In this document: piece after piece, positions 1-64,000 of the stretch
Position numbering within the stretch: the stretch's first letter is position 1
Layout of the letters: every line of letters begins with the position of its first letter
Assembly: GCA_963833575.1 (NCBI GenBank)
Contig: CAWHXY010000008.1
Location: forward strand, 139,379 to 203,378
Length of the DNA stretch: 64,000 nucleotides
DNA from: Candidatus Bathyarchaeota archaeon
GTDB taxonomy: Archaea; Thermoproteota; Bathyarchaeia; Bathyarchaeales; Bathycorpusculaceae
Direction of reading: 5' to 3'
Translations under genes and position numbers: made by a program
The notes under the pieces: generated by a model
Database searches by the model: none
What the model was told of the DNA's origin: nothing
Seen by the model: only the letters and a program-made list of their open reading frames with translations

Positions 1-12
1 TCGATAGATCAG

Positions 13-468
13 TTGGCGACGGTTACCGAACAAATAGGTAACACAGAGACGTTAAACGCTACATTGGAAAAGGCCGAAGAAAAATTAGACAAACTTCTAA
101 AAGAAGTAACGAGTTTAGTTGGCTTACTGACAAGCATACCTAACAAAGCTGTACCAACTGCCATGAAAGAACAAGGGCTTCAGACGCAGGTAGCACCTGT
201 AGTATCGCCAGCTGTGTTTCAAGTAGGAATTTCTGCGATTTTAAATTGCTCAGCATGGGAAGATTTTCAGATCCTTGCAATTCATCCACAAACATTGACT
301 TTTAACTATGATGAAAATGAGAAGGTTTTCACGGCTAATGCGCTTAAAGGAAACCAGATGATCACATACGCTGGTGCCCTTCCAAGCTTTCCATTAATTC
401 TTAAAATATGGCTATCTGGAAAGTTGGACATAGCAGAACAGAATATTTTTGAAGGTTCATTGGCTTAA
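13..468 (+). CDS. hypothetical protein (possibly 5'-partial at window edge)
   Basis: 151-aa ORF, no motif recognised. Confidence 0.6.
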   Translation: MATVTEQIGNTETLNATLEKAEEKLDKLLKEVTSLVGLLTSIPNKAVPTAMKEQGLQTQVAPVVSPAVFQVGISAILNCSAWEDFQILAIHPQTLTFNYDENEKVFTANALKGNQMITYAGALPSFPLILKIWLSGKLDIAEQNIFEGSLA

Positions 469-873
469 CCAAAATAGTATACTTTTTTGGATAATGATTG
501 TTCAGCGTTAAAATAACTGGAGTTCGCGAACTCCGTAAGTCAAGAAATCCACTGATTCTACTTTGTTTTGTTAAGGATGATTACTTTTCTGTAATCCTTT
601 AGATTGATAGCTGAAACTTGATTTTTCGTTATCTGTTGGATTTGCAAATTTGTATGCAAAGTCCCCAAGACTCATATCTTGGTTTGAACAGACGGTGCAA
701 ATTAGTTTTTCGCGGTCTTCTTGTCTGAAACTTAACTGGTTGTTTGAGTTTATCTGATATCCTGTTTCTTTGGCTGTTTTCATTTATTATCCAGACTGAC
801 ATTTCTTCAATGTCAAGTACATCGAATATCCAGCTTCTGATCTTAAGTGGTTAGACCAAAATTTTGCGAATAG

Positions 874-1266
874 TCAAATCTTTTTTCTCTCAATTAATTC
901 AATAAGTGTTCCATCTGGGTCTTCAATAAAAGCAATTATTGTATTTGGATTGAACTTAAATGGTTCATCGGTAACCGTTATTTTTTCTTTTCGCATTCCA
1001 GCAATAGTTTTGTTGATGTCTGCAACTTCAAAGCCTAAATGGTCAAACAAGCGTTCTTCATATTCTGGCTGACTGAACTTCAGTTGATTACGGTACAGGG
1101 TTAATTCTAATTTGCAGCCTTCGCCTCTTGGATCTTGAAGGAAAGCTATTTCCGCGTTGGTCTGTTTGATCTCACGTCTGCTCAGGAGTTTTAAACCTAA
1201 AAACCGGGAGTAAAAATCGATGGATCGATCCATATTACTTGTGCGAATGCTTGCATGAACAAACAT
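874..1266 (-). CDS. VOC/glyoxalase I (lactoylglutathione lyase) family protein
   Basis: HASIR..SIDFY, LELT, FDHLGFEV, FIEDPDGTLIELIE motifs. Confidence 0.9.
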   Translation of the reverse strand: MFVHASIRTSNMDRSIDFYSRFLGLKLLSRREIKQTNAEIAFLQDPRGEGCKLELTLYRNQLKFSQPEYEERLFDHLGFEVADINKTIAGMRKEKITVTDEPFKFNPNTIIAFIEDPDGTLIELIERKKI

Positions 1267-1324
1267 TTCTTTTCACCTAATATTAAAGTTAAGAAATGAA
1301 TGGGGGTTTTTTATAATCTTTTAC

Positions 1325-1744
1325 TTATTGACACCTTTTTGATTGTTTATCTAAGGTTTTGTTTACAAGTGCATCTGCCTTTTGAATTTGTGAATTGCTT
1401 CTTGGAACATTGACAAAACTTGTTTTTTTGAAGCTGCGTTTCAATTCTTGTACTCTGCGCCACAACTTTTGTAATTCGAGATTTTTCACGGTGTATTCGC
1501 CCCTGAGCTGTTTGGCAACCAATTCGCTGTCAAGATGACAAATCACTTCTTCAACTTTGATGGTAATAGCGAATTCTAAGGCAACAATCAACGCGTTGTA
1601 CTCCGCTTGGTTGTTGGTGTGGTTTCCTATGAAAAGGGAATCCTCGTGAATAACCGCGCCTGTATCCGTAACTGCAAGGTATGCTATTGCGGATGGCCCC
1701 GGATTTCCTCTTGCGCCGCCGTCACTATATAGCAGTAAACGCAT
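1325..1744 (-). CDS. rnhA: ribonuclease HI family protein
   Basis: YSDGGARGNPG, TNNQAEY, DSELV, VPR..ADAL. Confidence 0.9.
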   Translation of the reverse strand: MRLLLYSDGGARGNPGPSAIAYLAVTDTGAVIHEDSLFIGNHTNNQAEYNALIVALEFAITIKVEEVICHLDSELVAKQLRGEYTVKNLELQKLWRRVQELKRSFKKTSFVNVPRSNSQIQKADALVNKTLDKQSKRCQ

Positions 1745-1984
1745 AATTATTTGTCCTCGCTTTCACCTTGACGTTAAAGAAACTAAATTACATGAAACAT
1801 TGATAAAGAAATCGATGTAAGTACAGATCCTTTTCGGCTTTCCCTTTTTGCACTTGCCGATTTTCAGCTTTCTTAAAATTTTTTAGACCCTTTGTTAGAT
1901 TCAATCTTCGAGCGATTTGAACACAGAAGTAAGAAAAGCAATATAAAGCAAGCTTTTTCAGAATTCTACAACTTTCAATAGTAG

Positions 1985-2135
1985 TAGAAGAAGAAGTGTG
2001 CACCCACACGTTTTCTTCTTCTTTCTAACGCTTAGAAGAAGTAGGACAATCGCAGGGAGCACCGTGTCCTTCTTCTTCTATCAAGAGAAGAACAACACCC
2101 CGGTGCTACCACAAACTGTCGTTGTTCTTCCTTGA
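1985..2135. other. three tandem stem-loops with GAAGAA/TTCTTC stems (candidate structured RNA or cruciform array)
   Basis: Arms 1986-2000/2005-2022, 2033-2048/2065-2080, 2081-2096/2121-2135 read directly. Confidence 0.6.
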
Positions 2136-2367
2136 ATAATTTAAGTTTCATAAGTCTGCCAAACAGCCCGTCGGGCAGATTGACTATTCATTTTGATTTG
2201 AACTAATTTGTCATTACCTCTCATTTTATAAAAATGTCTAATACTTTCTATTTTTGACTAAAATTGTCGAATAACGAACCTAGTTACAGATAAATTAATC
2301 CTTGATTAAGAAAACAAGCAAAAGAGTAAAGAAAAGAATCGGGCCAGAAAAAAATCAATTTCTTCTC

Positions 2368-2748
2368 TTATTTGAGCGACTCTTTCAAAGCAGAAAAGTA
2401 AGCTAACACCTGGCCAATTTGCTCTTCAGACATCGATAGAATAGTTTTAACGGCTGTTTTCTGCTTTGCTGATGAAGAAACCGCTATAGTGGCTAAAGCA
2501 TAATCAAGGCTTGTAAAAAGGGGGTCCCAAGGAATGTTAACTCGTTTACCTTTCAAGTTGTATAACGCAAGGACAAAGGCGCTAGCCCTGCTTAAGCTAT
2601 CTTTAAAGGACTGTACAGATTGACCAATAGTTATGCTATCGTAATCTTTCCCAGATAGAAAACTCTTAATTACTGAGTAATTTTTTTCTAAATTCTGAAT
2701 TTCCTCAATAAGATCTTGCTTAATTTTAGCTTCGGTATTGTCTTGCAT
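2368..2748 (-). CDS. hypothetical helical protein
   Basis: 126-aa ORF divergent from leuS, TATA-like element upstream. Confidence 0.7.
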   Translation of the reverse strand: MQDNTEAKIKQDLIEEIQNLEKNYSVIKSFLSGKDYDSITIGQSVQSFKDSLSRASAFVLALYNLKGKRVNIPWDPLFTSLDYALATIAVSSSAKQKTAVKTILSMSEEQIGQVLAYFSALKESLK

Positions 2749-2897
2749 GCTTCATCGCTTTGTTGTATGTGAAAATCAAGTAGATAAGACTTTTTTTCGT
2801 TTCACGAATTTTTTTGAGTCATGATACAGAAATGTTAAGATCCAGTTAAAATCGAAAGCAAAACTCTTAATAGCCAATGACTTAATCAACAAGTTTC

Positions 2898-5780
2898 ATG
2901 AGCCAAACCAAGCAAATCGAGCAGAAATGGCACACCAAATGGGAAAACGCACATGTTTTTGAGGCTGATCCTGATCCAGAAAGAAAGAAAATAATGGTAA
3001 CTTTTCCATTCCCATACATGAACGGTCCATTGCATGTTGGGCATACCTTCACGGCTTCAAGGGTTGATGCTTACGCGCGGTTTAAGCGTATGCAAGGTTA
3101 CAATGTGCTCTGGCCTTGGGCTTGGCATTGGACAGGTCAACCGCTTTTAGGAGCCAGCCAACGAGTAGCCAGGGGCGACGAAGCCTATGTTAAAGTGCTC
3201 CGTGAAGTTGACGGCGTACCAGAATCAGAACTAAAAAAATTCGTTGACCCCTTGTACATGGCTCAATATTACACTAATGAAGGACGATTAGCCGCCAAAG
3301 GCATTGGGTTCTCGATTGATTGGCGACGAGAATTCACAACTGTAATGCCTACATTCCAAAAATTTATCGAGTGGCAATACAAAAACCTTAAAGAAAAAGG
3401 CTATGTTACCCGGGGAACTCACCCAGTAGTGTGGTGTCCCAAAGATCAAAGCCCAACAGGTGATCATGACCGCCAAATAGGCGAAGGCGTCACCCCAGAG
3501 CAATATACTTTAATAAAATATAAGCTGGGTGACAACACGTTTTTGCCAGCTGCAACTTTCCGGCCAGAAACCATCTATGGAATCACAAATATCTGGATAA
3601 ATCCAGATGCCGAATATGTTGAAGCAGACGTTAATGGTGAAAACTGGATTGTTAGCCAAGAAGCCTCTGAGAAACTGAAAGAGCAACAAAAGAAAGTTCA
3701 AGTCAAACGCTCATTTAAAGGGAAAGAACTTATTGGCAAAATCTTTGAAAATCCAGTTACTAAATGTAAGTTTCCAATTTTGCCGGGGTGGTTTGTGGAC
3801 CCTAAAACTGCTACAGGCATTGTTTACAGTGTGCCGGCACATGCACCATACGATTGGCTTGCGCTTAAGGATTTGCAGGATAAGGCTGAAGTGCTTGCGG
3901 AGTTTGGCATTGACCCAGAAATGGTCATGCAGATAAAGCCTATTTCGATAATCAAAGTTGAAGGTTTGAGCGAGTACCCGGCAGTTGAAATAGTCAAGCA
4001 AATGGGCATAAAAGATCAGCATGACCCTAAAGCTGATGAGGCAACAAAAGCAATCTACAAAAAAGAGTTTCATAGCGGAGTTTTAAAAGAGAATTGTGGA
4101 CCTTACGCTGGAAAAACCGTCCGGGAAGTCAAAGACACCCTTATTGAAGACTTTCGTAAGCTCGGCGTCGCCGACTGCATGTACGACTTGCCAGAACAAG
4201 TGGTTTGCAGATGCATGACCCAATGCATAGTAAAGATTCTCTCAGATCAATGGTTCCTAAACTACTCGGACCCCGAATGGAAATCAAAAGCAAAAGAAGC
4301 CGTAGCAAAGATGACAATTTACCCAGACTCTGCAAAACAATCCTTCTACACTGTCATAGATTGGCTTAGAGAATGGGCATGCGCAAGAACAACAGGGTTT
4401 GGAACACCACTGCCATGGGGGAAAGGCTGGATAATCGAAACACTAAGCGATTCTACAGTTTATATGGCATTTTACACAATTAACAATCACATAAAACAAA
4501 ACAACATCAAACCCGAAACTTTAACGCCTGAGGTCTTCGACTACATTTTCTATGGAAAAGGAAATCCAATCGAACTTCAAGAAGCAATTGGAATAAACAC
4601 TTCTTTACTAGACGCGATGCGAAATGAATTTTTATACTGGTATCCATTCGACCTTAGAAACTCAGCTAAAGAACTAGTCCCAAACCATTTGTCCTTCTGC
4701 ATCTTCCATCACGCTGCCCTGTTTCCACCTGAGCATTGGCCAAAAGCCATCGGAGTAAATGGCATGCTTATGGTCGAAGGACAAGGAATGCACAAAAGCA
4801 AAGGCAACTTCATAACAATGAAAGCTGCTGTTGAAAAGTATGGAGCCGACGCCACTCGATGTGCATTGTTATTGGGAGCGGAAGGCATGGATGACCCAGA
4901 TTGGCGCACAGAAAACGTTAGCGATTTACAGGGTAAGTTTGAGGCGCTGATTACTTTTGCAAGCGGAATAATGATTTCTGCCAAAAAGGATGAGAACACG
5001 ACGCTTGAACGTTGGCTTATAGGTAAACTTCAGCACCGAATAGAAGAAGTTACAGCAAGCTTGAATGAGCTCAAAACACGAACCGCATTGCAGACTGCAT
5101 TGTTTGAAACTTGGAATGACCTGCGCTGGTACATCCAACGGAAAGGCAGAAGTGACGCTAAAGCGTTGCGTGAAGCTGTGATTGTTTGGCTCAAATTGCT
5201 TGCACCTTTTGCACCTTTCATTACAGAGGAACTTTGGAGTCAAACAGGCGAAGCGGGCTTTATCAGTGTCACATCGTGGCCGGTTTGCGATGAAGCAAAA
5301 GTGGATGTGGCGGCTGAAGAACAGGAAAACTTCGTAACTGATTTAATGTCAGACACATCAAACATACTAAAAGCGATGAAGATTACACCTAAACGTGTGT
5401 GTTACTACACCGCTGCATCATGGAAATGGCAAGTGTACCTAAAGATTTTGGAGAAGTCTTTATCTGGGGAAGCGAAAATTAACGAGTTAATGAAAGAATT
5501 TGCCACAGATAAAGATTTAAAGCCACGTATGAAGGATATTGCCGGGTTGGTTCCAAGAGCAATGAAAGCTTTAGCTAAACTTCCAAGCGAGAGAAAAACT
5601 AGCATTTTAAAAATTAAAAAGGTGAATGAGAAAGAACTCTTGGAAAACTCGGTTTGCTTTTTGAAAGAACGATTCAAAGCTGAAGTATCGGTTTACAGCG
5701 AAGATGACCAGACGCGCTATGACCCTAAATGTCGAGCATTAATGACTATGCCTTATCAACCAGCAATATACGTTGAGTAA
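2898..5780 (+). CDS. leuS: leucine--tRNA ligase (archaeal type)
   Basis: FPYMNGPLHVGH (HIGH), MHKSKGN (KMSKS), ATFRPET editing domain, 960 aa. Confidence 0.97.
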   Translation: MSQTKQIEQKWHTKWENAHVFEADPDPERKKIMVTFPFPYMNGPLHVGHTFTASRVDAYARFKRMQGYNVLWPWAWHWTGQPLLGASQRVARGDEAYVKVLREVDGVPESELKKFVDPLYMAQYYTNEGRLAAKGIGFSIDWRREFTTVMPTFQKFIEWQYKNLKEKGYVTRGTHPVVWCPKDQSPTGDHDRQIGEGVTPEQYTLIKYKLGDNTFLPAATFRPETIYGITNIWINPDAEYVEADVNGENWIVSQEASEKLKEQQKKVQVKRSFKGKELIGKIFENPVTKCKFPILPGWFVDPKTATGIVYSVPAHAPYDWLALKDLQDKAEVLAEFGIDPEMVMQIKPISIIKVEGLSEYPAVEIVKQMGIKDQHDPKADEATKAIYKKEFHSGVLKENCGPYAGKTVREVKDTLIEDFRKLGVADCMYDLPEQVVCRCMTQCIVKILSDQWFLNYSDPEWKSKAKEAVAKMTIYPDSAKQSFYTVIDWLREWACARTTGFGTPLPWGKGWIIETLSDSTVYMAFYTINNHIKQNNIKPETLTPEVFDYIFYGKGNPIELQEAIGINTSLLDAMRNEFLYWYPFDLRNSAKELVPNHLSFCIFHHAALFPPEHWPKAIGVNGMLMVEGQGMHKSKGNFITMKAAVEKYGADATRCALLLGAEGMDDPDWRTENVSDLQGKFEALITFASGIMISAKKDENTTLERWLIGKLQHRIEEVTASLNELKTRTALQTALFETWNDLRWYIQRKGRSDAKALREAVIVWLKLLAPFAPFITEELWSQTGEAGFISVTSWPVCDEAKVDVAAEEQENFVTDLMSDTSNILKAMKITPKRVCYYTAASWKWQVYLKILEKSLSGEAKINELMKEFATDKDLKPRMKDIAGLVPRAMKALAKLPSERKTSILKIKKVNEKELLENSVCFLKERFKAEVSVYSEDDQTRYDPKCRALMTMPYQPAIYVE

Positions 5781-5908
5781 TCGTAAATTTACTTTTTTCT
5801 TCATTGTTAGATTTGAATTCAATGTGGATGAAAAGCAATTTAGAGCAGCCAAACAGTAAATCCAATGCACAACAAGCAATCATTTGATAGCAAGAGGAAA
5901 GTGACTTA

Positions 5909-6871
5909 ATGGTTAAACTTGATCACTCATTAACTTACGAGATAAAACCAGTTTCTCCCTTCAACTTTGATCTCACCGTTCGGAAGCCGGCAGGATGGCC
6001 TTTGTTCACACCATTGGAAATTTACGATAAGGGCAATCTCTGGACCGCTGTGCATCTGAATGATACGCTAATTGGATTAATTCTCACTTCAAGAGGCACC
6101 GTTAAGAATCCGCGCATAGAAGCAAAGATATTCTTAAAAAGCAAGACATCGAAGGAGAAACTCGATAAAATAAAGAAGACGTTGGTGCATAGTATTGGCG
6201 CGGACGAAGACCTTTATGAATTTTATGCGCTGGCAAAGAAGGATCCGATCCTAAAGTATGTAGTCGCTGATTTGTTCGGCATGCATAGTACTTCTTCCGG
6301 AGACACTGTTTTTCCAGATGCACTTCTAGCAATACTTCTCCAGATGGCTCCGCTTAAAAGAAGTAACGAAATGATGAATTGTGTGATTACAAAATTTGGG
6401 GAGCAAGCCGAATTTGACGGCAAATCAATCTATATTTGGCCCACGCCAGCAAATCTAGTTAATCTAAATCCTGAAATATTTTCCAAATCCTGCAAGATTG
6501 GCTACAGAGCAAAGCGCATCGTAAAACTCTCCGAAAAGCTGACAAAAGAAGATTTTCCTAAACTTCAGGAACTAGAAATGCTGAGTGCCGAGGAAGCAAA
6601 AAAGAAACTTCTGGAATTGCCAGGCATAGGCGATTATTCTGCTGATATAATAAATCCACATGGGGGATTCCCGATAGACGTCTGGTCTGCTGAGGTTTTT
6701 GGCAAGCTTTTCTTTGGTAAGGAGCCAGAGAACAACAGGCAAGCTGTCGATGAAGTAAAGAAGGAAGGCATCTTGAGGTGGGGTAAGTGGTCTTGGATGG
6801 CTTTCTTCTATATAGTTCAAGACCTTGAAAACCTGTCTAAAAGACTGAGCATAAAGCTTAGGCTGGCTTGA
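5909..6871 (+). CDS. HhH-GPD DNA glycosylase (AlkA/OGG1-like)
   Basis: GYRAK, LLELPGIGDYSAD, FPIDVW. Confidence 0.85.
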   Translation: MVKLDHSLTYEIKPVSPFNFDLTVRKPAGWPLFTPLEIYDKGNLWTAVHLNDTLIGLILTSRGTVKNPRIEAKIFLKSKTSKEKLDKIKKTLVHSIGADEDLYEFYALAKKDPILKYVVADLFGMHSTSSGDTVFPDALLAILLQMAPLKRSNEMMNCVITKFGEQAEFDGKSIYIWPTPANLVNLNPEIFSKSCKIGYRAKRIVKLSEKLTKEDFPKLQELEMLSAEEAKKKLLELPGIGDYSADIINPHGGFPIDVWSAEVFGKLFFGKEPENNRQAVDEVKKEGILRWGKWSWMAFFYIVQDLENLSKRLSIKLRLA

Positions 6872-6918
6872 TTTTAAAAAACAACGTCAGTTTGGAGAAA
6901 AGTCTTTTTATTAGTTTT

Positions 6919-7365
6919 TTAGCTGCTTGCTTCTTGAGGGGCTTCTCGGTTTTTAAGTTTTTCTTCAAGAAGCATTAGTAGTTCTTGAGGCTTCACAGGT
7001 TTAACCAAGTAAGCATCAGCACCTTCATCAAGCGCTTTAACGCCGGTTTCCAATGATGGAAAACCAGTAATCATTATTTTAACTGTGTGTTGGAGTTGTT
7101 TTTTGAGTTTAGCAAGTAAGTCCGTGCCATCCATATCTGGAAGTCTTATGTCAACTAATGCTAAATCATAATGGTGATTTTCAGCTTTTTCTTGGGCTTC
7201 TTTTCCGGTTTCTGCGACATCAATTTCGTAGCCGCTTTTTTGAAGAATACGTGTGAATGTTCGAAGTATTGACTTATCGTCATCAACAACAAGTATGGTT
7301 TTCTTAGATGTGTCCACTTTAGTCAAACCTTCATTATTTGAACATGTGTTTTTCTTCAACTTCAA
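6919..7365 (-). CDS. single-domain response regulator (true start probably downstream, near 7317)
   Basis: ILVVDDD, LVDIRLPDMDG, ITG, YLVKP. Confidence 0.9.
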   Translation of the reverse strand: MKLKKNTCSNNEGLTKVDTSKKTILVVDDDKSILRTFTRILQKSGYEIDVAETGKEAQEKAENHHYDLALVDIRLPDMDGTDLLAKLKKQLQHTVKIMITGFPSLETGVKALDEGADAYLVKPVKPQELLMLLEEKLKNREAPQEASS

Positions 7366-7586
7366 TAAGTTGAATGATAAGCTGTCGAAGTCTTTGCAAC
7401 CTTCAAACCAAACACTGCTTGATTTAAGGCAACAAGATTTCTACCCTTTTTTTGGGAATAATTTAAAGATGTTTTTCGAGATTAATAAACGCTATCCCCT
7501 TTGTCAATTTAGCATAACTTTTCTTAATAAAAAATCAATAAGGTTATTAAAAAGAAAAACTTCATAACAGTTAGATCTGAAAATTT

Positions 7587-9044
7587 TTGATGACCCAATC
7601 TGTTTCTTACAAAATCACTTCAGAAATACCGCCTAGCTACATGCAAAAACTATTCGACTACATATACAGCCAGTATTTAGTTCCGCAAAAAAAGAGATTT
7701 AATGATATTTCCCGCGAAACCTCGAACAAAGGTGACTTTCTCTCATACACTATTGTTGATGCAGAAGGAAAGCAGCTTCTGAGAGTGGAAGCTAAAAGCG
7801 GAAACCCCATAGAACTAAAATTAACGCCTATTGATCCAACAGTTTCTCCACAAGTTATTGAGGAAGCAAAACAAGACATCATTATTTCAACTCAAATATT
7901 TAGGGAAAACACTAAGAAAGCAACCGTTTATTTTGCTTGGAGAGAAGGAGAAGAGGTAGTCCCAGAGGCATATACGAAGCCTGAAAAATCTTTCAATCGT
8001 CTTTTCCTTGAAACACAAGTTTTGTTTTTTATGGTATTCATTGTTTTTGGAATAGGAATTTTCATAGCTATAACAACGTTTTATCCTGCGTGGTTCTGGG
8101 TTGCACCGATAATTCTTATTGGCATACAAGCAGTTTTTGTTTTTTTCTCCAACAATTTTATTGCAAGAACAGCTGATTGGAAAATCACTAGAGAAAATCC
8201 GATTATTCATTTCTTGGAATATTATTTGCCGGTTAGTGAAGAGGCAGATTTTAACAAGAAATATTCCCGAGAGCAGCTTTTAGCTATCAAGAAAGAGATT
8301 TATGATGAAATACTCGCTAAGCGAGGTGAGATAGATCCTGTTGAAGCTCAGCAGGTTTTCTTAAAGCATGGTGTGCCATGTCAGCTGGAGAATTTGAAAG
8401 CTAAAAAAGTTAATGTTTACGAAATGGTAAAAAATATTGCTGATCGTTTCCGTTTTCCGATGCCTAAGATTGTTGTTTCAAACACTATGGTTCCTAACGC
8501 TGCAGCTTCGGGACCAAGCCCAAGCCGTGGATTGGTTTTGATAACAACTGGGCTTCTTGTTCAACTTGAAGAAAACGAGATTCTCAGCGTTCTAGGTCAT
8601 GAATTTGGTCACTTAAAAGGTAGAGACCCATTAATTCTCTATGGGTTAGTTTCCGCGGAATTTCTGTTTCGCTTCTATGTGTTGCTTCAGTTTTTCCCAA
8701 TAGTTTTCACAACATTGCTGTTCTTTGTTTACTTCTGGGCTGTCATGGTTGTCATATTCTTTATAGCAAAATTCTTTGAAGCCCGAGCTGATTTAGTCTC
8801 CGCCATTATGGTTGGGACGCCGCAAGTTTTAGCTGGCTCACTTGAAAAAATTGGTTTCCAACGGTTATTGTATGAGCGGACGCCATCCTATCGTTTTCAA
8901 GAATGGTTAGGGTTAGATCCTCACCCACCTATTTACTTTAGAGTGAACCGGTTAGAGAATCTGTCCTCTGAGGAAATTAAGCATCCACTACTTCGATCAA
9001 TAAGAGACGTTACAAAGGGATTCCTTGCAACATTACGAAGCTAA
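7587..9044 (+). CDS. M48 (HtpX-like) membrane zinc metalloprotease with N-terminal extension
   Basis: PNAAASG, HEFGH, EARAD, HPP..R. Confidence 0.9.
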   Translation: MMTQSVSYKITSEIPPSYMQKLFDYIYSQYLVPQKKRFNDISRETSNKGDFLSYTIVDAEGKQLLRVEAKSGNPIELKLTPIDPTVSPQVIEEAKQDIIISTQIFRENTKKATVYFAWREGEEVVPEAYTKPEKSFNRLFLETQVLFFMVFIVFGIGIFIAITTFYPAWFWVAPIILIGIQAVFVFFSNNFIARTADWKITRENPIIHFLEYYLPVSEEADFNKKYSREQLLAIKKEIYDEILAKRGEIDPVEAQQVFLKHGVPCQLENLKAKKVNVYEMVKNIADRFRFPMPKIVVSNTMVPNAAASGPSPSRGLVLITTGLLVQLEENEILSVLGHEFGHLKGRDPLILYGLVSAEFLFRFYVLLQFFPIVFTTLLFFVYFWAVMVVIFFIAKFFEARADLVSAIMVGTPQVLAGSLEKIGFQRLLYERTPSYRFQEWLGLDPHPPIYFRVNRLENLSSEEIKHPLLRSIRDVTKGFLATLRS

Positions 9045-9300
9045 AATTTCATTCGTTTGATTGATTGCGAATGAAACAGTTTTTCGCACCTTTTTATCAG
9101 CTTGGTTTGGGTTGTTTTTTGTTTTAGGGCGTAAAATAGTTGCAGGTTGCGTCTAGAATTGTCCCTAATTGTCCGCAGATAATCGAGCTTATTGTCGATT
9201 GCTGGACATGACCTTTAGACTGTATTTGGAAGTCGGTGCAAATTTGATCAACTTGCTTTACACTGCTTTCTTAAATTAGGCTTTGAAGGGTCTGCAGGTT

Positions 9301-9360
9301 GTGTGCTAGTTTGTGCCAATATGTGCTAGATTGTGCTGTTCTGTGTGGATTTGTGCTTTT
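9301..9360. repeat. six 10-bp-phased TGTGC units
   Basis: gTGTGCtagt tTGTGCcaat aTGTGCtaga tTGTGCtgtt cTGTGTggat tTGTGCtttt. Confidence 0.7.
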
Positions 9361-9481
9361 CGTACGAAAGTAATGCATGTTCAAGGAGGCTTAGCTCGAA
9401 TTAACTTAGCTTTTTCACATGGGTTTTCTCGAAACGCTTATCCGTTTGTAAGATTTACTTTAATTTGGTTTTTGGAGCGTC

Positions 9482-10432
9482 TTGCCAATGAGTTATTCGG
9501 TGCAGTTAATTAGCCCACAGGAAAAAGACAAACTCTTCCAAGTCTATGAGCAACGTTTACTATACACGAGCAAAGCTGATGTCTACGGTTGCTGCATTAA
9601 ATTGTTAACCGAGTCTGAAGAAACTAGAAATGAATGGGAAGACAATTTCTACACTGCAAACGAAAACACCCGATCCCATGGACGATTAATTGAAGTTAAC
9701 GAGCCAGGTCAGCCTTTAAGCGTAAAATATGATCCCTATACAAAAACCGCTTTTTTAGTTAACGTTGACTATTATGGCTGGATAAAAAGCATTGCGCTTG
9801 CCATAGCCGGAGATGTACTAGAAGATGAGCACAGAATTTATTCAGTTCATGGCGCCGCAATAGATGTAGGCTGCCTTGGTGTTTCAATAATTGCTCCTTC
9901 AGGCACAGGTAAAACAACACATTCTTGGGGTTTGTTGCTTCTTCAAAATGCCCGATTAATCTCTGACGATTGGTACTTTGTTAGGCTCTCAAGTCATTTG
10001 CCTTTAGCTTTTGGCTCAGAAAAAAACTGTTACATAGATGCTGACTTAGGCAAGATTTGGAATAAGTATGAGAGTTTGGTTGACAAAGCAAAGTTTGACA
10101 AAAGAGGCAGGGCAATCGTAAATGTCCGATGGATTGTAGGAGGGGGCGGCGTGATTCCAATGGAAACCCTTCACAAAATAATTCTTTTGAAAAGAGACCC
10201 CAAAGACAAAAACATAGTGACTCGCCTAAATTCCGCGGAAGCGTTAAAGTTCATGCTTGACCATAATTTTTGCAATCCCCACCAATTAGTAAAAGATGAA
10301 CGCAAAGTTGAGTTAAGAAAAACTTTCTTCCAAAAACTCTTTGGACAAACTGATGTTTACCTAGTAAACACAACAGGAACCCCGCAGGATACCCAAAAAG
10401 AGATTAGAAAGTTACTTTCTTTGAAAAAATAA
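9482..10432 (+). CDS. HPr kinase/PEPCK-like P-loop protein
   Basis: VHGAAI, APSGTGKTT, LISDDW. Confidence 0.75.
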   Translation: MPMSYSVQLISPQEKDKLFQVYEQRLLYTSKADVYGCCIKLLTESEETRNEWEDNFYTANENTRSHGRLIEVNEPGQPLSVKYDPYTKTAFLVNVDYYGWIKSIALAIAGDVLEDEHRIYSVHGAAIDVGCLGVSIIAPSGTGKTTHSWGLLLLQNARLISDDWYFVRLSSHLPLAFGSEKNCYIDADLGKIWNKYESLVDKAKFDKRGRAIVNVRWIVGGGGVIPMETLHKIILLKRDPKDKNIVTRLNSAEALKFMLDHNFCNPHQLVKDERKVELRKTFFQKLFGQTDVYLVNTTGTPQDTQKEIRKLLSLKK

Positions 10433-10479
10433 GCTATTTTTATGCAAAGAATAATAAAGCTCAACTGTCGAGTTACCAA

Positions 10480-11784
10480 ATGTTTGAAGGAGGAACAACT
10501 CGTTTGAAGCTAATTTATGTTGCAATTGACGGCATGGGAGACCTGCCGATCAAATCTTTAAGCAATAAAACACCCCTTGAAGCAGCCGAAACTCCTAACA
10601 TGGACGCTCTTGCAAAAAACGGTAAAATTGGACTGATGTACTCAGTCAAAAAAGGTGTTGCGCCTGAGAGCGATGTTGCAGTCATTTCTCTTTTAGGCTA
10701 TGATCCCTTCAAATATAGCACTGGCAGAGGCGTCATTGAGGCAGCTGGCGCAGGGTTGAAAATGAAAGATGGCGATTTAGCGTTACGATGCAATTTTGCA
10801 ACTTTAGGTCAAGGAAAAAATATTATTGACCGTCGAGTGGCAAGAAGTTTAACCACTGAAGAAGCAATCGAACTAAGCAAAGCTGCTAACGAAGAAGTTA
10901 AGCTTGAATCTTACCCGGCTACGTTTGAGTTTCGACCCACATTAGGGCATCGGGCAGTTCTGCTAATAAGGAGCAAAGGGAAACCTCTTTCAAGTAATAT
11001 CACAAACAGCGACCCTGCCTACATAGTGGTTAATGGTTTAGGCGTGGCTCTCTCGAAGGTTGATATGGTGCTGAAAACCTGTGAACCCACTGATAACACG
11101 GAAGCGGCCAAAGTCTCCGCTGCCTTGGTAAACGAATTCATCGATAAAACCCATAAGCTATGGGATGCTCACCCGATAAACTTGAAGCGGGCTACTGAAG
11201 GCAAGCTGAAAGCCAACGTCGTTCTAACCAGAGATGCAGGGCATCTTCTTCCAAAATTCTTCAATATAAACGAAAGGTATCATGTTAATTTTGCCTGTTT
11301 GGCGGATATGCATGCCGAACGAGGCATAGCTCAGCTAGCGGGAATGGACGCCATGCTTTTGCCTCCGCCTTCAGGCAACCTACAAAAAGACTGCGAAATA
11401 AGAGTCAAAGCCTTACTAGACATTCTGCCCAAACACGATTGTTTTTATATTCATCTTAAAGGTCCAGATGAACCTGGTCATGACGGCAACTGTGTCTTGA
11501 AAACACAAATTATTTCGGCGATCGATAAGTACTTTTTTGGGCCATTGCTAAATCAAATTTCGCTAAAAGAAAACCTTATCTGCATAACCACTGACCACGC
11601 CACGCCATGCGCACTAAAAGTACACAGTGATACTCCAGTTCCAGTGCTGATTTCAGGTGACAAGATAGAAGGCGGCAATAAAGCAGTAAAGTTCTGTGAG
11701 AAAGAATGTGCAAGAGGAAGTCTAGGCACAATAGATCGCGGTTGCGAATTGATGCCAAAACTCATGGACATAATAAAAAAATAA
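10480..11784 (+). CDS. apgM: 2,3-bisphosphoglycerate-independent phosphoglycerate mutase (archaeal)
   Basis: IDGMGD, TPLEAA, PESD, DEPGHDG, TDHATP; start may be TTG at 10504. Confidence 0.92.
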   Translation: MFEGGTTRLKLIYVAIDGMGDLPIKSLSNKTPLEAAETPNMDALAKNGKIGLMYSVKKGVAPESDVAVISLLGYDPFKYSTGRGVIEAAGAGLKMKDGDLALRCNFATLGQGKNIIDRRVARSLTTEEAIELSKAANEEVKLESYPATFEFRPTLGHRAVLLIRSKGKPLSSNITNSDPAYIVVNGLGVALSKVDMVLKTCEPTDNTEAAKVSAALVNEFIDKTHKLWDAHPINLKRATEGKLKANVVLTRDAGHLLPKFFNINERYHVNFACLADMHAERGIAQLAGMDAMLLPPPSGNLQKDCEIRVKALLDILPKHDCFYIHLKGPDEPGHDGNCVLKTQIISAIDKYFFGPLLNQISLKENLICITTDHATPCALKVHSDTPVPVLISGDKIEGGNKAVKFCEKECARGSLGTIDRGCELMPKLMDIIKK

Positions 11785-11820
11785 TAAATTTAATGTCCCT
11801 CAAAAAGGATGTAAGGAAAA

Positions 11821-12156
11821 ATGGCTTACTTAAAAGAAGAAAAAGAAAACATCGAAGTTTTGTATCCGCTTAATGTGATTTGGGAAGCTATACCGAAAGT
11901 TATTGAGAAGCTTGATTGGAAAATAATGGAAAAAGACGAATCTTTACATCATCTTAAAGTTAAAACTAAAGGTGCGTTCATATCCTACCCGTCAACCCTC
12001 AAAATTGACTTGTCGATAATAGATGAGAAAACAACTAAAATGTCAGTTGTGGCTGAGACTCCTGTGACCACAATTACTTCCGTGGCAGATTATGGCAGGA
12101 CCAGAGAACGCATCGACCAGTTTATTACAACCCTTGCAAAGCTAACAGGCAGTTAA
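11821..12156 (+). CDS. hypothetical protein
   Basis: 111-aa ORF following apgM. Confidence 0.7.
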   Translation: MAYLKEEKENIEVLYPLNVIWEAIPKVIEKLDWKIMEKDESLHHLKVKTKGAFISYPSTLKIDLSIIDEKTTKMSVVAETPVTTITSVADYGRTRERIDQFITTLAKLTGS

Positions 12157-12164
12157 ACCTTTTT

Positions 12165-13133
12165 TTACTCGAGTATTTGGGACCGCTTGAAGGCATACCA
12201 TGCAATTACTAGGAAAACAACGATGTACGCAAATGCCACTCCTATTGAGCGTAAAGCAATCAAACCGATAGATTCACTATAGAGAAGTGTTGGTGGCTGT
12301 ATTGGGTTACTTAAAACGTTTGTATAAGTAAATAGGACTGGAGCGTTCGGGAAAAGAATTGATTTAACCATATTTGAGCCGATGCTGTCTGTTCCACTCG
12401 AAGTTGACGTCACGGTGTTTATTGTACGATTTGCTATGGTAGTACTTTGACCAGCAGTAACATTCAAAGTTCCCGATGGTCCAGCGCCAGGAAGATAGTT
12501 TAACCCGCCTACAACTCCAGCGTTGCTAGAGAAACTTGCAACTACGCTTACACCTAAAAATAACGCAATAAACAAGCCCAAAGCAGTCAAAAGTGCAAGT
12601 AACGAACTCTTTGAAATACAGCCAGCAGCCAAAACTATGGCTACCCAAATAAAAGTGCTAACTATATCGCCTACCAAAGCAAGAGGCACAAGATAGAGGC
12701 TGTTTTGTGGTCCATAAACCAAGATGCCCCCAATAGTTGAGTAACTAAAAATCACAACATAAGATGCCAATATGACTATAAACGTTGCGAACAGTTTTCC
12801 TAAGAAAACCATTGTTCGAGATACAGGCTTTGTCAATAAGGAAACGATTGTGCCGCTTTCGTACTCTCCTGAAATACTGTTCATAGCAGTTACAATTCCA
12901 AATAGAAAGAAAGTGAAACTTCCACCACTAAACGTGGCTGCGAAGTAGGGATTGTGCCCAACGTTCAGGAAAGCAGGCAATGCTAAATCTACTGTGGCTA
13001 AGACAAAAGCTATTACAAGTGCTGCAATGAATTTTTTCTTGCGTATGTTCCAAAGCATTTCATATCTTACAATTGCCCAGAAACGAGTAAACCAGCTTGG
13101 ATGAGCTCTAATAGCTTTTGACGTTGTTGTCAT
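12165..13133 (-). CDS. ABC-2 type permease
   Basis: ISGEYESGT..LLTKPVSR..GK; multiple TM; overlaps ATPase gene. Confidence 0.88.
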   Translation of the reverse strand: MTTTSKAIRAHPSWFTRFWAIVRYEMLWNIRKKKFIAALVIAFVLATVDLALPAFLNVGHNPYFAATFSGGSFTFFLFGIVTAMNSISGEYESGTIVSLLTKPVSRTMVFLGKLFATFIVILASYVVIFSYSTIGGILVYGPQNSLYLVPLALVGDIVSTFIWVAIVLAAGCISKSSLLALLTALGLFIALFLGVSVVASFSSNAGVVGGLNYLPGAGPSGTLNVTAGQSTTIANRTINTVTSTSSGTDSIGSNMVKSILFPNAPVLFTYTNVLSNPIQPPTLLYSESIGLIALRSIGVAFAYIVVFLVIAWYAFKRSQILE

Positions 13134-14077
13134 TGGATTTTTCCTCCTTGGTCTTTGGTAATGAGTTGAAGGAATACATCTTCTAAATTGGAGGCTTTTT
13201 GACTCATGCCGACAATTACTCCTCCAGCAGCGGTTACTGTTTTGGAAACTTGTGCTCGCATATCATCGCGAGTATTTACTTGAATAAGCAAGGTTTCACC
13301 ACTTTTCCACGTGCCCGACACAAAAGGCAACTTCTTTACTGCAGCAATAGCCTCATCTGACAAGTTGACTAATTCTATATGAATAATCGGAGATTCTGAA
13401 ATCATGCTTGAAACGTTTTGAAGCGTATCTGATGCCAATACTGAGCCCTTATTAATGATGGTGACATGATCGCAGATTTGCTCAACTTCAAAAAGCAGGT
13501 GTGAAGAGAGAAAAACAGTTATGCCTTCTTTTGAGATTGTTTTAACAAGTTCTCGAACTTCAACCATCCCAACTGGGTCTAAACCAATGCTTGGTTCATC
13601 CAAAACTACAAGTTCTGGATCATTAAGCAGTGCTTGGGCGATGCCGATTCGTTGTTGCATGCCTTTGCTGTATTTTCCTATAAGATCATTTTCTCTGCCT
13701 TTCAAACCAACCATATTTATTAATTTAGGGATTTGTTCTATGCGTTGCTGCGCAGTCATTCCATACATTCTGCCATAAATATCAAGCAACTCGGCACCTT
13801 TGAGGTGCTTTGGGAACTTGGGCAACTCCGACATGTAACCAATGTGTAAACGTGAATCCGCGTCGTCAACATGGACTTCATCCCCTAACACCTTAACGAA
13901 GCCACTGGTGGGTCTAAGTAGGCCTACCAGAATTTTGATTGTAGTTGTTTTTCCTGCTCCGTTTGGACCCAAAAAGCCGTGGATTGTGTTCTTCTGAACT
14001 TTGAGGCTTAATTTGTTCACTGCAGTTAAGGAACCGAAGCATTTTGTTAAGTCGGTTGTTTCTATCGCGTAGTCCAA
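13130..14077 (-). CDS. ABC transporter ATP-binding protein
   Basis: GPNGAGKTT, YSKGM, LDEP, SSH. Confidence 0.95.
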   Translation of the reverse strand: MDYAIETTDLTKCFGSLTAVNKLSLKVQKNTIHGFLGPNGAGKTTTIKILVGLLRPTSGFVKVLGDEVHVDDADSRLHIGYMSELPKFPKHLKGAELLDIYGRMYGMTAQQRIEQIPKLINMVGLKGRENDLIGKYSKGMQQRIGIAQALLNDPELVVLDEPSIGLDPVGMVEVRELVKTISKEGITVFLSSHLLFEVEQICDHVTIINKGSVLASDTLQNVSSMISESPIIHIELVNLSDEAIAAVKKLPFVSGTWKSGETLLIQVNTRDDMRAQVSKTVTAAGGVIVGMSQKASNLEDVFLQLITKDQGGKIQ

Positions 14078-14251
14078 GACAAACGCTTCCGCTTAATACT
14101 TTAATGGGATTTTGATATAAGCTTTGACTTTCATCGTTATCGCTCACCACCCATTTTAGCAACTAAAAACAGTTCACTAGTTTCTATTAACTGTGGAAAG
14201 ATATTTGAGTTCTTCGATTACAGTAACTAATAAAATTTAGCGGTGTAAAGC

Positions 14252-14665
14252 ATGACCAAAAAGCCTCCACAAATCATTTACAAAGGAAGAAGCATTGGCA
14301 TCGTAATTTTAACTGCTGCTCAACTGCTTATAGGAGCCATACATATCTTCTTTGGGTTGCTACTTTTCGCGTTCGAGGTCTCTATTTTGCAAGCTACGCT
14401 AGCTTATGATGTTTACACAGTGTTTTTCGGCTTGTTGACTTTAGTATTTGCAGTATTTATTTGGCAAGGCAAAAAATCAGGATGGATTGGCACCATAGCG
14501 GTTTCCATATTCGTCAGTGTTGCTGATGCTTTAACGCTCCTGAATTTACCAAGCATTCCAGGAATACCAAAATTCGCAGCGCCAACCGAAATAGTGTACA
14601 GCATTATCGTCATGTTTTACTTGCTCAGGAATAATGTTAGAGAAAAGTATTTGGCGCAAAAGTAA
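14252..14665 (+). CDS. 4-TM membrane protein
   Basis: four hydrophobic segments. Confidence 0.75.
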   Translation: MTKKPPQIIYKGRSIGIVILTAAQLLIGAIHIFFGLLLFAFEVSILQATLAYDVYTVFFGLLTLVFAVFIWQGKKSGWIGTIAVSIFVSVADALTLLNLPSIPGIPKFAAPTEIVYSIIVMFYLLRNNVREKYLAQK

Positions 14666-14833
14666 TAATCAGGTCATTTTTATCCATTTGAGAATCTGAA
14701 TGGGATTCTTTTTGGGGTGCCTTCAAAAAAAGTTCCTTAGAGTAACTAAAGAGTAGGCAGCATAGACTTAATGGTCTTAACTTAACAGAACATTTCAATA
14801 TCGCAGTTCAAAAAAAGAAAAAGAGTGGAAGGT

Positions 14834-15214
14834 TTAATCTATTTTCCACTTTTTGGCTACCTTCACTATGAGGAACACGATAAGTGCCACAAAGATGAAG
14901 GTAATTAGCGCCACTAAAAAGTCGCCGATGCCAAACGACTGCTTCGTAACTGAAACTGCATATGTAGCCAAGTTTGACATGCCTGGAATAGCTAAGCCTA
15001 AGAGCGGAATAATGAAGTCTGCGACAACCGCCTTAACCACAGCACCAAGATACAAACCTAAAACGAAAGCAACAGCTAAGCCAAGAACTTTGTACGACGA
15101 TAGAAAGTCTTTGAATTCGTTCCATAAGCCTTTTGGCGGGACTGCCGCTGGAGCCTTTTCTAAGGCAGCGGTGATTTTCTTTAACTCTGCTAAAATTTCA
15201 TCTTCTTTGTCCAT
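14834..15214 (-). CDS. mscL: large-conductance mechanosensitive channel
   Basis: EFKDFL..GLAVAFVLG, V.DFI.P, G.FL.ALI.F. Confidence 0.88.
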   Translation of the reverse strand: MDKEDEILAELKKITAALEKAPAAVPPKGLWNEFKDFLSSYKVLGLAVAFVLGLYLGAVVKAVVADFIIPLLGLAIPGMSNLATYAVSVTKQSFGIGDFLVALITFIFVALIVFLIVKVAKKWKID

Positions 15215-15290
15215 TAAAATACCCTGTGATTATTATGGACTCTGCGTTTTATAAGATTTGGGATTCAACGAATGGGGCTAATAATTGGTG

Positions 15291-15701
15291 TTACCCAGCT
15301 TTTTGTTTGATTGTACTCAAATAAGATGTCAAACTTTCTATACATTGGATTTCTCGACCAACAAAAGCATGTAACTCCTTCCAATATCGCGTGTTTACTT
15401 TAACTTTTACTCTCTCTAAGTTATGTTTCAGTCTCAGAGTGCCTTCTTTGCCTCTTCGGTCGAAATCTAAGAGAAGAATAACTTCATGTGCGCCGAGTTG
15501 CTCTATTTCTTCGGTTGCTTGAAGAAAGGATTTTCCTCCAGTCTTGATCGTCACGATTCTGCCGTTTATTCCTAATTCCTTCAGTGTTTCAGCATCTTTT
15601 TTGCCTTCAACAACAATTGGTTTGCCTTCGGTTGATTCTTCAGTTAATTTGGCTATAATATGCTGAATTTTCTCCTCTTTCTCTTTGAGCCTATCGGACA
15701 A
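15291..15701 (-). CDS. TOPRIM-domain protein (UPF0292-like)
   Basis: IVVEGKKD, LLDFDRRG. Confidence 0.85.
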   Translation of the reverse strand: MSDRLKEKEEKIQHIIAKLTEESTEGKPIVVEGKKDAETLKELGINGRIVTIKTGGKSFLQATEEIEQLGAHEVILLLDFDRRGKEGTLRLKHNLERVKVKVNTRYWKELHAFVGREIQCIESLTSYLSTIKQKAG

Positions 15702-15706
15702 AGGTT

Positions 15707-16795
15707 TTACCTTGTAATTTTAGCCTGCCGCACCGTTTCTAAACAATCTTTAGCTTCACTATTATTTGCAAAATATCGCCTAACAGGCTCCAATATATCT
15801 GCAAGTTCGGTTGCAACGCCATTCTTCAAGTCCATCGGATGAAGTTTACCTTCTGCGTAGACTGATTCGAGCTCTTGGAAGCTTTGAAGCTGTATGGTTC
15901 CTCCAAATTTTGCTGGACGCTCAATTGTGAAGACTGGTTTTTCTCGGAAGATAATGTATTTACAAATGTCAAGTATTGGATTAAATTTGATGGTTTTTTC
16001 CGGACAGAAAGCTTTTGCCATTTTCTGCTTTATTTCTTCAGGAGAATCATAGATGAAAATGCAAGTTTGAGGTTTGCTCTTTGACATTTTGGCTGAAGCT
16101 ACTGCTTCTTTTTCTTGCCCTTCTGGGATTGGCCAAATTTTAGGTTTCTCTAAACCCTGAAGCAAATGGTGGTGAACACATGTGGGTTTCCAGCATCCTA
16201 TTTTTTCACCTATCTCTCTTGCAACCATGTTTGCTTTTCGCTGGTCCATGCCTAACTGGCAAATTTTTACCTTCATATGAAAAATGTCTGCTACCTGCAT
16301 TGGAGTGTAGAGGTAGTCTGAAACGTAATGGGCCTCGGTTTCTTGTCTTCCCGCAATTTCTAATGTTCGGGTAGTCCGGGCTATGGTTAGGTTTTTTGCA
16401 ATGATGACGGTTTTAGCCCAGTAGTCAATGTCTTTGTAGAGTTCATCTGAATAGATAAATTCAACTTTGTCGCCAGGGACCCCAAGAGCCAACCACGAGT
16501 GTCTAAAAAGGTCGGCTGCTTTGCGGATAAGAGGCAGGTCGCCACCAAGTTTGTTATTTAGCCATGCGTGCCATGTTGCCAAAAAAGCTTTGAAATGGAT
16601 GCCTGCCTCAGCGAAGTCTTTCATTTTATACGCACAAATAACGCCAGTTCCCAAATGCGCCAAACCAGAAGGTTCCCAACCATTATAGGCTACGGGATGC
16701 TCTTCTTTTTCAAAAAGGCTACGCAAATCTTCTGGTGTAACAACTTCTTCCGTAGGCGGTCTGCAGATTAATTCAACTTTCTTTTCTATGTCCAA
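15707..16795 (-). CDS. tyrS: tyrosine--tRNA ligase (archaeal)
   Basis: YNGWEPSG.AHLG, YTPMQVADI, GMDQRK, KMSKS. Confidence 0.96.
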   Translation of the reverse strand: MDIEKKVELICRPPTEEVVTPEDLRSLFEKEEHPVAYNGWEPSGLAHLGTGVICAYKMKDFAEAGIHFKAFLATWHAWLNNKLGGDLPLIRKAADLFRHSWLALGVPGDKVEFIYSDELYKDIDYWAKTVIIAKNLTIARTTRTLEIAGRQETEAHYVSDYLYTPMQVADIFHMKVKICQLGMDQRKANMVAREIGEKIGCWKPTCVHHHLLQGLEKPKIWPIPEGQEKEAVASAKMSKSKPQTCIFIYDSPEEIKQKMAKAFCPEKTIKFNPILDICKYIIFREKPVFTIERPAKFGGTIQLQSFQELESVYAEGKLHPMDLKNGVATELADILEPVRRYFANNSEAKDCLETVRQAKITR

Positions 16796-17103
16796 ATTGC
16801 ACGCATCTTCCCTGTGTTTCCTATTTCTAATGTAAGTGTGGAACTTAAAAATTTAGTACATCTTTATGTATTTAGCTTATCTTTGGTTCAAGTTTGCATT
16901 GTTTCCACTAGATAAATAAGAAATGATGGTTGTGGGATATGACAAGAAGAACAACAACAGATGGAATTGCCATTTTTGAACAGTTTGTTTTCGATTGCTT
17001 TTTTGATTTAGGGTTTGACAATGTATTCATTTGTTTTTTAGTTTAAATTAATTCACGTGAAATTTTATGTGTATTCATTAACCCGTGGGAAAAGGTCATT
17101 GAC

Positions 17104-17877
17104 TTAGTTAGTGGTCTTTCGATCCCTAAGCACCACAACAATAAACAAAACTGAAAGAAACAATGGCAAAATTGCTAACAAGGGAATCTCTGGAACGGTA
17201 GGCGTTGGAGTTAAGGTAGCTGTTGGAGTTAAGACAGGTGTTGATGATATTGTTGGGGTTGGATGAGGAGATGCAGTGATTGAAGTAGAAGTTGACCCGT
17301 TGGCTATGGTTATGGTTTGTGTGTTGCTCCAACCGCTTGATTGACCTGTAAAGTCTTCAGCACCATAAAGGGAATAAGGGGAAGGAACCGTTATCCAATA
17401 CCCTATTGTTGCTTCTACTTGAAAGTCCACTTCACCACCAGCAGTAACTTGGGTCCAAATTGGAGCGTATGAACCATTATACAGGGTCACCTCATAGCTG
17501 ATGACCGTGTATTCAGAATTACTCGCAGGAACCCATGTGGAAATTGTATTCCATTCGTTGCCGTTGCTGAAATGTCCTTCTTCCTGAACGTTGTACGTCA
17601 AGCTAAGTGTGGTGCCGTTCTCAAGAGCGTTCGCATTAAAAGCTTGGTTTAGAATCACAATCTGCACCGTGTCGTTGGCATACGTGTGCGTTACGGTCGC
17701 TCCAGTATCTGTATTTGTTGTGTTCACACTGTAAGATGATTAAATGTATGTTACACTAAACTCTGGAGCCGATGGTGTGGGTATCGACTGAGCAAATGCG
17801 GGTTTAACGATTATAAGACTTGAGACAGCTAAGAGAACAATAAGAATTAATGAGAAACTCTTGCTGATACTGCCCAT
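17104..17877 (-). pseudogene. surface protein (signal peptide, P/T-rich linker, PEF-CTERM-like anchor) with in-frame TAA at 17740-17742
   Basis: Frame opens at ATG 17877 (MGSISKSFSLILIVLLAVSS..AQSIPTPSAPEF), one stop, then continues into ORF 17104..17727 ending VPEIP-TM-RDRK. Confidence 0.8.
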
Positions 17878-17976
17878 GTTTAGTATTAGGAAACTGTAGA
17901 CGATAAAAGGCTGCTCGTAAAACTCTCTTGACTGAAATTAGTCAAATTTTCTTGACTTGGAGTGTTTACGATTGGA
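17874..17976 (-). promoter_or_regulatory. ~100-bp promoter/operator module, second copy at 24601-24703
   Basis: Near-identical from ATG through TTTTAT box and TTGACT-N6-AGTCAA palindrome. Confidence 0.8.
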
Positions 17977-18068
17977 GTTGAACTCAAACCCTCCGGCGAT
18001 TTAGATGGGGAATCAGATTGAACCCACACTCCTATGGAGACATCACATGCATTTCCCCTTTTTTTGTT

Positions 18069-18311
18069 CTAAGAAGAGTTCTGTTTTGTTTTTTTGCTTC
18101 TTAGCAGTTTCATATAGAACTTTCCAAATAAAGAGATAACCAAAACAATCCAAACAGAACTGATTCCAAATCTAAACACACCAAATGTGATTATGGAACT
18201 AGACAATAGGAACCCCAAGAATATGTCAAACAAAATAGAACCCAAAACTGCAACTGAAACATACTTTAGAGTACTCAGCATTTTAGAACGGGATGTTACG
18301 GGATTTTCCAT
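18069..18311 (-). CDS. small 2-TM protein ending RSKKTKQNSS
   Basis: two hydrophobic helices; TATA-like box ~36-42 nt upstream. Confidence 0.7.
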   Translation of the reverse strand: MENPVTSRSKMLSTLKYVSVAVLGSILFDIFLGFLLSSSIITFGVFRFGISSVWIVLVISLFGKFYMKLLRSKKTKQNSS

Positions 18312-18537
18312 CGAAACAATCTCTAATACTTACTTCTTTACACCTTGCTTAAAAGATTTTAAAAATCTCTGCTTTTCGCTTTTTGGAATTTTTGAACTTT
18401 TCCCTTTATTGAAGGGCGCCGAGCTGACATTGCTTAAGGATTTTTTCCGTCAAGATGGTAGGAGACTATACGCTCAACCGTGAGAAAAGGTTAGTCTATG
18501 GAGTTGCTGATTTTCTTCATTTTTCCAGCCGCCGATA

Positions 18538-19059
18538 TCACGTTGAAGTGAAAACTGGACGGTTAACATAGCGTAACCGCGAATGCAATGCTTCTACCCA
18601 ATCACTCTTACTTACGTTAAACGCTAGTTGGGCTTTGTGTATTGCTTTGCTTTCACTATCTGTTTCTGTTTCCGATGAGAAAATGAAGTCTGTCAGAAAA
18701 CGTATGTTCGTGGATTCCTTCAGTGCCTCTAATTGTTTTAGCTCTGCAAACGTTAGGTCAAGTTTGAAAACAATTTGGGTTTTCACATTACTTTTAAGGC
18801 TGATGGTTGTTTTCTTAGGAATTAGTTTGCCAAGATATAATTCTCCGTTGTCATTTCCCATGTAATTTATTTTAACGTCAAAATTGCTCAATTTCAGAAT
18901 TTTTTGTGACGTAACAAAAATATTAGACGTTGAGAACTTGCCTTCCAAATAGAAATCAAAAGCGAAATTAAATCCTGTACGAATGGCACCCCAATGTCTA
19001 CTTACAGAAAGAAAAGCAATATCTAGTAATACGTCCGAAATTTCAACATAAGCAGACAT
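18538..19059 (-). CDS. hypothetical protein
   Basis: 173-aa ORF with upstream TATA-like element. Confidence 0.6.
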   Translation of the reverse strand: MSAYVEISDVLLDIAFLSVSRHWGAIRTGFNFAFDFYLEGKFSTSNIFVTSQKILKLSNFDVKINYMGNDNGELYLGKLIPKKTTISLKSNVKTQIVFKLDLTFAELKQLEALKESTNIRFLTDFIFSSETETDSESKAIHKAQLAFNVSKSDWVEALHSRLRYVNRPVFTST

Positions 19060-19163
19060 GAAATTTCATCATTCTAAATAGATTTTGTATTACTTAATAA
19101 TTTTGCTATATATGGGAGGTACATCCAATCGTGGGAAAAGGGTCTGAGAGTAGAATTGGAAAG

Positions 19164-19812
19164 TTAGCTTCCAATATTAAGATTGATGGTTCTGTTGCCT
19201 GCTGGTGTGTAAACGTGGAAGTCGCCAGCGTAATATGTTGCGGGAAATTCGATTCCGTCGTTACCCCAAAAGTAATCTATTGTTACATAGTATGTGTGTT
19301 CATTTTCCAGATTAACAGAATAGACGTTATTGTTATAGGCTGATGGATTTGTTGAAAAAGTAAAAGTGCTTGTGGCATTGGTCTTTTCATCTGCAAATTT
19401 TATTTGGCGAACAATGTTTCCCATTTTATTTACGAATGCCCTGCCAGAAACAATAACTTTAGCACTTAAAACCGAAACAACACAAAGCGTTCTGCATCAA
19501 TCCTCGCCCTGCCGCTGTCACAATGACAGAGTAGTTGCCTGTGGGAGTAGAAGCTGGAGTATTCATAGTTAGAAGGCTCGTAAAGTTGGATGTTCCCACT
19601 TCTGGCTCAAAGATTATGCTTTCATTTGCTTGTGTCATATTACTTAGATTGCTCACTTGACCTGTAAGGTCTGAAATTTGACTATTTAGAGTTGATATTT
19701 TGTTATTATAGTAAACTATCGTTCCAGCAATTGCACTTACAAAAAGTATAACAACTAACAAAAATGAGGCTATTATTTTCTTATTCATTCTTACCGAATA
19801 AATCAATATCAT
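19164..19812 (-). pseudogene. membrane-anchored exported protein, frameshifted near 19485
   Basis: N-terminal TM + coiled coil (19459..19812); shifted frame CVVSVLSAKVIVSGRAFVNK joins ORF 19164..19424. Confidence 0.7.
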
Positions 19813-19990
19813 AAGTGCTTTTAGTTCTACTCATGGAACATACTGTTCCTTTCTTGGAACGCCGACAGGTAATTCAGGGTTGAACTCAAACCCTCCAGCG
19901 ATTTTAATTGGGGACTGGCTTGAACCCTCCAGTCAGTGGAGACATCACTCCGCATTTCCCATTTTTCAGGACCTTTGTTCCAAGATTATG

Positions 19991-20452
19991 TCAAAGTTGC
20001 AGTCTCATGCTGTGTCCGGGTTTGAAACCAAAGGTTTCATACAGCGATTTTCCTGCCTCTGAAGCATCAAGATTTACTCTGTCGTAGCCATGAGCCCTAC
20101 ACCAAGCTATGCCAGTTTCGACAATCAGTCGAGCTACACCTCTTCTCCTAAACTCCTTCTCCGTATACAAAGACATCAAATAAGGCACTTCCAAGAATCT
20201 GCTGATGGGCAAAGGCGGCTGTTCTCTAATCCAAATGCAACCACTACCTGCTACCTCCCCTTCCTCTGTTTTTGCGATGAAACCCACAAGTTTGTCCGAT
20301 GACAACTTTTCCCTAATCCACTCCAGCGTACGCTCTTCTGTTCCGGTCGCGGACATTACCCGTTCCGGATGAATATCACACCACAGACTCAATCTGTGCT
20401 TAACCAGAATCTCAGTATCATCTAGAGTAGCATATTGAATGTTAAATCTCAT
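19991..20452 (-). CDS. GNAT family N-acetyltransferase
   Basis: LYTEKEFRRRGVA, LDASEAGKSLYETFGF. Confidence 0.9.
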   Translation of the reverse strand: MRFNIQYATLDDTEILVKHRLSLWCDIHPERVMSATGTEERTLEWIREKLSSDKLVGFIAKTEEGEVAGSGCIWIREQPPLPISRFLEVPYLMSLYTEKEFRRRGVARLIVETGIAWCRAHGYDRVNLDASEAGKSLYETFGFKPGHSMRLQL

Positions 20453-20726
20453 AGCTAGACTTTTCCCAAATTATTCTTGATGATGAAATGGACAAGTTGA
20501 GTTTAAATCTTGTTCAAAACTGAACTAATGATAGTTCGTTTAGATTCAAGTTTAAATCATTTCAGGGACCAAACAAGAGAAAAACAGGGGTTGATTTGAA
20601 CCCCTAAGAGTGGAGATGTCACTTGCATTTCCCCTTTTTTGTTTAAACAGTTTGGCGCTCCAGTTTTTAAGTAAGGGCATGAATGCGATTTAGTTAGTAA
20701 CTTTCATGTGATTTGTTTACAACCTA

Positions 20727-21005
20727 CTATTTTTTCAATTCAATTAGCATTTTTAACACCAGTTTAAGTGCAGAGTCGTAGCCATCGCAATATTCTTTGC
20801 TCGGGTCTTTATCCGCATAGGTTCGCTCCACAATTTCTTTTCCAATGCCTTCATTAGTTAACTGGATTGAGCCTTCTTTAAGCCATATCAAAGCATCTAC
20901 ATACCCGTGTTCTGAGTCTGAAAGCTCATCTGTCACAGATGATTCTGCCTTCTGCCTGATTATTTCATCAATCTTTCCTTTTAACTCGTTCTCAACCTTG
21001 CTCAC
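20727..21005 (-). CDS. small helical protein with duplicated GY.xAL motif
   Basis: HGYVDALIW / DGYDSALKL; GGTGA SD upstream. Confidence 0.65.
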   Translation of the reverse strand: MSKVENELKGKIDEIIRQKAESSVTDELSDSEHGYVDALIWLKEGSIQLTNEGIGKEIVERTYADKDPSKEYCDGYDSALKLVLKMLIELKK

Positions 21006-21349
21006 TTCTTTTCACCAATTCGATTACCTGTTTGTCATAGAGTTAAATAGCTGCCGGCTAACCCAGCGCGCTTCACTAAACCTTAACAAAAAACGCTTGT
21101 TAGAACCTTGCTCTTTTCTGTCAACTTTCAGCAAACTATGCAAAGCGCTAACTGGCTTTAGACATTTCGTATACTCCCGTTGTATTAACTATAAGAATTA
21201 AGAAAACTACCGTCCGATTCATACGATAGGGTTTGACAATGTATTCGATGAATTTTTAGCTTAAATTCTTCTATGAATTCAATGAAAAATAAATCGGTAA
21301 GCTTAGGTTTGATTTGAACTCCTAAGGACAAGTAGAGATTAACCTTCCT

Positions 21350-21850
21350 TTAATAATAGTCGAAGAACAATTTTCCTGTGATTTTTCTAGTCGCAGTTTT
21401 AATATCTTCCGCTTTAATGGTTTTTCTTCCAGTCTGCATAGCATAATCGAGTGCTTCTTTAGCAATCTTGACTCCGATTTCTTCAAGTGCTTTTGCAAGT
21501 TCTTTTGCTGCTGCTTCACTTACTCTGTCAGCACCAGCTTTCTTACACAGCCTGTGCATGGGCGCCACAGCTATTTCTAATTCAGTCATAACGACATCTC
21601 CAAGTCCTTTTTTGTTTTTTGTTAACGCAACCCCTGCTATTATTATTTCAAGCTTCGGCGTTTCCATTGGTTTTTCAAGCTTTTTCATTTCTATAGGCGT
21701 TTCAAGCTTTGGTTTTTCAGTTGGCATTTCAAGCTTAGAAACTTCTGTTTTTGGAGCCTTAAGCATCTTTAACTGATTTTTTGATGTTTCGGTATCTTTC
21801 TCGGTTTTTTTCTTGTCGTTAGACAAAGTTAGTCTCCTTGATATAGTCAT
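21350..21850 (-). CDS. archaeal histone variant, possibly with 87-aa N-terminal extension (alternative start 21589)
   Basis: AP..R..KKAGADRVS..A...LEE...IA.EA...GRKTIKAEDI HMf-type fold. Confidence 0.9.
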   Translation of the reverse strand: MTISRRLTLSNDKKKTEKDTETSKNQLKMLKAPKTEVSKLEMPTEKPKLETPIEMKKLEKPMETPKLEIIIAGVALTKNKKGLGDVVMTELEIAVAPMHRLCKKAGADRVSEAAAKELAKALEEIGVKIAKEALDYAMQTGRKTIKAEDIKTATRKITGKLFFDYY

Positions 21851-22054
21851 TAAAATAGATTAATAATATTGTGTTTTGAGTTATCAAGTATTTTCAACTT
21901 TGGTGGGAATCCGATTGACCCAGTCAGGTAGAGATGTCACCGGCAAACTCCATTTTTTTTCTGGCATTTAGTTACTATTTGGAGCTGGTGTATTAGTCCT
22001 GTCTCGAATCTGAGTAGCTTTTAATAGACAGAATAATGCCCTATCATACATAGA

Positions 22055-22396
22055 GTGGAAGACTTGCTGTTTAAACACAAGAGCGTTGTTAAAGTCGACT
22101 TGGCGGATTTAGATGGCGAAAAAGAGAATCTCGCCAATTTCTTGCGTAGCCACTTCAAATTAAATTCATCAATAATTCCTAAAGGCTTAGAACTAAATAT
22201 GGACGATGTTTCGGCTTACTCATTGGCAAGAATGGTTAACAAGTTTGTTTATCACAAGAATCTAAACAGCACACATTGGGTTACAGTGGAAAATAACACG
22301 GTCAAAATCAATAAGTTCAAGGGCACCACTAAGAAAAAAGAAAAACACGAGAAAGGCATGCCCCATCAAAACATTACACAAAGTTGGGGACTATGA
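22055..22396 (+). CDS. ribosomal protein eL22-like protein
   Basis: Pattern VDL..LANFL...LARMVNKFVYHKNL..HWV resembles eL22 by eye. Confidence 0.5.
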   Translation: MEDLLFKHKSVVKVDLADLDGEKENLANFLRSHFKLNSSIIPKGLELNMDDVSAYSLARMVNKFVYHKNLNSTHWVTVENNTVKINKFKGTTKKKEKHEKGMPHQNITQSWGL

Positions 22397-22484
22397 AACG
22401 CTTTTCTTCACTATTGCGTTGTCTTAGGTGTAGATATACCCTCCAAACAGTGAGAACTTCACCCGCATTTCCACTTTCTTAGTT

Positions 22485-22787
22485 CTAAGAAGGGTTCTGT
22501 TTTGTTTCTTTGCTTCTTTGAAGCCTAAAGATAAAGTAGAGATTTACTGCAAGAACAACCCAAAAGAACAGAAATGGCGCATTCAGCACATTTGAATAAG
22601 CGACTGGATAGAAAAACATGTTAGGCGAGTAATGAGGAGAAATAACAATAGGAGACCAAATACTTACAACATTATTGTTGCCCCATTGATTTATAGTGTT
22701 CCAAACGCCATAACTAAAAACAACATAAAGTAAACTCAACAAGAGATTAGCCAAAAGCATTAACTTTAGCTGTTTTGACGTATGCAC
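22485..22787 (-). CDS. small 2-TM protein ending RSKETKQNPS
   Basis: two TM helices; 3' end shared with 18069..18311. Confidence 0.7.
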   Translation of the reverse strand: MHTSKQLKLMLLANLLLSLLYVVFSYGVWNTINQWGNNNVVSIWSPIVISPHYSPNMFFYPVAYSNVLNAPFLFFWVVLAVNLYFIFRLQRSKETKQNPS

Positions 22788-22984
22788 TCAACATAGGCAA
22801 TTGTTTTGACCTTGCTTAAAAGATTTTTTAAATCAAGCGTATAGGAGACTGTACATCCAAGCGTGAGAAATGCATGCTTTGGAAGCAATTGGTTGTCCAG
22901 AAAACTGGACTAAACTTTCTTAGAGTTATTTTTTGGTCTACAAAAGAGGGATTAAATAACTTGGATACATGACAACTTTGAGGC

Positions 22985-23842
22985 ATGGCAAACGTGGAAG
23001 ACCAAAGTCAGGTTGAACGTGACAAGCAACAGGCTGAAATATTTGATGCATTAGGACATCCAACACGTATACAAATACTAAAAGTTCTAAGAGAAGGAGC
23101 AGTTGGTTTTGCAGAATTGAAGAAGAAAACAGCCATTGAAAGTAGTGGACACCTACAGCACCACTTAACCAAACTCAATGGATTGATAAAGACCGATGAA
23201 TATGGCAAATACTGTTTATCCGATGAAGGAAAAGATGCGTTGCTTACCGTTCAAGCAGTAGAGAATGCATCGCAAAAAGACGAAACAAAAGAGAAGGTGA
23301 ATAGACGATATTTTGGCAAAAGATTAAGCTTAAAACCAGTTGCCATTATACTCATGACTCTATTAATTGCAAGTACAGCAGTTGCAATATATGAATACAA
23401 TCAAATAGTACTTCTTAACAACAGAATTAATGATTCGAACAATGGATTAGTCCTGAACAATGCAGGTTATTTGCCGGGGTCTAAACTATACGTCATTTCA
23501 GCAAACGCCAGTTATGAAACAATTAATGGAAAAGGATGTTTTGTAGTTGATGCCACTGTGAGAAATGACTACACTTCCCAAGAACCACCACCGATGGATA
23601 ATTCGGGCATTAACAGTACAGGAACAGCTTATTTCGGCTTAACCGCTATAATGTACGAAGGACACAAGGTAATCTCTTCAGAAGATATAACTAGTGTCGG
23701 TTCTTCACCATTAGGAGTACCTCAGAATAGCTTAGAAAGCGGTCAAACTGACGTAATCCAAATTGATATGGCAACGTCAGACCATACCATAGATAGCTAT
23801 TCAATATTCCTCATTGCGATTGCAGGGTACCCAATCCCATAG
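22985..23842 (+). CDS. ArsR-type wHTH + TM + extracytoplasmic domain protein
   Basis: FDALGHPTRIQIL, LQHHLTKL, Y.LS.EG; single TM about aa 120-135. Confidence 0.8.
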   Translation: MANVEDQSQVERDKQQAEIFDALGHPTRIQILKVLREGAVGFAELKKKTAIESSGHLQHHLTKLNGLIKTDEYGKYCLSDEGKDALLTVQAVENASQKDETKEKVNRRYFGKRLSLKPVAIILMTLLIASTAVAIYEYNQIVLLNNRINDSNNGLVLNNAGYLPGSKLYVISANASYETINGKGCFVVDATVRNDYTSQEPPPMDNSGINSTGTAYFGLTAIMYEGHKVISSEDITSVGSSPLGVPQNSLESGQTDVIQIDMATSDHTIDSYSIFLIAIAGYPIP

Positions 23843-23902
23843 TAAATGGGAGAAATGGATAAAAATAAAGACTTCTCGCAATAGTTTCTTGACTAAAACT
23901 AA

Positions 23903-24604
23903 TCAAACTTTCTTGACTGAAATTAGTTCCTTACTATTCTGATTTCTTTTTCTAACTGTTATCAAGTATCCTGTTCCAAAAGCTACTATTAACGCGCCGA
24001 TTATCAGTAAATATGTGATAGTTGTGTTCCAAGCTGCTCGTAAACTGAAATAGTAATCTGGAGGATAATAATTGAGGCTTGTTGCTAAATTTATAGCCAA
24101 TATGGATAGCCCAAGTAGCATTATAGTTGCTCCTCCAATTATTATGATATAACCAACTTTACTTCTAACTTTTGATCCGGCAATTATTCCAGAGATAATA
24201 AAAAACACACCAGCCATCAAAAAAGAGAAGAAACTAAGTGCCCAATATGTTTGAAAATCGCTCCAACCTATTCCGAATTCACGTGTGCCTATTAGTGCTA
24301 CAGCCAATTTGTACGCTTCAATATTGATTAAGGTGAACCCAACAGTTATTGATGCGTAACTCCATTTGTTTCTGATATTTCTTAAATAAACTGTTCCTAT
24401 AACTACAAAAAATGCTCCAGCTATAAGACAGAAAGAAATAATCGGAACGGCAAATTCGTAAAAAGCAGTATAATTGAGATAATTACTATTGTTGATTTGC
24501 AATTCAAGCAAGAACGTAGCTATTGCAAAAAAAACCAGTAAAAAGCCTGTAACTGAAGACACGTAACCCCATTTATTTCTAACCTTCATTTCCATGGTTT
24601 CCAT
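23903..24604 (-). CDS. 6-TM membrane protein with internal repeats
   Basis: repeated (V/I)RNKW(G/S)Y / VRSKVGY units. Confidence 0.75.
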   Translation of the reverse strand: METMEMKVRNKWGYVSSVTGFLLVFFAIATFLLELQINNSNYLNYTAFYEFAVPIISFCLIAGAFFVVIGTVYLRNIRNKWSYASITVGFTLINIEAYKLAVALIGTREFGIGWSDFQTYWALSFFSFLMAGVFFIISGIIAGSKVRSKVGYIIIIGGATIMLLGLSILAINLATSLNYYPPDYYFSLRAAWNTTITYLLIIGALIVAFGTGYLITVRKRNQNSKELISVKKV

Positions 24605-24719
24605 GCTTATATTAGGAAACTATAGGCGATAAAAGGCTGCTCATAAAACTCTCTTGACTGAAATTAGTCAAAGTTTCTTGACTTAGCTTATTTACGCTTG
24701 GAGTGCTCCCTACAGGAAG

Positions 24720-24992
24720 TTAATGATAATATTTCCATAAAAATAGAATAGTTCCAATTATTCCGCCTATAAAAGAGAAAATGCCAAAAATTATGATGGA
24801 AGTACCAGCCCAATATGCTGGTGTGATTCCGTTTCTCATGGGACCAAACATTGAATTAAACATCGAGTTATTGGGCTGTGTGTACGTATAGCCAAAAAGA
24901 GCAATAACCGAGGAGCCAACGATAAACGAGAAAAACCCTGTAGCAACAGCCATTAAACTAATAGTGCGAAGTCTGCCCTGCTTCAATTCCAT
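24720..24992 (-). CDS. small 2-TM membrane protein
   Basis: two hydrophobic helices. Confidence 0.65.
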   Translation of the reverse strand: MELKQGRLRTISLMAVATGFFSFIVGSSVIALFGYTYTQPNNSMFNSMFGPMRNGITPAYWAGTSIIIFGIFSFIGGIIGTILFLWKYYH

Positions 24993-25175
24993 TTTTCGCC
25001 TTCAGCGATTGAGATGATAGAACTATTTGTGGCTTAAATGGGCATCTGAGAATCCATAGGCATAGCAAGTAGGGGAACGCATTGAACCAACATCGAAGTG
25101 AAGACATCACCCGCATTTCAATTTTTGTTTGATTTTTGCCTGAATTTGGAAATTTAGTACATTTTTTTTTCAAAT

Positions 25176-25430
25176 TTACCATATTTTAGGCTTAATCCTT
25201 TTTGTCAAACGAATCATGTATCTTTTCTTATCGACATTTTTTATGCGGCTGTCAATTAGTCCTTGTTTTTTTGCTTCTTCTATAACTTGGTCAAATGAAA
25301 CGGGCTGAGGATTTTCTGTTTTTTTGTTTGTTATAATTATCCAGATTTCGTGATATCTATTTTTGTTTTCTTCAAGAAACTCTCTAAGCGCTGTCAACCT
25401 TTTGGGTTCAAAAGTCACTGATTCAGCCAA
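25176..25430 (-). CDS. YdeI/OmpD-associated-like N-terminal domain protein
   Basis: LREFLEEN..EIWI...S....EEA..GLIDS.......Y..RLT.R. Confidence 0.6.
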   Translation of the reverse strand: MAESVTFEPKRLTALREFLEENKNRYHEIWIIITNKKTENPQPVSFDQVIEEAKKQGLIDSRIKNVDKKRYMIRLTKRIKPKIW

Positions 25431-25553
25431 GATTTAACACTTCCATTTTTTACGGGCTGTTTGTCTCCCATGTAACCTAACACTTAACCTCATTGCTGAG
25501 CGTTGCTTTTAGCTTGGCTAAGTTCTCTCGGCATGGGATTTTTTAGCGCCCGC

Positions 25554-25666
25554 GTCTCACCTGTTCCATAATTGGGTAGAACCCAAATCGTCATAGGCGC
25601 AAGATTTGTGTTTCTTACGTTCCCTCTGTTGAGTCCGTCGTTATGGGTGCTCAATATCGGTGAGAC
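25554..25666 (+). ncRNA. candidate multibranch structured RNA
   Basis: closing stem GTCTCACC/GGTGAGAC with three internal hairpins. Confidence 0.35.
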
Positions 25667-25715
25667 AATAAGAGAAGGTGAAGGGGTGAATTTATTTACT
25701 TTCTTTCTTGCAAGG

Positions 25716-27191
25716 TTAAGTTGAAGGGCCAGAATTGGTTTTTGACATTTTGGGCTGGATTGGCTCTTTTTTCTTGCGTTTTGCAACAGTTGAAATGGCG
25801 GCAACTATTGCTATGACTATTACAACGATAATAACGGCTAGAATCATGTGTTCGTTTGAAATGCCGACTAAGACCGAAGCACTTGTTGTTTGTGTCCACC
25901 ACTGGTTCACTGAAGATGAATTGAGAGGTGATACATCATTTTGCAGGTCTATCTTGGTAAAACCACCCTGCTGCCCAGCTGGAAGCGTAAGAACCTGATT
26001 TGTTTGTACAGTTATGGTGTTATTTGTGATTGGATCGATGAAAACCACCGGTCCATCGATAACCTGAACCGCCGTCTCTGAACTCGAAACATTCACCGTA
26101 TACTCTGTGTTTTCTCCCGCAAGTTCTCCCTGCGGTACGACTACAAGGTGCGACACTGTTTCTTTTACGTATGCGATTCCATTTGGTATTAGGAAAGCGC
26201 CTCCCTCGACAACAAGAGCAACTGCTGCCGCTGGCAAAATTGCTTCGCTAAAAACCGCAACTGCTATTGTCGCGTCTATTGGCATCGAAATTAGCATATC
26301 TTTAAACTCGCTGTAACCGTTTGGGAAAATAGTGCCTGTCGACACTGGCGGATAAACTAAATATGCGATCTGATTATCTGGGGCAGGTTCGGAAGTAAGA
26401 GATACCCACCCTGCATCGCTGTTTGCTCCTAAGTACACGGTTCCTCCTTGATTAGGCGAGTTAAAACCGATAATTCCATTGTCGCCTGTCAGAATTTCAG
26501 TTCCAGTGGGTATTTGACCTGAAGACAAAGTCGTATTTCCATTTGCTGTTTTGGAGTATGCTGACTCTTTAATTGATCCAATGTTACCGTAAAAGCGGCT
26601 GGCCAATGGCTGACCTGTCGTTGTTGGAGAAGAAGTAGGAGTCAGGGTTGGCGCTGAAGTTGTTGAGCTAGTTCGGGTAACGACTATGCCGTTTTGATCT
26701 GTTGTTTCAGAGGTTCCAGTTAGGGTTGCCGTTATGATGTCAGTTGTGAAGGTTCCAACTAAGTGTTCCTGAATCTGGCTTGCTTGCTCATCAACCGAGA
26801 AGCTTTAGCTTGAAACAGTTCCTGTAAACTCAATAGAGTCACCACCCGCAGGCGGAACGCCAGATATGCCGTACGTTTGCCAGTATGTGTTGTCAGTAAC
26901 CCATTTTGAGGGATTAAAATAAAGAATAATTGTAATTTGACTGCCTTGTTGAGTTATGTCCATTGCAAACGTGGCAGTTACATCATTCATTCGAGCGCTT
27001 GAATCGGAAGGATCCATGTCATAATAAGTACCAGAGACTGAGCTACTCCATGTTCCACTTAGATCTCTAGCGGGCGTGAGCTGAGCAAACAGGGGAGTTA
27101 CCTCAATCGAAAATAATAATAAAGCACAAATTGATAGGGTCGCTATTTTAGTAGAATTAAAGAATGATTTAGAAATTCTATTTTTTTGCAT
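25716..27191 (-). pseudogene. exported FecR-like/S-T-rich membrane-anchored protein with in-frame TAA at 26805-26807
   Basis: ORFs 26805..27191 and 25716..26606 are in one frame, joined by 66 stop-free codons. Confidence 0.8.
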
Positions 27192-27418
27192 GTAATTCCA
27201 GCTATAGCCCTAATAATGTTTTTCAGATGTTTGCTGGTGCGAATAAATAACTTATGAATTATGAAGCAGTCTTACCCAAACTGAAGACCAATCAAGGAAA
27301 ATCGAATTTGCTTTCTTTCCGTAAAAGAAGTACCCATCCCGTTTTATGAGGTTCAAACGTCCATCCACGGGTAAAGATTTAAGTGGGACAATTATGATTT
27401 ATGTGCAAGGTAATTTAA

Positions 27419-27580
27419 ATGCCAACTCACGGAAGTTTATCTAAAGCTGGAAAAGTAAGGTCTCAAACGCCTAAAATCCAAGGGACGCCAAAAACAGCGC
27501 CAAGCCCAAAAACCCGAAACAGACGCAATTATGAGAAACGGACGATTCTGCAAAGGAAAGCCGGCCAAAACTGGATGTAA
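27419..27580 (+). CDS. rps30e: 30S ribosomal protein eS30 (53 aa, below ORF-track cutoff)
   Basis: [20 protein letters not shown]...RNRRNYEKR. Confidence 0.95.
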
Positions 27581-27664
27581 GCGAAGAAGCAAAACTTGTT
27601 TTTTCAATCCCTCACTTCTCTTCGACGTTCGTGTTGTTTATTTATCACTTAACTAGATCTTATT

Positions 27665-29275
27665 TTGGTATATTCGACATTGACAGATAAAAAAGCGCTT
27701 AGAGAAATCATAACCACGCTTATGGAAATGCCTAATCCCACGCGTGAGGATGCTAATCGGCTAAAAATAAAAACTACAGGCAAATACCAACTTGAAGAGA
27801 TTCCTTCAAACGCCGATTTAATTTGTCTTCTAACCGCAAAAGAAACAAAACGGCTCTTGCCTATTTTGAGAAGAAAAACTACCCGAGGCATTTCGGGCGT
27901 AACAGTTATCGCTACCATGACTAAACCTTATCCGTGCCCACAGCCTGAACCATGCGCTTATTGCCCAGGCGGACCAACCCAAGGCTCTCCGCAAAGCTAC
28001 ACAGGACATGAACCAGCAGCCATGCGTGGAAGCCAAAACAACTTTGACCCCTACCAGCAAGTCATGAGCCGAATTGAACAACTCACAGCCATCGGGCACA
28101 AAGTAGACAAAATAGAATTAATCATCATGGGTGGAACATTCCCAGCTACACCCACGGAATATCAAACTTGGTTTATCCAGCGCTGCCTTGACGCGATAAC
28201 ATGCAAAACGTCAGCAAGTTTGGAGGAGGCGAAGGCAAACGCTGAAGTGAGCAAAACCCGCAATGTCGGCATAACTGTGGAGACGCGTCCTGACTGGGCA
28301 AAGCAACCCCACGTTGACGCGATGCTTGACATGGGAGTTACGCGAATTGAGCTTGGCGTCCAAAACCCAGATGATGAAATTTACCGTTTAGTCGGAAGGA
28401 CACACACTGTAGCCGATGTGATCGATGCAACGCGTATAGCCAAGGACGCTGGACTGAAAATTGGTTATCACTTAATGCCTGGAATGCCCGGGTCTAACCC
28501 CAAAAAAGACATTATAGCATTTAAAAAAGTCTTTACTGATTCAACTTTCAAACCTGACATGATAAAAATTTACCCGTGCCTTTGCATAGCCGGTACGAAA
28601 GCAAACGAATGGTATCAACAAGGTAGCTACGAGCCCTACACAACAGAACAAGCTTCAGAAGTAATAGCTGAAATCAAAAAATTCATCCCGCCATGGATAA
28701 GAGTAATGCGTGTTCAACGCGATATTCCGTCACGCCTTATTTTGGCTGGAGTTAAGAAAAGCAATCTTCGTCAACTTGCTAATGACGAACTTCATCAGCA
28801 AGGAGGCAAATGTCAATGCATCCGGTGTAGAGAGGTTGGACATAGACTGGCAGTTGACCATATGAAACCGGACTTGGAAAAAGTCAAAATCCAATCCCTC
28901 ATCTACGAGGCTTCAGAAGGCAAAGAAGTCTTCATTTCCGTGGAAGATTTTGAAAACAAAATTCTCTTAGGCTACTTACGCATGCGCGTTCCATCCCCAA
29001 AGGCTCACAGACCAGAAATCACTGAGACCCCCTCAGCGATTGTTCGGGAGCTTCACGTTTATGGTCCACTTGTTCCAGTTGGAAAGCATGCGGCAGGCGC
29101 TTGGCAACATAAAGGGTTTGGCGCAGAATTGCTAAAGGAAGCTGAACGCATGGCACGAGAAGATTTTGGTTTGAAAAAGCTTTTAGTCATAAGTGCATTA
29201 GGAACAAGAAGATATTACAGGCGTTTCGGGTACGAACGCGACGGAGTTTACGTTTCCAAAAAACTGGAGAATTAA
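27665..29275 (+). CDS. elp3: tRNA uridine(34) carboxymethylation radical SAM/GNAT enzyme Elp3
   Basis: CP.P.PCAYCPGG, ETRPD, CIRCRE, RELHVYG, QHKGFG. Confidence 0.95.
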   Translation: MVYSTLTDKKALREIITTLMEMPNPTREDANRLKIKTTGKYQLEEIPSNADLICLLTAKETKRLLPILRRKTTRGISGVTVIATMTKPYPCPQPEPCAYCPGGPTQGSPQSYTGHEPAAMRGSQNNFDPYQQVMSRIEQLTAIGHKVDKIELIIMGGTFPATPTEYQTWFIQRCLDAITCKTSASLEEAKANAEVSKTRNVGITVETRPDWAKQPHVDAMLDMGVTRIELGVQNPDDEIYRLVGRTHTVADVIDATRIAKDAGLKIGYHLMPGMPGSNPKKDIIAFKKVFTDSTFKPDMIKIYPCLCIAGTKANEWYQQGSYEPYTTEQASEVIAEIKKFIPPWIRVMRVQRDIPSRLILAGVKKSNLRQLANDELHQQGGKCQCIRCREVGHRLAVDHMKPDLEKVKIQSLIYEASEGKEVFISVEDFENKILLGYLRMRVPSPKAHRPEITETPSAIVRELHVYGPLVPVGKHAAGAWQHKGFGAELLKEAERMAREDFGLKKLLVISALGTRRYYRRFGYERDGVYVSKKLEN

Positions 29276-29277
29276 GC

Positions 29278-30642
29278 ATGAGTCAACTTGAAAATTCAAA
29301 TTACACTGGCGCAGCAATTGACGCCCTAAGAAAAGCAGACTGTGACATCGGCGACATAATAAAAGTTACCAGCAAAGAAAAAACCTACGAAGGCATCCTA
29401 ATACCCCGCTCAGAACTAGGCGAGGGCACTGTTGTAATTGTTAAGATGAAAAGCGGATACAACATTGGTATCCGGGTAACGTCAGAAGTCAAAATCGAAA
29501 AAGTTGGAAAAGGCTCAAAACCCGCCTTTGCATCACCTCCCTTGCCAAAACAGAATCCTGCTTTGCCGCATGTTGTCATAATGAGTACGGGGGGAACAAT
29601 CGCTAGTCGAGTGGACTACCGAACGGGAGCAGTTCGCTCAGCTATTTCTGCAAGTGACCTTTACGGCGTGGTCCCTGAACTCTCCGACATAGCAAAAGTT
29701 GACACAGAAATCGTTTTCAGCCTATACAGTGAAAACATTACTCAAAAGCATTGGAAAGAACTTGCTGAAACCGTTGCTAAACGAATAGAGTCAGGCGTTA
29801 ACGGCGTGGTAATTGCCCATGGCACCGATACAATGGCTTACACTTCAGCTGCTTTGAGCTTTGCGCTGCAGAATCTGCCTGTTCCGGTTGTGGTTGTTGG
29901 CGCACAACGTTCATCTGACCGTCCAAGCAGTGACGCAGCAACAAACCTCATTGGTGCAGTGAAAGCCGCCGGAGAAGGACCCTTCGCTGAGGTAGGTTTA
30001 GCTATGCATGAAACAGTTTCAGATATTGCAACAGTCGTTCACAGAGGTACTAAGGTACGAAAATGCCACACCAGCCGAAGAGACACCTTCAAATCAATCA
30101 ACGGGTTCCCAATCGCCCAAGTAAAAGATCAAAAAGTTACCATGCTAACAAATCAATACCAGCGTCGCGATTCCTCAAAGAAGCTGATACTCAAATCAAA
30201 CTTCAGCGAAAATGTTGCGTTAGTCAAATTTTATCCAGGTCTAGATTCAGGAGTAATCGACTATTATGTCAACAAAGGCATAAAGGGCATTTTGCTTGAG
30301 GGCTCGGGCTTGGGGCATGTTAGCAAATTTTGCTTTGATAGTATCAAAAATGCTGTTGCAAAAGGCGTTGTGGTTGCGTTGGCTTCTCAGTGCATTTGGG
30401 GAAGAGTAAACATGAATGTGTATGATACTGGCAGAGATTTGCTCTCTTTTGGTGTAATCCCAACAGACGATATGTTCCCTGAAACAGCCCTTGTCAAACT
30501 AATGTGGGTCCTTGGACAAACCGACGACGCTCAAGAAGCCATAAAACTTTTCAGAACTAACATTGCAGGGGAATTCTCCCCAAGAACGCTTCCGCAAGAG
30601 CGCATAGTTGAAGGAGGAGAAAAAAGTGGCAATCGATTATAA
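29278..30642 (+). CDS. gatD: Glu-tRNA(Gln) amidotransferase subunit D
   Basis: SGYNIG, TGGTIAS, HGTDTM, QRSSDRPSSD. Confidence 0.96.
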   Translation: MSQLENSNYTGAAIDALRKADCDIGDIIKVTSKEKTYEGILIPRSELGEGTVVIVKMKSGYNIGIRVTSEVKIEKVGKGSKPAFASPPLPKQNPALPHVVIMSTGGTIASRVDYRTGAVRSAISASDLYGVVPELSDIAKVDTEIVFSLYSENITQKHWKELAETVAKRIESGVNGVVIAHGTDTMAYTSAALSFALQNLPVPVVVVGAQRSSDRPSSDAATNLIGAVKAAGEGPFAEVGLAMHETVSDIATVVHRGTKVRKCHTSRRDTFKSINGFPIAQVKDQKVTMLTNQYQRRDSSKKLILKSNFSENVALVKFYPGLDSGVIDYYVNKGIKGILLEGSGLGHVSKFCFDSIKNAVAKGVVVALASQCIWGRVNMNVYDTGRDLLSFGVIPTDDMFPETALVKLMWVLGQTDDAQEAIKLFRTNIAGEFSPRTLPQERIVEGGEKSGNRL

Positions 30643-32521
30643 AGCAATAGGATTAAAAGTTGGCTTAGAAATCCACCAGCAGCTAAACGTCAATTCAAAA
30701 CTCTTTTGCAGTTGCCCGCCTGAACTCTTCAAAGAGGACCCAGAAACAACTTTTCTGCGGCGATTGCGGCCAACACAAAGTGAACTTGGACAAATTGATC
30801 CCGCCGCTTATTTTGAATTCCAAAAAGGCGTAAAAATCCTCTATGAAGCCAGCAAAAGCAGCTCCTGCCTTGTCGAAATGGATGAGGAACCGCCGCACCC
30901 CATAAATTTGGATGCTGTGGAAGTGGTTTTAACTGCTTCTTTAATGATGAATATGCAGCCCGTTGATGAAGTTCATGTTATGCGCAAAACAGTCATTGAT
31001 GGGTCAAACACTACTGGCTTTCAGCGTACTTGCATCATAGCTTTGGATGGCTGGATTAAGGTTGGAGAAAAAACTATTCCGATGCAAGCAGCAAGCCTTG
31101 AAGAGGATGCAGCGCGCAAAACAGGCACCCAAGATGAAGGCAAAACTATCCGTTATCGCATTGACCGTTTAGGAATACCGTTAATTGAGGTGGCAACAGC
31201 TCCTGTGATTTACTCACCCATGGAAGCTCAGGAAGTTGCGTTCGCAATTGGCCGGATTCTGCGTGATACTGGTAAAGTGATGCGAGGTCTGGGCACTATA
31301 CGCCAAGATCTTAACGTGTCTTTGCCAAATGGCGCTCTAATAGAAATAAAAGGTGTCCAGGAACTTGAGTTAATCTCTAAAGTTGTTGAGTACGAGGTTG
31401 AACGGCAACTTGGGCTTATTAGTGTAAAAGAGGAACTGGCTAAGCGAGGGATCAAAGCAGAGGATCTCAAGCAAGAATTCGTTGACGTTACCGAAATTTT
31501 CAAACAAACAAAAAGCAAAGTTATCCGCAAGGCAGTGGATAGAAATCAGAAGGTAATGGCTGTTAAATTACCAAAATATGGTGGATTGCTGAAACGTGAA
31601 CTTATGCCTGATTTTCGAGTTGGAACCGAACTTTCAGACAGGGCAAAGTTCTGGGGCAGAGTCGGCGGAATATTCCACACAGACGAAATGCCCAATTACG
31701 GCATAACCCCCGAAGAAGTAGACGCTCTCCGCAAAGCAACTAACGCAGCCGGATCAGATGCAGTTGTTTTTGTTGCTGACACAGCAGAAAACGTTCTGGA
31801 TGCATTAAAAGCAGTTGTTGAACGAGCACAAGAAGCATTAACGGGAATTCCTGCCGAAACACGAACAGCAAAAGATGATGGGACAACAAGATATATGCGG
31901 CCAAGACCTGGAGCAGCCAGAATGTACCCTGAAACCGACATTCCCCCAACATCAATAACAGAAGAACTAGTAACAACGATTCGCAATAATCTGCCTGAGC
32001 CTGCAGAAAAGAAAGTTGCTCGCCTCATCAAGCAGTATGGTTTAAATGAAAAGTTAGCCAAACAGCTTCCTGACTCAGAATATAACCTTCTTTTTGAGCA
32101 AATCGTTAAGGAAACAGGTGTTCAGGCCTCAACCGTGGCTGCATTCTTAACTGAGACTTTGAAAGCTCTTAGACGAGACGGCATCCAAGTCGACCTTGTC
32201 AATGAAGACCAAATTAAAAACATCTTTGACGCGATCGGTTCAGGAGAACTTGCAAAAGAAGCCATAGCAGATGTTTTCGGTTGGCTTTCGAAGAATGAAG
32301 ATAAAACCGTACAGGATGCAGTGCAAGCGTTGGGTCTAAAAATGTTCACTGAAGCGGATCTCATGCCGATCATCGACCGAGTAATATCCATAAACAAGCA
32401 ACAGATTGAAAAACTTGGCAAAAACGCCAACGGCATGATAATGGGCGCTATCATGAAAGAAGTTCGAGGCAAAGCTAACCCTGAATTAGTCACTAAACTT
32501 TTGAAAGAACGCCTCAAATAG
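30626..32521 (+). CDS. gatE: Glu-tRNA(Gln) amidotransferase subunit E
   Basis: GLEIHQQL, IDGSNTTGFQRT, RMYPETD; GTG 30626 after GGAGGA. Confidence 0.96.
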   Translation: MAIDYKAIGLKVGLEIHQQLNVNSKLFCSCPPELFKEDPETTFLRRLRPTQSELGQIDPAAYFEFQKGVKILYEASKSSSCLVEMDEEPPHPINLDAVEVVLTASLMMNMQPVDEVHVMRKTVIDGSNTTGFQRTCIIALDGWIKVGEKTIPMQAASLEEDAARKTGTQDEGKTIRYRIDRLGIPLIEVATAPVIYSPMEAQEVAFAIGRILRDTGKVMRGLGTIRQDLNVSLPNGALIEIKGVQELELISKVVEYEVERQLGLISVKEELAKRGIKAEDLKQEFVDVTEIFKQTKSKVIRKAVDRNQKVMAVKLPKYGGLLKRELMPDFRVGTELSDRAKFWGRVGGIFHTDEMPNYGITPEEVDALRKATNAAGSDAVVFVADTAENVLDALKAVVERAQEALTGIPAETRTAKDDGTTRYMRPRPGAARMYPETDIPPTSITEELVTTIRNNLPEPAEKKVARLIKQYGLNEKLAKQLPDSEYNLLFEQIVKETGVQASTVAAFLTETLKALRRDGIQVDLVNEDQIKNIFDAIGSGELAKEAIADVFGWLSKNEDKTVQDAVQALGLKMFTEADLMPIIDRVISINKQQIEKLGKNANGMIMGAIMKEVRGKANPELVTKLLKERLK

Positions 32522-32603
32522 GCTGTTTTTTCATTAAAACCAGCACTGAGCCGCAAATCCTAAAAGGTTTAGCATAGCTTATAGAATAAAGAGGCTCATT
32601 CTA

Positions 32604-33074
32604 TTGAAGCACATTGAAGCGCGTATAAAAACTCCATTCGGAGAAGTCATAATTGAAGGCGAAAATCCCCAAGATATACTTGACATGTTGGGAAATATTC
32701 CAGAAAACTTCGTTGAGAAATTATCCGATTTTGTTTCAGATAAGCTAACACCGTCAGGGGCACAATTAAAAGGAATCGTTGAATCAACAACTGAAGGACC
32801 AGTAATAGTTACACGTGAAAACCTCACCCATTACGAAGCAGTAGGATTGATTCTATATGCTTCTGACGAAAGAAAAAACACAGCCTCACAAATCCAGAAA
32901 CAGTTGGAAAGCAGCGGAATAAAAAGCATGGTTCCCGCACGATTAAACGAAATGACTAAACGGGGTCAAGTCTTCAAGCCCGATCCTAACAAGCCAGAGT
33001 TTAAACTTACCATCCAAGGCGAGAAATGGGTTGAAGACGAAGTGCTTACCAAAATTAGAGGCAAAATGAGTTGA
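32604..33074 (+). CDS. wHTH-like hypothetical protein
   Basis: C-terminal ARLNEM..G.V....FKLT.QG. Confidence 0.65.
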   Translation: MKHIEARIKTPFGEVIIEGENPQDILDMLGNIPENFVEKLSDFVSDKLTPSGAQLKGIVESTTEGPVIVTRENLTHYEAVGLILYASDERKNTASQIQKQLESSGIKSMVPARLNEMTKRGQVFKPDPNKPEFKLTIQGEKWVEDEVLTKIRGKMS

Positions 33075-33583
33075 GTGGAAAAACAGAAAAAGTGCAAGTT
33101 CATCTTAAATATAAAGAGCTTGAAGAGCAGTTTGCCGCTGAACCTCAAGAAGCTTGGTTATTGATTAACCAGTTTTTCAAAAATTTTATTCCTTCTTTTG
33201 AAATTGCTCAAAAAATCTGGCTTAACATCGACCTGCAACAGCTTGCTAAAGACCTAGACGGCATAGCGGCGTTTTCAAGTGACGGTGCAAGCTTGCTGAT
33301 CCCTAAAAACAAGTTAACTGACAATGACACATTGTCGATTTGGCTTACAGCGCATTATCTTGGACACAAACTTGGAATGGTTAACAATGATGCTTTATCG
33401 AAAGATGAATTGCAGATGAAGCTTGGAAAAAGCGGAAAGATAACCAGCACCCGTTTAGGAGAGCTATCGAAAAACGGACTGGTGCAGAAGACCGTTGATG
33501 ATAAGTTTAGAATAGCCATTATGGGTGTTGTTCAAACTCAAAAGGAAATTATTCCTAAAATAAAATCCAAAATGAAACCCTAA
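33071..33583 (+). CDS. wHTH-like hypothetical protein
   Basis: TRLGEL.K.GLV....FRI..G; 4-nt overlap with upstream gene. Confidence 0.65.
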   Translation: MSGKTEKVQVHLKYKELEEQFAAEPQEAWLLINQFFKNFIPSFEIAQKIWLNIDLQQLAKDLDGIAAFSSDGASLLIPKNKLTDNDTLSIWLTAHYLGHKLGMVNNDALSKDELQMKLGKSGKITSTRLGELSKNGLVQKTVDDKFRIAIMGVVQTQKEIIPKIKSKMKP

Positions 33584-33655
33584 TTTTCTCCACAAGAAAG
33601 AGCCTAAGAAAAATATATTTACTTGCGTGCTACACTTTTTTGTTGAGGTTAACTC

Positions 33656-33907
33656 ATGAATTTTGCGATGTTAATGGCTATAATTTACTCAATTCTAAGC
33701 AGCTTGAATCTTAGTTGGTTGAATATACCTTTACTTATCGCTCTAGTCATTGTCGGTCTGATAATAATAATTCTGATAAAGCTGTTTTTGGTTCTGATTC
33801 CCGCAATAATTGTTGCTGCTATCGTGTACTTCCTCACTGGCGACCTGCTGTGGACTGGCATTGCTTTCCTTGTAGTTGCACTCATATCGATAGTAGCCAA
33901 AATATAG
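33656..33907 (+). CDS. small hydrophobic membrane protein
   Basis: 83 aa, nearly all hydrophobic; GAGGT SD. Confidence 0.7.
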   Translation: MNFAMLMAIIYSILSSLNLSWLNIPLLIALVIVGLIIIILIKLFLVLIPAIIVAAIVYFLTGDLLWTGIAFLVVALISIVAKI

Positions 33908-34011
33908 CTCCAAACACTGAAGATCCAAAACCCAAAACCATTTTTTCTTATTATTTGAGTTTGTAGTGGAAGAGGTTTTGTTGAATATCGTTACCGCCTG
34001 CTTGTTCGAAG

Positions 34012-34332
34012 CTAAACCAATGGGTGACTTGATACATCTTTGAAAGCAAGTCTTTCAGGTTCTGTTCCCTCTTCGTCTGTTCTGCCTTTTTCATCGAAGG
34101 GTGTTACTTTTCGTCTGCTTACGTTATAGGTTAATATTTTAGTGTCGTCTGCTTGAATTTCATCTAGTAGAGCCATAGTTTTTGTAAGAAGAGAATCAAA
34201 AAGACTTTGGTTTGGCAATTGAATACCGCTATTCCGTAACCAATCACAAGTGACAGCAAGTTGCTCTAATAATTCCATATTTAACTGAGACATTCGTTTG
34301 AGCTCCGTCAAAGAATCAATAATTTCTGACAT
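34012..34332 (-). CDS. IS passenger protein reading out through the left TIR
   Basis: ATG 34332 just after stop of upstream passenger. Confidence 0.55.
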   Translation of the reverse strand: MSEIIDSLTELKRMSQLNMELLEQLAVTCDWLRNSGIQLPNQSLFDSLLTKTMALLDEIQADDTKILTYNVSRRKVTPFDEKGRTDEEGTEPERLAFKDVSSHPLV

Positions 34333-34336
34333 AGAA

Positions 34337-34747
34337 TCATGTTGCAAGGTCGTTTTCCGCCATTTTCCGTTTATATGCTTCCATACTTTTTCTCGTTTCT
34401 TCAATTTGTTTCTTAAACTGCTTAGCAAATTCAACGGCTGAAGCAATTTCTTTCGAATTGACTTTTGCACCTAGGTCTATGGCGACTTCTTCAAGCCATT
34501 GCATTCGATGGTCAAGATTTTGAACCGAATAATTCAGTTGTAAGGCTAATCTTTCAAAGTTATCCCATACATCTTCAAACTCTTGGAATGCTATCTTTCC
34601 TATTACCCATTTTGTCGGATTTTCGGATGTAGTTGAATGTATTCTCCGTTCGCATGTTGTTAAAAATCTTTTATTGATCGCTTTTCTTTCCCCAAATACA
34701 CGCTCGATTTCTCGTTCTTTTTCCTCATATTGTTTATCATCAGTCAT
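34337..34747 (-). CDS. IS passenger coiled-coil protein
   Basis: ATGA overlap with upstream RHH gene sets start at 34747. Confidence 0.65.
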   Translation of the reverse strand: MTDDKQYEEKEREIERVFGERKAINKRFLTTCERRIHSTTSENPTKWVIGKIAFQEFEDVWDNFERLALQLNYSVQNLDHRMQWLEEVAIDLGAKVNSKEIASAVEFAKQFKKQIEETRKSMEAYKRKMAENDLAT

Positions 34748-34902
34748 TTCTTGCACTTTTCCTGTTTTGCTATCCAATCTCTTACAGCTTGATCTATAAG
34801 TTCGCCAAGCGAGATTTCGCAATCTATAGCGGCTTTTCTTGCCTCTTTCCATAAGTTAGAATTAACTCGGAGAGAGGTTACTATTTCTTTTTTATCATCC
34901 AT
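34744..34902 (-). CDS. ribbon-helix-helix DNA-binding protein (52 aa, not in ORF track)
   Basis: MDDKKEIVTSLRVNSNLWKEARKAAIDCEISLGELIDQAVRDWI..; GGTGA SD. Confidence 0.75.
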   Translation of the reverse strand: MDDKKEIVTSLRVNSNLWKEARKAAIDCEISLGELIDQAVRDWIAKQEKCKK

Positions 34903-35009
34903 TCATTTCACCATCAATAACTACATAGTATTGTAGTATTTATGTTTTTGTAGGTTTGTATATATGTTTATATGAGTGTGTGACTAATACTACAAAGTAG
35001 TGATGTAGT

Positions 35010-36125
35010 ATGCTAACAAATGAAAGAGAAGAAAGGGGTCAAGCAATCGCACAAGGCAACGGGCAAGTAAGACGCATAGACCAAGATCACTATGCTGTAA
35101 AATCGCAATCTCAGCATGGCGAATATTGGGTTAGTAGAGTAGGTGAAGAATGGTTATGCGAATGCCCAGATAATCATTGGCGACACACTATTTGCAAGCA
35201 CATCTACGCTGTTGACTTCTCTATTCAGCTAAGAAAAGAGGTTTTAGCGCATGGTCAAGTCATTCAAGAGGTTAATATTTCAAACTGCCGTTTTTGCGGT
35301 TCAAGCAACCTAAAGAAAGACGGAGTAAGAAAAAACAAATGTGGCACAATTCAAAAATTCTTTTGCCGAGACTGCAAACACTACTTCACAGTTAACATAG
35401 GCTTCGAGCGTATGAAACATAGTCCTCAAGCAGTCACAAGCGCTATGCAACTGTACTTTTCAGGTGAAAGCTTAAGAAATACTCAGAAATCGCTTAAACT
35501 GTTAGGTGTTGAGGTTTCGCATAAGACTGTTTTCATGTGGATAAAAAAATACTGTAATTTAATGCAAGAGTACGTTGAAACTCTCAAGCCAAATGTGAGC
35601 GACACATGGAGAGCCGATGAAATTTTCATAAAGATAAGTGGGAATCAAAAATATTTGTTTGCTATGATGGATGATGAAACAAGGTTTTGGATAGCTCAAG
35701 AAGTAGCAGAAACAAAATATCAACATGATGCAAGAATCCTGTTGAGAATGTCCAAAGAACTGATGGATAAGAAGCCTTTGACTTTCATAACTGATGGTTT
35801 AAAGTCTTATAATGAAGCGTATAAACGTGAATTTTTCACTAAGCAGAATCCGAGAACTCAACACATTCGACACATAACTATCAGAGGCGATAAAAACAAT
35901 AACAAAATGGAACGGTTAAACGGTGAAATTCGAGACAGGGAAAAGACTATGAGGGGATTAAAAATCAAAGAGACACCAATTCTCAAAGGCTATCAACTAT
36001 TCCATAACTACATTAGACCACATCAAGCATTAGACGGCAAAACACCTAGCGAAGCGTGTGGAATAACGATTGAAGGCAAAAATAAGTGGATAACTTTAAT
36101 TCAGAACGCCAGTAAGAAAAATTAG
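35010..36125 (+). CDS. IS6-like DDE transposase with N-terminal SWIM and Zn-ribbon domains
   Basis: CECPD..CKH, CRFC/CRDC, WRADE, ITDG, NNKMER, RPHQAL.GKTP. Confidence 0.9.
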   Translation: MLTNEREERGQAIAQGNGQVRRIDQDHYAVKSQSQHGEYWVSRVGEEWLCECPDNHWRHTICKHIYAVDFSIQLRKEVLAHGQVIQEVNISNCRFCGSSNLKKDGVRKNKCGTIQKFFCRDCKHYFTVNIGFERMKHSPQAVTSAMQLYFSGESLRNTQKSLKLLGVEVSHKTVFMWIKKYCNLMQEYVETLKPNVSDTWRADEIFIKISGNQKYLFAMMDDETRFWIAQEVAETKYQHDARILLRMSKELMDKKPLTFITDGLKSYNEAYKREFFTKQNPRTQHIRHITIRGDKNNNKMERLNGEIRDREKTMRGLKIKETPILKGYQLFHNYIRPHQALDGKTPSEACGITIEGKNKWITLIQNASKKN

Positions 36126-36421
36126 GGTTTTTTAGATTGCCCTTCTATCATTCCTTCGATATGTGCTATTCTTTCGCCTTGTTTTGATATTGTATCATTT
36201 AATTTATGTAGCCTTTCAAGAACTATGGCGAACAATGATGCAGAAGCTATGAATCCTAAATCAAAGCTGAATGTTATTCCTTCGGGGTCAATGTTGAAAA
36301 CTGCTTTCAATATTCCAAAGCCTTTCAAGAATAGAATTATGATTAAAATTCCAGCGATATAATAGAGGTAATGGCTATAATCTTTCTTCTTTTTCTTTAT
36401 TTTTGGCATTTCTACACCCAT
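36122..36421 (-). CDS. IS passenger 2-TM protein with C-terminal coiled coil
   Basis: two TM then ERIAHIEG. Confidence 0.65.
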   Translation of the reverse strand: MGVEMPKIKKKKKDYSHYLYYIAGILIIILFLKGFGILKAVFNIDPEGITFSFDLGFIASASLFAIVLERLHKLNDTISKQGERIAHIEGMIEGQSKKP

Positions 36422-36474
36422 AGCCTAAACCTCTTTGTAACAAAATAAGATTTTCCAAAGAAAAGAGAAAAATT

Positions 36475-36672
36475 TTACTTCTTTTTGTTGGTGTCAACAG
36501 TTGGCAAGTCAAAACGGTTTGGTGCGCTTAGCCATTGGTCAACGTTTCTGGCTTGTGGCGCTTTCAAACTTCGATCAATCGCTTTAGCATGACCACTTCT
36601 GTTAGCCTGAACCCTTCTTGCATGCCTAATCTGACTACCATAACCCGAACCACTTCTTCCACGATAACTCAA
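36475..36672 (-). CDS. IS passenger small basic protein
   Basis: 65 aa R/K-rich; GAGGT SD. Confidence 0.55.
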   Translation of the reverse strand: MSYRGRSGSGYGSQIRHARRVQANRSGHAKAIDRSLKAPQARNVDQWLSAPNRFDLPTVDTNKKK

Positions 36673-36822
36673 CCTAAATCAACCTCAATAGAAAAAACAG
36701 ACGAAAAGTAACATGGATAGTCAACTGACGGAGAAGTAACAGAACCGTCTTTCATAATGCTTTTATATTTGGTGAGGGGTTCATGGATAATACAGCAATA
36801 TACTAGGATACGGTAATAAGAT

Positions 36823-37068
36823 ATGATGATGGAACCAAGTAAAAAACCGTTGAATGTTCTCATAAAACAGTTGCACGGAAATATCGAAGTTGTTCTCAAA
36901 AACGGTTACGAATATAAAGGAAAAATGATAAAGTGCGACGGGCACATGAACATTCTTCTTGAAGGCGCCAACGAATTAAAAGACGATCAACTAATGACAA
37001 ACTACGGCAACGTTCTTCTACGCGGAAACAACATTCTCTATATAGTGCTCGACGCCAACAAACATTAA
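36823..37068 (+). CDS. Sm-like (Lsm) protein
   Basis: VVLKNG.EYKG....DGHMNILL, LRGNNILYI. Confidence 0.93.
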   Translation: MMMEPSKKPLNVLIKQLHGNIEVVLKNGYEYKGKMIKCDGHMNILLEGANELKDDQLMTNYGNVLLRGNNILYIVLDANKH

Positions 37069-37964
37069 AAAATTAAACTTCTAACCTTTCCAGTTACATA
37101 ATCGTAGGCTTTTTCAGCCACTATTTTTAAATTGAATTTTCGGCTGAAAAAAGTAATTAGGTTTTTTAGATCTCGCTCAAGAAGTTCCTGGGCATTAGCA
37201 TGATCAGCCATAACATATTGTGGCCAATCAATAATGAGGATATGCCCATCCGGTCTTAGAATGATGTTATATTCGCTAAGGTCTGCATGTATAACGTGCG
37301 CTTTCAGATAAGCCCTTCGTACGTTGCGTAATATTTCTTTGAATACTTTCTCGGGCTTTCCAATTTCCGAATATTTTGATAGTTCAGCTCCTTCAATCAT
37401 TCCCATGGCGATTACATGCCTGTTATGGCTGATGGGTTCAGGAACTGAAACACCCTTTTTGTAAACAAGCTGCATCGCCTGAAATTCTTTTTCAGCAGCT
37501 ATATGCGATAGAAAAAGCCAAGATGAGTGTTCCCGTGCATAACCCCTTTTTCTTCTTGTTTGCCTAAAACTAATTCTGCCAAGCCTGTGAAATTTTACTG
37601 CTATCCGTTTCCCCTCCGAGTTTAATGCATCGTAGACATCGGCTTCTTTGCCTACACCTAAGATTTGCCCGAAAGAACTGATAACTCCTGCTTTAACTAG
37701 AGTATTTATTGCTAGGCAATCGTAGCCTACATAATTTAGAGTATGTCCAACGTAGGCTCCTTTTGTTTGATAGATTAAGCCTAGCTTGTGTATTTTGCTC
37801 AGAGTGAATTGGATGCGGTCCATGGGCAGCTTAGCGTATTTTTGTATTTGTTCGGTTGGTACAAATTCACGTTTGCTCATCGCAGATTCAATAATGTTGA
37901 GAATTCTGAAATCTTCGCTTTCCAATTCCCTAAATACTTTGACTGCTACTTCAGCACTTGACAC
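37065..37964 (-). CDS. rio2: RIO2 serine kinase
   Basis: N-terminal wHTH, GVGKEADVY, KFHRLGR.SF, IHADLSEYN, IIDWPQ. Confidence 0.93.
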   Translation of the reverse strand: MSSAEVAVKVFRELESEDFRILNIIESAMSKREFVPTEQIQKYAKLPMDRIQFTLSKIHKLGLIYQTKGAYVGHTLNYVGYDCLAINTLVKAGVISSFGQILGVGKEADVYDALNSEGKRIAVKFHRLGRISFRQTRRKRGYAREHSSWLFLSHIAAEKEFQAMQLVYKKGVSVPEPISHNRHVIAMGMIEGAELSKYSEIGKPEKVFKEILRNVRRAYLKAHVIHADLSEYNIILRPDGHILIIDWPQYVMADHANAQELLERDLKNLITFFSRKFNLKIVAEKAYDYVTGKVRSLIF

Positions 37965-38109
37965 AGCAATAACATAGTTGCTTTTATCTATAAAGCCTAT
38001 AGGCTGATAATATGGGGTGATTTTGGGCTCGACTTATATTGGAGTACTGTGTGATTATGAAGTTGTACAAAACTCGTAATAGTTAATTGAACATGTACGG
38101 TTCTGAAAC

Positions 38110-38832
38110 ATGTCGGTAGATCAAGAAAACATTTCAAAGATACTTTCAATCCTTTCGCATCCTTTGCGAAGAGAAATACTAATTAATCTTAGCGAAAAAG
38201 GCGAATCATCTTTTACTGATTTGCTAAATTTGCTAAAGGTTGACACAGGTAAACTTAGCTTCCACCTTCGCTCGCTGGAAGTATTCATAGAACAAACACC
38301 TAGTGGCAAGTATAAGCTAAGCAGGGCGGGAGAAAGTGCAGTAAGGGTAGTACATGATATTGAAGGTTGGGCAGAAGTTGCTGATGTTCAAAGAAAGGAG
38401 AGTCATCTTCCGCTTGCTTCTTTTAAGAAGAGGTCTGCTGCTTTCTTAATTGATTTTGCTTTGATTTTGGCTATAACAGTGTCAATCTTTTTCCTGCCTC
38501 AAGTCCTCTCTTTATCTCTAGATAAAATTCTGAATGGGGGAATCAGTGTGATACTTTTCACTACAATAGGGTTGCTTTGGCTTTATTCTACTCTGCTGGA
38601 AGGATTTAATGGCCAGAGCTTAGGCAAACGCATTAACGGTTTGAAAGTTGTTAGAATTGATGGAAAAAAAATGTCTTATGACCACGCCGCGGTGAGAAAC
38701 TTTGGAAAAGTCTTACCTTTGCTGCCGTTTGACTTAATTTATGGTTGGCGAATAAAAAACTCTGCATTCATGAGATACTTTGACAAGTTCGCTGGCACTA
38801 CAGTCATTGATCTGCGTTTTCATGTTTCCTAG
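38110..38832 (+). CDS. ArsR-like wHTH fused to RDD domain
   Basis: LSHPLRREIL; KR.AAFLID, GQSLGKR, RN, DKFAGT.V. Confidence 0.85.
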   Translation: MSVDQENISKILSILSHPLRREILINLSEKGESSFTDLLNLLKVDTGKLSFHLRSLEVFIEQTPSGKYKLSRAGESAVRVVHDIEGWAEVADVQRKESHLPLASFKKRSAAFLIDFALILAITVSIFFLPQVLSLSLDKILNGGISVILFTTIGLLWLYSTLLEGFNGQSLGKRINGLKVVRIDGKKMSYDHAAVRNFGKVLPLLPFDLIYGWRIKNSAFMRYFDKFAGTTVIDLRFHVS

Positions 38833-38894
38833 ATTTTCAAAGTGTAAAATCTTATTTGCCCCATAGGCATTATTCTTTTATGGTAGCACTTCAT

Positions 38895-39359
38895 ATGAGC
38901 GAAACAGATCTTAGGGTCTCAAAAATCAAAGATGGCACGGTCATTGACCATATTAGAGGCGGATACGCATTGGATGTCATTAAGATTTTAGGAATAACAG
39001 GTAAAGAAGAACGGGTCATGACTATAGCCGTTAATGTTCCAAGCAAACGCGCCTTAGTAAAAGACATAGTGAAGATTGAGGATCGAGCTCTTAACCCTCA
39101 GGAGGTTAACAGAATTGCTTTGGTCGCACCTCACGCATCAATTAACATCGTTCATAATTACAAGGTAGTCAAAAAGGTTGAGGTAAAGCTTCCAAATGCA
39201 ATTGAGGGCATTATTAAATGTGTAAATCCTTGTTGCATAAGCAACAGCGACGAACCCATTCTCTCAAAGTTTTATGTTAAAAACGAAGAACCTCTTTTGC
39301 TCAAATGTCATTATTGCGGCTTCACTTTGGAACAACTTGATGTTCTCCGCCAACTCTGA
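38895..39359 (+). CDS. pyrI: aspartate carbamoyltransferase regulatory chain
   Basis: IKDGTVIDHI, KDIVKIE, CVNPCCIS, CHYC. Confidence 0.95.
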   Translation: MSETDLRVSKIKDGTVIDHIRGGYALDVIKILGITGKEERVMTIAVNVPSKRALVKDIVKIEDRALNPQEVNRIALVAPHASINIVHNYKVVKKVEVKLPNAIEGIIKCVNPCCISNSDEPILSKFYVKNEEPLLLKCHYCGFTLEQLDVLRQL

Positions 39360-39780
39360 GCAATCTTTCCTGAGCCAACTCAAACAATCTTTTAAAATCT
39401 ATTTCATCGAAGCTTTTTCCTGTACCTATTGTTGGGCATTCAGTTGTAAAACTGAAAACGTGCAAAACTTTGTCGTCGTCAAATTTTAGTTCAAAAGGAT
39501 AAAACATACAAATTAACGGTCTTAGCTGGTAGATTATACATAGATTTTCTTTTAGGAAAACACATTTGCCTTCGATTGTTTTTTTCATTTCATAACAATA
39601 CGGAAGTTTATCGTTTATTTTCATAGAGAAATCAGTTACTATGCTCGAAGTTTGTGAAGCTATTCGTTTTGCTTCCGAATCTAAGAGAAGAATATGTCTT
39701 GACTTTTGATTCGTGTCTCCGCAACATAAGCCGCATCGGTTGCATTCGAATCGCATGTTAACTGGGTATATGAATTCCAC
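39322..39780 (-). CDS. YkgJ family cysteine-cluster protein
   Basis: C..CG.CC, CVFL, C.IY..RP.IC..YPF. Confidence 0.88.
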   Translation of the reverse strand: MEFIYPVNMRFECNRCGLCCGDTNQKSRHILLLDSEAKRIASQTSSIVTDFSMKINDKLPYCYEMKKTIEGKCVFLKENLCIIYQLRPLICMFYPFELKFDDDKVLHVFSFTTECPTIGTGKSFDEIDFKRLFELAQERLLRVGGEHQVVPK

Positions 39781-39831
39781 TTTTACTCAACGACTAATGT
39801 TGAAGCAAGAGGCATAGAAAAAACTTCGCTA

Positions 39832-40161
39832 TCACTTTTTGATTTCTTCAGGCTGTTTAACGCGGTGTCCCTCCCCATACTGAAATGGGCGATTAAGGTT
39901 TTTCTCAAGTTTCTTTTTGAACACTTCGTCCATGTTCATGTTTGGGCAGGCTAAACGGCTTGCATCCAAAATGTAAAATATCACATCAATAAGCTCTTCT
40001 GCTATTTTCTCTTGCGGTAAACCTTTTTTCCAAGCATCACTGGCTTCGCCAAGTTCTATGAAGGCAAAAAGCAATTTCTTAGGAATGTCTTCAGGTTTGT
40101 TGTAGAAACCTTTGGCTAGTACAAGAACTTCAATTTCCTTTTTCATCTCTTCCAATTGCAA
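39832..40161 (-). CDS. MazG-like nucleotide pyrophosphohydrolase
   Basis: IELGEA, EELIDV, K.EKN..R. Confidence 0.85.
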   Translation of the reverse strand: MQLEEMKKEIEVLVLAKGFYNKPEDIPKKLLFAFIELGEASDAWKKGLPQEKIAEELIDVIFYILDASRLACPNMNMDEVFKKKLEKNLNRPFQYGEGHRVKQPEEIKK

Positions 40162-40335
40162 TATTATTTACCTCTCAGGCTTCAAAATATGGCTCCATAG
40201 ATATTTAGCTCTTAGTTTTTCATAACTCACTGACACGTCATACTTAGAACCCGCAAGCTATGTGATTACATTATCACAACCACAAATTTTTATTTCTCAA
40301 TTAATCTCCTAACATACTGTCAACAAACATTATGA

Positions 40336-40460
40336 GTCGTTTGGTAGGCAAACCTGCTGCCATGATATGGCTCCGTTCCTAATTTGCACTATGGGGCTTA
40401 GGCTCCCAAATGTGTATTTCTGGGCATCCTCTTAGGTAGCTTGAATGCCTGCCAGACGGC
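40336..40460 (+). ncRNA. candidate stand-alone structured RNA
   Basis: 15-bp closing stem with 3 G-U pairs on + strand, internal stems, GC-rich island between genes. Confidence 0.5.
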
Positions 40461-40515
40461 ACCTCGCATTAACCCAAATTTTGAATAGCTTTTTCATATT
40501 AATTAATTGGGAAAG

Positions 40516-41757
40516 CTAGTTTTTTGGTTTGAGCAGAACTGTTGAAAAACAATCTTCGTCAAGGTAGGTATTTGCAGCCTCAATTATGTTTTCACTTGAG
40601 ACGGCTTTGAGTTTAGCTATGTAATTCACCAGTGATTTTTCGCTCTTAAATTGTATTTCCATATAAGCAAGAATGTCCGAGGATTGTTGAGGATTGTCCA
40701 TTCCTCTAAGAATATCGGCTATGATCAGGTTTTTGCTTCTTTCGATTTCCTCGACGGGTACCTTTTCTAATCTCAACTTGGATAATTCCTTAGTGATTAA
40801 ATCCTTGGCTTTGACCAAATTTTTGTTTTTTACAGCGCAGTTAACGTTGAAATAACCCCAATCTAAACCCATATTATGGTCCGAATTAACATCGTAGGTT
40901 AACGCATTCTTCTCCCTTAGTTCTATAAATAACCGTGAACCAGCGCCTCCACTTAATATTGCGCTGATCAAATCTAGCGTGGGTCCATCTTTATGACTTG
41001 TGCAAACTGTTCGTGCACCTTTACTTAGGTAGGTTTGAGATATTCCAGCTTTCTTCTCTACAACTAGAGGTTTAGGCTTTCCAGATTCTACAGGATTCAT
41101 ATTTCCTGAAGGCGTTTTATCAACTGTTTTGCACTCAAACATCTTCAGAACTTCTTTGGCGGCTTTTTCAGAGAAATTTCCGGTTAATATCAATATCATA
41201 TTTTGAGGAACGTAGTTCATTTCGTGCGCATTGCTCAAATGGTTCAAGGTTAGTCGCTTTATGGTTTTCGGGAAACCCCCAACCGGGTGCTTTATTGGAT
41301 GCACTTTAAACAAACTCTTAAGCAGCAATTCTTCAACTTTTTCTGTTGGGTCATCTGAGGCTTCGCAAAGTTCATTGAGAATTATTTTGCGCTCTCGATT
41401 AAATTTTTCTTCTTCAAAACATTTGTCAAAAAGTAGATCTGAAATGATATGAGACCCTTCAGCCACTGCCTCAGGTAGTGTATTAATTGTTGTCATCATG
41501 TACTCGCGTTCTGTGTAAAAATCTAAGATTCCACCAGAGTTCTCAATATTCCTAGAGAGGTGAATACGTCTGGCTGAACCTCCAGCAACCATGTGCTCAA
41601 GAAAATGGGCGGATCCAGCAATTTCCTCTGGCTCGTGATTTGATCCATATTTAACAGCGACAGATAACTGTGTAGTATTTGCAGATTCCCGTGGAAAAAG
41701 TAGCACTCTTAAACCATTTGAAAGTATGTTTCTGCGCCAAAACATGGCAGTAGTCAT
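40516..41757 (-). CDS. M16 family zinc peptidase
   Basis: AHFLEHM (HXXEH), SRLF.ELREK..L.Y. Confidence 0.92.
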   Translation of the reverse strand: MTTAMFWRRNILSNGLRVLLFPRESANTTQLSVAVKYGSNHEPEEIAGSAHFLEHMVAGGSARRIHLSRNIENSGGILDFYTEREYMMTTINTLPEAVAEGSHIISDLLFDKCFEEEKFNRERKIILNELCEASDDPTEKVEELLLKSLFKVHPIKHPVGGFPKTIKRLTLNHLSNAHEMNYVPQNMILILTGNFSEKAAKEVLKMFECKTVDKTPSGNMNPVESGKPKPLVVEKKAGISQTYLSKGARTVCTSHKDGPTLDLISAILSGGAGSRLFIELREKNALTYDVNSDHNMGLDWGYFNVNCAVKNKNLVKAKDLITKELSKLRLEKVPVEEIERSKNLIIADILRGMDNPQQSSDILAYMEIQFKSEKSLVNYIAKLKAVSSENIIEAANTYLDEDCFSTVLLKPKN

Positions 41758-41962
41758 ATCTCAAATCAAACAGGCGCTTCTAAAAAACGTTGACGCCAAA
41801 AACCGTAGGACGATTGTTTCGCAGCTACTCTTCTAATTAAAAGTTCTTAAGAAGATGTTTTAACAAATATAAGATTTGAGAGTTATGTTTTTTGATGAAA
41901 AGAGCAAAAACCTAGATCTATTAAATCAAGAAACAAGAAAATGTAAAAAAGATCATTCTCCG

Positions 41963-42310
41963 CTAGTTTTGTTCTCTTTCCAAATGGAAATGATGCAGAA
42001 ATCTGTGGAAGATTGGAGCAGCAAAAATCGCTACAGCAACCAAAACAACTAATCCACAGTAAAGAGCGTATATGCCTGCGAATATTTTACTTGCATCCGT
42101 TTGCAAAACGCCTACTGGACCCATTCCACCCATTAACATGGCAGCGTTTAAGAAAGAATCAACCCATGAGTAGCCTGCAAAGACATAGTAACCAATCATT
42201 CCGATCAATAGCGAAACGATGATGAGGCTGAGAGAAATCAATGCATACTTGGCTAAACGCCTGAGAAATGCTCTTCTTGGCAAAAGCTTTTCGTGGTGAT
42301 GTTCAAACAT
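41963..42310 (-). CDS. small 2-TM protein resembling a K+-channel pore module
   Basis: TM - WVDSFLNAAMLMGGMG - KIFAG.Y TM. Confidence 0.6.
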   Translation of the reverse strand: MFEHHHEKLLPRRAFLRRLAKYALISLSLIIVSLLIGMIGYYVFAGYSWVDSFLNAAMLMGGMGPVGVLQTDASKIFAGIYALYCGLVVLVAVAIFAAPIFHRFLHHFHLEREQN

Positions 42311-42419
42311 TTTAACTTGACCCTTACTTGGTCAGCTATTTACAGTAACATTTAAAAACAGTTTCGGTTAAGCAAACTTTTAATCCGATACCAACAATGA
42401 AGCTTAAAGCTGATTCATA

Positions 42420-42686
42420 ATGACTAGAGTAAAGTGCAAGAAATGCTCCGCAGTATTTGAACAAGGTTTGAGCGGAGCAGCTTTAATGCCACATGTAGGT
42501 CCGCTACACTATGTTAAATGTCCTTCCTGTGAAAAAAGAAGTTGGCTAAACGTCTATTCATCGGTTAAAGATCCAGTAACTTGGCCTCCTGAAGAAAAAC
42601 AGCCAGTGCAGACTGCCCAGCCCTCGCTGTCTGAGGACGAACTGGAGAAGAAGCGTATAGAAGAATCCAAATACGAAAGATCCTAA
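42420..42686 (+). CDS. zinc-ribbon protein
   Basis: CKKC...CPSC. Confidence 0.75.
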   Translation: MTRVKCKKCSAVFEQGLSGAALMPHVGPLHYVKCPSCEKRSWLNVYSSVKDPVTWPPEEKQPVQTAQPSLSEDELEKKRIEESKYERS

Positions 42687-42713
42687 ATCCGATTAAACGC
42701 CGGAGATGATTGC

Positions 42714-43643
42714 ATGATTGATACTGAAAACCTAACCCGAAAATTCGGCAACCTAACAGCTGTAGATAATGTCACACTACACGTTGAAGAAGGCGAGGTT
42801 TTCGGTTTTCTAGGACCCAACGGAGCCGGCAAAACTACCACTGTCCGCATGCTTTGTTGCCTAATTGGAAAAACCAGCGGACAAGCAAGAATCGGCGAAT
42901 ACTCAGTGGACAATGAATCTGATTGCCTCAAAATCAGAAAAATTGTAGGTTTTTTACCTGAAAACGTGGGATTATATGATAGTTTAAGCGCTTACAGAAA
43001 CCTGGACTTTTACGGAAAACTCTATGAGGTGCCAGACCAAAAGCGCCAAGAAAACATTGGACGACTTCTTAAACTGCTGGGAATTTGGGAGCGCCGAGAA
43101 GATGCAGTCGGCACATTCAGCAAGGGAACCAAACAGAAAATTGCTATTGCAAGAGCCCTAATTCATGAACCACAAGTACTGTTTTTAGACGAGCCAACAG
43201 CGAACCTTGACCCAGAAGCCGCAAAAACCGTAAGAGACTTCATTTTAGACCTTAAAAAAGAAAGAACAACCATCTTTCTTAACACCCATAATTTAGATGA
43301 GGCAGAACGCCTTTGTGACCGCATCGCAATTTTAAAGGGCAAACTTATCGCGGTTGATTCTCCCAAGAACTTGGAGCACAGCCTCTATAACAGGAAGACT
43401 ATTGTCCATTTAGAAAGCGTTACAGATGACGTTGTTGCTGCTGTCAAGCAGTTGGCTGCAGTTAAAAACTTTAGAGTGAGCGATAACAAGTTGATTCTTG
43501 ACATTGATAATCCTGAACAGGAAAACCCTGATGTTGTCAAATCAATCGTGCAAGCAGGCGGGAACATCCAATACGTTACGGAGTTGCGTTCCACGCTTGA
43601 GGATGTTTATTTAAAATTGATTCGGGAGGCATCACAAAAATGA
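42714..43643 (+). CDS. ABC transporter ATP-binding protein
   Basis: GPNGAGKTT, FSKG, LDEP. Confidence 0.95.
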   Translation: MIDTENLTRKFGNLTAVDNVTLHVEEGEVFGFLGPNGAGKTTTVRMLCCLIGKTSGQARIGEYSVDNESDCLKIRKIVGFLPENVGLYDSLSAYRNLDFYGKLYEVPDQKRQENIGRLLKLLGIWERREDAVGTFSKGTKQKIAIARALIHEPQVLFLDEPTANLDPEAAKTVRDFILDLKKERTTIFLNTHNLDEAERLCDRIAILKGKLIAVDSPKNLEHSLYNRKTIVHLESVTDDVVAAVKQLAAVKNFRVSDNKLILDIDNPEQENPDVVKSIVQAGGNIQYVTELRSTLEDVYLKLIREASQK

Positions 43644-44395
43644 GATTATGGAAGTCATGGATTGTAACGCAAAAAGACCTTAGCGTTTTCAAGAAAAACA
43701 AGTATGTGCTTTATTCCCTAGTTGCCATGCCCGTGATAATGGGTGTCGTGCTACCCGTGATTTTTATTTTTGCCTTGAACGCACAAATTTCGTCCCCCCT
43801 CGTAACGGCTACTATGGCCTTGGCTGCGGCTAACCAAATTGTGAACATTGCCACAATGTACCTAGTACTTATCGCCTCAATTCTCCCCTCCATTATCGCT
43901 TCTTACAGTTTTGTCGGAGAAAAAATCGAGAAAAGTCTTGAGCCCTTATTAGCAACTCCCACAACTGACGGCGAATTATTACTTGGCAAAAGTCTAGCCG
44001 CTTTCATTCCATGTATAGCCGTAACTTATCTTGGCGCAGCAATCTCTGCCCCAATCATAGATTACTGGTCCTACACAAGACTAGGTCTTATCTTAATCCC
44101 CAACCTCTACTGGATTTTGGTAATAGGTGTAATAGCACCCCTTTCATGCATAATGAGCGTTGAAGCCAACATAATTGTGTCTTCAAAAGTGAACGACATC
44201 CGAGCGGCTCAACAGTTAGGCGGGTTGGTTGTGCTACCGTTAGTTTTCATTGTGATTTTTGCTTCAACCAGCGCTCAACTCTCCATATGGCTTGCTATTG
44301 CGGTCTCAGTTGCCCTAGCTGTTGCAGACGTCGCGCTGTTTTATTTGAGTAAAAAAACCTTCCAAAGAGAAGAAATACTGACAAAGTGGAAATAA
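43640..44395 (+). CDS. ABC-2 type permease
   Basis: SFVGEK...LEPLLATP, LLGK. Confidence 0.88.
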   Translation: MRLWKSWIVTQKDLSVFKKNKYVLYSLVAMPVIMGVVLPVIFIFALNAQISSPLVTATMALAAANQIVNIATMYLVLIASILPSIIASYSFVGEKIEKSLEPLLATPTTDGELLLGKSLAAFIPCIAVTYLGAAISAPIIDYWSYTRLGLILIPNLYWILVIGVIAPLSCIMSVEANIIVSSKVNDIRAAQQLGGLVVLPLVFIVIFASTSAQLSIWLAIAVSVALAVADVALFYLSKKTFQREEILTKWK

Positions 44396-44464
44396 CTCTA
44401 TACCCATCCAAGATAACTTAAGAGATTTCACTCGTTTTCCATATTTTATCATTTTGTCTTTCGA

Positions 44465-45178
44465 TTACGATCCTTTCTTTACTTCTCTGTCCTCTTCCGG
44501 GTAATGGCTACTATCACAAAACGGTTTATTTGTCGACTTTCCACAACGGCAAAGGGTCACGCGATTTCGTACCTCGTAAAGATTTCCGTCCGCTGAATAG
44601 ATTGGTATTCCTCCGCGAATCCAAAATGGTCCACCGGTTCCTATGGCCGGGTCCTCAATTGCACAGATAGATTTCTTTAAAACAGGTTCAATCGTTACGT
44701 CGGTTTTTTTATCTGTAACCACAAGCCTGCCTGAGGGGCAATCGCAACTATTCTCAATTACGTTTTTCTTAGCTTCAGGTTCGTTTGATCTCTGCACTAC
44801 ATCCCAAACGTCTCCACCCCGATGACAAAAACGTGCAGACGCACAAAGAATCTCAGCATCCTTCAAGAGCAATTCTGGACTATCAATCTCTTTCGCCATT
44901 TTATCAAAAGGTTCATTATCACTCATTTCTGTCCCGTCAAAACTAATTTTTGCATGTGTGCCATCACAAAATGGTTTATTATTGGATTCGCCACACCTGC
45001 ACAAGGCATAGTTTTCAGAGGTTTTCAGCTCTTCTCCGACAACCCATCTGGCTGGTATTCCCTGATTGTTACATTCTATTGTGGCAACCATCAAAGGAAT
45101 TCCGCCTAAACATATGTATGGACCGTTTTTTGTTACTTTTATTTTGCAGTCTTCTTTAGCGCCTAAACTTCCTGACAA
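44465..45178 (-). CDS. CDGSH iron-sulfur domain protein (two CDGSH + divergent ferredoxin-like domain)
   Basis: LCRCG.S.NKPFCDGTH / CDSSH; C....FC, CPSG.L. Confidence 0.9.
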   Translation of the reverse strand: MSGSLGAKEDCKIKVTKNGPYICLGGIPLMVATIECNNQGIPARWVVGEELKTSENYALCRCGESNNKPFCDGTHAKISFDGTEMSDNEPFDKMAKEIDSPELLLKDAEILCASARFCHRGGDVWDVVQRSNEPEAKKNVIENSCDCPSGRLVVTDKKTDVTIEPVLKKSICAIEDPAIGTGGPFWIRGGIPIYSADGNLYEVRNRVTLCRCGKSTNKPFCDSSHYPEEDREVKKGS

Positions 45179-45467
45179 AATCTTTACCCACTTTTACTGA
45201 ATTGAGAAGATAGTAATAAGCTTGCTTTTGCTTTACACACGCATATATAGAATATGTTTCGACAATTTACTTGATGCAGTCCTCAAATTTACATTTGCTC
45301 AACATATTGCTCGAAAAGGAATGGGTCTTAAAGCAATCTTCGATTGTCCACACAAACAGCTCATACTCCGACTGTTGTTTACATTAACAGGCGTTTGAAT
45401 GCAGCTATGTTTATATATAGCTTGTTTGCCTAAACAAACGTTAAATAAATCAGGATGTGAGACTTGT

Positions 45468-45941
45468 TTGGGCGTAAAATCTAAGGAAAGCCCAATAAAG
45501 AAAGTAGACGACATTGATCTCAAAATTATTCGAACACTGGAAGAAGATTCGCGAGTAAGTTTGCGTAAACTAGCTCAAAAGCTTGGTTTGACCCCCAATA
45601 TTTTGAATAATCGAATCAAAAGTTTGGAACAAGGAGGCGTTATTAGAGGTTACACACCAATCGTAGATGCCACGAAAATGGGCTATATGCTAACCGCTAT
45701 TATAATGATTCAAGTTGAAGGAGATCACATGGTTGAAGTCGAAAATGAAATAGCCAAAGAAAACAACGTTCTCTCAGTCTACGACATAACTGGAGAATAT
45801 GACGCGATCGTCTTCGCAAAATTCCGAGATAACGCTAGTCTAAATGCTTTTTTAAAGAAATTACTTACTGAACGCTACATCAAAAGAACTACTACTTTGG
45901 TTGCCCTTAACGCCATAAAGGAATTTAGCAAAATAATTTAA
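45468..45941 (+). CDS. Lrp/AsnC family transcriptional regulator
   Basis: DDIDLKII..L.EDSR, LEQGGVIRGY, YDITGEYD; start inferred. Confidence 0.9.
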   Translation: MGVKSKESPIKKVDDIDLKIIRTLEEDSRVSLRKLAQKLGLTPNILNNRIKSLEQGGVIRGYTPIVDATKMGYMLTAIIMIQVEGDHMVEVENEIAKENNVLSVYDITGEYDAIVFAKFRDNASLNAFLKKLLTERYIKRTTTLVALNAIKEFSKII

Positions 45942-46061
45942 TCCAAGATTTTTCGCATCCAACATCTATAGTATTACCTGTCGAAGTTGCTAAAATAAAA
46001 AAACAGAACTGCAAATTTTAATAGCCTTCAACAAGTACTCTATCTTGAAATCAAGGGAAGG

Positions 46062-46742
46062 GTGTTTGGGTTGAAAAGGTTCAAAGGTATCTTGGTAGTA
46101 GGAGAAAGAAACATTTTCTCCGACCTCACACAAATCTTTGGCATCGCCATGGAAGCTAACACAATTTTATCAAACATGTTTAAAATGGGCTATGAAGAAA
46201 AAGGATTAACCGAATCCATGCATGCAATGCAGTTGCTTGAAAAAAAATCTGATGAAATAGCCTTCAAAATAAGTGAAGATATCACAAGTGGCGCTATTAG
46301 CCCCAACATAATAGACAACCTTCTCGAAAGTGTGCAAACGGCTGACGACATAGTTGACACATACTATTACCTTAGCAGAGAACTAAACCGAATGGCAAGA
46401 GCATATTCAGCGGGCTTCCAAGAACACCATACTGATTGGGACTCTGTTTATGCAAATATTCTTGCCCTCGCAGAAAAATCCCTCCTAAAACTCAAACAGG
46501 CACTTTCCACATCCGATATGTCAGAAATTTTGCGGACGAGAAAAGAAATTGAAGACATTGAAGAACAAGGTGACGACATAAAGGATCAGGGATTTGATAG
46601 GCTTTACAGTTTCGCGCCGAAGTTGAACTTTCTAGAATTTTACCACTACCAGGAGCTTTTGCATAAATGTGACGATATTCTTGATTCATGCGAAGACTTC
46701 TCCGACCTTATTGTATCAGTCGTTACTTCAATCCTCAAGTGA
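46062..46742 (+). CDS. DUF47/PhoU-like phosphate transport regulator
   Basis: E...D / D...D repeats; upstream of PiT. Confidence 0.85.
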   Translation: MFGLKRFKGILVVGERNIFSDLTQIFGIAMEANTILSNMFKMGYEEKGLTESMHAMQLLEKKSDEIAFKISEDITSGAISPNIIDNLLESVQTADDIVDTYYYLSRELNRMARAYSAGFQEHHTDWDSVYANILALAEKSLLKLKQALSTSDMSEILRTRKEIEDIEEQGDDIKDQGFDRLYSFAPKLNFLEFYHYQELLHKCDDILDSCEDFSDLIVSVVTSILK

Positions 46743-46749
46743 CATCAGA

Positions 46750-47664
46750 ATGCTGTGGCTCTCAATTGCAGTTTTTATATTAACCTTTATTGCTGTCATG
46801 TTAGTTTCAGGAAACAACCTGTCAGCCTGTGTCGGTCCCGCCATAGGCTCAAGAATCATAAGTAAACGATTCGGCATACTTCTTGGCGCATTAGGTTTTT
46901 CGTTTGGACTCATTGTCCAAGGTGCAGGAATGACTAAAACTGTAAATACACTACTGCCAAATGGGCTTCTACAGTTTCGAGCAGAAGCTTTGCTGGTGGC
47001 AATAATAATTTTTGTTATTGCCGACTTAATTAGAGCGCCGATTTCTCTTAGTATGTCACTAGTCGGGTTATTTGCCGGTCTATCCATTGCAACTGGTGTT
47101 TTCACAAACGGCATTTATGTGACTGAAGTGGTTGCCATGTGGGTTGCGGCGCCCTTAATCGCTATAGTTTTTGCATTTTATCTTATCAGGACAATTAATA
47201 GGACTACGCCAAAAAATGTTTGGCAAAGGTTACAGACTTACAAGATTTTGCTTATTATTTTAGCGTTTTCTACGTCATATGTTCTAGGGGCAAATACTCT
47301 TGGGTTAATTGTTGCTACAGGAGGTTTTGATTTAACAACTGTTCTACTGGCAATTATTGCAATATTTATCGGGGCATTTTATTTGAGTGCTGGAGAAATT
47401 CGCAGAGTTTCGCAAGAGCTCTTTCTAATGAGGTACCCAAACGCTATGACTACGCTTTTGACTTCAACGGTTCTTGTTGAGGCAGCTACAATTTTTAATA
47501 TTCCACTTTCAAACACTCAAGCTCTGTCTGCAGCGGTTTTAGGAACAGGAATCTCTTACAGATCCAAGTTTGTTTCACTTAAACCATTCATAGTGATAGT
47601 TTTGAGCTGGATAGTTGCGCCTTTGCTAAGTTTTGCAATTGGGTTGTTTATAGGTTCCATTTAG
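46750..47664 (+). CDS. inorganic phosphate transporter (PiT family)
   Basis: SGNN, P.SLS, GANT, P.S.TQ, W..AP. Confidence 0.85.
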   Translation: MLWLSIAVFILTFIAVMLVSGNNLSACVGPAIGSRIISKRFGILLGALGFSFGLIVQGAGMTKTVNTLLPNGLLQFRAEALLVAIIIFVIADLIRAPISLSMSLVGLFAGLSIATGVFTNGIYVTEVVAMWVAAPLIAIVFAFYLIRTINRTTPKNVWQRLQTYKILLIILAFSTSYVLGANTLGLIVATGGFDLTTVLLAIIAIFIGAFYLSAGEIRRVSQELFLMRYPNAMTTLLTSTVLVEAATIFNIPLSNTQALSAAVLGTGISYRSKFVSLKPFIVIVLSWIVAPLLSFAIGLFIGSI

Positions 47665-47941
47665 TCACTAAATTGTTTTGATTGTGTTTTGCTAAATCGC
47701 CCATTTTAAATGTTCAACATATCAGGGTTTTACTGTAAAATAGTCCAATTTATCATAAAAGTTATGAACATTTATTAACTATCTTTATATTTGTCTGGAC
47801 ATATCAATTGGTAAAATTAAGTTGGTGTTACTATTGAAAAAAGATTCCAAAATCAGAAGAAACATTGAAGAACTGATCATTTTGGACGCTCGAGGACAGC
47901 CACACAGCATCTTCCAAAAAAGAATTCCGGGGGCAAATTAA

Positions 47942-49447
47942 ATGGCAACTAACCAGCAAAACGCAACCGGACCCCAGATGAAAAAAACTCTAAGCCTCTC
48001 AGGGCTAACGATAAACGCCATGGCATTAATCGCTCCAGGCGCTTTCCTCTGGCTTACTTTCCAATTACAAGCTGCACAGGTAGACCCTTCAGGAGTCTCT
48101 ACAGCTCCAGACATATGGACTGGTCTGGCCCTAGCATTGGTATTGTCTTTCTTGACTGCCGCTTCCTACTCATATCTATCCCGCCGCTATCCAGACGCTG
48201 GCGCAGGCAGCTCATACTACTTTGCTCAACGCGCTTTGCTCGACCGAGGCAGCAGCAACAAAACAGCCCGAAGCGCAAAGTTCTATGTTGGATGGCTCTC
48301 ACACCTTTACTACTGGGTGTACCCAGGTGTCATGGTGGGAATGATGGGATTCTTCATAACATACATTCTGTCAACAGTCGGCATAGTCATAACTCCGCTA
48401 ACTGAAGTTGCAATTGTAGTTGTGTTCGCTGTTCTCGTAGGCTTAATAGCATTCCGAGGAATCAACGGCTCCACCCGAACCAACCTTATGATCAACATCG
48501 CGCAGATCGGCATGCTAGTCGGCGTAACAGCTCTCGCACTTGCATATCGCTTCATAAACCCGGATCATTTGACGTACACCTTCGCGAACCCTGCTGGCCC
48601 ACTAATACCAAGCAGTGCAAGCCACATGCTCTTTCAGGCAACCATCGCGATACTTGTCTTAGTCGGCTTCGAATCCGTAACCGCATTTACTGGTGAAGCG
48701 AAGAACCCCAAAGACGTCCCAAAAGCAATTATGCTTTCGCTCGTCATTCAGGGCGCCTTCTGCTATTTGTTGGGATTCTATGGAGTGCAAGCATGGATGA
48801 ACTCACACTATTCATTTGCAGCGGCCGCAGCTTCCAACTCTCCAATAGGCGATATGATAATTCAATCGGTTAACGGATTATTTGGTGGAGGCGGCTTCAT
48901 TGTAATGCTGGTCGTTGCTGCGATTGTTGCAACAGCGATATTGGGCACAACTTTATCCTGCATGAACACAGGTGTAAGAGTAACATATGCTATCAGCCGC
49001 GACACCGAAGTTCCAGAACCACTCGGAAAACTCAACCCCAGATACGGTACTCCTGCCATCGGCGTATGGGTAATGACAATCGTTACAGCTGGAATAGGCG
49101 CATTCGCAGTCCTGTCCCTAACAAACCTAACCGCTATGACACTACTATCCAACTTCGGAACATTCCTACTCTACGGTGTAACTTGCATTATAGCACTCTA
49201 CGCACTGGCTCGAGAAAAACGCTCAATACTAACCAAATACATAATTCCAATCGCAGGCTTTGCAGCAAACGTCGTCATGCTAATCACAGTCGTCTGGCTT
49301 GGAGTCATAGGTGGAGGCGCTACTCAAACTGCAGCTCTAATGGCATTAATAATAACTGCAATATGGCTCGCGGCAGGATTCGGATACTTCGCACTAAACT
49401 CACGAAGCAAGGAATCAAGAATACTACCATTCCCAGGTGGCAAATAG
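47942..49447 (+). CDS. APC family permease
   Basis: ~12 TM, GSSY, VGFES, EAKNP..VP.A. Confidence 0.9.
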   Translation: MATNQQNATGPQMKKTLSLSGLTINAMALIAPGAFLWLTFQLQAAQVDPSGVSTAPDIWTGLALALVLSFLTAASYSYLSRRYPDAGAGSSYYFAQRALLDRGSSNKTARSAKFYVGWLSHLYYWVYPGVMVGMMGFFITYILSTVGIVITPLTEVAIVVVFAVLVGLIAFRGINGSTRTNLMINIAQIGMLVGVTALALAYRFINPDHLTYTFANPAGPLIPSSASHMLFQATIAILVLVGFESVTAFTGEAKNPKDVPKAIMLSLVIQGAFCYLLGFYGVQAWMNSHYSFAAAAASNSPIGDMIIQSVNGLFGGGGFIVMLVVAAIVATAILGTTLSCMNTGVRVTYAISRDTEVPEPLGKLNPRYGTPAIGVWVMTIVTAGIGAFAVLSLTNLTAMTLLSNFGTFLLYGVTCIIALYALAREKRSILTKYIIPIAGFAANVVMLITVVWLGVIGGGATQTAALMALIITAIWLAAGFGYFALNSRSKESRILPFPGGK

Positions 49448-49567
49448 ACGTATCTAACATGAAATCCTAAAAGCAAACCAACAGAATGTGGCTCGCTTTA
49501 AATCTCCAAACCTTTTTTATTGGGCTATCTTAAAATACATTCTTTGAATATTTTAGTCGGGAAAATT

Positions 49568-51241
49568 ATGTGTGGAATCGTAGGAATCTTTAACATCGTT
49601 GAACCAGTGCCTCAAGCACGGGACAAGGCTCTCAGGATGGCTACAAAAATTAGACACAGAGGCCCAGATTGGAGCGGCATTTACAGTGACGACAAGGCCA
49701 TTCTTGCACATGAAAGACTCTCCATCGTGGACGTTGAACATGGTGCACAACCATTGTTTGACAAACTCAACGGAAACGTTCTCGGCGTAAACGGAGAAAT
49801 CTATAACCACATTCTTCTTCGCCAAAAACTAAAAAAAGAACATTTATGGCAAACAAAGTCGGATTGCGAAGTAATACTGTACCTTTACGACGAGTATGGT
49901 CCAGAGTTCTTGAATATGCTAAACGGTATGTTTGCCTTTATCTTATATGATAAGAAAAAAGGGAATTATTTTGTCGCTAGGGACCACATTGGCATTATTC
50001 CATTGTATGTAGGTTGGGATAGCAAAGGAACTTTTTATGTGGCCAGTGAAATGAAAGCCCTAAATGACTTCTGCACAGACATCAAAGAGTTTCCGCCAGG
50101 ACACTATCTAATCGGTAATGACAAAGATTTTGTTAGGTGGTACAAACCTGCATGGGCAGAGAAAATCCCAACCGAAAGGCTGTCTCTTCCAGAATTAAAG
50201 AAGGCACTGGAAAAATCCGTCAAGGGACAAATGATGTCAGACGTTCCCTATGGAGTTCTTATCTCAGGCGGGTTAGATTCTTCGCTAATAGCGGCCATCG
50301 CATCTAAATACAGGAAGAAAAGGGTTGAAACAGGCGACAAAGAAGAAGCATGGTGGCCACGCTTACACTCATTCGCAGTAGGTCTGGCAGATTCGCCTGA
50401 TCTGAAATACGCCAAAAAAGTCGCAGATTACATCGGGACAGTCCATCACGAGATAATATTTACTATACAAGAAGGCTTCGACGCTATACCAGACGTCATT
50501 TACCATTTAGAGACTTTTGATGTCACCACTATTCGAGCTGCAACGCCCATGTATTTAATGGCGAGAAAAATAAAATCGATGGGCATCAAAATGGTTCTTT
50601 CGGGTGAAGGTGCAGACGAAGTTTTTGGAGGCTATCTGTATTTTCACAAGGCACCAAATGCACAAGAATTCTACGAAGAAACCGTTAGAAAGCTTTTCAT
50701 GCTTAGCAAATACGATTGCTTGCGGGCTAACAAAGCGACAGCTGCTTGGGGCGTTGAAACACGAGTGCCATTTTTGGATAAGGAGTTTTTGGATTTTGCA
50801 ATGAGCTTTGACCCCATAGAGAAAATGTGCTCTGGAGACAAAATCGAAAAGTACGTTCTGCGAAAGGCATTTGAAGGATATATTCCTGCTGAAATTCTTT
50901 GGAGACAAAAAGAACAGTTTTCCGACGGTGTAGGTTACGGCTGGATAGACTATCTCAAAAAATACGTTGAAAGTTCAGTAACTGATGAAATGTTAAAGAA
51001 TGCTAAAAATAAGTTCCCTGTTCAAACACCATCATCAAAAGAAGAGTATTACTATAGGCAAATATTTGACAAATACTTCACCTGCTCGACTGCTGCATTA
51101 ACTGTTCCTGTCGGCCCAACAATTGCCTGTTCTACTCCTACAGCCTTTAGATGGAGCAAAGAATTTGCCAAAATGGCTGACCCATCAGGCAGATCCGTTA
51201 AGGCACATAAACAAACATTAAACGAAAGCAAGAATCACTAA
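49568..51241 (+). CDS. asnB: asparagine synthetase B (glutamine-hydrolysing)
   Basis: MCGI start at 49568, HRGPD, NGEIYN, SGGLDSS, SGEGADE, KEQFSDGVG. Confidence 0.96.
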   Translation: MCGIVGIFNIVEPVPQARDKALRMATKIRHRGPDWSGIYSDDKAILAHERLSIVDVEHGAQPLFDKLNGNVLGVNGEIYNHILLRQKLKKEHLWQTKSDCEVILYLYDEYGPEFLNMLNGMFAFILYDKKKGNYFVARDHIGIIPLYVGWDSKGTFYVASEMKALNDFCTDIKEFPPGHYLIGNDKDFVRWYKPAWAEKIPTERLSLPELKKALEKSVKGQMMSDVPYGVLISGGLDSSLIAAIASKYRKKRVETGDKEEAWWPRLHSFAVGLADSPDLKYAKKVADYIGTVHHEIIFTIQEGFDAIPDVIYHLETFDVTTIRAATPMYLMARKIKSMGIKMVLSGEGADEVFGGYLYFHKAPNAQEFYEETVRKLFMLSKYDCLRANKATAAWGVETRVPFLDKEFLDFAMSFDPIEKMCSGDKIEKYVLRKAFEGYIPAEILWRQKEQFSDGVGYGWIDYLKKYVESSVTDEMLKNAKNKFPVQTPSSKEEYYYRQIFDKYFTCSTAALTVPVGPTIACSTPTAFRWSKEFAKMADPSGRSVKAHKQTLNESKNH

Positions 51242-51630
51242 CTTTCGGAACTGAACCATCCCTTGCTTCCAGAAACGATAGATTAGCAAAAACACACATT
51301 TTTCCATCTTTTCCACAGTTTCCTAAAAAAAGGTCCAGAAATTATAAAAAAGTGTGAACAAATCACAACCAATCACAATTAACCTTATATAAAACTGTAA
51401 ATATGGACTAAGTTATAAGGGAGAAAGGAGGTAAATTAGTGAAATATCTAAAAAATAGCTTTTCGCTAGGAAAAAACAGAGGATTCCACAATTTACCTTT
51501 TTGGACTTGCAGATAATTATGTTCAAATCAAATTGTATTTGTATGCACTGTATTGCCTTGGCAGGTTCTTGTGTAAGCCATTTGCCAATAAGTGATTGCA
51601 ACTACGCACTTAAAGTGGAGAAGGAATAAA

Positions 51631-51921
51631 ATGGAGAGATTCTTAGCTTCAGTCAACATTTTCGTCGAATCAACACAAATGGATAGCGTTTTAGCCGCGC
51701 TATCGAAACTTAAAGATATCGAAGAAGTCTACGAGGTAGCGGGCGAATATGACATTGTAACCCTAGTTTCCACTTCCACGCTAGAAGAATTTCGCGATAT
51801 TTTACAGAAACATATCATGAAAATTAAAGGCGTAAAAAGCACCATAACTACTATAATACTGCATCCACATAAGGGGCGTAAGTCCCGCCTAGGAAAAAGC
51901 AGCTTAACATCAGCCACTTAG
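51631..51921 (+). CDS. stand-alone Lrp/AsnC ligand-binding (RAM) domain protein
   Basis: YEVAGEYDI, GVKST.T; no HTH. Confidence 0.85.
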   Translation: MERFLASVNIFVESTQMDSVLAALSKLKDIEEVYEVAGEYDIVTLVSTSTLEEFRDILQKHIMKIKGVKSTITTIILHPHKGRKSRLGKSSLTSAT

Positions 51922-51973
51922 TTGGGGATAGGAGCAATAGTGAGTAGAAATGTTTTTTGGAGTTTCGGATTAA

Positions 51974-53629
51974 TTGATCGATGCAGTTCAGGCGTTATCA
52001 GTCATTCTCATTCTTGGAGTAACCATAGTCATAGCCAAGCTAATAGCGCCATACATAACTGGAGTATTTAATCGAAAACCAAGCCGCTTAGATAGAGTAC
52101 TCAATCCGATAGAGAACTTCATCTACAAAATCACAGGCGTAAACTCTGAACAAACGATGGGTTGGAAGCAATTCTTCCTCGCAGGTTTATTGCTAAACGT
52201 TGTCATGATGGTCATAGGCTTTCTTATTCTTGTCTTTCAAGGCAATTTGCCGCTTAATCCAATGGGCTTTGGTGGTGTACGCCCCGACCTTTCTTTTATG
52301 CAAGTCGCCTCATTTGTTACAAACACGGATCTGCAACATTATAACGGTGAAGCCACCTTTTCAATTTTGAGCCAAATGAGTGTTCTCCAATGGCTTCAAT
52401 TCACATCAGCCATTACAGGACTATGCATGGGTATTGCATTTATTCGTGGACTAATGGTTGGCTCCAAAGATATGGGTAACTTTTATGTTGATTTCACAAG
52501 GTCCATAACAAGAATTTTCTTGCCACTCGCCATAATAGCTTCGATTATTTTTCTGGCTTTGGGCGTCCCGCAAACCTTCAATGCGTTAACTACTGTGAAG
52601 ACTATCGAAGGAGCTACTCAATCGATACTAGTTGGACCCGTTGCTTCTCTTGATTCTATAATGCAGATAGGAACCAACGGCGGCGGCTTCTACGGAGCAA
52701 ACGCTGCTTACCCCTTCATGAATCCCTCGCCCATTTCCAACATTTTAATGATTTCGTTGATGCTTCTGCTTCCAACAGCGCTGATTTTTGTTTTTGGTGA
52801 AATGATAGGTAAAAAACGCGAATCTAGACCGCTTTTGTGGGGAGCTTATATCCTTTTTGGACTAAACCTGGTTTTGGCATTCATTCCAACTCTTCCGTTA
52901 GTGGCGCCGGGAATTGAAACACGTTTTGGCGGCTTTATGTCCAGCTTCTTCACTGTTACAACAACTGCTGCGACAACAGGATCGGTAAACTCTGCCTTAC
53001 TCGGAAATCACCCTCTTACGTTAACTTCAGGCTTCTTAGGAATGTTTATTCAGTCAATTCCTGGCGGAAAAGGGATAGGCATGATGTACATGGTCATGTA
53101 CATTATCATAACGGTCTTTATCGTCGGCTTAATGTCTGGAAGAACCCCTGAATACTTGGGCATCAAAATCACAGGGCGCGACGTCAAACTTGTAATGATC
53201 GCATTCCTTATCCACCCAATGATCATACTCATCCCAACGCTACTATCTTATGCCACAGGTGCAGCTGCCGCGGTAGCCGGTCACTCCGTTGGATACGGTT
53301 TTACACAAATACTCTGGGAATTCACCTCAGCAGCCGCCAACAACGGCTCAGATTTCCTTGGAGCCTCAGCAAACACTCCCTTCTTCAACATAGTAACTGG
53401 CATCGTAATGCTGATTGGCCGCTACGCACCCATAGCCATACTCCTGGCTCTTTCAGGTTCAATGATCGGTAGAAAACGCGGAGGCACATCCGGACTGAAA
53501 ACTGACAGCCCAGTATTCACCATAGTCTTAGTTGTCGCCATCATTATACTCGTAGTATTGACGTTCTTCCCATTCCTTGCTCTGGGGCCAATTTCATCAT
53601 TTTTCGGAGGGTTAACAAATGGCTTCTGA
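51974..53629 (+). CDS. kdpA: K+-transporting ATPase subunit A
   Basis: SFVTNTD.QHY, GTNGGG, GRTPEYLG, SAAANNGS. Confidence 0.96.
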   Translation: MIDAVQALSVILILGVTIVIAKLIAPYITGVFNRKPSRLDRVLNPIENFIYKITGVNSEQTMGWKQFFLAGLLLNVVMMVIGFLILVFQGNLPLNPMGFGGVRPDLSFMQVASFVTNTDLQHYNGEATFSILSQMSVLQWLQFTSAITGLCMGIAFIRGLMVGSKDMGNFYVDFTRSITRIFLPLAIIASIIFLALGVPQTFNALTTVKTIEGATQSILVGPVASLDSIMQIGTNGGGFYGANAAYPFMNPSPISNILMISLMLLLPTALIFVFGEMIGKKRESRPLLWGAYILFGLNLVLAFIPTLPLVAPGIETRFGGFMSSFFTVTTTAATTGSVNSALLGNHPLTLTSGFLGMFIQSIPGGKGIGMMYMVMYIIITVFIVGLMSGRTPEYLGIKITGRDVKLVMIAFLIHPMIILIPTLLSYATGAAAAVAGHSVGYGFTQILWEFTSAAANNGSDFLGASANTPFFNIVTGIVMLIGRYAPIAILLALSGSMIGRKRGGTSGLKTDSPVFTIVLVVAIIILVVLTFFPFLALGPISSFFGGLTNGF

Positions 53630-55808
53630 GCCAGAAAAGACTATCCAGGTGCCACCGCAAAGCAAGACATCAGCACCCGGAGGGCTGAGAACTGCTTTTT
53701 CAGGAAAAGTCCTTCTTGACTCGATAAAACGATTAAGCCCAAAATCACTAATCAAGAACCCTGTCATGCTTATCGTAGAAATAACCTTCTTTATTGTTGC
53801 AGCGATGGCTATAGTTCCACAAGCTTTCGTACCAGTTGCCAATCCCAACTTGCAAATATTCTACGTCGAAGTCGCAGCCATCTTACTTCTCACAGTTTGG
53901 TTCAGCACACTTTCTGACGCACTTGCTGAACAACAGGCAAAAAGTACCGCAGGCAGTCTGAGAAAACTGGAAACTGAAGTCGCAAGCAAGAAAATAGTAA
54001 CCGAGGGCTGGACACGAACCATAGTTAACCTAAAATCCACTGAACTAAGAAAAGACGACCTCATCTTAATCGAGAAAGATGACATTGTTCCCTTAGATGC
54101 AGATGTCCTTGAAGGAATTGCGATGGTTGATGAGTCGCTGGTCACTGGCGAATCAGCTCCTGTCAGGAAAGCACCTGGGGACTCGCTAATCGGAGGCTCA
54201 CGGGTTGTCAGCGACACTCTAACGGCAAAAGTCACCACTAATCCAGGAGAAACCTTCATCGACCAAATGATAAAGATGGTTGAATCTTCGAAAAGACCAA
54301 AGACACCTAACGAAGTAGCAATTACAATTGTCCTGATCGGTCTAACTGCCATCTTTACCATAATCATACTTGCTCTCCTAGGCATGTCAGTGACTCTTGG
54401 CTTGGGTGCGGATCTATCGGTATTGATTGCGCTCTATGTTTGCCTTCTTCCAACAACAATTGGTGCTTTACTGCCAGCAATCGGTCTCTCCGGTATGTCC
54501 AGACTTTACAAAAGTAAAATAATCGCAAAATCCGGAAAGGCCATTGAAACTGCAGGAGACACCGACGTAGTTCTCTTAGACAAAACTGGAACAATCACTG
54601 TCGGAAACCGACAGGCAATAAAATTTGTTCCATTTGAAGGCTATACAGAAGAAGATGTTGGGGAAGCTGCTTTCCTTTCATCATGGCACGATGATACTCC
54701 AGAAGGACGTAGCATTCTTAGATTGGCGTATGAGAAAGGTTTTGTTCCAAGTGAACTAAACTCTCTTGCAACTTCAGAAGTTTTTCCGTTCTCTGCTAGT
54801 ACTCGGACAAGCGGAGTCAAAGTAATATCGCAATCAAACTTGACTCTTCCAAAAGGAGGCAAAGTTATTCTTCAAAGGCAGAGAATGCGGCGAAAAACCT
54901 CAGAATATTCCGGCGAATCGATGGCTTCAATTCTTGAACCTGAGATTAATGTCCTCAAAGGTGCTCCAGAGTCAATTAAAAAATTGTCATCTTTGGTGCC
55001 ACAAAACTATGACCTAATAGTGGAAGGCATTTCTTCAGCTGGAGAAACCCCAATAGCCGTTTCAATAAATGGCAAAGCTATAGGCATAATTAGGCTGAAA
55101 GATGTCCTCAAAGAAGGAATTAAAGAAAAAATACAGGCATTAAAAACAATGGGCATTCATCCGGTAATGATTACGGGTGATCAACCGCTTACAGCAAAGA
55201 GCATTGCATCCGAGGTTGGAATTGACGAATTTGTGGCTCAAGCTAAACCAGAGGACAAATTCAGCATCGCAAAGAAGGAACAAGCAGACAGTAAAATTGT
55301 TGCGATGATTGGCGACGGAACAAACGATGCGCCTGCACTTTCCGCTGCTGATGTTGGGTTAGCGATGAACTCAGGTACTGAAGCAGCTAAAGAAGCAGCT
55401 AACATGGTTGACTTGGAATCGAACCCAGCTAAAATAATTGATGTGGTTATGCTGGGCAAGCAGTTGCTTATGACTCGAGGAGCAGTAACCGCCTTTAGCA
55501 TCGCCAACGACATTGCAAAGTACTTTGCCATTATGCCGGTTTTATTCGGTGTTGCCATTCCACAATTGCAAGCTTTGAACATTCTGCAGCTTGGTTTGAA
55601 GAGTGCAGTCTTGTCAGCTCTAATATTCAATGCTATAATAATTCCGCTTTTGATTCCTCTTGCCATGCGAGGCATCGCATTCAAACCTACCAGCACAATG
55701 ACTCTTTTCCTCAAGAATACGCTAATCTACGGTGTTGGCGGAGTCATCGTGCCCTTCATCGGAATCAAACTCATAGATTTGCTTCTAGTAGGAGTATTTC
55801 ATATTTAG
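53619..55808 (+). CDS. kdpB: K+-transporting ATPase subunit B
   Basis: TGES, PTTIG, DKTGT, GDGTNDAP, TRG. Confidence 0.97.
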   Translation: MASEPEKTIQVPPQSKTSAPGGLRTAFSGKVLLDSIKRLSPKSLIKNPVMLIVEITFFIVAAMAIVPQAFVPVANPNLQIFYVEVAAILLLTVWFSTLSDALAEQQAKSTAGSLRKLETEVASKKIVTEGWTRTIVNLKSTELRKDDLILIEKDDIVPLDADVLEGIAMVDESLVTGESAPVRKAPGDSLIGGSRVVSDTLTAKVTTNPGETFIDQMIKMVESSKRPKTPNEVAITIVLIGLTAIFTIIILALLGMSVTLGLGADLSVLIALYVCLLPTTIGALLPAIGLSGMSRLYKSKIIAKSGKAIETAGDTDVVLLDKTGTITVGNRQAIKFVPFEGYTEEDVGEAAFLSSWHDDTPEGRSILRLAYEKGFVPSELNSLATSEVFPFSASTRTSGVKVISQSNLTLPKGGKVILQRQRMRRKTSEYSGESMASILEPEINVLKGAPESIKKLSSLVPQNYDLIVEGISSAGETPIAVSINGKAIGIIRLKDVLKEGIKEKIQALKTMGIHPVMITGDQPLTAKSIASEVGIDEFVAQAKPEDKFSIAKKEQADSKIVAMIGDGTNDAPALSAADVGLAMNSGTEAAKEAANMVDLESNPAKIIDVVMLGKQLLMTRGAVTAFSIANDIAKYFAIMPVLFGVAIPQLQALNILQLGLKSAVLSALIFNAIIIPLLIPLAMRGIAFKPTSTMTLFLKNTLIYGVGGVIVPFIGIKLIDLLLVGVFHI

Positions 55809-55819
55809 GATGGAAAAAC

Positions 55820-56284
55820 ATGACTGAACAAAAAGAAAAATGGAACTTCAAACCTGTCATAGGCTTAGCATTGGTTTCGCTACTGATTTGTGGATTATTT
55901 TACCCCTTTCTCATAACGGGAATAGGCCAAGTTTTCTTTCCCAACCAAGCCAACGGTGACCTTGACCAATTAAACGGGCAACCAGTCGGATCGAATCTAA
56001 TAGCTCAAAGCTTCTCTTTGCCAATTTTCTTCCACACAAGAAACGAAACAACCTCGCCATCAGCATCAGGAGTTGATCCAGATATTACGCTTCAAGAGGC
56101 TTACTCCCAAATACCTAGCATTAGCAATGCAACAAATATTCCAAAAGCTTCTTTAACAAATATTGTTAAACAGAGTCAAGAAGGAACATTTTGGATTTTC
56201 GGAAACCCCTACGTCAACGTCTTAAGAATCAACCTTTTGCTCATTAAAGATTATCCTTCAATCTACGGCAATTTCTCTGGCTAA
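55820..56284 (+). CDS. kdpC: K+-transporting ATPase subunit C (short)
   Basis: YP, FP.QANG, GS.LI.Q, SASGVDPDI, VNVL.IN. Confidence 0.92.
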   Translation: MTEQKEKWNFKPVIGLALVSLLICGLFYPFLITGIGQVFFPNQANGDLDQLNGQPVGSNLIAQSFSLPIFFHTRNETTSPSASGVDPDITLQEAYSQIPSISNATNIPKASLTNIVKQSQEGTFWIFGNPYVNVLRINLLLIKDYPSIYGNFSG

Positions 56285-56456
56285 TCCAATTACTTTCCTT
56301 ATCATGTCATAGTGTTGAATGAAAGTTTAGCGCGAGTAAGTTTACAAACTTTCAACCAAAATTCACGCGTTTGTTGAGCAAAGACACTTTTTACTATTCA
56401 AATGACAAGCAAAGTATAAATAAGCGAAACCCATGTTCAATGGGAAAGAGACCAAT

Positions 56457-56750
56457 ATGCAAAGACTATTAGCATTTGTAGACATATTCGTAGAATCTCA
56501 AGAAATGGATAACGTTTTAGCTTCACTTATCCAATTAGAAAATCTCCAAGAGTTATATGAAGTTACAGGCGAATTTGACATTGTAACTTTAGTTTCAGCC
56601 GCAGACATAGAAGAATTTCGAGATATTCTAAAAAACAAAATTATGAAGATAAAAGGCGTCAAAAGCACTGTCAGCTCGATTGTTCTTAAAGCTCACAAAG
56701 GACCAAAGTGCACCGAAGAAAACAACACACCGTCACAAACATCAGTTTAA
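56457..56750 (+). CDS. stand-alone Lrp/AsnC ligand-binding domain protein, paralog of 51631
   Basis: YEVTGEFDIVTLVS..EEFRDIL...IMKIKGVKST. Confidence 0.85.
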   Translation: MQRLLAFVDIFVESQEMDNVLASLIQLENLQELYEVTGEFDIVTLVSAADIEEFRDILKNKIMKIKGVKSTVSSIVLKAHKGPKCTEENNTPSQTSV

Positions 56751-56841
56751 GATATAATTTTTTGTTCCTCAATCTTTCTAATTTAGTTAGAACTTTAATA
56801 TTTTTAAGAAGAAAAAAACAAAAAATAGTTTAATGTTTAGG

Positions 56842-57075
56842 CTACATCGGGGATAAGACGATGGATGTTTCTGTGCGGGTAACATTTGGGTCTTTTTCGA
56901 TTATTTTGTAAACCACTTTGTTTATGTCTTCAAGGCAAGGTGCTTCCAAAATTACTATTGCGTCGTACCTGCCGAAAATAGCATCGGCTACTACGGTTTC
57001 TTTAACGTCTCTTAATCTCTTCACTACTTCTAATGATGTTCCTAGTTTTGTGCTTAAGAGTATGTAGGCTTTCAT
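56842..57075 (-). CDS. stand-alone Lrp/AsnC ligand-binding domain protein
   Basis: AYILL, FGRYDAI, V.RTETSI. Confidence 0.85.
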   Translation of the reverse strand: MKAYILLSTKLGTSLEVVKRLRDVKETVVADAIFGRYDAIVILEAPCLEDINKVVYKIIEKDPNVTRTETSIVLSPM

Positions 57076-57246
57076 TTTTGTTCCTCTTTTCGGGTTTTTT
57101 TCTTTGAATTAAGAAGAATATGACTCTATTGCATATAAGTTTTGTTTAGACATGTGTTTAACATTTATGAATAATTATGAACAAATCACAACCATATTTA
57201 TATTCAGCTGGGCAGGTAACTAACTATAAAAGAAAATGGTGAAAAC

Positions 57247-57345
57247 ATGTTTGGATTAATTGATGTAGCCTCAATAGCAACAATCGTAGCTTCATTCGCC
57301 TTTGTAGTATGCAACATAAGGGTAGAACTCAAAACCAAAATATAA
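57247..57345 (+). CDS. 32-aa single-TM peptide
   Basis: GGTGA SD, upstream TATA, MFGLIDVASIATIVASFAFVVCNIRVELKTKI. Confidence 0.5.
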   Translation: MFGLIDVASIATIVASFAFVVCNIRVELKTKI

Positions 57346-57608
57346 TATCGAGACTTAGCCGAGAGTCTTCAATAAGCTACCCTAATGAAGACCCCAAAAT
57401 ACTTCTAGAGTTTTCTGGCCAAAAGAAGATAAATTTCTACTCTCTTTCCTAATTTTTTAAACGCTGATTCAATTTTTTTCAGAATAATGCAATTACTAGC
57501 CCAAGTTTGATGTTTTTTCTCTGAATGAATATCCTACACATTTTGATTGAAGAAACAAGCATACACTTAGCTCCAATTATACACAAGTCATTACGAATTT
57601 TTCAATCT

Positions 57609-58148
57609 TTACATTATGGGGACGTTTATTGTTGCGCTGTCCTCTAAAAATTCTGTTTTCACTTTTTTGTTCAAGCCATACTCAAATAAAGTCGATATTA
57701 CTTCGGAAACATATACACTCCAGTTTTCCCCTAAGTTGTGACGTAAATGAAAAATCTCTTTGTTGTTCTTAATGTGGTGATTGTAATTGAACCAATTTCC
57801 ATAGTGCCCGTAGAATTCTTTTATAAGGTAAGTTACGCTTTCATGATCAAAACTAAGTCCTAAAGTATTAAGAATGTCTTGAGCGTTTACAGACCCTGCT
57901 TTTTTCGCGCCAACCATTAGGTCTTCTTTTGAGCATGCATTAATTATTGCAGAAAAACTTTTTTGTGTCATAGTTATTGTGGAAAATTGTTTGATGTGTC
58001 TGTAAAATAGACAATAGTCCCTAAGAGCTCTATTCACAATGGCATTTGGGCTAATTCCTTCGCTTTTAGCTTCTTCATTCAAAATATTGAGCCATCGTTC
58101 GTCTATTCTGAAAGAGCGCCCGATTGTTCGGATTTTCCCATTGCTCAA
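57609..58148 (-). CDS. RHH-domain protein with C-terminal ligand-binding-like domain
   Basis: RSFRID....L.EEA...GIS.NAIVN.AL; start inferred at TTG 58148. Confidence 0.7.
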   Translation of the reverse strand: MSNGKIRTIGRSFRIDERWLNILNEEAKSEGISPNAIVNRALRDYCLFYRHIKQFSTITMTQKSFSAIINACSKEDLMVGAKKAGSVNAQDILNTLGLSFDHESVTYLIKEFYGHYGNWFNYNHHIKNNKEIFHLRHNLGENWSVYVSEVISTLFEYGLNKKVKTEFLEDSATINVPIM

Positions 58149-58268
58149 TTCAAAACAAGCTCCAATTAAAGTTATAATTTGTGTTACAATATAACTCTTT
58201 GTATTTGTCCAAGTGCAGTGTTTACTTAATACTTTTATGATTCGATTCGCATGCCCTTGAAGGTTTAA

Positions 58269-58667
58269 ATGGTTGATAAGAACGAACAAAAACTCATTAG
58301 GGTTCTTTTGATAATTTATGAGCCAATTCTGCTAGAAACTACAGCCGAATGCCTAAACCTTCAAGGTGGCCTTATTACGGAAACAGCATTGTCAATTGAT
58401 GAAGCTATGACAAAAATGCAGAAGACAAAGTTTGATGTAGTCGTTTGTGACTTGGAGGCACCCGTAACAACCACTTTCGATTTCCTGAATAAACTCCGAA
58501 ACAAAGGTGACAAAATTCCTTTTATCATGTTTGCGGTGAGCGGAGAAAGGGAACTGGCAATTAAAGCCCAGAGCCTAGGTGCAAATGGATTTGTTGAAAA
58601 ATATGGCGATCCCAGTATCGTGTTTCCAACCTTAAAGAAATGCATAATATCTGTGATAGGAAATTAG
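58269..58667 (+). CDS. atypical receiver-domain protein
   Basis: VVVCD, GANGFVEK; lacks N-terminal DD and conserved T. Confidence 0.7.
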   Translation: MVDKNEQKLIRVLLIIYEPILLETTAECLNLQGGLITETALSIDEAMTKMQKTKFDVVVCDLEAPVTTTFDFLNKLRNKGDKIPFIMFAVSGERELAIKAQSLGANGFVEKYGDPSIVFPTLKKCIISVIGN

Positions 58668-58933
58668 TAAAAAAGCAAGCATTTAGCGTTTGGTGAGCTC
58701 GACTTAAGGGTGAAGCACGCAGTTTTTACTTCATTTTGAATCAGACTTGGTAAGGCCGCGAGAATTAAAGCTTCAACTTTTGCTTTGATCAACCTCGAGT
58801 CCCTTCTTTTTCGCACTTCAGTTTGTTTCGAATTTAAAATAATGAATGACTCTTTGAGGAGTCTGTGTAATGATTATAACATAAGTTTAGTGGTTCACAA
58901 TACTTATAGTCCCTGCACTTGCAAATTTAGGCC

Positions 58934-61900
58934 ATGCACAAAGGATATAGCTGCCAAGAAGTAAAACCCGACGCAATTGAAGCAAATTCAAACCTATTTA
59001 TTGATACTGTAGGTCTTGGCAAAAATGGTCCTATGCGCATTTTACACGTTGATGATGATCCTTGCTTTCTTGAAGTTTCAAAAAAAATACTCATAATGGA
59101 GAACAATTTTAAAATTGATAACGCTACATCGGTCAATGAAGCCTTTGAAAAATTGGAAAGTCAGACTTACAATGCGATCGTTTCTGATTATGAAATGCCC
59201 CTAAGAAATGGCTTAGACTTTTTGAAAGAACTAAGAGACCGGCAAAGTGACATTCCTTTTATCTTGTTTACGGGAAAAGGCAGGGAAGATGTTGCCATTG
59301 AAGCTTTGAATTTGGGCGTAGACCGCTATGTCAACAAAAACGGTTCTCATAAAACGGTTTATTGTGAATTAGCAGATGCCATAAACAAAACTGTGGAGAG
59401 AAAGAAATCAAAGCAGTTGCTTATTGCTTCAGAGTCAAAGTATCGCAAGTTGGTGGAGAATTCACTACAGGGCATAATGGTTATGAAAATAGCCCCGCTA
59501 AGGTGTGTTTTCGCCAATGATTCTATGGAAAAAATCTTGGGCTATTCTCCTCAAAAGTTAATGTCACTTTCGCATGAAGGAATAATGAGTTTGGTGTACG
59601 CTGAGGATAAGGCGGTTTTCTTAAATCGTTTAGAAAGCCGTTTTCGAGGTGAACCAGCGGAGTCTTGTCTAGAGTTTCGCGTGGTAGGCAAAGGCGGTTC
59701 GATAATCTGGCTAAGTGCCTTCTCGAACCGAGTGGATTATGATGGACAAATAGCCGTGCAGGCGATGTTCTTGGATGTTACTGAGAGCAAGAAAACGGGA
59801 GAGATTATGCTCGAAAGTGAGAAGAGGTACAGAGAACTGGCAGATTCTTTACCCAACATTGTCTTTGAGACTGACCTAAATGGACGAATTGTATTTGCCA
59901 ATAAAATCGCTTGGGAAATCGGTGGATATTCTCAGGATGAGCTTGAAAAAGGGTTGAATTTTGCCCATTTTCTTGCTCCTGAACATAGAGAAATGGCGTT
60001 AAAGGAATTCCAAAAATTACTATCTGGTGGTGACCGTATTATTGTGGAGTTCACCTTCATGAAAAAAAACGGCGGCACCTTTCCCGCCCTCATAACGGCC
60101 ACGTCCATTACTTATCAAAACAAAGTTACAGGTGTCAGAGGTCTGATAATAGATATCACCGAGCGAAAGAAAGCTGAAGAAACAATTAGACTTTCAGAAG
60201 AAAAATACCGAAGTCTCTTTGAAAATGCGTCGGATGTTATCCTGACAGGCGATTTATCCGGAAAAATAACATCGATAAACGGAGCCATTGAAAAATTTGG
60301 TCTCCTGAAGAAACAAGTTGTTGGAAGAAATGTGCGCGAGTTTCTAACAATTAAGGATGGCAAAAGACAGGATGAGATTTTTCAAGATGTAGGTTCTGGG
60401 AAATCGCGTTGTGGGGAACTTGAAGCAACTGTTGCAATTGGAAAAAGAACTTTTGAAGTTAAGACCGACCCATTAAAGATCGACGATAGAGTAGTGGGGT
60501 TCCAAACTATTCTAAGAGATGCAACTGAACGCAAGGATGCAGAAGAAAAACTAAGAGAATCGGAAGAAAAATATAGAGATATTTTTGAGAACGCGAGGGA
60601 CGCTATTTACGTTCATAATCTGAAAGGAAAAATATTCTCTATAAATAAGGTTGTTGAAGAATACGGCCTTGCACAAGACAAAATTATTGGAAAAAACATG
60701 TTAAACTTTGTTCCCAAGAAATATTGGCCAAAACTAATTGCGAATCTTTCTCAGTTAGCTCAAGGAAAGCAGGTAGAAGGTGAAATCGAAGTAAACACAC
60801 CTGTGGGAAAAAGAAGTGCAGAGTATAGAAGCAACCCTGTAATACGAAGCAACAAGGTCATCGGCGTTCATACTGTTCTGCGAGATACCACGGAAAGGAA
60901 GAAAACTGAAGATGCTTTGGTTGAAAGTCAACAGAAATTCAAAGCGTTGTTTTCTGCTAATCCTGAGGCTGCAGTGTTTCTGGACAACGATTTTCACGTG
61001 ATTGAGTCTAATTCTCGGTTTAGCATACTTTTTGGGTATCCTTTTAATGAAATTAAGGGAAAATCTATCACTGATCATATCGTGCCTGAAGAAGCAAAGG
61101 AAGAGTCACGAAGCCTTCGCCATGAAATCACTTCAGGACCAGTTGAAACAGTCGTTTTTCGAAAAAGAAAAGATGGCTCTCAATTCCCATTGTTCCTATC
61201 TGGGGGGCCAGTTGTAGTTGATGGCAAAACAATCGGCTGCATAGTGGTTTTCAAAGATATTTCTAACATAGTCACAGTCCAGGAAGAATTGAGCAGCGCA
61301 TTAGCGAAGGCTGAGGTGCTTAATGAAAAGTTAAACGTGGTAGGCGGCTTTACTAGGCATGACGTGAGAAACAAACTGTCCGCGATTAATGGGAACTTAT
61401 ATCTTGCAGAGAAATACGCTGGAGATAATCCACCGCTGAAAAAATGTTTGGATCAAATTAAAATAGCCGTTAGTAATACCGATCGTTTGCTTGAATTTGC
61501 AAAAGACTACGAAATGTTGGGAAGCCAAGAACGGGTAACGCTTGATGTAGGAAAAGCATTTGATTATGCTACATCGCTCTTTGCAGATTTGAAAGGCATC
61601 AAAATAGTAAACGAATGCACGGGGTACAGCGTATTGGCTGATTCCATGCTTTCCACAATTTTCCACAACCTGATTGACAACTCGTTGAAATATGGTCAGA
61701 AACTTACGCAGATAAAAGTATACATTCGCCAAAATCAAAACAAAATCGAAAACATTGTCTATGAAGATGATGGATTAGGAATTGACGCAGCGAGAAAGAA
61801 GCAGCTGTTCACAAAAGGCTTTGGAAGGGGAACCGGTTTGGGCTTATACTTGATCAAACGAACATGCGAAATTTATGGTTGGACCGTAGAAGAAAAGGGC

Positions 61901-61954
61901 GAACTAGGGAAAGGAGCACAATTTGTTTTTAGCCTTCCAAAAACAACGCGCTGA
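58934..61954 (+). CDS. REC-multi-PAS histidine kinase (start possibly 59033)
   Basis: ILHVDDD, five PAS/PAC repeats, RHDVRN, NLIDNS, GTGLGL. Confidence 0.93.
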   Translation: MHKGYSCQEVKPDAIEANSNLFIDTVGLGKNGPMRILHVDDDPCFLEVSKKILIMENNFKIDNATSVNEAFEKLESQTYNAIVSDYEMPLRNGLDFLKELRDRQSDIPFILFTGKGREDVAIEALNLGVDRYVNKNGSHKTVYCELADAINKTVERKKSKQLLIASESKYRKLVENSLQGIMVMKIAPLRCVFANDSMEKILGYSPQKLMSLSHEGIMSLVYAEDKAVFLNRLESRFRGEPAESCLEFRVVGKGGSIIWLSAFSNRVDYDGQIAVQAMFLDVTESKKTGEIMLESEKRYRELADSLPNIVFETDLNGRIVFANKIAWEIGGYSQDELEKGLNFAHFLAPEHREMALKEFQKLLSGGDRIIVEFTFMKKNGGTFPALITATSITYQNKVTGVRGLIIDITERKKAEETIRLSEEKYRSLFENASDVILTGDLSGKITSINGAIEKFGLLKKQVVGRNVREFLTIKDGKRQDEIFQDVGSGKSRCGELEATVAIGKRTFEVKTDPLKIDDRVVGFQTILRDATERKDAEEKLRESEEKYRDIFENARDAIYVHNLKGKIFSINKVVEEYGLAQDKIIGKNMLNFVPKKYWPKLIANLSQLAQGKQVEGEIEVNTPVGKRSAEYRSNPVIRSNKVIGVHTVLRDTTERKKTEDALVESQQKFKALFSANPEAAVFLDNDFHVIESNSRFSILFGYPFNEIKGKSITDHIVPEEAKEESRSLRHEITSGPVETVVFRKRKDGSQFPLFLSGGPVVVDGKTIGCIVVFKDISNIVTVQEELSSALAKAEVLNEKLNVVGGFTRHDVRNKLSAINGNLYLAEKYAGDNPPLKKCLDQIKIAVSNTDRLLEFAKDYEMLGSQERVTLDVGKAFDYATSLFADLKGIKIVNECTGYSVLADSMLSTIFHNLIDNSLKYGQKLTQIKVYIRQNQNKIENIVYEDDGLGIDAARKKQLFTKGFGRGTGLGLYLIKRTCEIYGWTVEEKGELGKGAQFVFSLPKTTR

Positions 61955-61955
61955 G

Positions 61956-62468
61956 TGATTGGGCTATAGGCTTCACTTAGCTGTTGGCGTTAAGAGTGAA
62001 TTGCCTGTCGCAATGATTGTGGTTTCTGCTATCGAGAACGAGAAGAAACATTCGCTAAGCCTCTTTGAAAAAGCGTCAGAACATGTTAAGCCTAGAAGGC
62101 TCTTGGCAGCCTCTCAGTATAATGCTGCAAATCTAAGAGATGCGGTTTCTCAGCGTGGAGCTTTACCCGTGATTCCTTATCCGAAGAATCAAAGCAAAGG
62201 CGTTAGGTGGATTCTTAGAATTGACAGAAAGTTTCGCAGTCATGGGCCTCAAAGGTTCAAATCGGCCTACAAGAAGCGAGTGGCTATAGAGCGGGTTTTC
62301 AGCAGACTTAAAAACTTGGCGAGTCTCACGCAGGACAATCTGAGAGGCTTGGCAAAAATCACGTTTCATTCTCAACTCTGCATCTTAATCATGCTTCTGA
62401 CAGCGGAAGCAGCAACAAACACTCATAAAAATGGTAAATCAAGAGGCATCAGATACTTTGCAAACTAA
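61956..62468 (+). pseudogene. 5'-truncated IS4/IS5-like transposase
   Basis: GYRLH, degenerate LAASQY, YKKRVAIERVFSRLK. Confidence 0.8.
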
Positions 62469-62625
62469 ATCTCGGAACAGCCATGCACGCTCTAAAAAGT
62501 TGGATTTAATCAAGAAATTTCTAGATAGCTCTTTTATGGCTTTGTCTAACAGGTCTCATAGCTGAAGGAGACAGCTACCGGCGTTGGTCTCAGGATGGTC
62601 TCATTTGGTGAAAAGGGCTGCAGGT

Positions 62626-62790
62626 TTATTCTAATTTGAATAATAGGTCAGCAATCCTCTTCTTGGTAAAAGGATGTAGCTGAGATATCATTCTGCACTC
62701 GCCGCAGTTCTTTTCGGCACATTCTTTCCCCAAGATCCATTCGCCTTTGTCGTTTACTTGGCATCCACACTTTAGGGTTACTGTTGCCAT
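62626..62790 (-). CDS. small Cys-rich protein
   Basis: MATVTLKCGC...EC....CGEC...LHPF. Confidence 0.55.
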   Translation of the reverse strand: MATVTLKCGCQVNDKGEWILGKECAEKNCGECRMISQLHPFTKKRIADLLFKLE

Positions 62791-62877
62791 GTTATGACTG
62801 TTAATTATAAGTAGCATATAAGCATTATAACAGCGCAAACATAGCGCGCCTGCGGTCCTAAATTCGCAATTAGCCTT

Positions 62878-63026
62878 AAGGGGATTGGCTAAAATCACGT
62901 TTCCCTCTCAACTCTGCATACTAATTAATCTATTAACAGCTGAAGCAAGCATTGAACACTCATAACAACGCTAAATCCAGAAGCATCAGATACTTTGCAA
63001 ATTAATTTAGGAACAGCCATGCGCGC
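62878..63026 (+). pseudogene. degenerate second copy of the transposase 3' end
   Basis: Aligns with ~62343-62490 (AAAATCACGTTTC..TCTCAACTCTGCAT..GCATCAGATACTTTGCAAA..GGAACAGCCATGC). Confidence 0.8.
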
Positions 63027-63189
63027 TATTTTACGTAGCAAGGAAAGGACTTTACGCCTTAAATTTGTCTTCAAATCAAAGAATAAGAATTATTGCAACT
63101 TTGGATTGGTTAATGAATAATTCTGCGTGTTCCGATTAAGCAGATTTACTGAGAAAAAAAATATGAGGTTTTTTGGTGCCTCTGTTTTT

Positions 63190-63606
63190 TTACTTTGGCA
63201 TCAGCACTTTGTCGATAACGTGTATGACGCCGTTGTCTGCAGCAATGTCTGCTTTAACTATTTGGGCGTCGTTTATCTTCACGTTCTTGTGCAAGTGCCA
63301 TTTAGAAGCGTCGACTTTTAGGTCTTGACCTTGTAGCGTTGTTAGTTTTGGATGTTGTACTACATCGCTTGCCGGAACTTTTCCAGCGACGACATGGTAT
63401 GTTAGAACAGCTGTCAACTTTGGAATGTCTTTCAATAGGCCATCAACTGTGCCTTTGGGGAGTTTAGCGAATGCTTCGTCATTTGGTGCAAAAACCGTGA
63501 ATGGACCTTTGCCTTTTAATGTGTCAACTAATTTTGCTGCTGTTACAGCCGCTACAAGTGTTTTGAATGTGCCTGCCGCTACTGCGGTATCAACTATATC
63601 TGCCAT
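63190..63606 (-). CDS. fasciclin (FAS1) domain protein
   Basis: [28 protein letters not shown]. Confidence 0.93.
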
Positions 63607-63734
63607 AAAAATTCATCTCTTATTATAGCCTACCTCCAGGCGCTGACCACTACTTAAGGATTTGTTAATTTGTGGACTCACACTAACACTTTTTTGCGTT
63701 TTTTTTGTTATATGGAGCTGTTTCATCATTAGAA

Positions 63735-63875
63735 CGGTGTATGGTTTCTTTCTCTATCTTTTCAAATAGTTCAATAAACGTTTGCTCATTTTGAGCACCT
63801 ACAATTGTGTATTCATCATTTATGACAAACGTGGGTACATTCGTGATGTCGTGTTCTCTGGTTTCGTTGCAGTTA
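63735..63875 (-). pseudogene. C-terminal remnant of a DsbA/FrnE-like oxidoreductase
   Basis: ITNVPTFVINDEYTIVGAQ..F with no start or CXXC upstream in frame. Confidence 0.6.
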
Positions 63876-64000
63876 TTTGCGTGAAGCCCAAAAATTAATC
63901 GAAGTTGGCTTTGAGTATGTTTGCGACATATCAGGAGTAAAGCTGTTTAGAAAACGAAAATAGTATACCAAATGATACAAAATGGGGCCTGCTGGGTTTG

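Follow-up and report, generated by a model that had tools for sequence, protein, structure and literature searches.

Repeated sites in a gene array of a Candidatus Bathyarchaeota archaeon resemble attachment-site junctions formed at tRNA genes

Why should a run of short genes next to tyrS in an archaeal genome be interspersed with copies of one degenerate, co-oriented repeat? A preliminary description of this locus proposed an integron-like cassette array with its own att-like site and a recombinase acting in trans, an interpretation that is partly supported by the analyses reported here. The window (the whole stretch of DNA that was analysed) comprises 64,000 nt of Candidatus Bathyarchaeota archaeon GCA_963833575.1, contig CAWHXY010000008.1:139,379-203,378, forward strand. 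The existence of the repeat was borne out by R1, a sequence-only covariance model built from 26 copies of the source genome, and by nhmmer. R1 returned six matches in the entire 64 kb (E<=1), all on the minus strand between 17999 and 25129, and the full element stands well above chance, with nhmmer E-values down to 1e-17. The 13-mer by itself is weak evidence, with 18 matches at up to three mismatches against 10.4 expected.

The six copies, all on the minus strand, lie at 17999-18065 (arm motif and T-loop-like core; 61.1 bits and E 7.7e-18 with R1, and found by nhmmer), 19901-19967 (51.6 bits), 20586-20640 (41.5 bits, closing the cassette of a 92-aa gene), 21899-21959 (27 bits, closing that of a 113-aa gene), 22427-22480 (30.8 bits, directly after a gene for a 100-aa membrane protein) and 25067-25129 (44.7 bits, alignment A4, the first element of the array). 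These account for six of the seven long copies listed previously; the seventh, at 21306, was missed by R1 at E<=1 and is a degenerate copy recognised by eye in alignment A1 (21297-21343, minus strand). A downstream module (GCCGGAGGGTTTGAGTTCAAC-like) follows the first copy at 17974-17998 (pattern search, alignments A2 and A3) and the second at 19877-19900 (pattern search, family D3), both on the minus strand, and the 26-bp extension previously reported as common to the 18007 and 19910 copies was confirmed (family D3). In the source genome this module accompanies 11 of 27 aligned copies (pattern search, A2 and A3), and we read it as the conserved arm opening the next unit.

The statement that nearly every gap holds a repeat was too strong, given 6-7 elements for about 16 gaps, and the reported location immediately past a stop codon holds only as a tendency. 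Defined as a same-strand open frame of at least 60 codons ending within 120 nt upstream, it applies to 20 of 29 copies in the source genome (mirror-image control, 10/29) and to 27 of 45 copies in other genomes (control, 23/45). As described, the window flanks are free of the repeat, but other copies exist elsewhere: the source genome carries about 29, and the element occurs across the order, so the site is neither locus-specific nor private to this array. Element pairs sometimes lie merely 130-330 bp apart. The gene content given for the array agrees with the Pfam matches of the interval, which comprise tyrS, S30e, ELP3, a GNAT acetyltransferase, a histone fold and a DUF7347 HTH; many small ORFs of the interval have no Pfam match. 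The GNAT gene (19991-20452, minus strand; PF00583, E 1.8e-12) is cargo lying between two elements.

Each element consists, in order, of an A-run, the conserved ~35-nt arm GGGRAWTGC-GGGTGAYRTCTCCAC, a spacer, and a core resembling a tRNA T-loop with its tail. In the wider sense used below, the arm takes in the A-run, GGGRAWTGC-GGGTGAYRTCTCCAC and about 8 nt beyond. A small inverted repeat, CTCC(A)/(T)GGAG, with a loop of variable length was seen by eye in the alignment in about 22 of 26 copies. No stable fold was found on either strand in any of the ten copies tested (z -1.55 to +0.78), and RNAalifold gave no consensus structure for the element. The window yielded no Rfam match at gathering threshold and no tRNA with ARAGORN. 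The preliminary description had named genome-wide matches to a known terminator or IS end as evidence against itself; the genome-wide spread is indeed found, but the element matched no terminator or IS end among those tested.

These properties bear on whether the locus could be an integron array of the classical type whose attC sites have diverged. Such an array would consist of short co-oriented genes, each followed by a site, as seen here, and archaeal integrons have been reported (10.1101/2022.02.06.479319). The units also resemble integron cassettes in being promoter-poor and mostly one-gene with a recombination site each, in stacking in one orientation at a docking site, in having "empty" versions, and in relying on a recombinase encoded outside the cassettes, which is putative in the present system. 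They differ from integrons in that there is no attC hairpin, no R''/R' cores and no adjacent intI, a tRNA 3' end takes the place of attI for docking, and the site is conserved in sequence and non-palindromic. No imperfect-palindrome fold was found, no RYYYAAC/GTTRRRY pair was seen by eye (as the preliminary description had itself remarked), none of the five Phage_integrase (PF00589) matches of the genome falls in the window, and the core is tRNA-derived. With no attC-like fold on either strand and no integrase beside the array, the integron reading is effectively refuted, and we regard it as scarcely credible.

The same data bear on the idea that the repeat acts as RNA: 3' UTRs would contain a tRNA-like minihelix, made up of a T-arm and an acceptor mimic, that signals processing or stability, for instance through RNase P cleavage leaving an encoded oligo-A tail. 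An A-run does immediately precede the T-arm-like and acceptor-like segment, the arm is conserved across the order, the small inverted repeat is frequent, and most source-genome copies follow the end of a same-strand ORF. The lack of a stable fold or consensus structure and of Rfam matches argues against this, as does the near disappearance of the orientation bias outside the source genome. Nor does an RNA element predict tails that vary with the neighbouring tRNA, or cassette homology that stops at the element, and we therefore consider it improbable.

A link between the core and tRNAs is seen in relatives, where copies lie downstream of, and co-oriented with, tRNA-Leu(tag) or tRNA-Ala(tgc) and their tails duplicate the last ~25 nt of that tRNA. 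In genome G053, tRNA-Leu(tag) is followed after 610 bp by an element with a tail that is the same as the final ~25 nt of the tRNA; in G001, tRNA-Ala(tgc) is followed after 920 bp by an element carrying the tRNA-Ala tail; and in the source genome tRNA-Leu(tag) is followed after 2.7 kb by element C4:465303. The tRNA 3' segment is thus repeated directly, in the same orientation, at the far end of these tRNA-Leu(tag) and tRNA-Ala(tgc) loci in relatives and at C4:465-468 kb of the source genome. Among 12 tRNA-Leu(tag) loci from other genomes, seven of them picked for a listed nearby element and five as presumed empty sites, nine have one to five co-oriented elements downstream. Across 74 copies, of which 61 had scorable tails, 12 tails matched a tRNA acceptor segment at 12 or more of 15 positions, compared with 7 of 1220 shuffles; the tRNAs matched were those for Leu, Ala, Cys, Pro and Arg. 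At tRNA loci, then, the tail is identical to the 3' end of the adjacent tRNA. None of the 29 source-genome copies, the six in the window included, reaches 12/15 with any tRNA tail (best 10), and the origin of the window copies' own core is left unaccounted for by the model set out below. A core that copies the tRNA 3' end behind tRNA genes points to ordinary tRNA-targeting integrase chemistry with tandem accretion, a process of an already known kind.

Comparison of orthologous loci reveals what is gained. Relative to G012, genome G021 has an extra 664-bp unit, a 135-aa ORF plus an element, exactly at the CCA end of tRNA-Leu, and relative to G003, G047 has likewise gained a 1.6-kb unit exactly at the tRNA-Leu end. 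Single units have therefore been inserted precisely at a tRNA 3' end, and both pairs provide empty sites with breakpoints at the repeat. Within the window, the 92-aa gene cassette (20610-21108, minus strand; gene 20727-21005 plus arm motif) is 89% identical to part of the G012 tRNA-Leu array (L066:8242-8740), with homology ending after the CTCCAC of the arm. The 113-aa gene cassette (21958-22436; gene 22055-22396, plus strand), bounded by two elements, is 83% identical to part of the G021 tRNA-Leu array (L062:2885-3364). The 92-aa cassette has relatives in 17 other genomes, five of which have them next to an element, at six places in all; element-adjacent copies of the 113-aa cassette occur in G044, G010 and G070. 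Overall, both window cassettes have counterparts in other genomes at identities of 83-93%, with homology that stops at the elements, which is consistent with the earlier suggestion of an att-like site bounding mobile gene units. Some left cassette boundaries are offset, lying 215-370 nt beyond the upstream element and not against it. A recent duplication in the source genome (C6:81869-82313 = C7:628783-628343, 95% identity) is not bounded by elements: it ends in one but starts inside a neighbouring ORF.

These gains also weigh on a further explanation, in which the repeat is a self-contained miniature transposable element of MITE type that inserts by itself beside genes. Its dispersal, variable copy number, absence from some complete genomes and closely spaced pairs would all suit such an element. 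What is gained at tRNA loci, on the other hand, is a gene plus an element and not an element alone; the tail is the 3' end of the local tRNA; and neither terminal inverted repeats nor target-site duplications were seen round single copies when the inverted-repeat list and flanks were inspected by eye. No orthologous sites differing by the ~65-nt element alone were found. The chance that this explanation holds appears very small.

It seems probable, instead, that the repeats are attachment-site junctions left by site-specific integration of serial cassettes, with the integrase supplied in trans. The arm would be borne by the incoming element and be joined to a core copying the tRNA from the T-loop to its 3' end. 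Small circular units, carrying one to a few cargo genes plus arm and core and devoid of an integrase, would target either the T-loop region of a tRNA gene or a resident element's core for recombination. Each newcomer would shift older units outward, producing co-oriented gene(s)-element-gene(s)-element arrays, and the chemistry would fall to a tyrosine integrase whose gene lies elsewhere. Parts of this scheme that we infer are the circular intermediate, docking on resident elements, and the integrase together with its family; no circular form or excision joint at elements was seen in Logan contigs, which are assembled contigs only.

This leads to the question of which integrase might be involved. 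In keeping with a recombinase acting in trans, none was found in the window interval: Pfam showed no recombinase domain in 20 of its ORFs, and no PF00589 match falls there. Across the 61 genus genomes, the presence of the element is not matched by that of any integrase family, and co-occurrence at the family level was uninformative: for family A, 39 genomes have both, five the element only, 14 the integrase only and three neither, and for family B the corresponding figures are 34, 10, 13 and 4. Genome G012, which is 95% complete, has nine elements and no family-A match at E<=1e-10. Family-A integrase genes directly adjoin tRNA-Leu(tag) in many genomes, and elements that bear an integrase at this tRNA-Leu have an A-run plus GGCGATATCGCCA at their far ends. 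The distance from GGCGATATCGCCA to the T-loop equals that of the element's GGTGATGTCTCCA, although the R1 alignment is weak (E 0.21). In G069, an element directly abuts such a tRNA-Leu-associated integrase gene.

Such proximity could also mean that the elements are decay footprints of full-size integrase-bearing elements that, once serially integrated at tRNA genes, shed the bulk of their DNA, and that the small units never moved by themselves. Besides the position of the family-A genes, this is favoured by a stretch of the source genome's tRNA-Leu island that is 72% similar to a region of G067 comprising a tRNA tail and an integrase 3' end. The general model is documented for the tycheposons of Prochlorococcus, which are described as integrating at tRNA genes, where the flanking attachment sites left behind are partial tRNAs; as further elements enter at one site, older ones are pushed into an island that holds scattered partial tRNAs, degenerate remnants and adaptive cargo genes (10.1101/2020.12.28.424599). 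All of these features, as given there, have counterparts in the present units: tRNA-gene integration, partial-tRNA flanks, the proposed outward pushing, scattered remnants and adaptive-gene cargo. Tycheposons as so described themselves encode a tyrosine recombinase along with a replication module, whereas the present units are mostly 0.1-3 kb and have no recombinase. Again unlike what that account describes, the host is archaeal, a conserved ~45-nt arm adjoins every partial tRNA here, and there are also arrays that do not lie at tRNA genes and whose cores match no tRNA. Against decay, intact-arm units of 0.37-0.7 kb recur at 83-93% identity in many genomes and different contexts, and the ten largest ORFs in a sample from five related tRNA-Leu arrays are all metabolic or transport cargo genes, with no integrase or fragment of one. 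With 20-28 copies per genome, decay would need many independent losses all retaining the same arm, and we hold it to be rather unlikely.

The attachment-junction reading has further parallels. Islands of the ssrA type reportedly measure from kilobases to tens of kilobases, with few in any one genome, unlike the tens of small units per genome found here at several loci with a common arm motif. Williams is said to have defined in 2002 a T-loop class of tRNA sites for tyrosine integrases, in a classification that reportedly covers autonomous elements. Like that class, the present identity block starts at the T-stem/T-loop and extends to the tRNA 3' end, which would fit an integrase that binds the T-arm dyad, with crossover in the 7-nt loop; unlike it, no integrase is linked to the elements here. 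The ssrA-specific islands and cis-mobilizable elements, e.g. of Dehalococcoides, are described as att-flanked units that lack recombination genes of their own and build up one after another at a single tRNA or tmRNA gene, each retaining part of that gene's 3' end as a short direct repeat, as here (PMC3146451).

The element was found in 44 of 61 genomes of the genus (0-28 copies each) and in 45 of 81 genomes of the order (30 of 46 genera), and it is missing from some complete genomes, a patchy but wide spread that is expected of mobile DNA. It may well be, though we rate this at somewhat less than an even chance, that these elements form an order-wide integron-like cassette system, in which cassettes of one to a few genes with a ~45-nt arm and T-loop core dock at tRNA 3' ends or each other's cores and an unlinked integrase, acting in trans, shuffles accessory genes between arrays and genomes without attC or IntI. 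If the units do move as cassettes, these sediment archaea would own a modular gene-exchange platform that arose separately from integrons, and it would account for some of the turnover among their accessory genes (secreted proteins, transporters, metabolic genes). The claim is directly testable, as arm-plus-core and tRNA-Leu substrates are defined and candidate integrases adjoin the same tRNA in relatives. The arm motif is also a practical marker for such islands in metagenome-assembled genomes.

Returning to the locus itself, the tyrS-ELP3 interval varies among relatives and its gene order is not conserved, which favours the preliminary description. The array sits inside an 8.3-kb island (16862-25141) that contains all element copies of the window and is inserted at the tyrS promoter, with a 21-bp direct repeat on both sides. 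Breakpoints had been expected in the repeated element; the outer breakpoints are instead this direct repeat, which is unrelated to the element core, although one element, the first of the array, starts 12 nt inside its left copy. That element lies on the "wrong" side of the 21-bp repeat for a simple serial model, and the route of the array to the tyrS promoter is not accounted for by the att-junction model. The tyrS-proximal repeat (ATGTACTAAATTTTTAAGTTC; 16841-16861, minus strand) likely falls in the TATA region of tyrS and is single-copy in G003; the distal one (25142-25162, minus strand) is identical at 18 of 21 positions, all three differences being in the last 8 nt. The flanks, tyrS (15707-16795, minus strand; PF00579) and an 84-aa gene (25176-25430, minus strand), are conserved: tyrS has 84-91% amino acid identity in relatives, where the 84-aa gene directly adjoins it. 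The island is missing between the two in G003 and at least 11 other genomes, and a contig of metagenome X2 preserves the empty site, joining 16861 to 25199.

The interval between tyrS (15707-16795, minus strand) on the left and S30e (27419-27580) and ELP3 (27665-29275; archaeal-type according to an atlas look-up) on the right contains ~17 short ORFs, of which most are minus-strand. Pfam recognizes a GNAT protein, a histone-fold protein and a DUF7347 HTH protein among their products, and many of the small membrane or secreted proteins of the interval have no Pfam match. The repeat family that a preliminary description had placed here is confirmed: R1, a sequence-only covariance model, was trained on alignment A3 (26 copies from this genome) and gives six matches across the full 64-kb window, each on the minus strand and between 17999 and 25129 (17999-18065, 19901-19967, 20586-20640, 21899-21959, 22427-22480 and 25067-25129). 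A further long copy proposed at 21306 was not detected by R1 in the window and reads as a degenerate relic. Read on the minus strand, the element consists of an A-run, GGGGAAATGC, GGGTGAYRTCTCCAC, ~8 variable nt, GGTTCAAT and ~15 nt further, the core of the window subfamily being GGGTTCAATYCGATTCCCC; a second conserved module, GCCGGAGGGTTTGAGTTCAAC, follows the element in two window copies.

Contrary to the earlier supposition, the site is not local to this interval. Iterated nhmmer searches of the whole assembly (2.75 Mb, 8 contigs) returned 26 copies with E<=1e-3, rising to 29 with E<=1e-2, distributed over five clusters and a number of singletons. Judged by ORF listing and not by Pfam, clusters in this genome carry secreted proteins, transporters, flavodoxin-like proteins and a zinc-ribbon protein. 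Of the 61 genus genomes, 44 contain the R1 family; the copy number is 0-28 per genome, and some one-contig genomes are devoid of it. Across the order, a profile search finds the element in 45 of 81 genomes and 30 of 46 genera; the absence of BLAST matches to one element copy in 16 genomes of other genera is, therefore, a limit of sensitivity.

The analogy to integron attC sites that had been drawn for these repeats is not upheld. Fold z-scores of ten full copies range from -1.55 to +0.78 on either strand and RNAalifold yields no consensus structure, so that a whole-element RNA or ssDNA fold was rejected; Rfam and ARAGORN searches of the window also returned no matches. The element is thus neither attC nor a recognisable RNA. 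Inspected by eye, ~22 of the 26 copies of alignment A3 retain a small CTCC(A)/(T)GGAG inverted repeat whose loop measures 3-8 nt. Three other identities were likewise dismissed by eye: a C/D-box sRNA or K-turn (the D box varies among copies), a small peptide ORF within the element (the frame is disrupted by indels whose lengths are not divisible by three) and a -1 frameshift site at the A-run (a stop codon precedes it). A likeness to the ORB box of replication origins was discarded as well, since motif order and spacing differ and the copies are far too numerous.

The 3' half of the element resembles the end of a tRNA. An alignment of 45 copies from other genomes shows a regular tRNA T-arm at their end and, after it, the acceptor 3' strand, at times with CCA. 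In two related genomes, the tail equals the last ~25 nt of a nearby tRNA: tRNA-Leu(tag), 610 bp upstream of the element in G053, and tRNA-Ala(tgc), 920 bp upstream in G001. Among the 61 of 74 copies that could be anchored on the T-loop, 12 tails match a tRNA acceptor segment at 12 or more of 15 positions, and among 1220 shuffled tails 7 do so; the matched tRNAs are Leu(tag), Leu(cag), Ala(tgc), Cys, Pro(ggg) and Arg(tcg). None of the 29 copies of this genome reaches this threshold. The element at C4:465303-465243 of this genome, which lies 2.7 kb after tRNA-Leu(tag) (C4:467980-468067), has a tail that is a diverged tRNA-Leu.

Twelve tRNA-Leu loci were fetched from other genomes, seven picked for a listed nearby element and five as presumed empty sites. 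In nine of the twelve, co-oriented elements lie downstream of tRNA-Leu(tag): five in 10 kb in G012, four in 4.3 kb in G021, two in G013, and one each in G047, G053, G060, G071, G003 and G001. Direct comparison shows that a 664-bp unit (a 135-aa ORF plus element), present in G021 and absent in G012, sits precisely at the junction of the tRNA-Leu CCA end with the sequence that directly follows the tRNA in G012. A 1.6-kb unit separates G047 from G003 at tRNA-Leu in the same manner. Such single-unit differences are the pattern expected of serial site-specific integration at the tRNA, by which the newest unit would adjoin the tRNA. In a sample from five of these arrays, the ten largest ORFs encode transaldolase, transketolase halves, a CobB-like protein, an AAA protein, NRAMP, an ABC ATPase, a GT4 glycosyltransferase and a FeoB-like protein, and none encodes an integrase. 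The fetched loci also contain other tRNA-Leu 3' fragments, some with 50-81 nt identity, and a second arm type bearing a GGCGATATCGCCA palindrome on further tRNA-Leu 3' fragments; hence, several element families use tRNA-Leu.

Cassettes of the window recur in such arrays. The segment 21108-20610 (a 92-aa gene together with the arm of the element that follows it) matches L066:8242-8740 in the tRNA-Leu array of G012 at 89% identity. The homology starts 46 nt past the upstream element and ends directly after CTCCAC in the downstream arm; spacer and core differ. This cassette has relatives in 17 other genomes; judged from coordinates, they adjoin an element at six places in five of these. The segment 22436-21958 (113-aa gene), which extends from the tail of one element to the A-run of the next, shows 83% identity to a segment of the G021 tRNA-Leu array, and the cassette has element-adjacent relatives in three genomes (G044, G010 and G070). 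There are, however, counter-examples: some left cassette boundaries lie 215-370 nt away from the upstream element, and a recent 445-bp duplication in this genome has its end within an element and its start within an ORF.

A family of 80-100-aa membrane proteins (window 18069-18311 and 22485-22787; C6:81969-82259; C7:628393-628683) has 3' ends that are conserved at the DNA level and run directly into the element. Two of its members are 95% identical across 445 bp.

As anticipated, the tyrS interval varies across relatives. The orthologue of an 84-aa gene (25176-25430) directly adjoins the tyrS promoter region in G003 and in no fewer than 11 further genomes, with alignment breaks at 16850-16873 and 25141-25186, and a contig of the peat metagenome X2 (~95% identity) joins 16861 to 25199. 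It follows that 16862-25141 is an 8.3-kb insertion. On either side of this island stands a 21-bp direct repeat, whose copies agree at 18 of 21 positions (the three differences all within the last 8 nt) and which elsewhere in the genome has one 3-mismatch match only, on another contig; the first element begins 12 nt within the left copy. The event that placed the island beside tyrS does not fit the recombination geometry of the element itself. At the same place, the closest relative at this locus, G044, carries a different 5.4-kb island without the element; all that it has in common with the window island is ~60 nt and, at the tyrS end, a further dispersed repeat. The tyrS-side site is therefore a hot spot. 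The tyrS promoter as a recurrent docking site for the element was rejected, as tyrS has no element within 1.5 kb in any of 29 other genomes. Four sequencing runs were covered, all in the form of assembled contigs; in one of them, X1, two 'go-back' or loose-end records are accounted for by paralogous loci on C7 and C6.

A dispersed repeat of ~75-100 nt (window 16944-17049, also 21227-21267) occurs 12 times or more in this genome, its copies being 79-89% identical. The tyrS-proximal end of the island has one of them, and a related copy is found at the same end of the different island of G044.

This genome has five Phage_integrase matches, in two families, and none in the window. Family A, of which this genome has three copies, adjoins tRNA-Cys at a contig end here and directly adjoins tRNA-Leu(tag) in many relatives, among them the homologues of G067, G017 and G069:C26. 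Integrase-bearing elements at tRNA-Leu (14 kb in G017, 33 kb in G067 and 23 kb in G055) carry an A-run and GGCGATATCGCCA at their far ends; the distance from GGCGATATCGCCA to the T-loop equals that of the element's GGTGATGTCTCCA, and 10 of 13 positions of the two boxes agree when counted from the alignment. R1 aligns weakly to the far-end site of G017 (E 0.21). A family-A integrase gene of G069 is immediately adjoined by an element. The co-occurrence with a recombinase that had been suggested was not seen at the level of integrase families, neither family A nor family B being associated with the element across the 61 genus genomes, and the link to family A is for this reason a lead and not a finding.

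The second arm type, an A-run and palindrome (C)TGGCGATATCGCCA(G) joined to tRNA-Leu 3' fragments, is seen in three fetched loci (L065:3234-3308, L062:2438-2514 and L110:~1440-1524) and marks the far end of integrase-bearing elements. Contigs C1 and C2 of the source assembly start with an integrase gene (C1:152-1542, C2:256-1704) convergent with or overlapping a tRNA gene, the two being tRNA-Cys and tRNA-Gln; the assembly thus breaks within integrated elements.

The general process is known. Tycheposons are described as tRNA islands built by repeated integration, with junctions marked by partial tRNAs (10.1101/2020.12.28.424599), and ssrA-specific islands and the accretion of cis-mobilizable elements (e.g. 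PMC3146451) appear to represent the same process. Compared with these systems as the cited accounts outline them, what differs is that every partial tRNA here is fused to a conserved arm, that the units are small, numerous and without integrase, and that arrays also occur away from tRNA genes, with cores that match no tRNA. A narrow literature search found no prior description of such a system in these archaea. The earlier proposal, of mobile gene units that bring an att-like site of their own while a recombinase acts in trans, was, apart from the attC analogy and the local site, right in kind.

Some further features of the window genes were observed. Two secreted-protein genes (17877..17104 and 27191..25716), each single-frame throughout, are interrupted by a single in-frame TAA (17740-17742 and 26805-26807, respectively). 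The former has an intact paralogue on C7 (274-aa ORF) and the latter an intact orthologue in G003 (559-aa ORF, L055:3820-5499); the two are probably pseudogenes or assembly errors. A 95-nt repeat with TTGACT/AGTCAA dyads and a TATA-like box (17884-17978, 24610-24704 and 23845-23939; also on C4, C6 and C7) precedes paralogous genes for secreted or membrane proteins and looks like a shared promoter and operator region. Finally, two adjacent minus-strand ORFs in different frames, of 86 aa (19164-19424) and 117 aa (19459-19812), may be one gene broken by a frameshift; C4:112027-112462 holds a relative at 82% identity.
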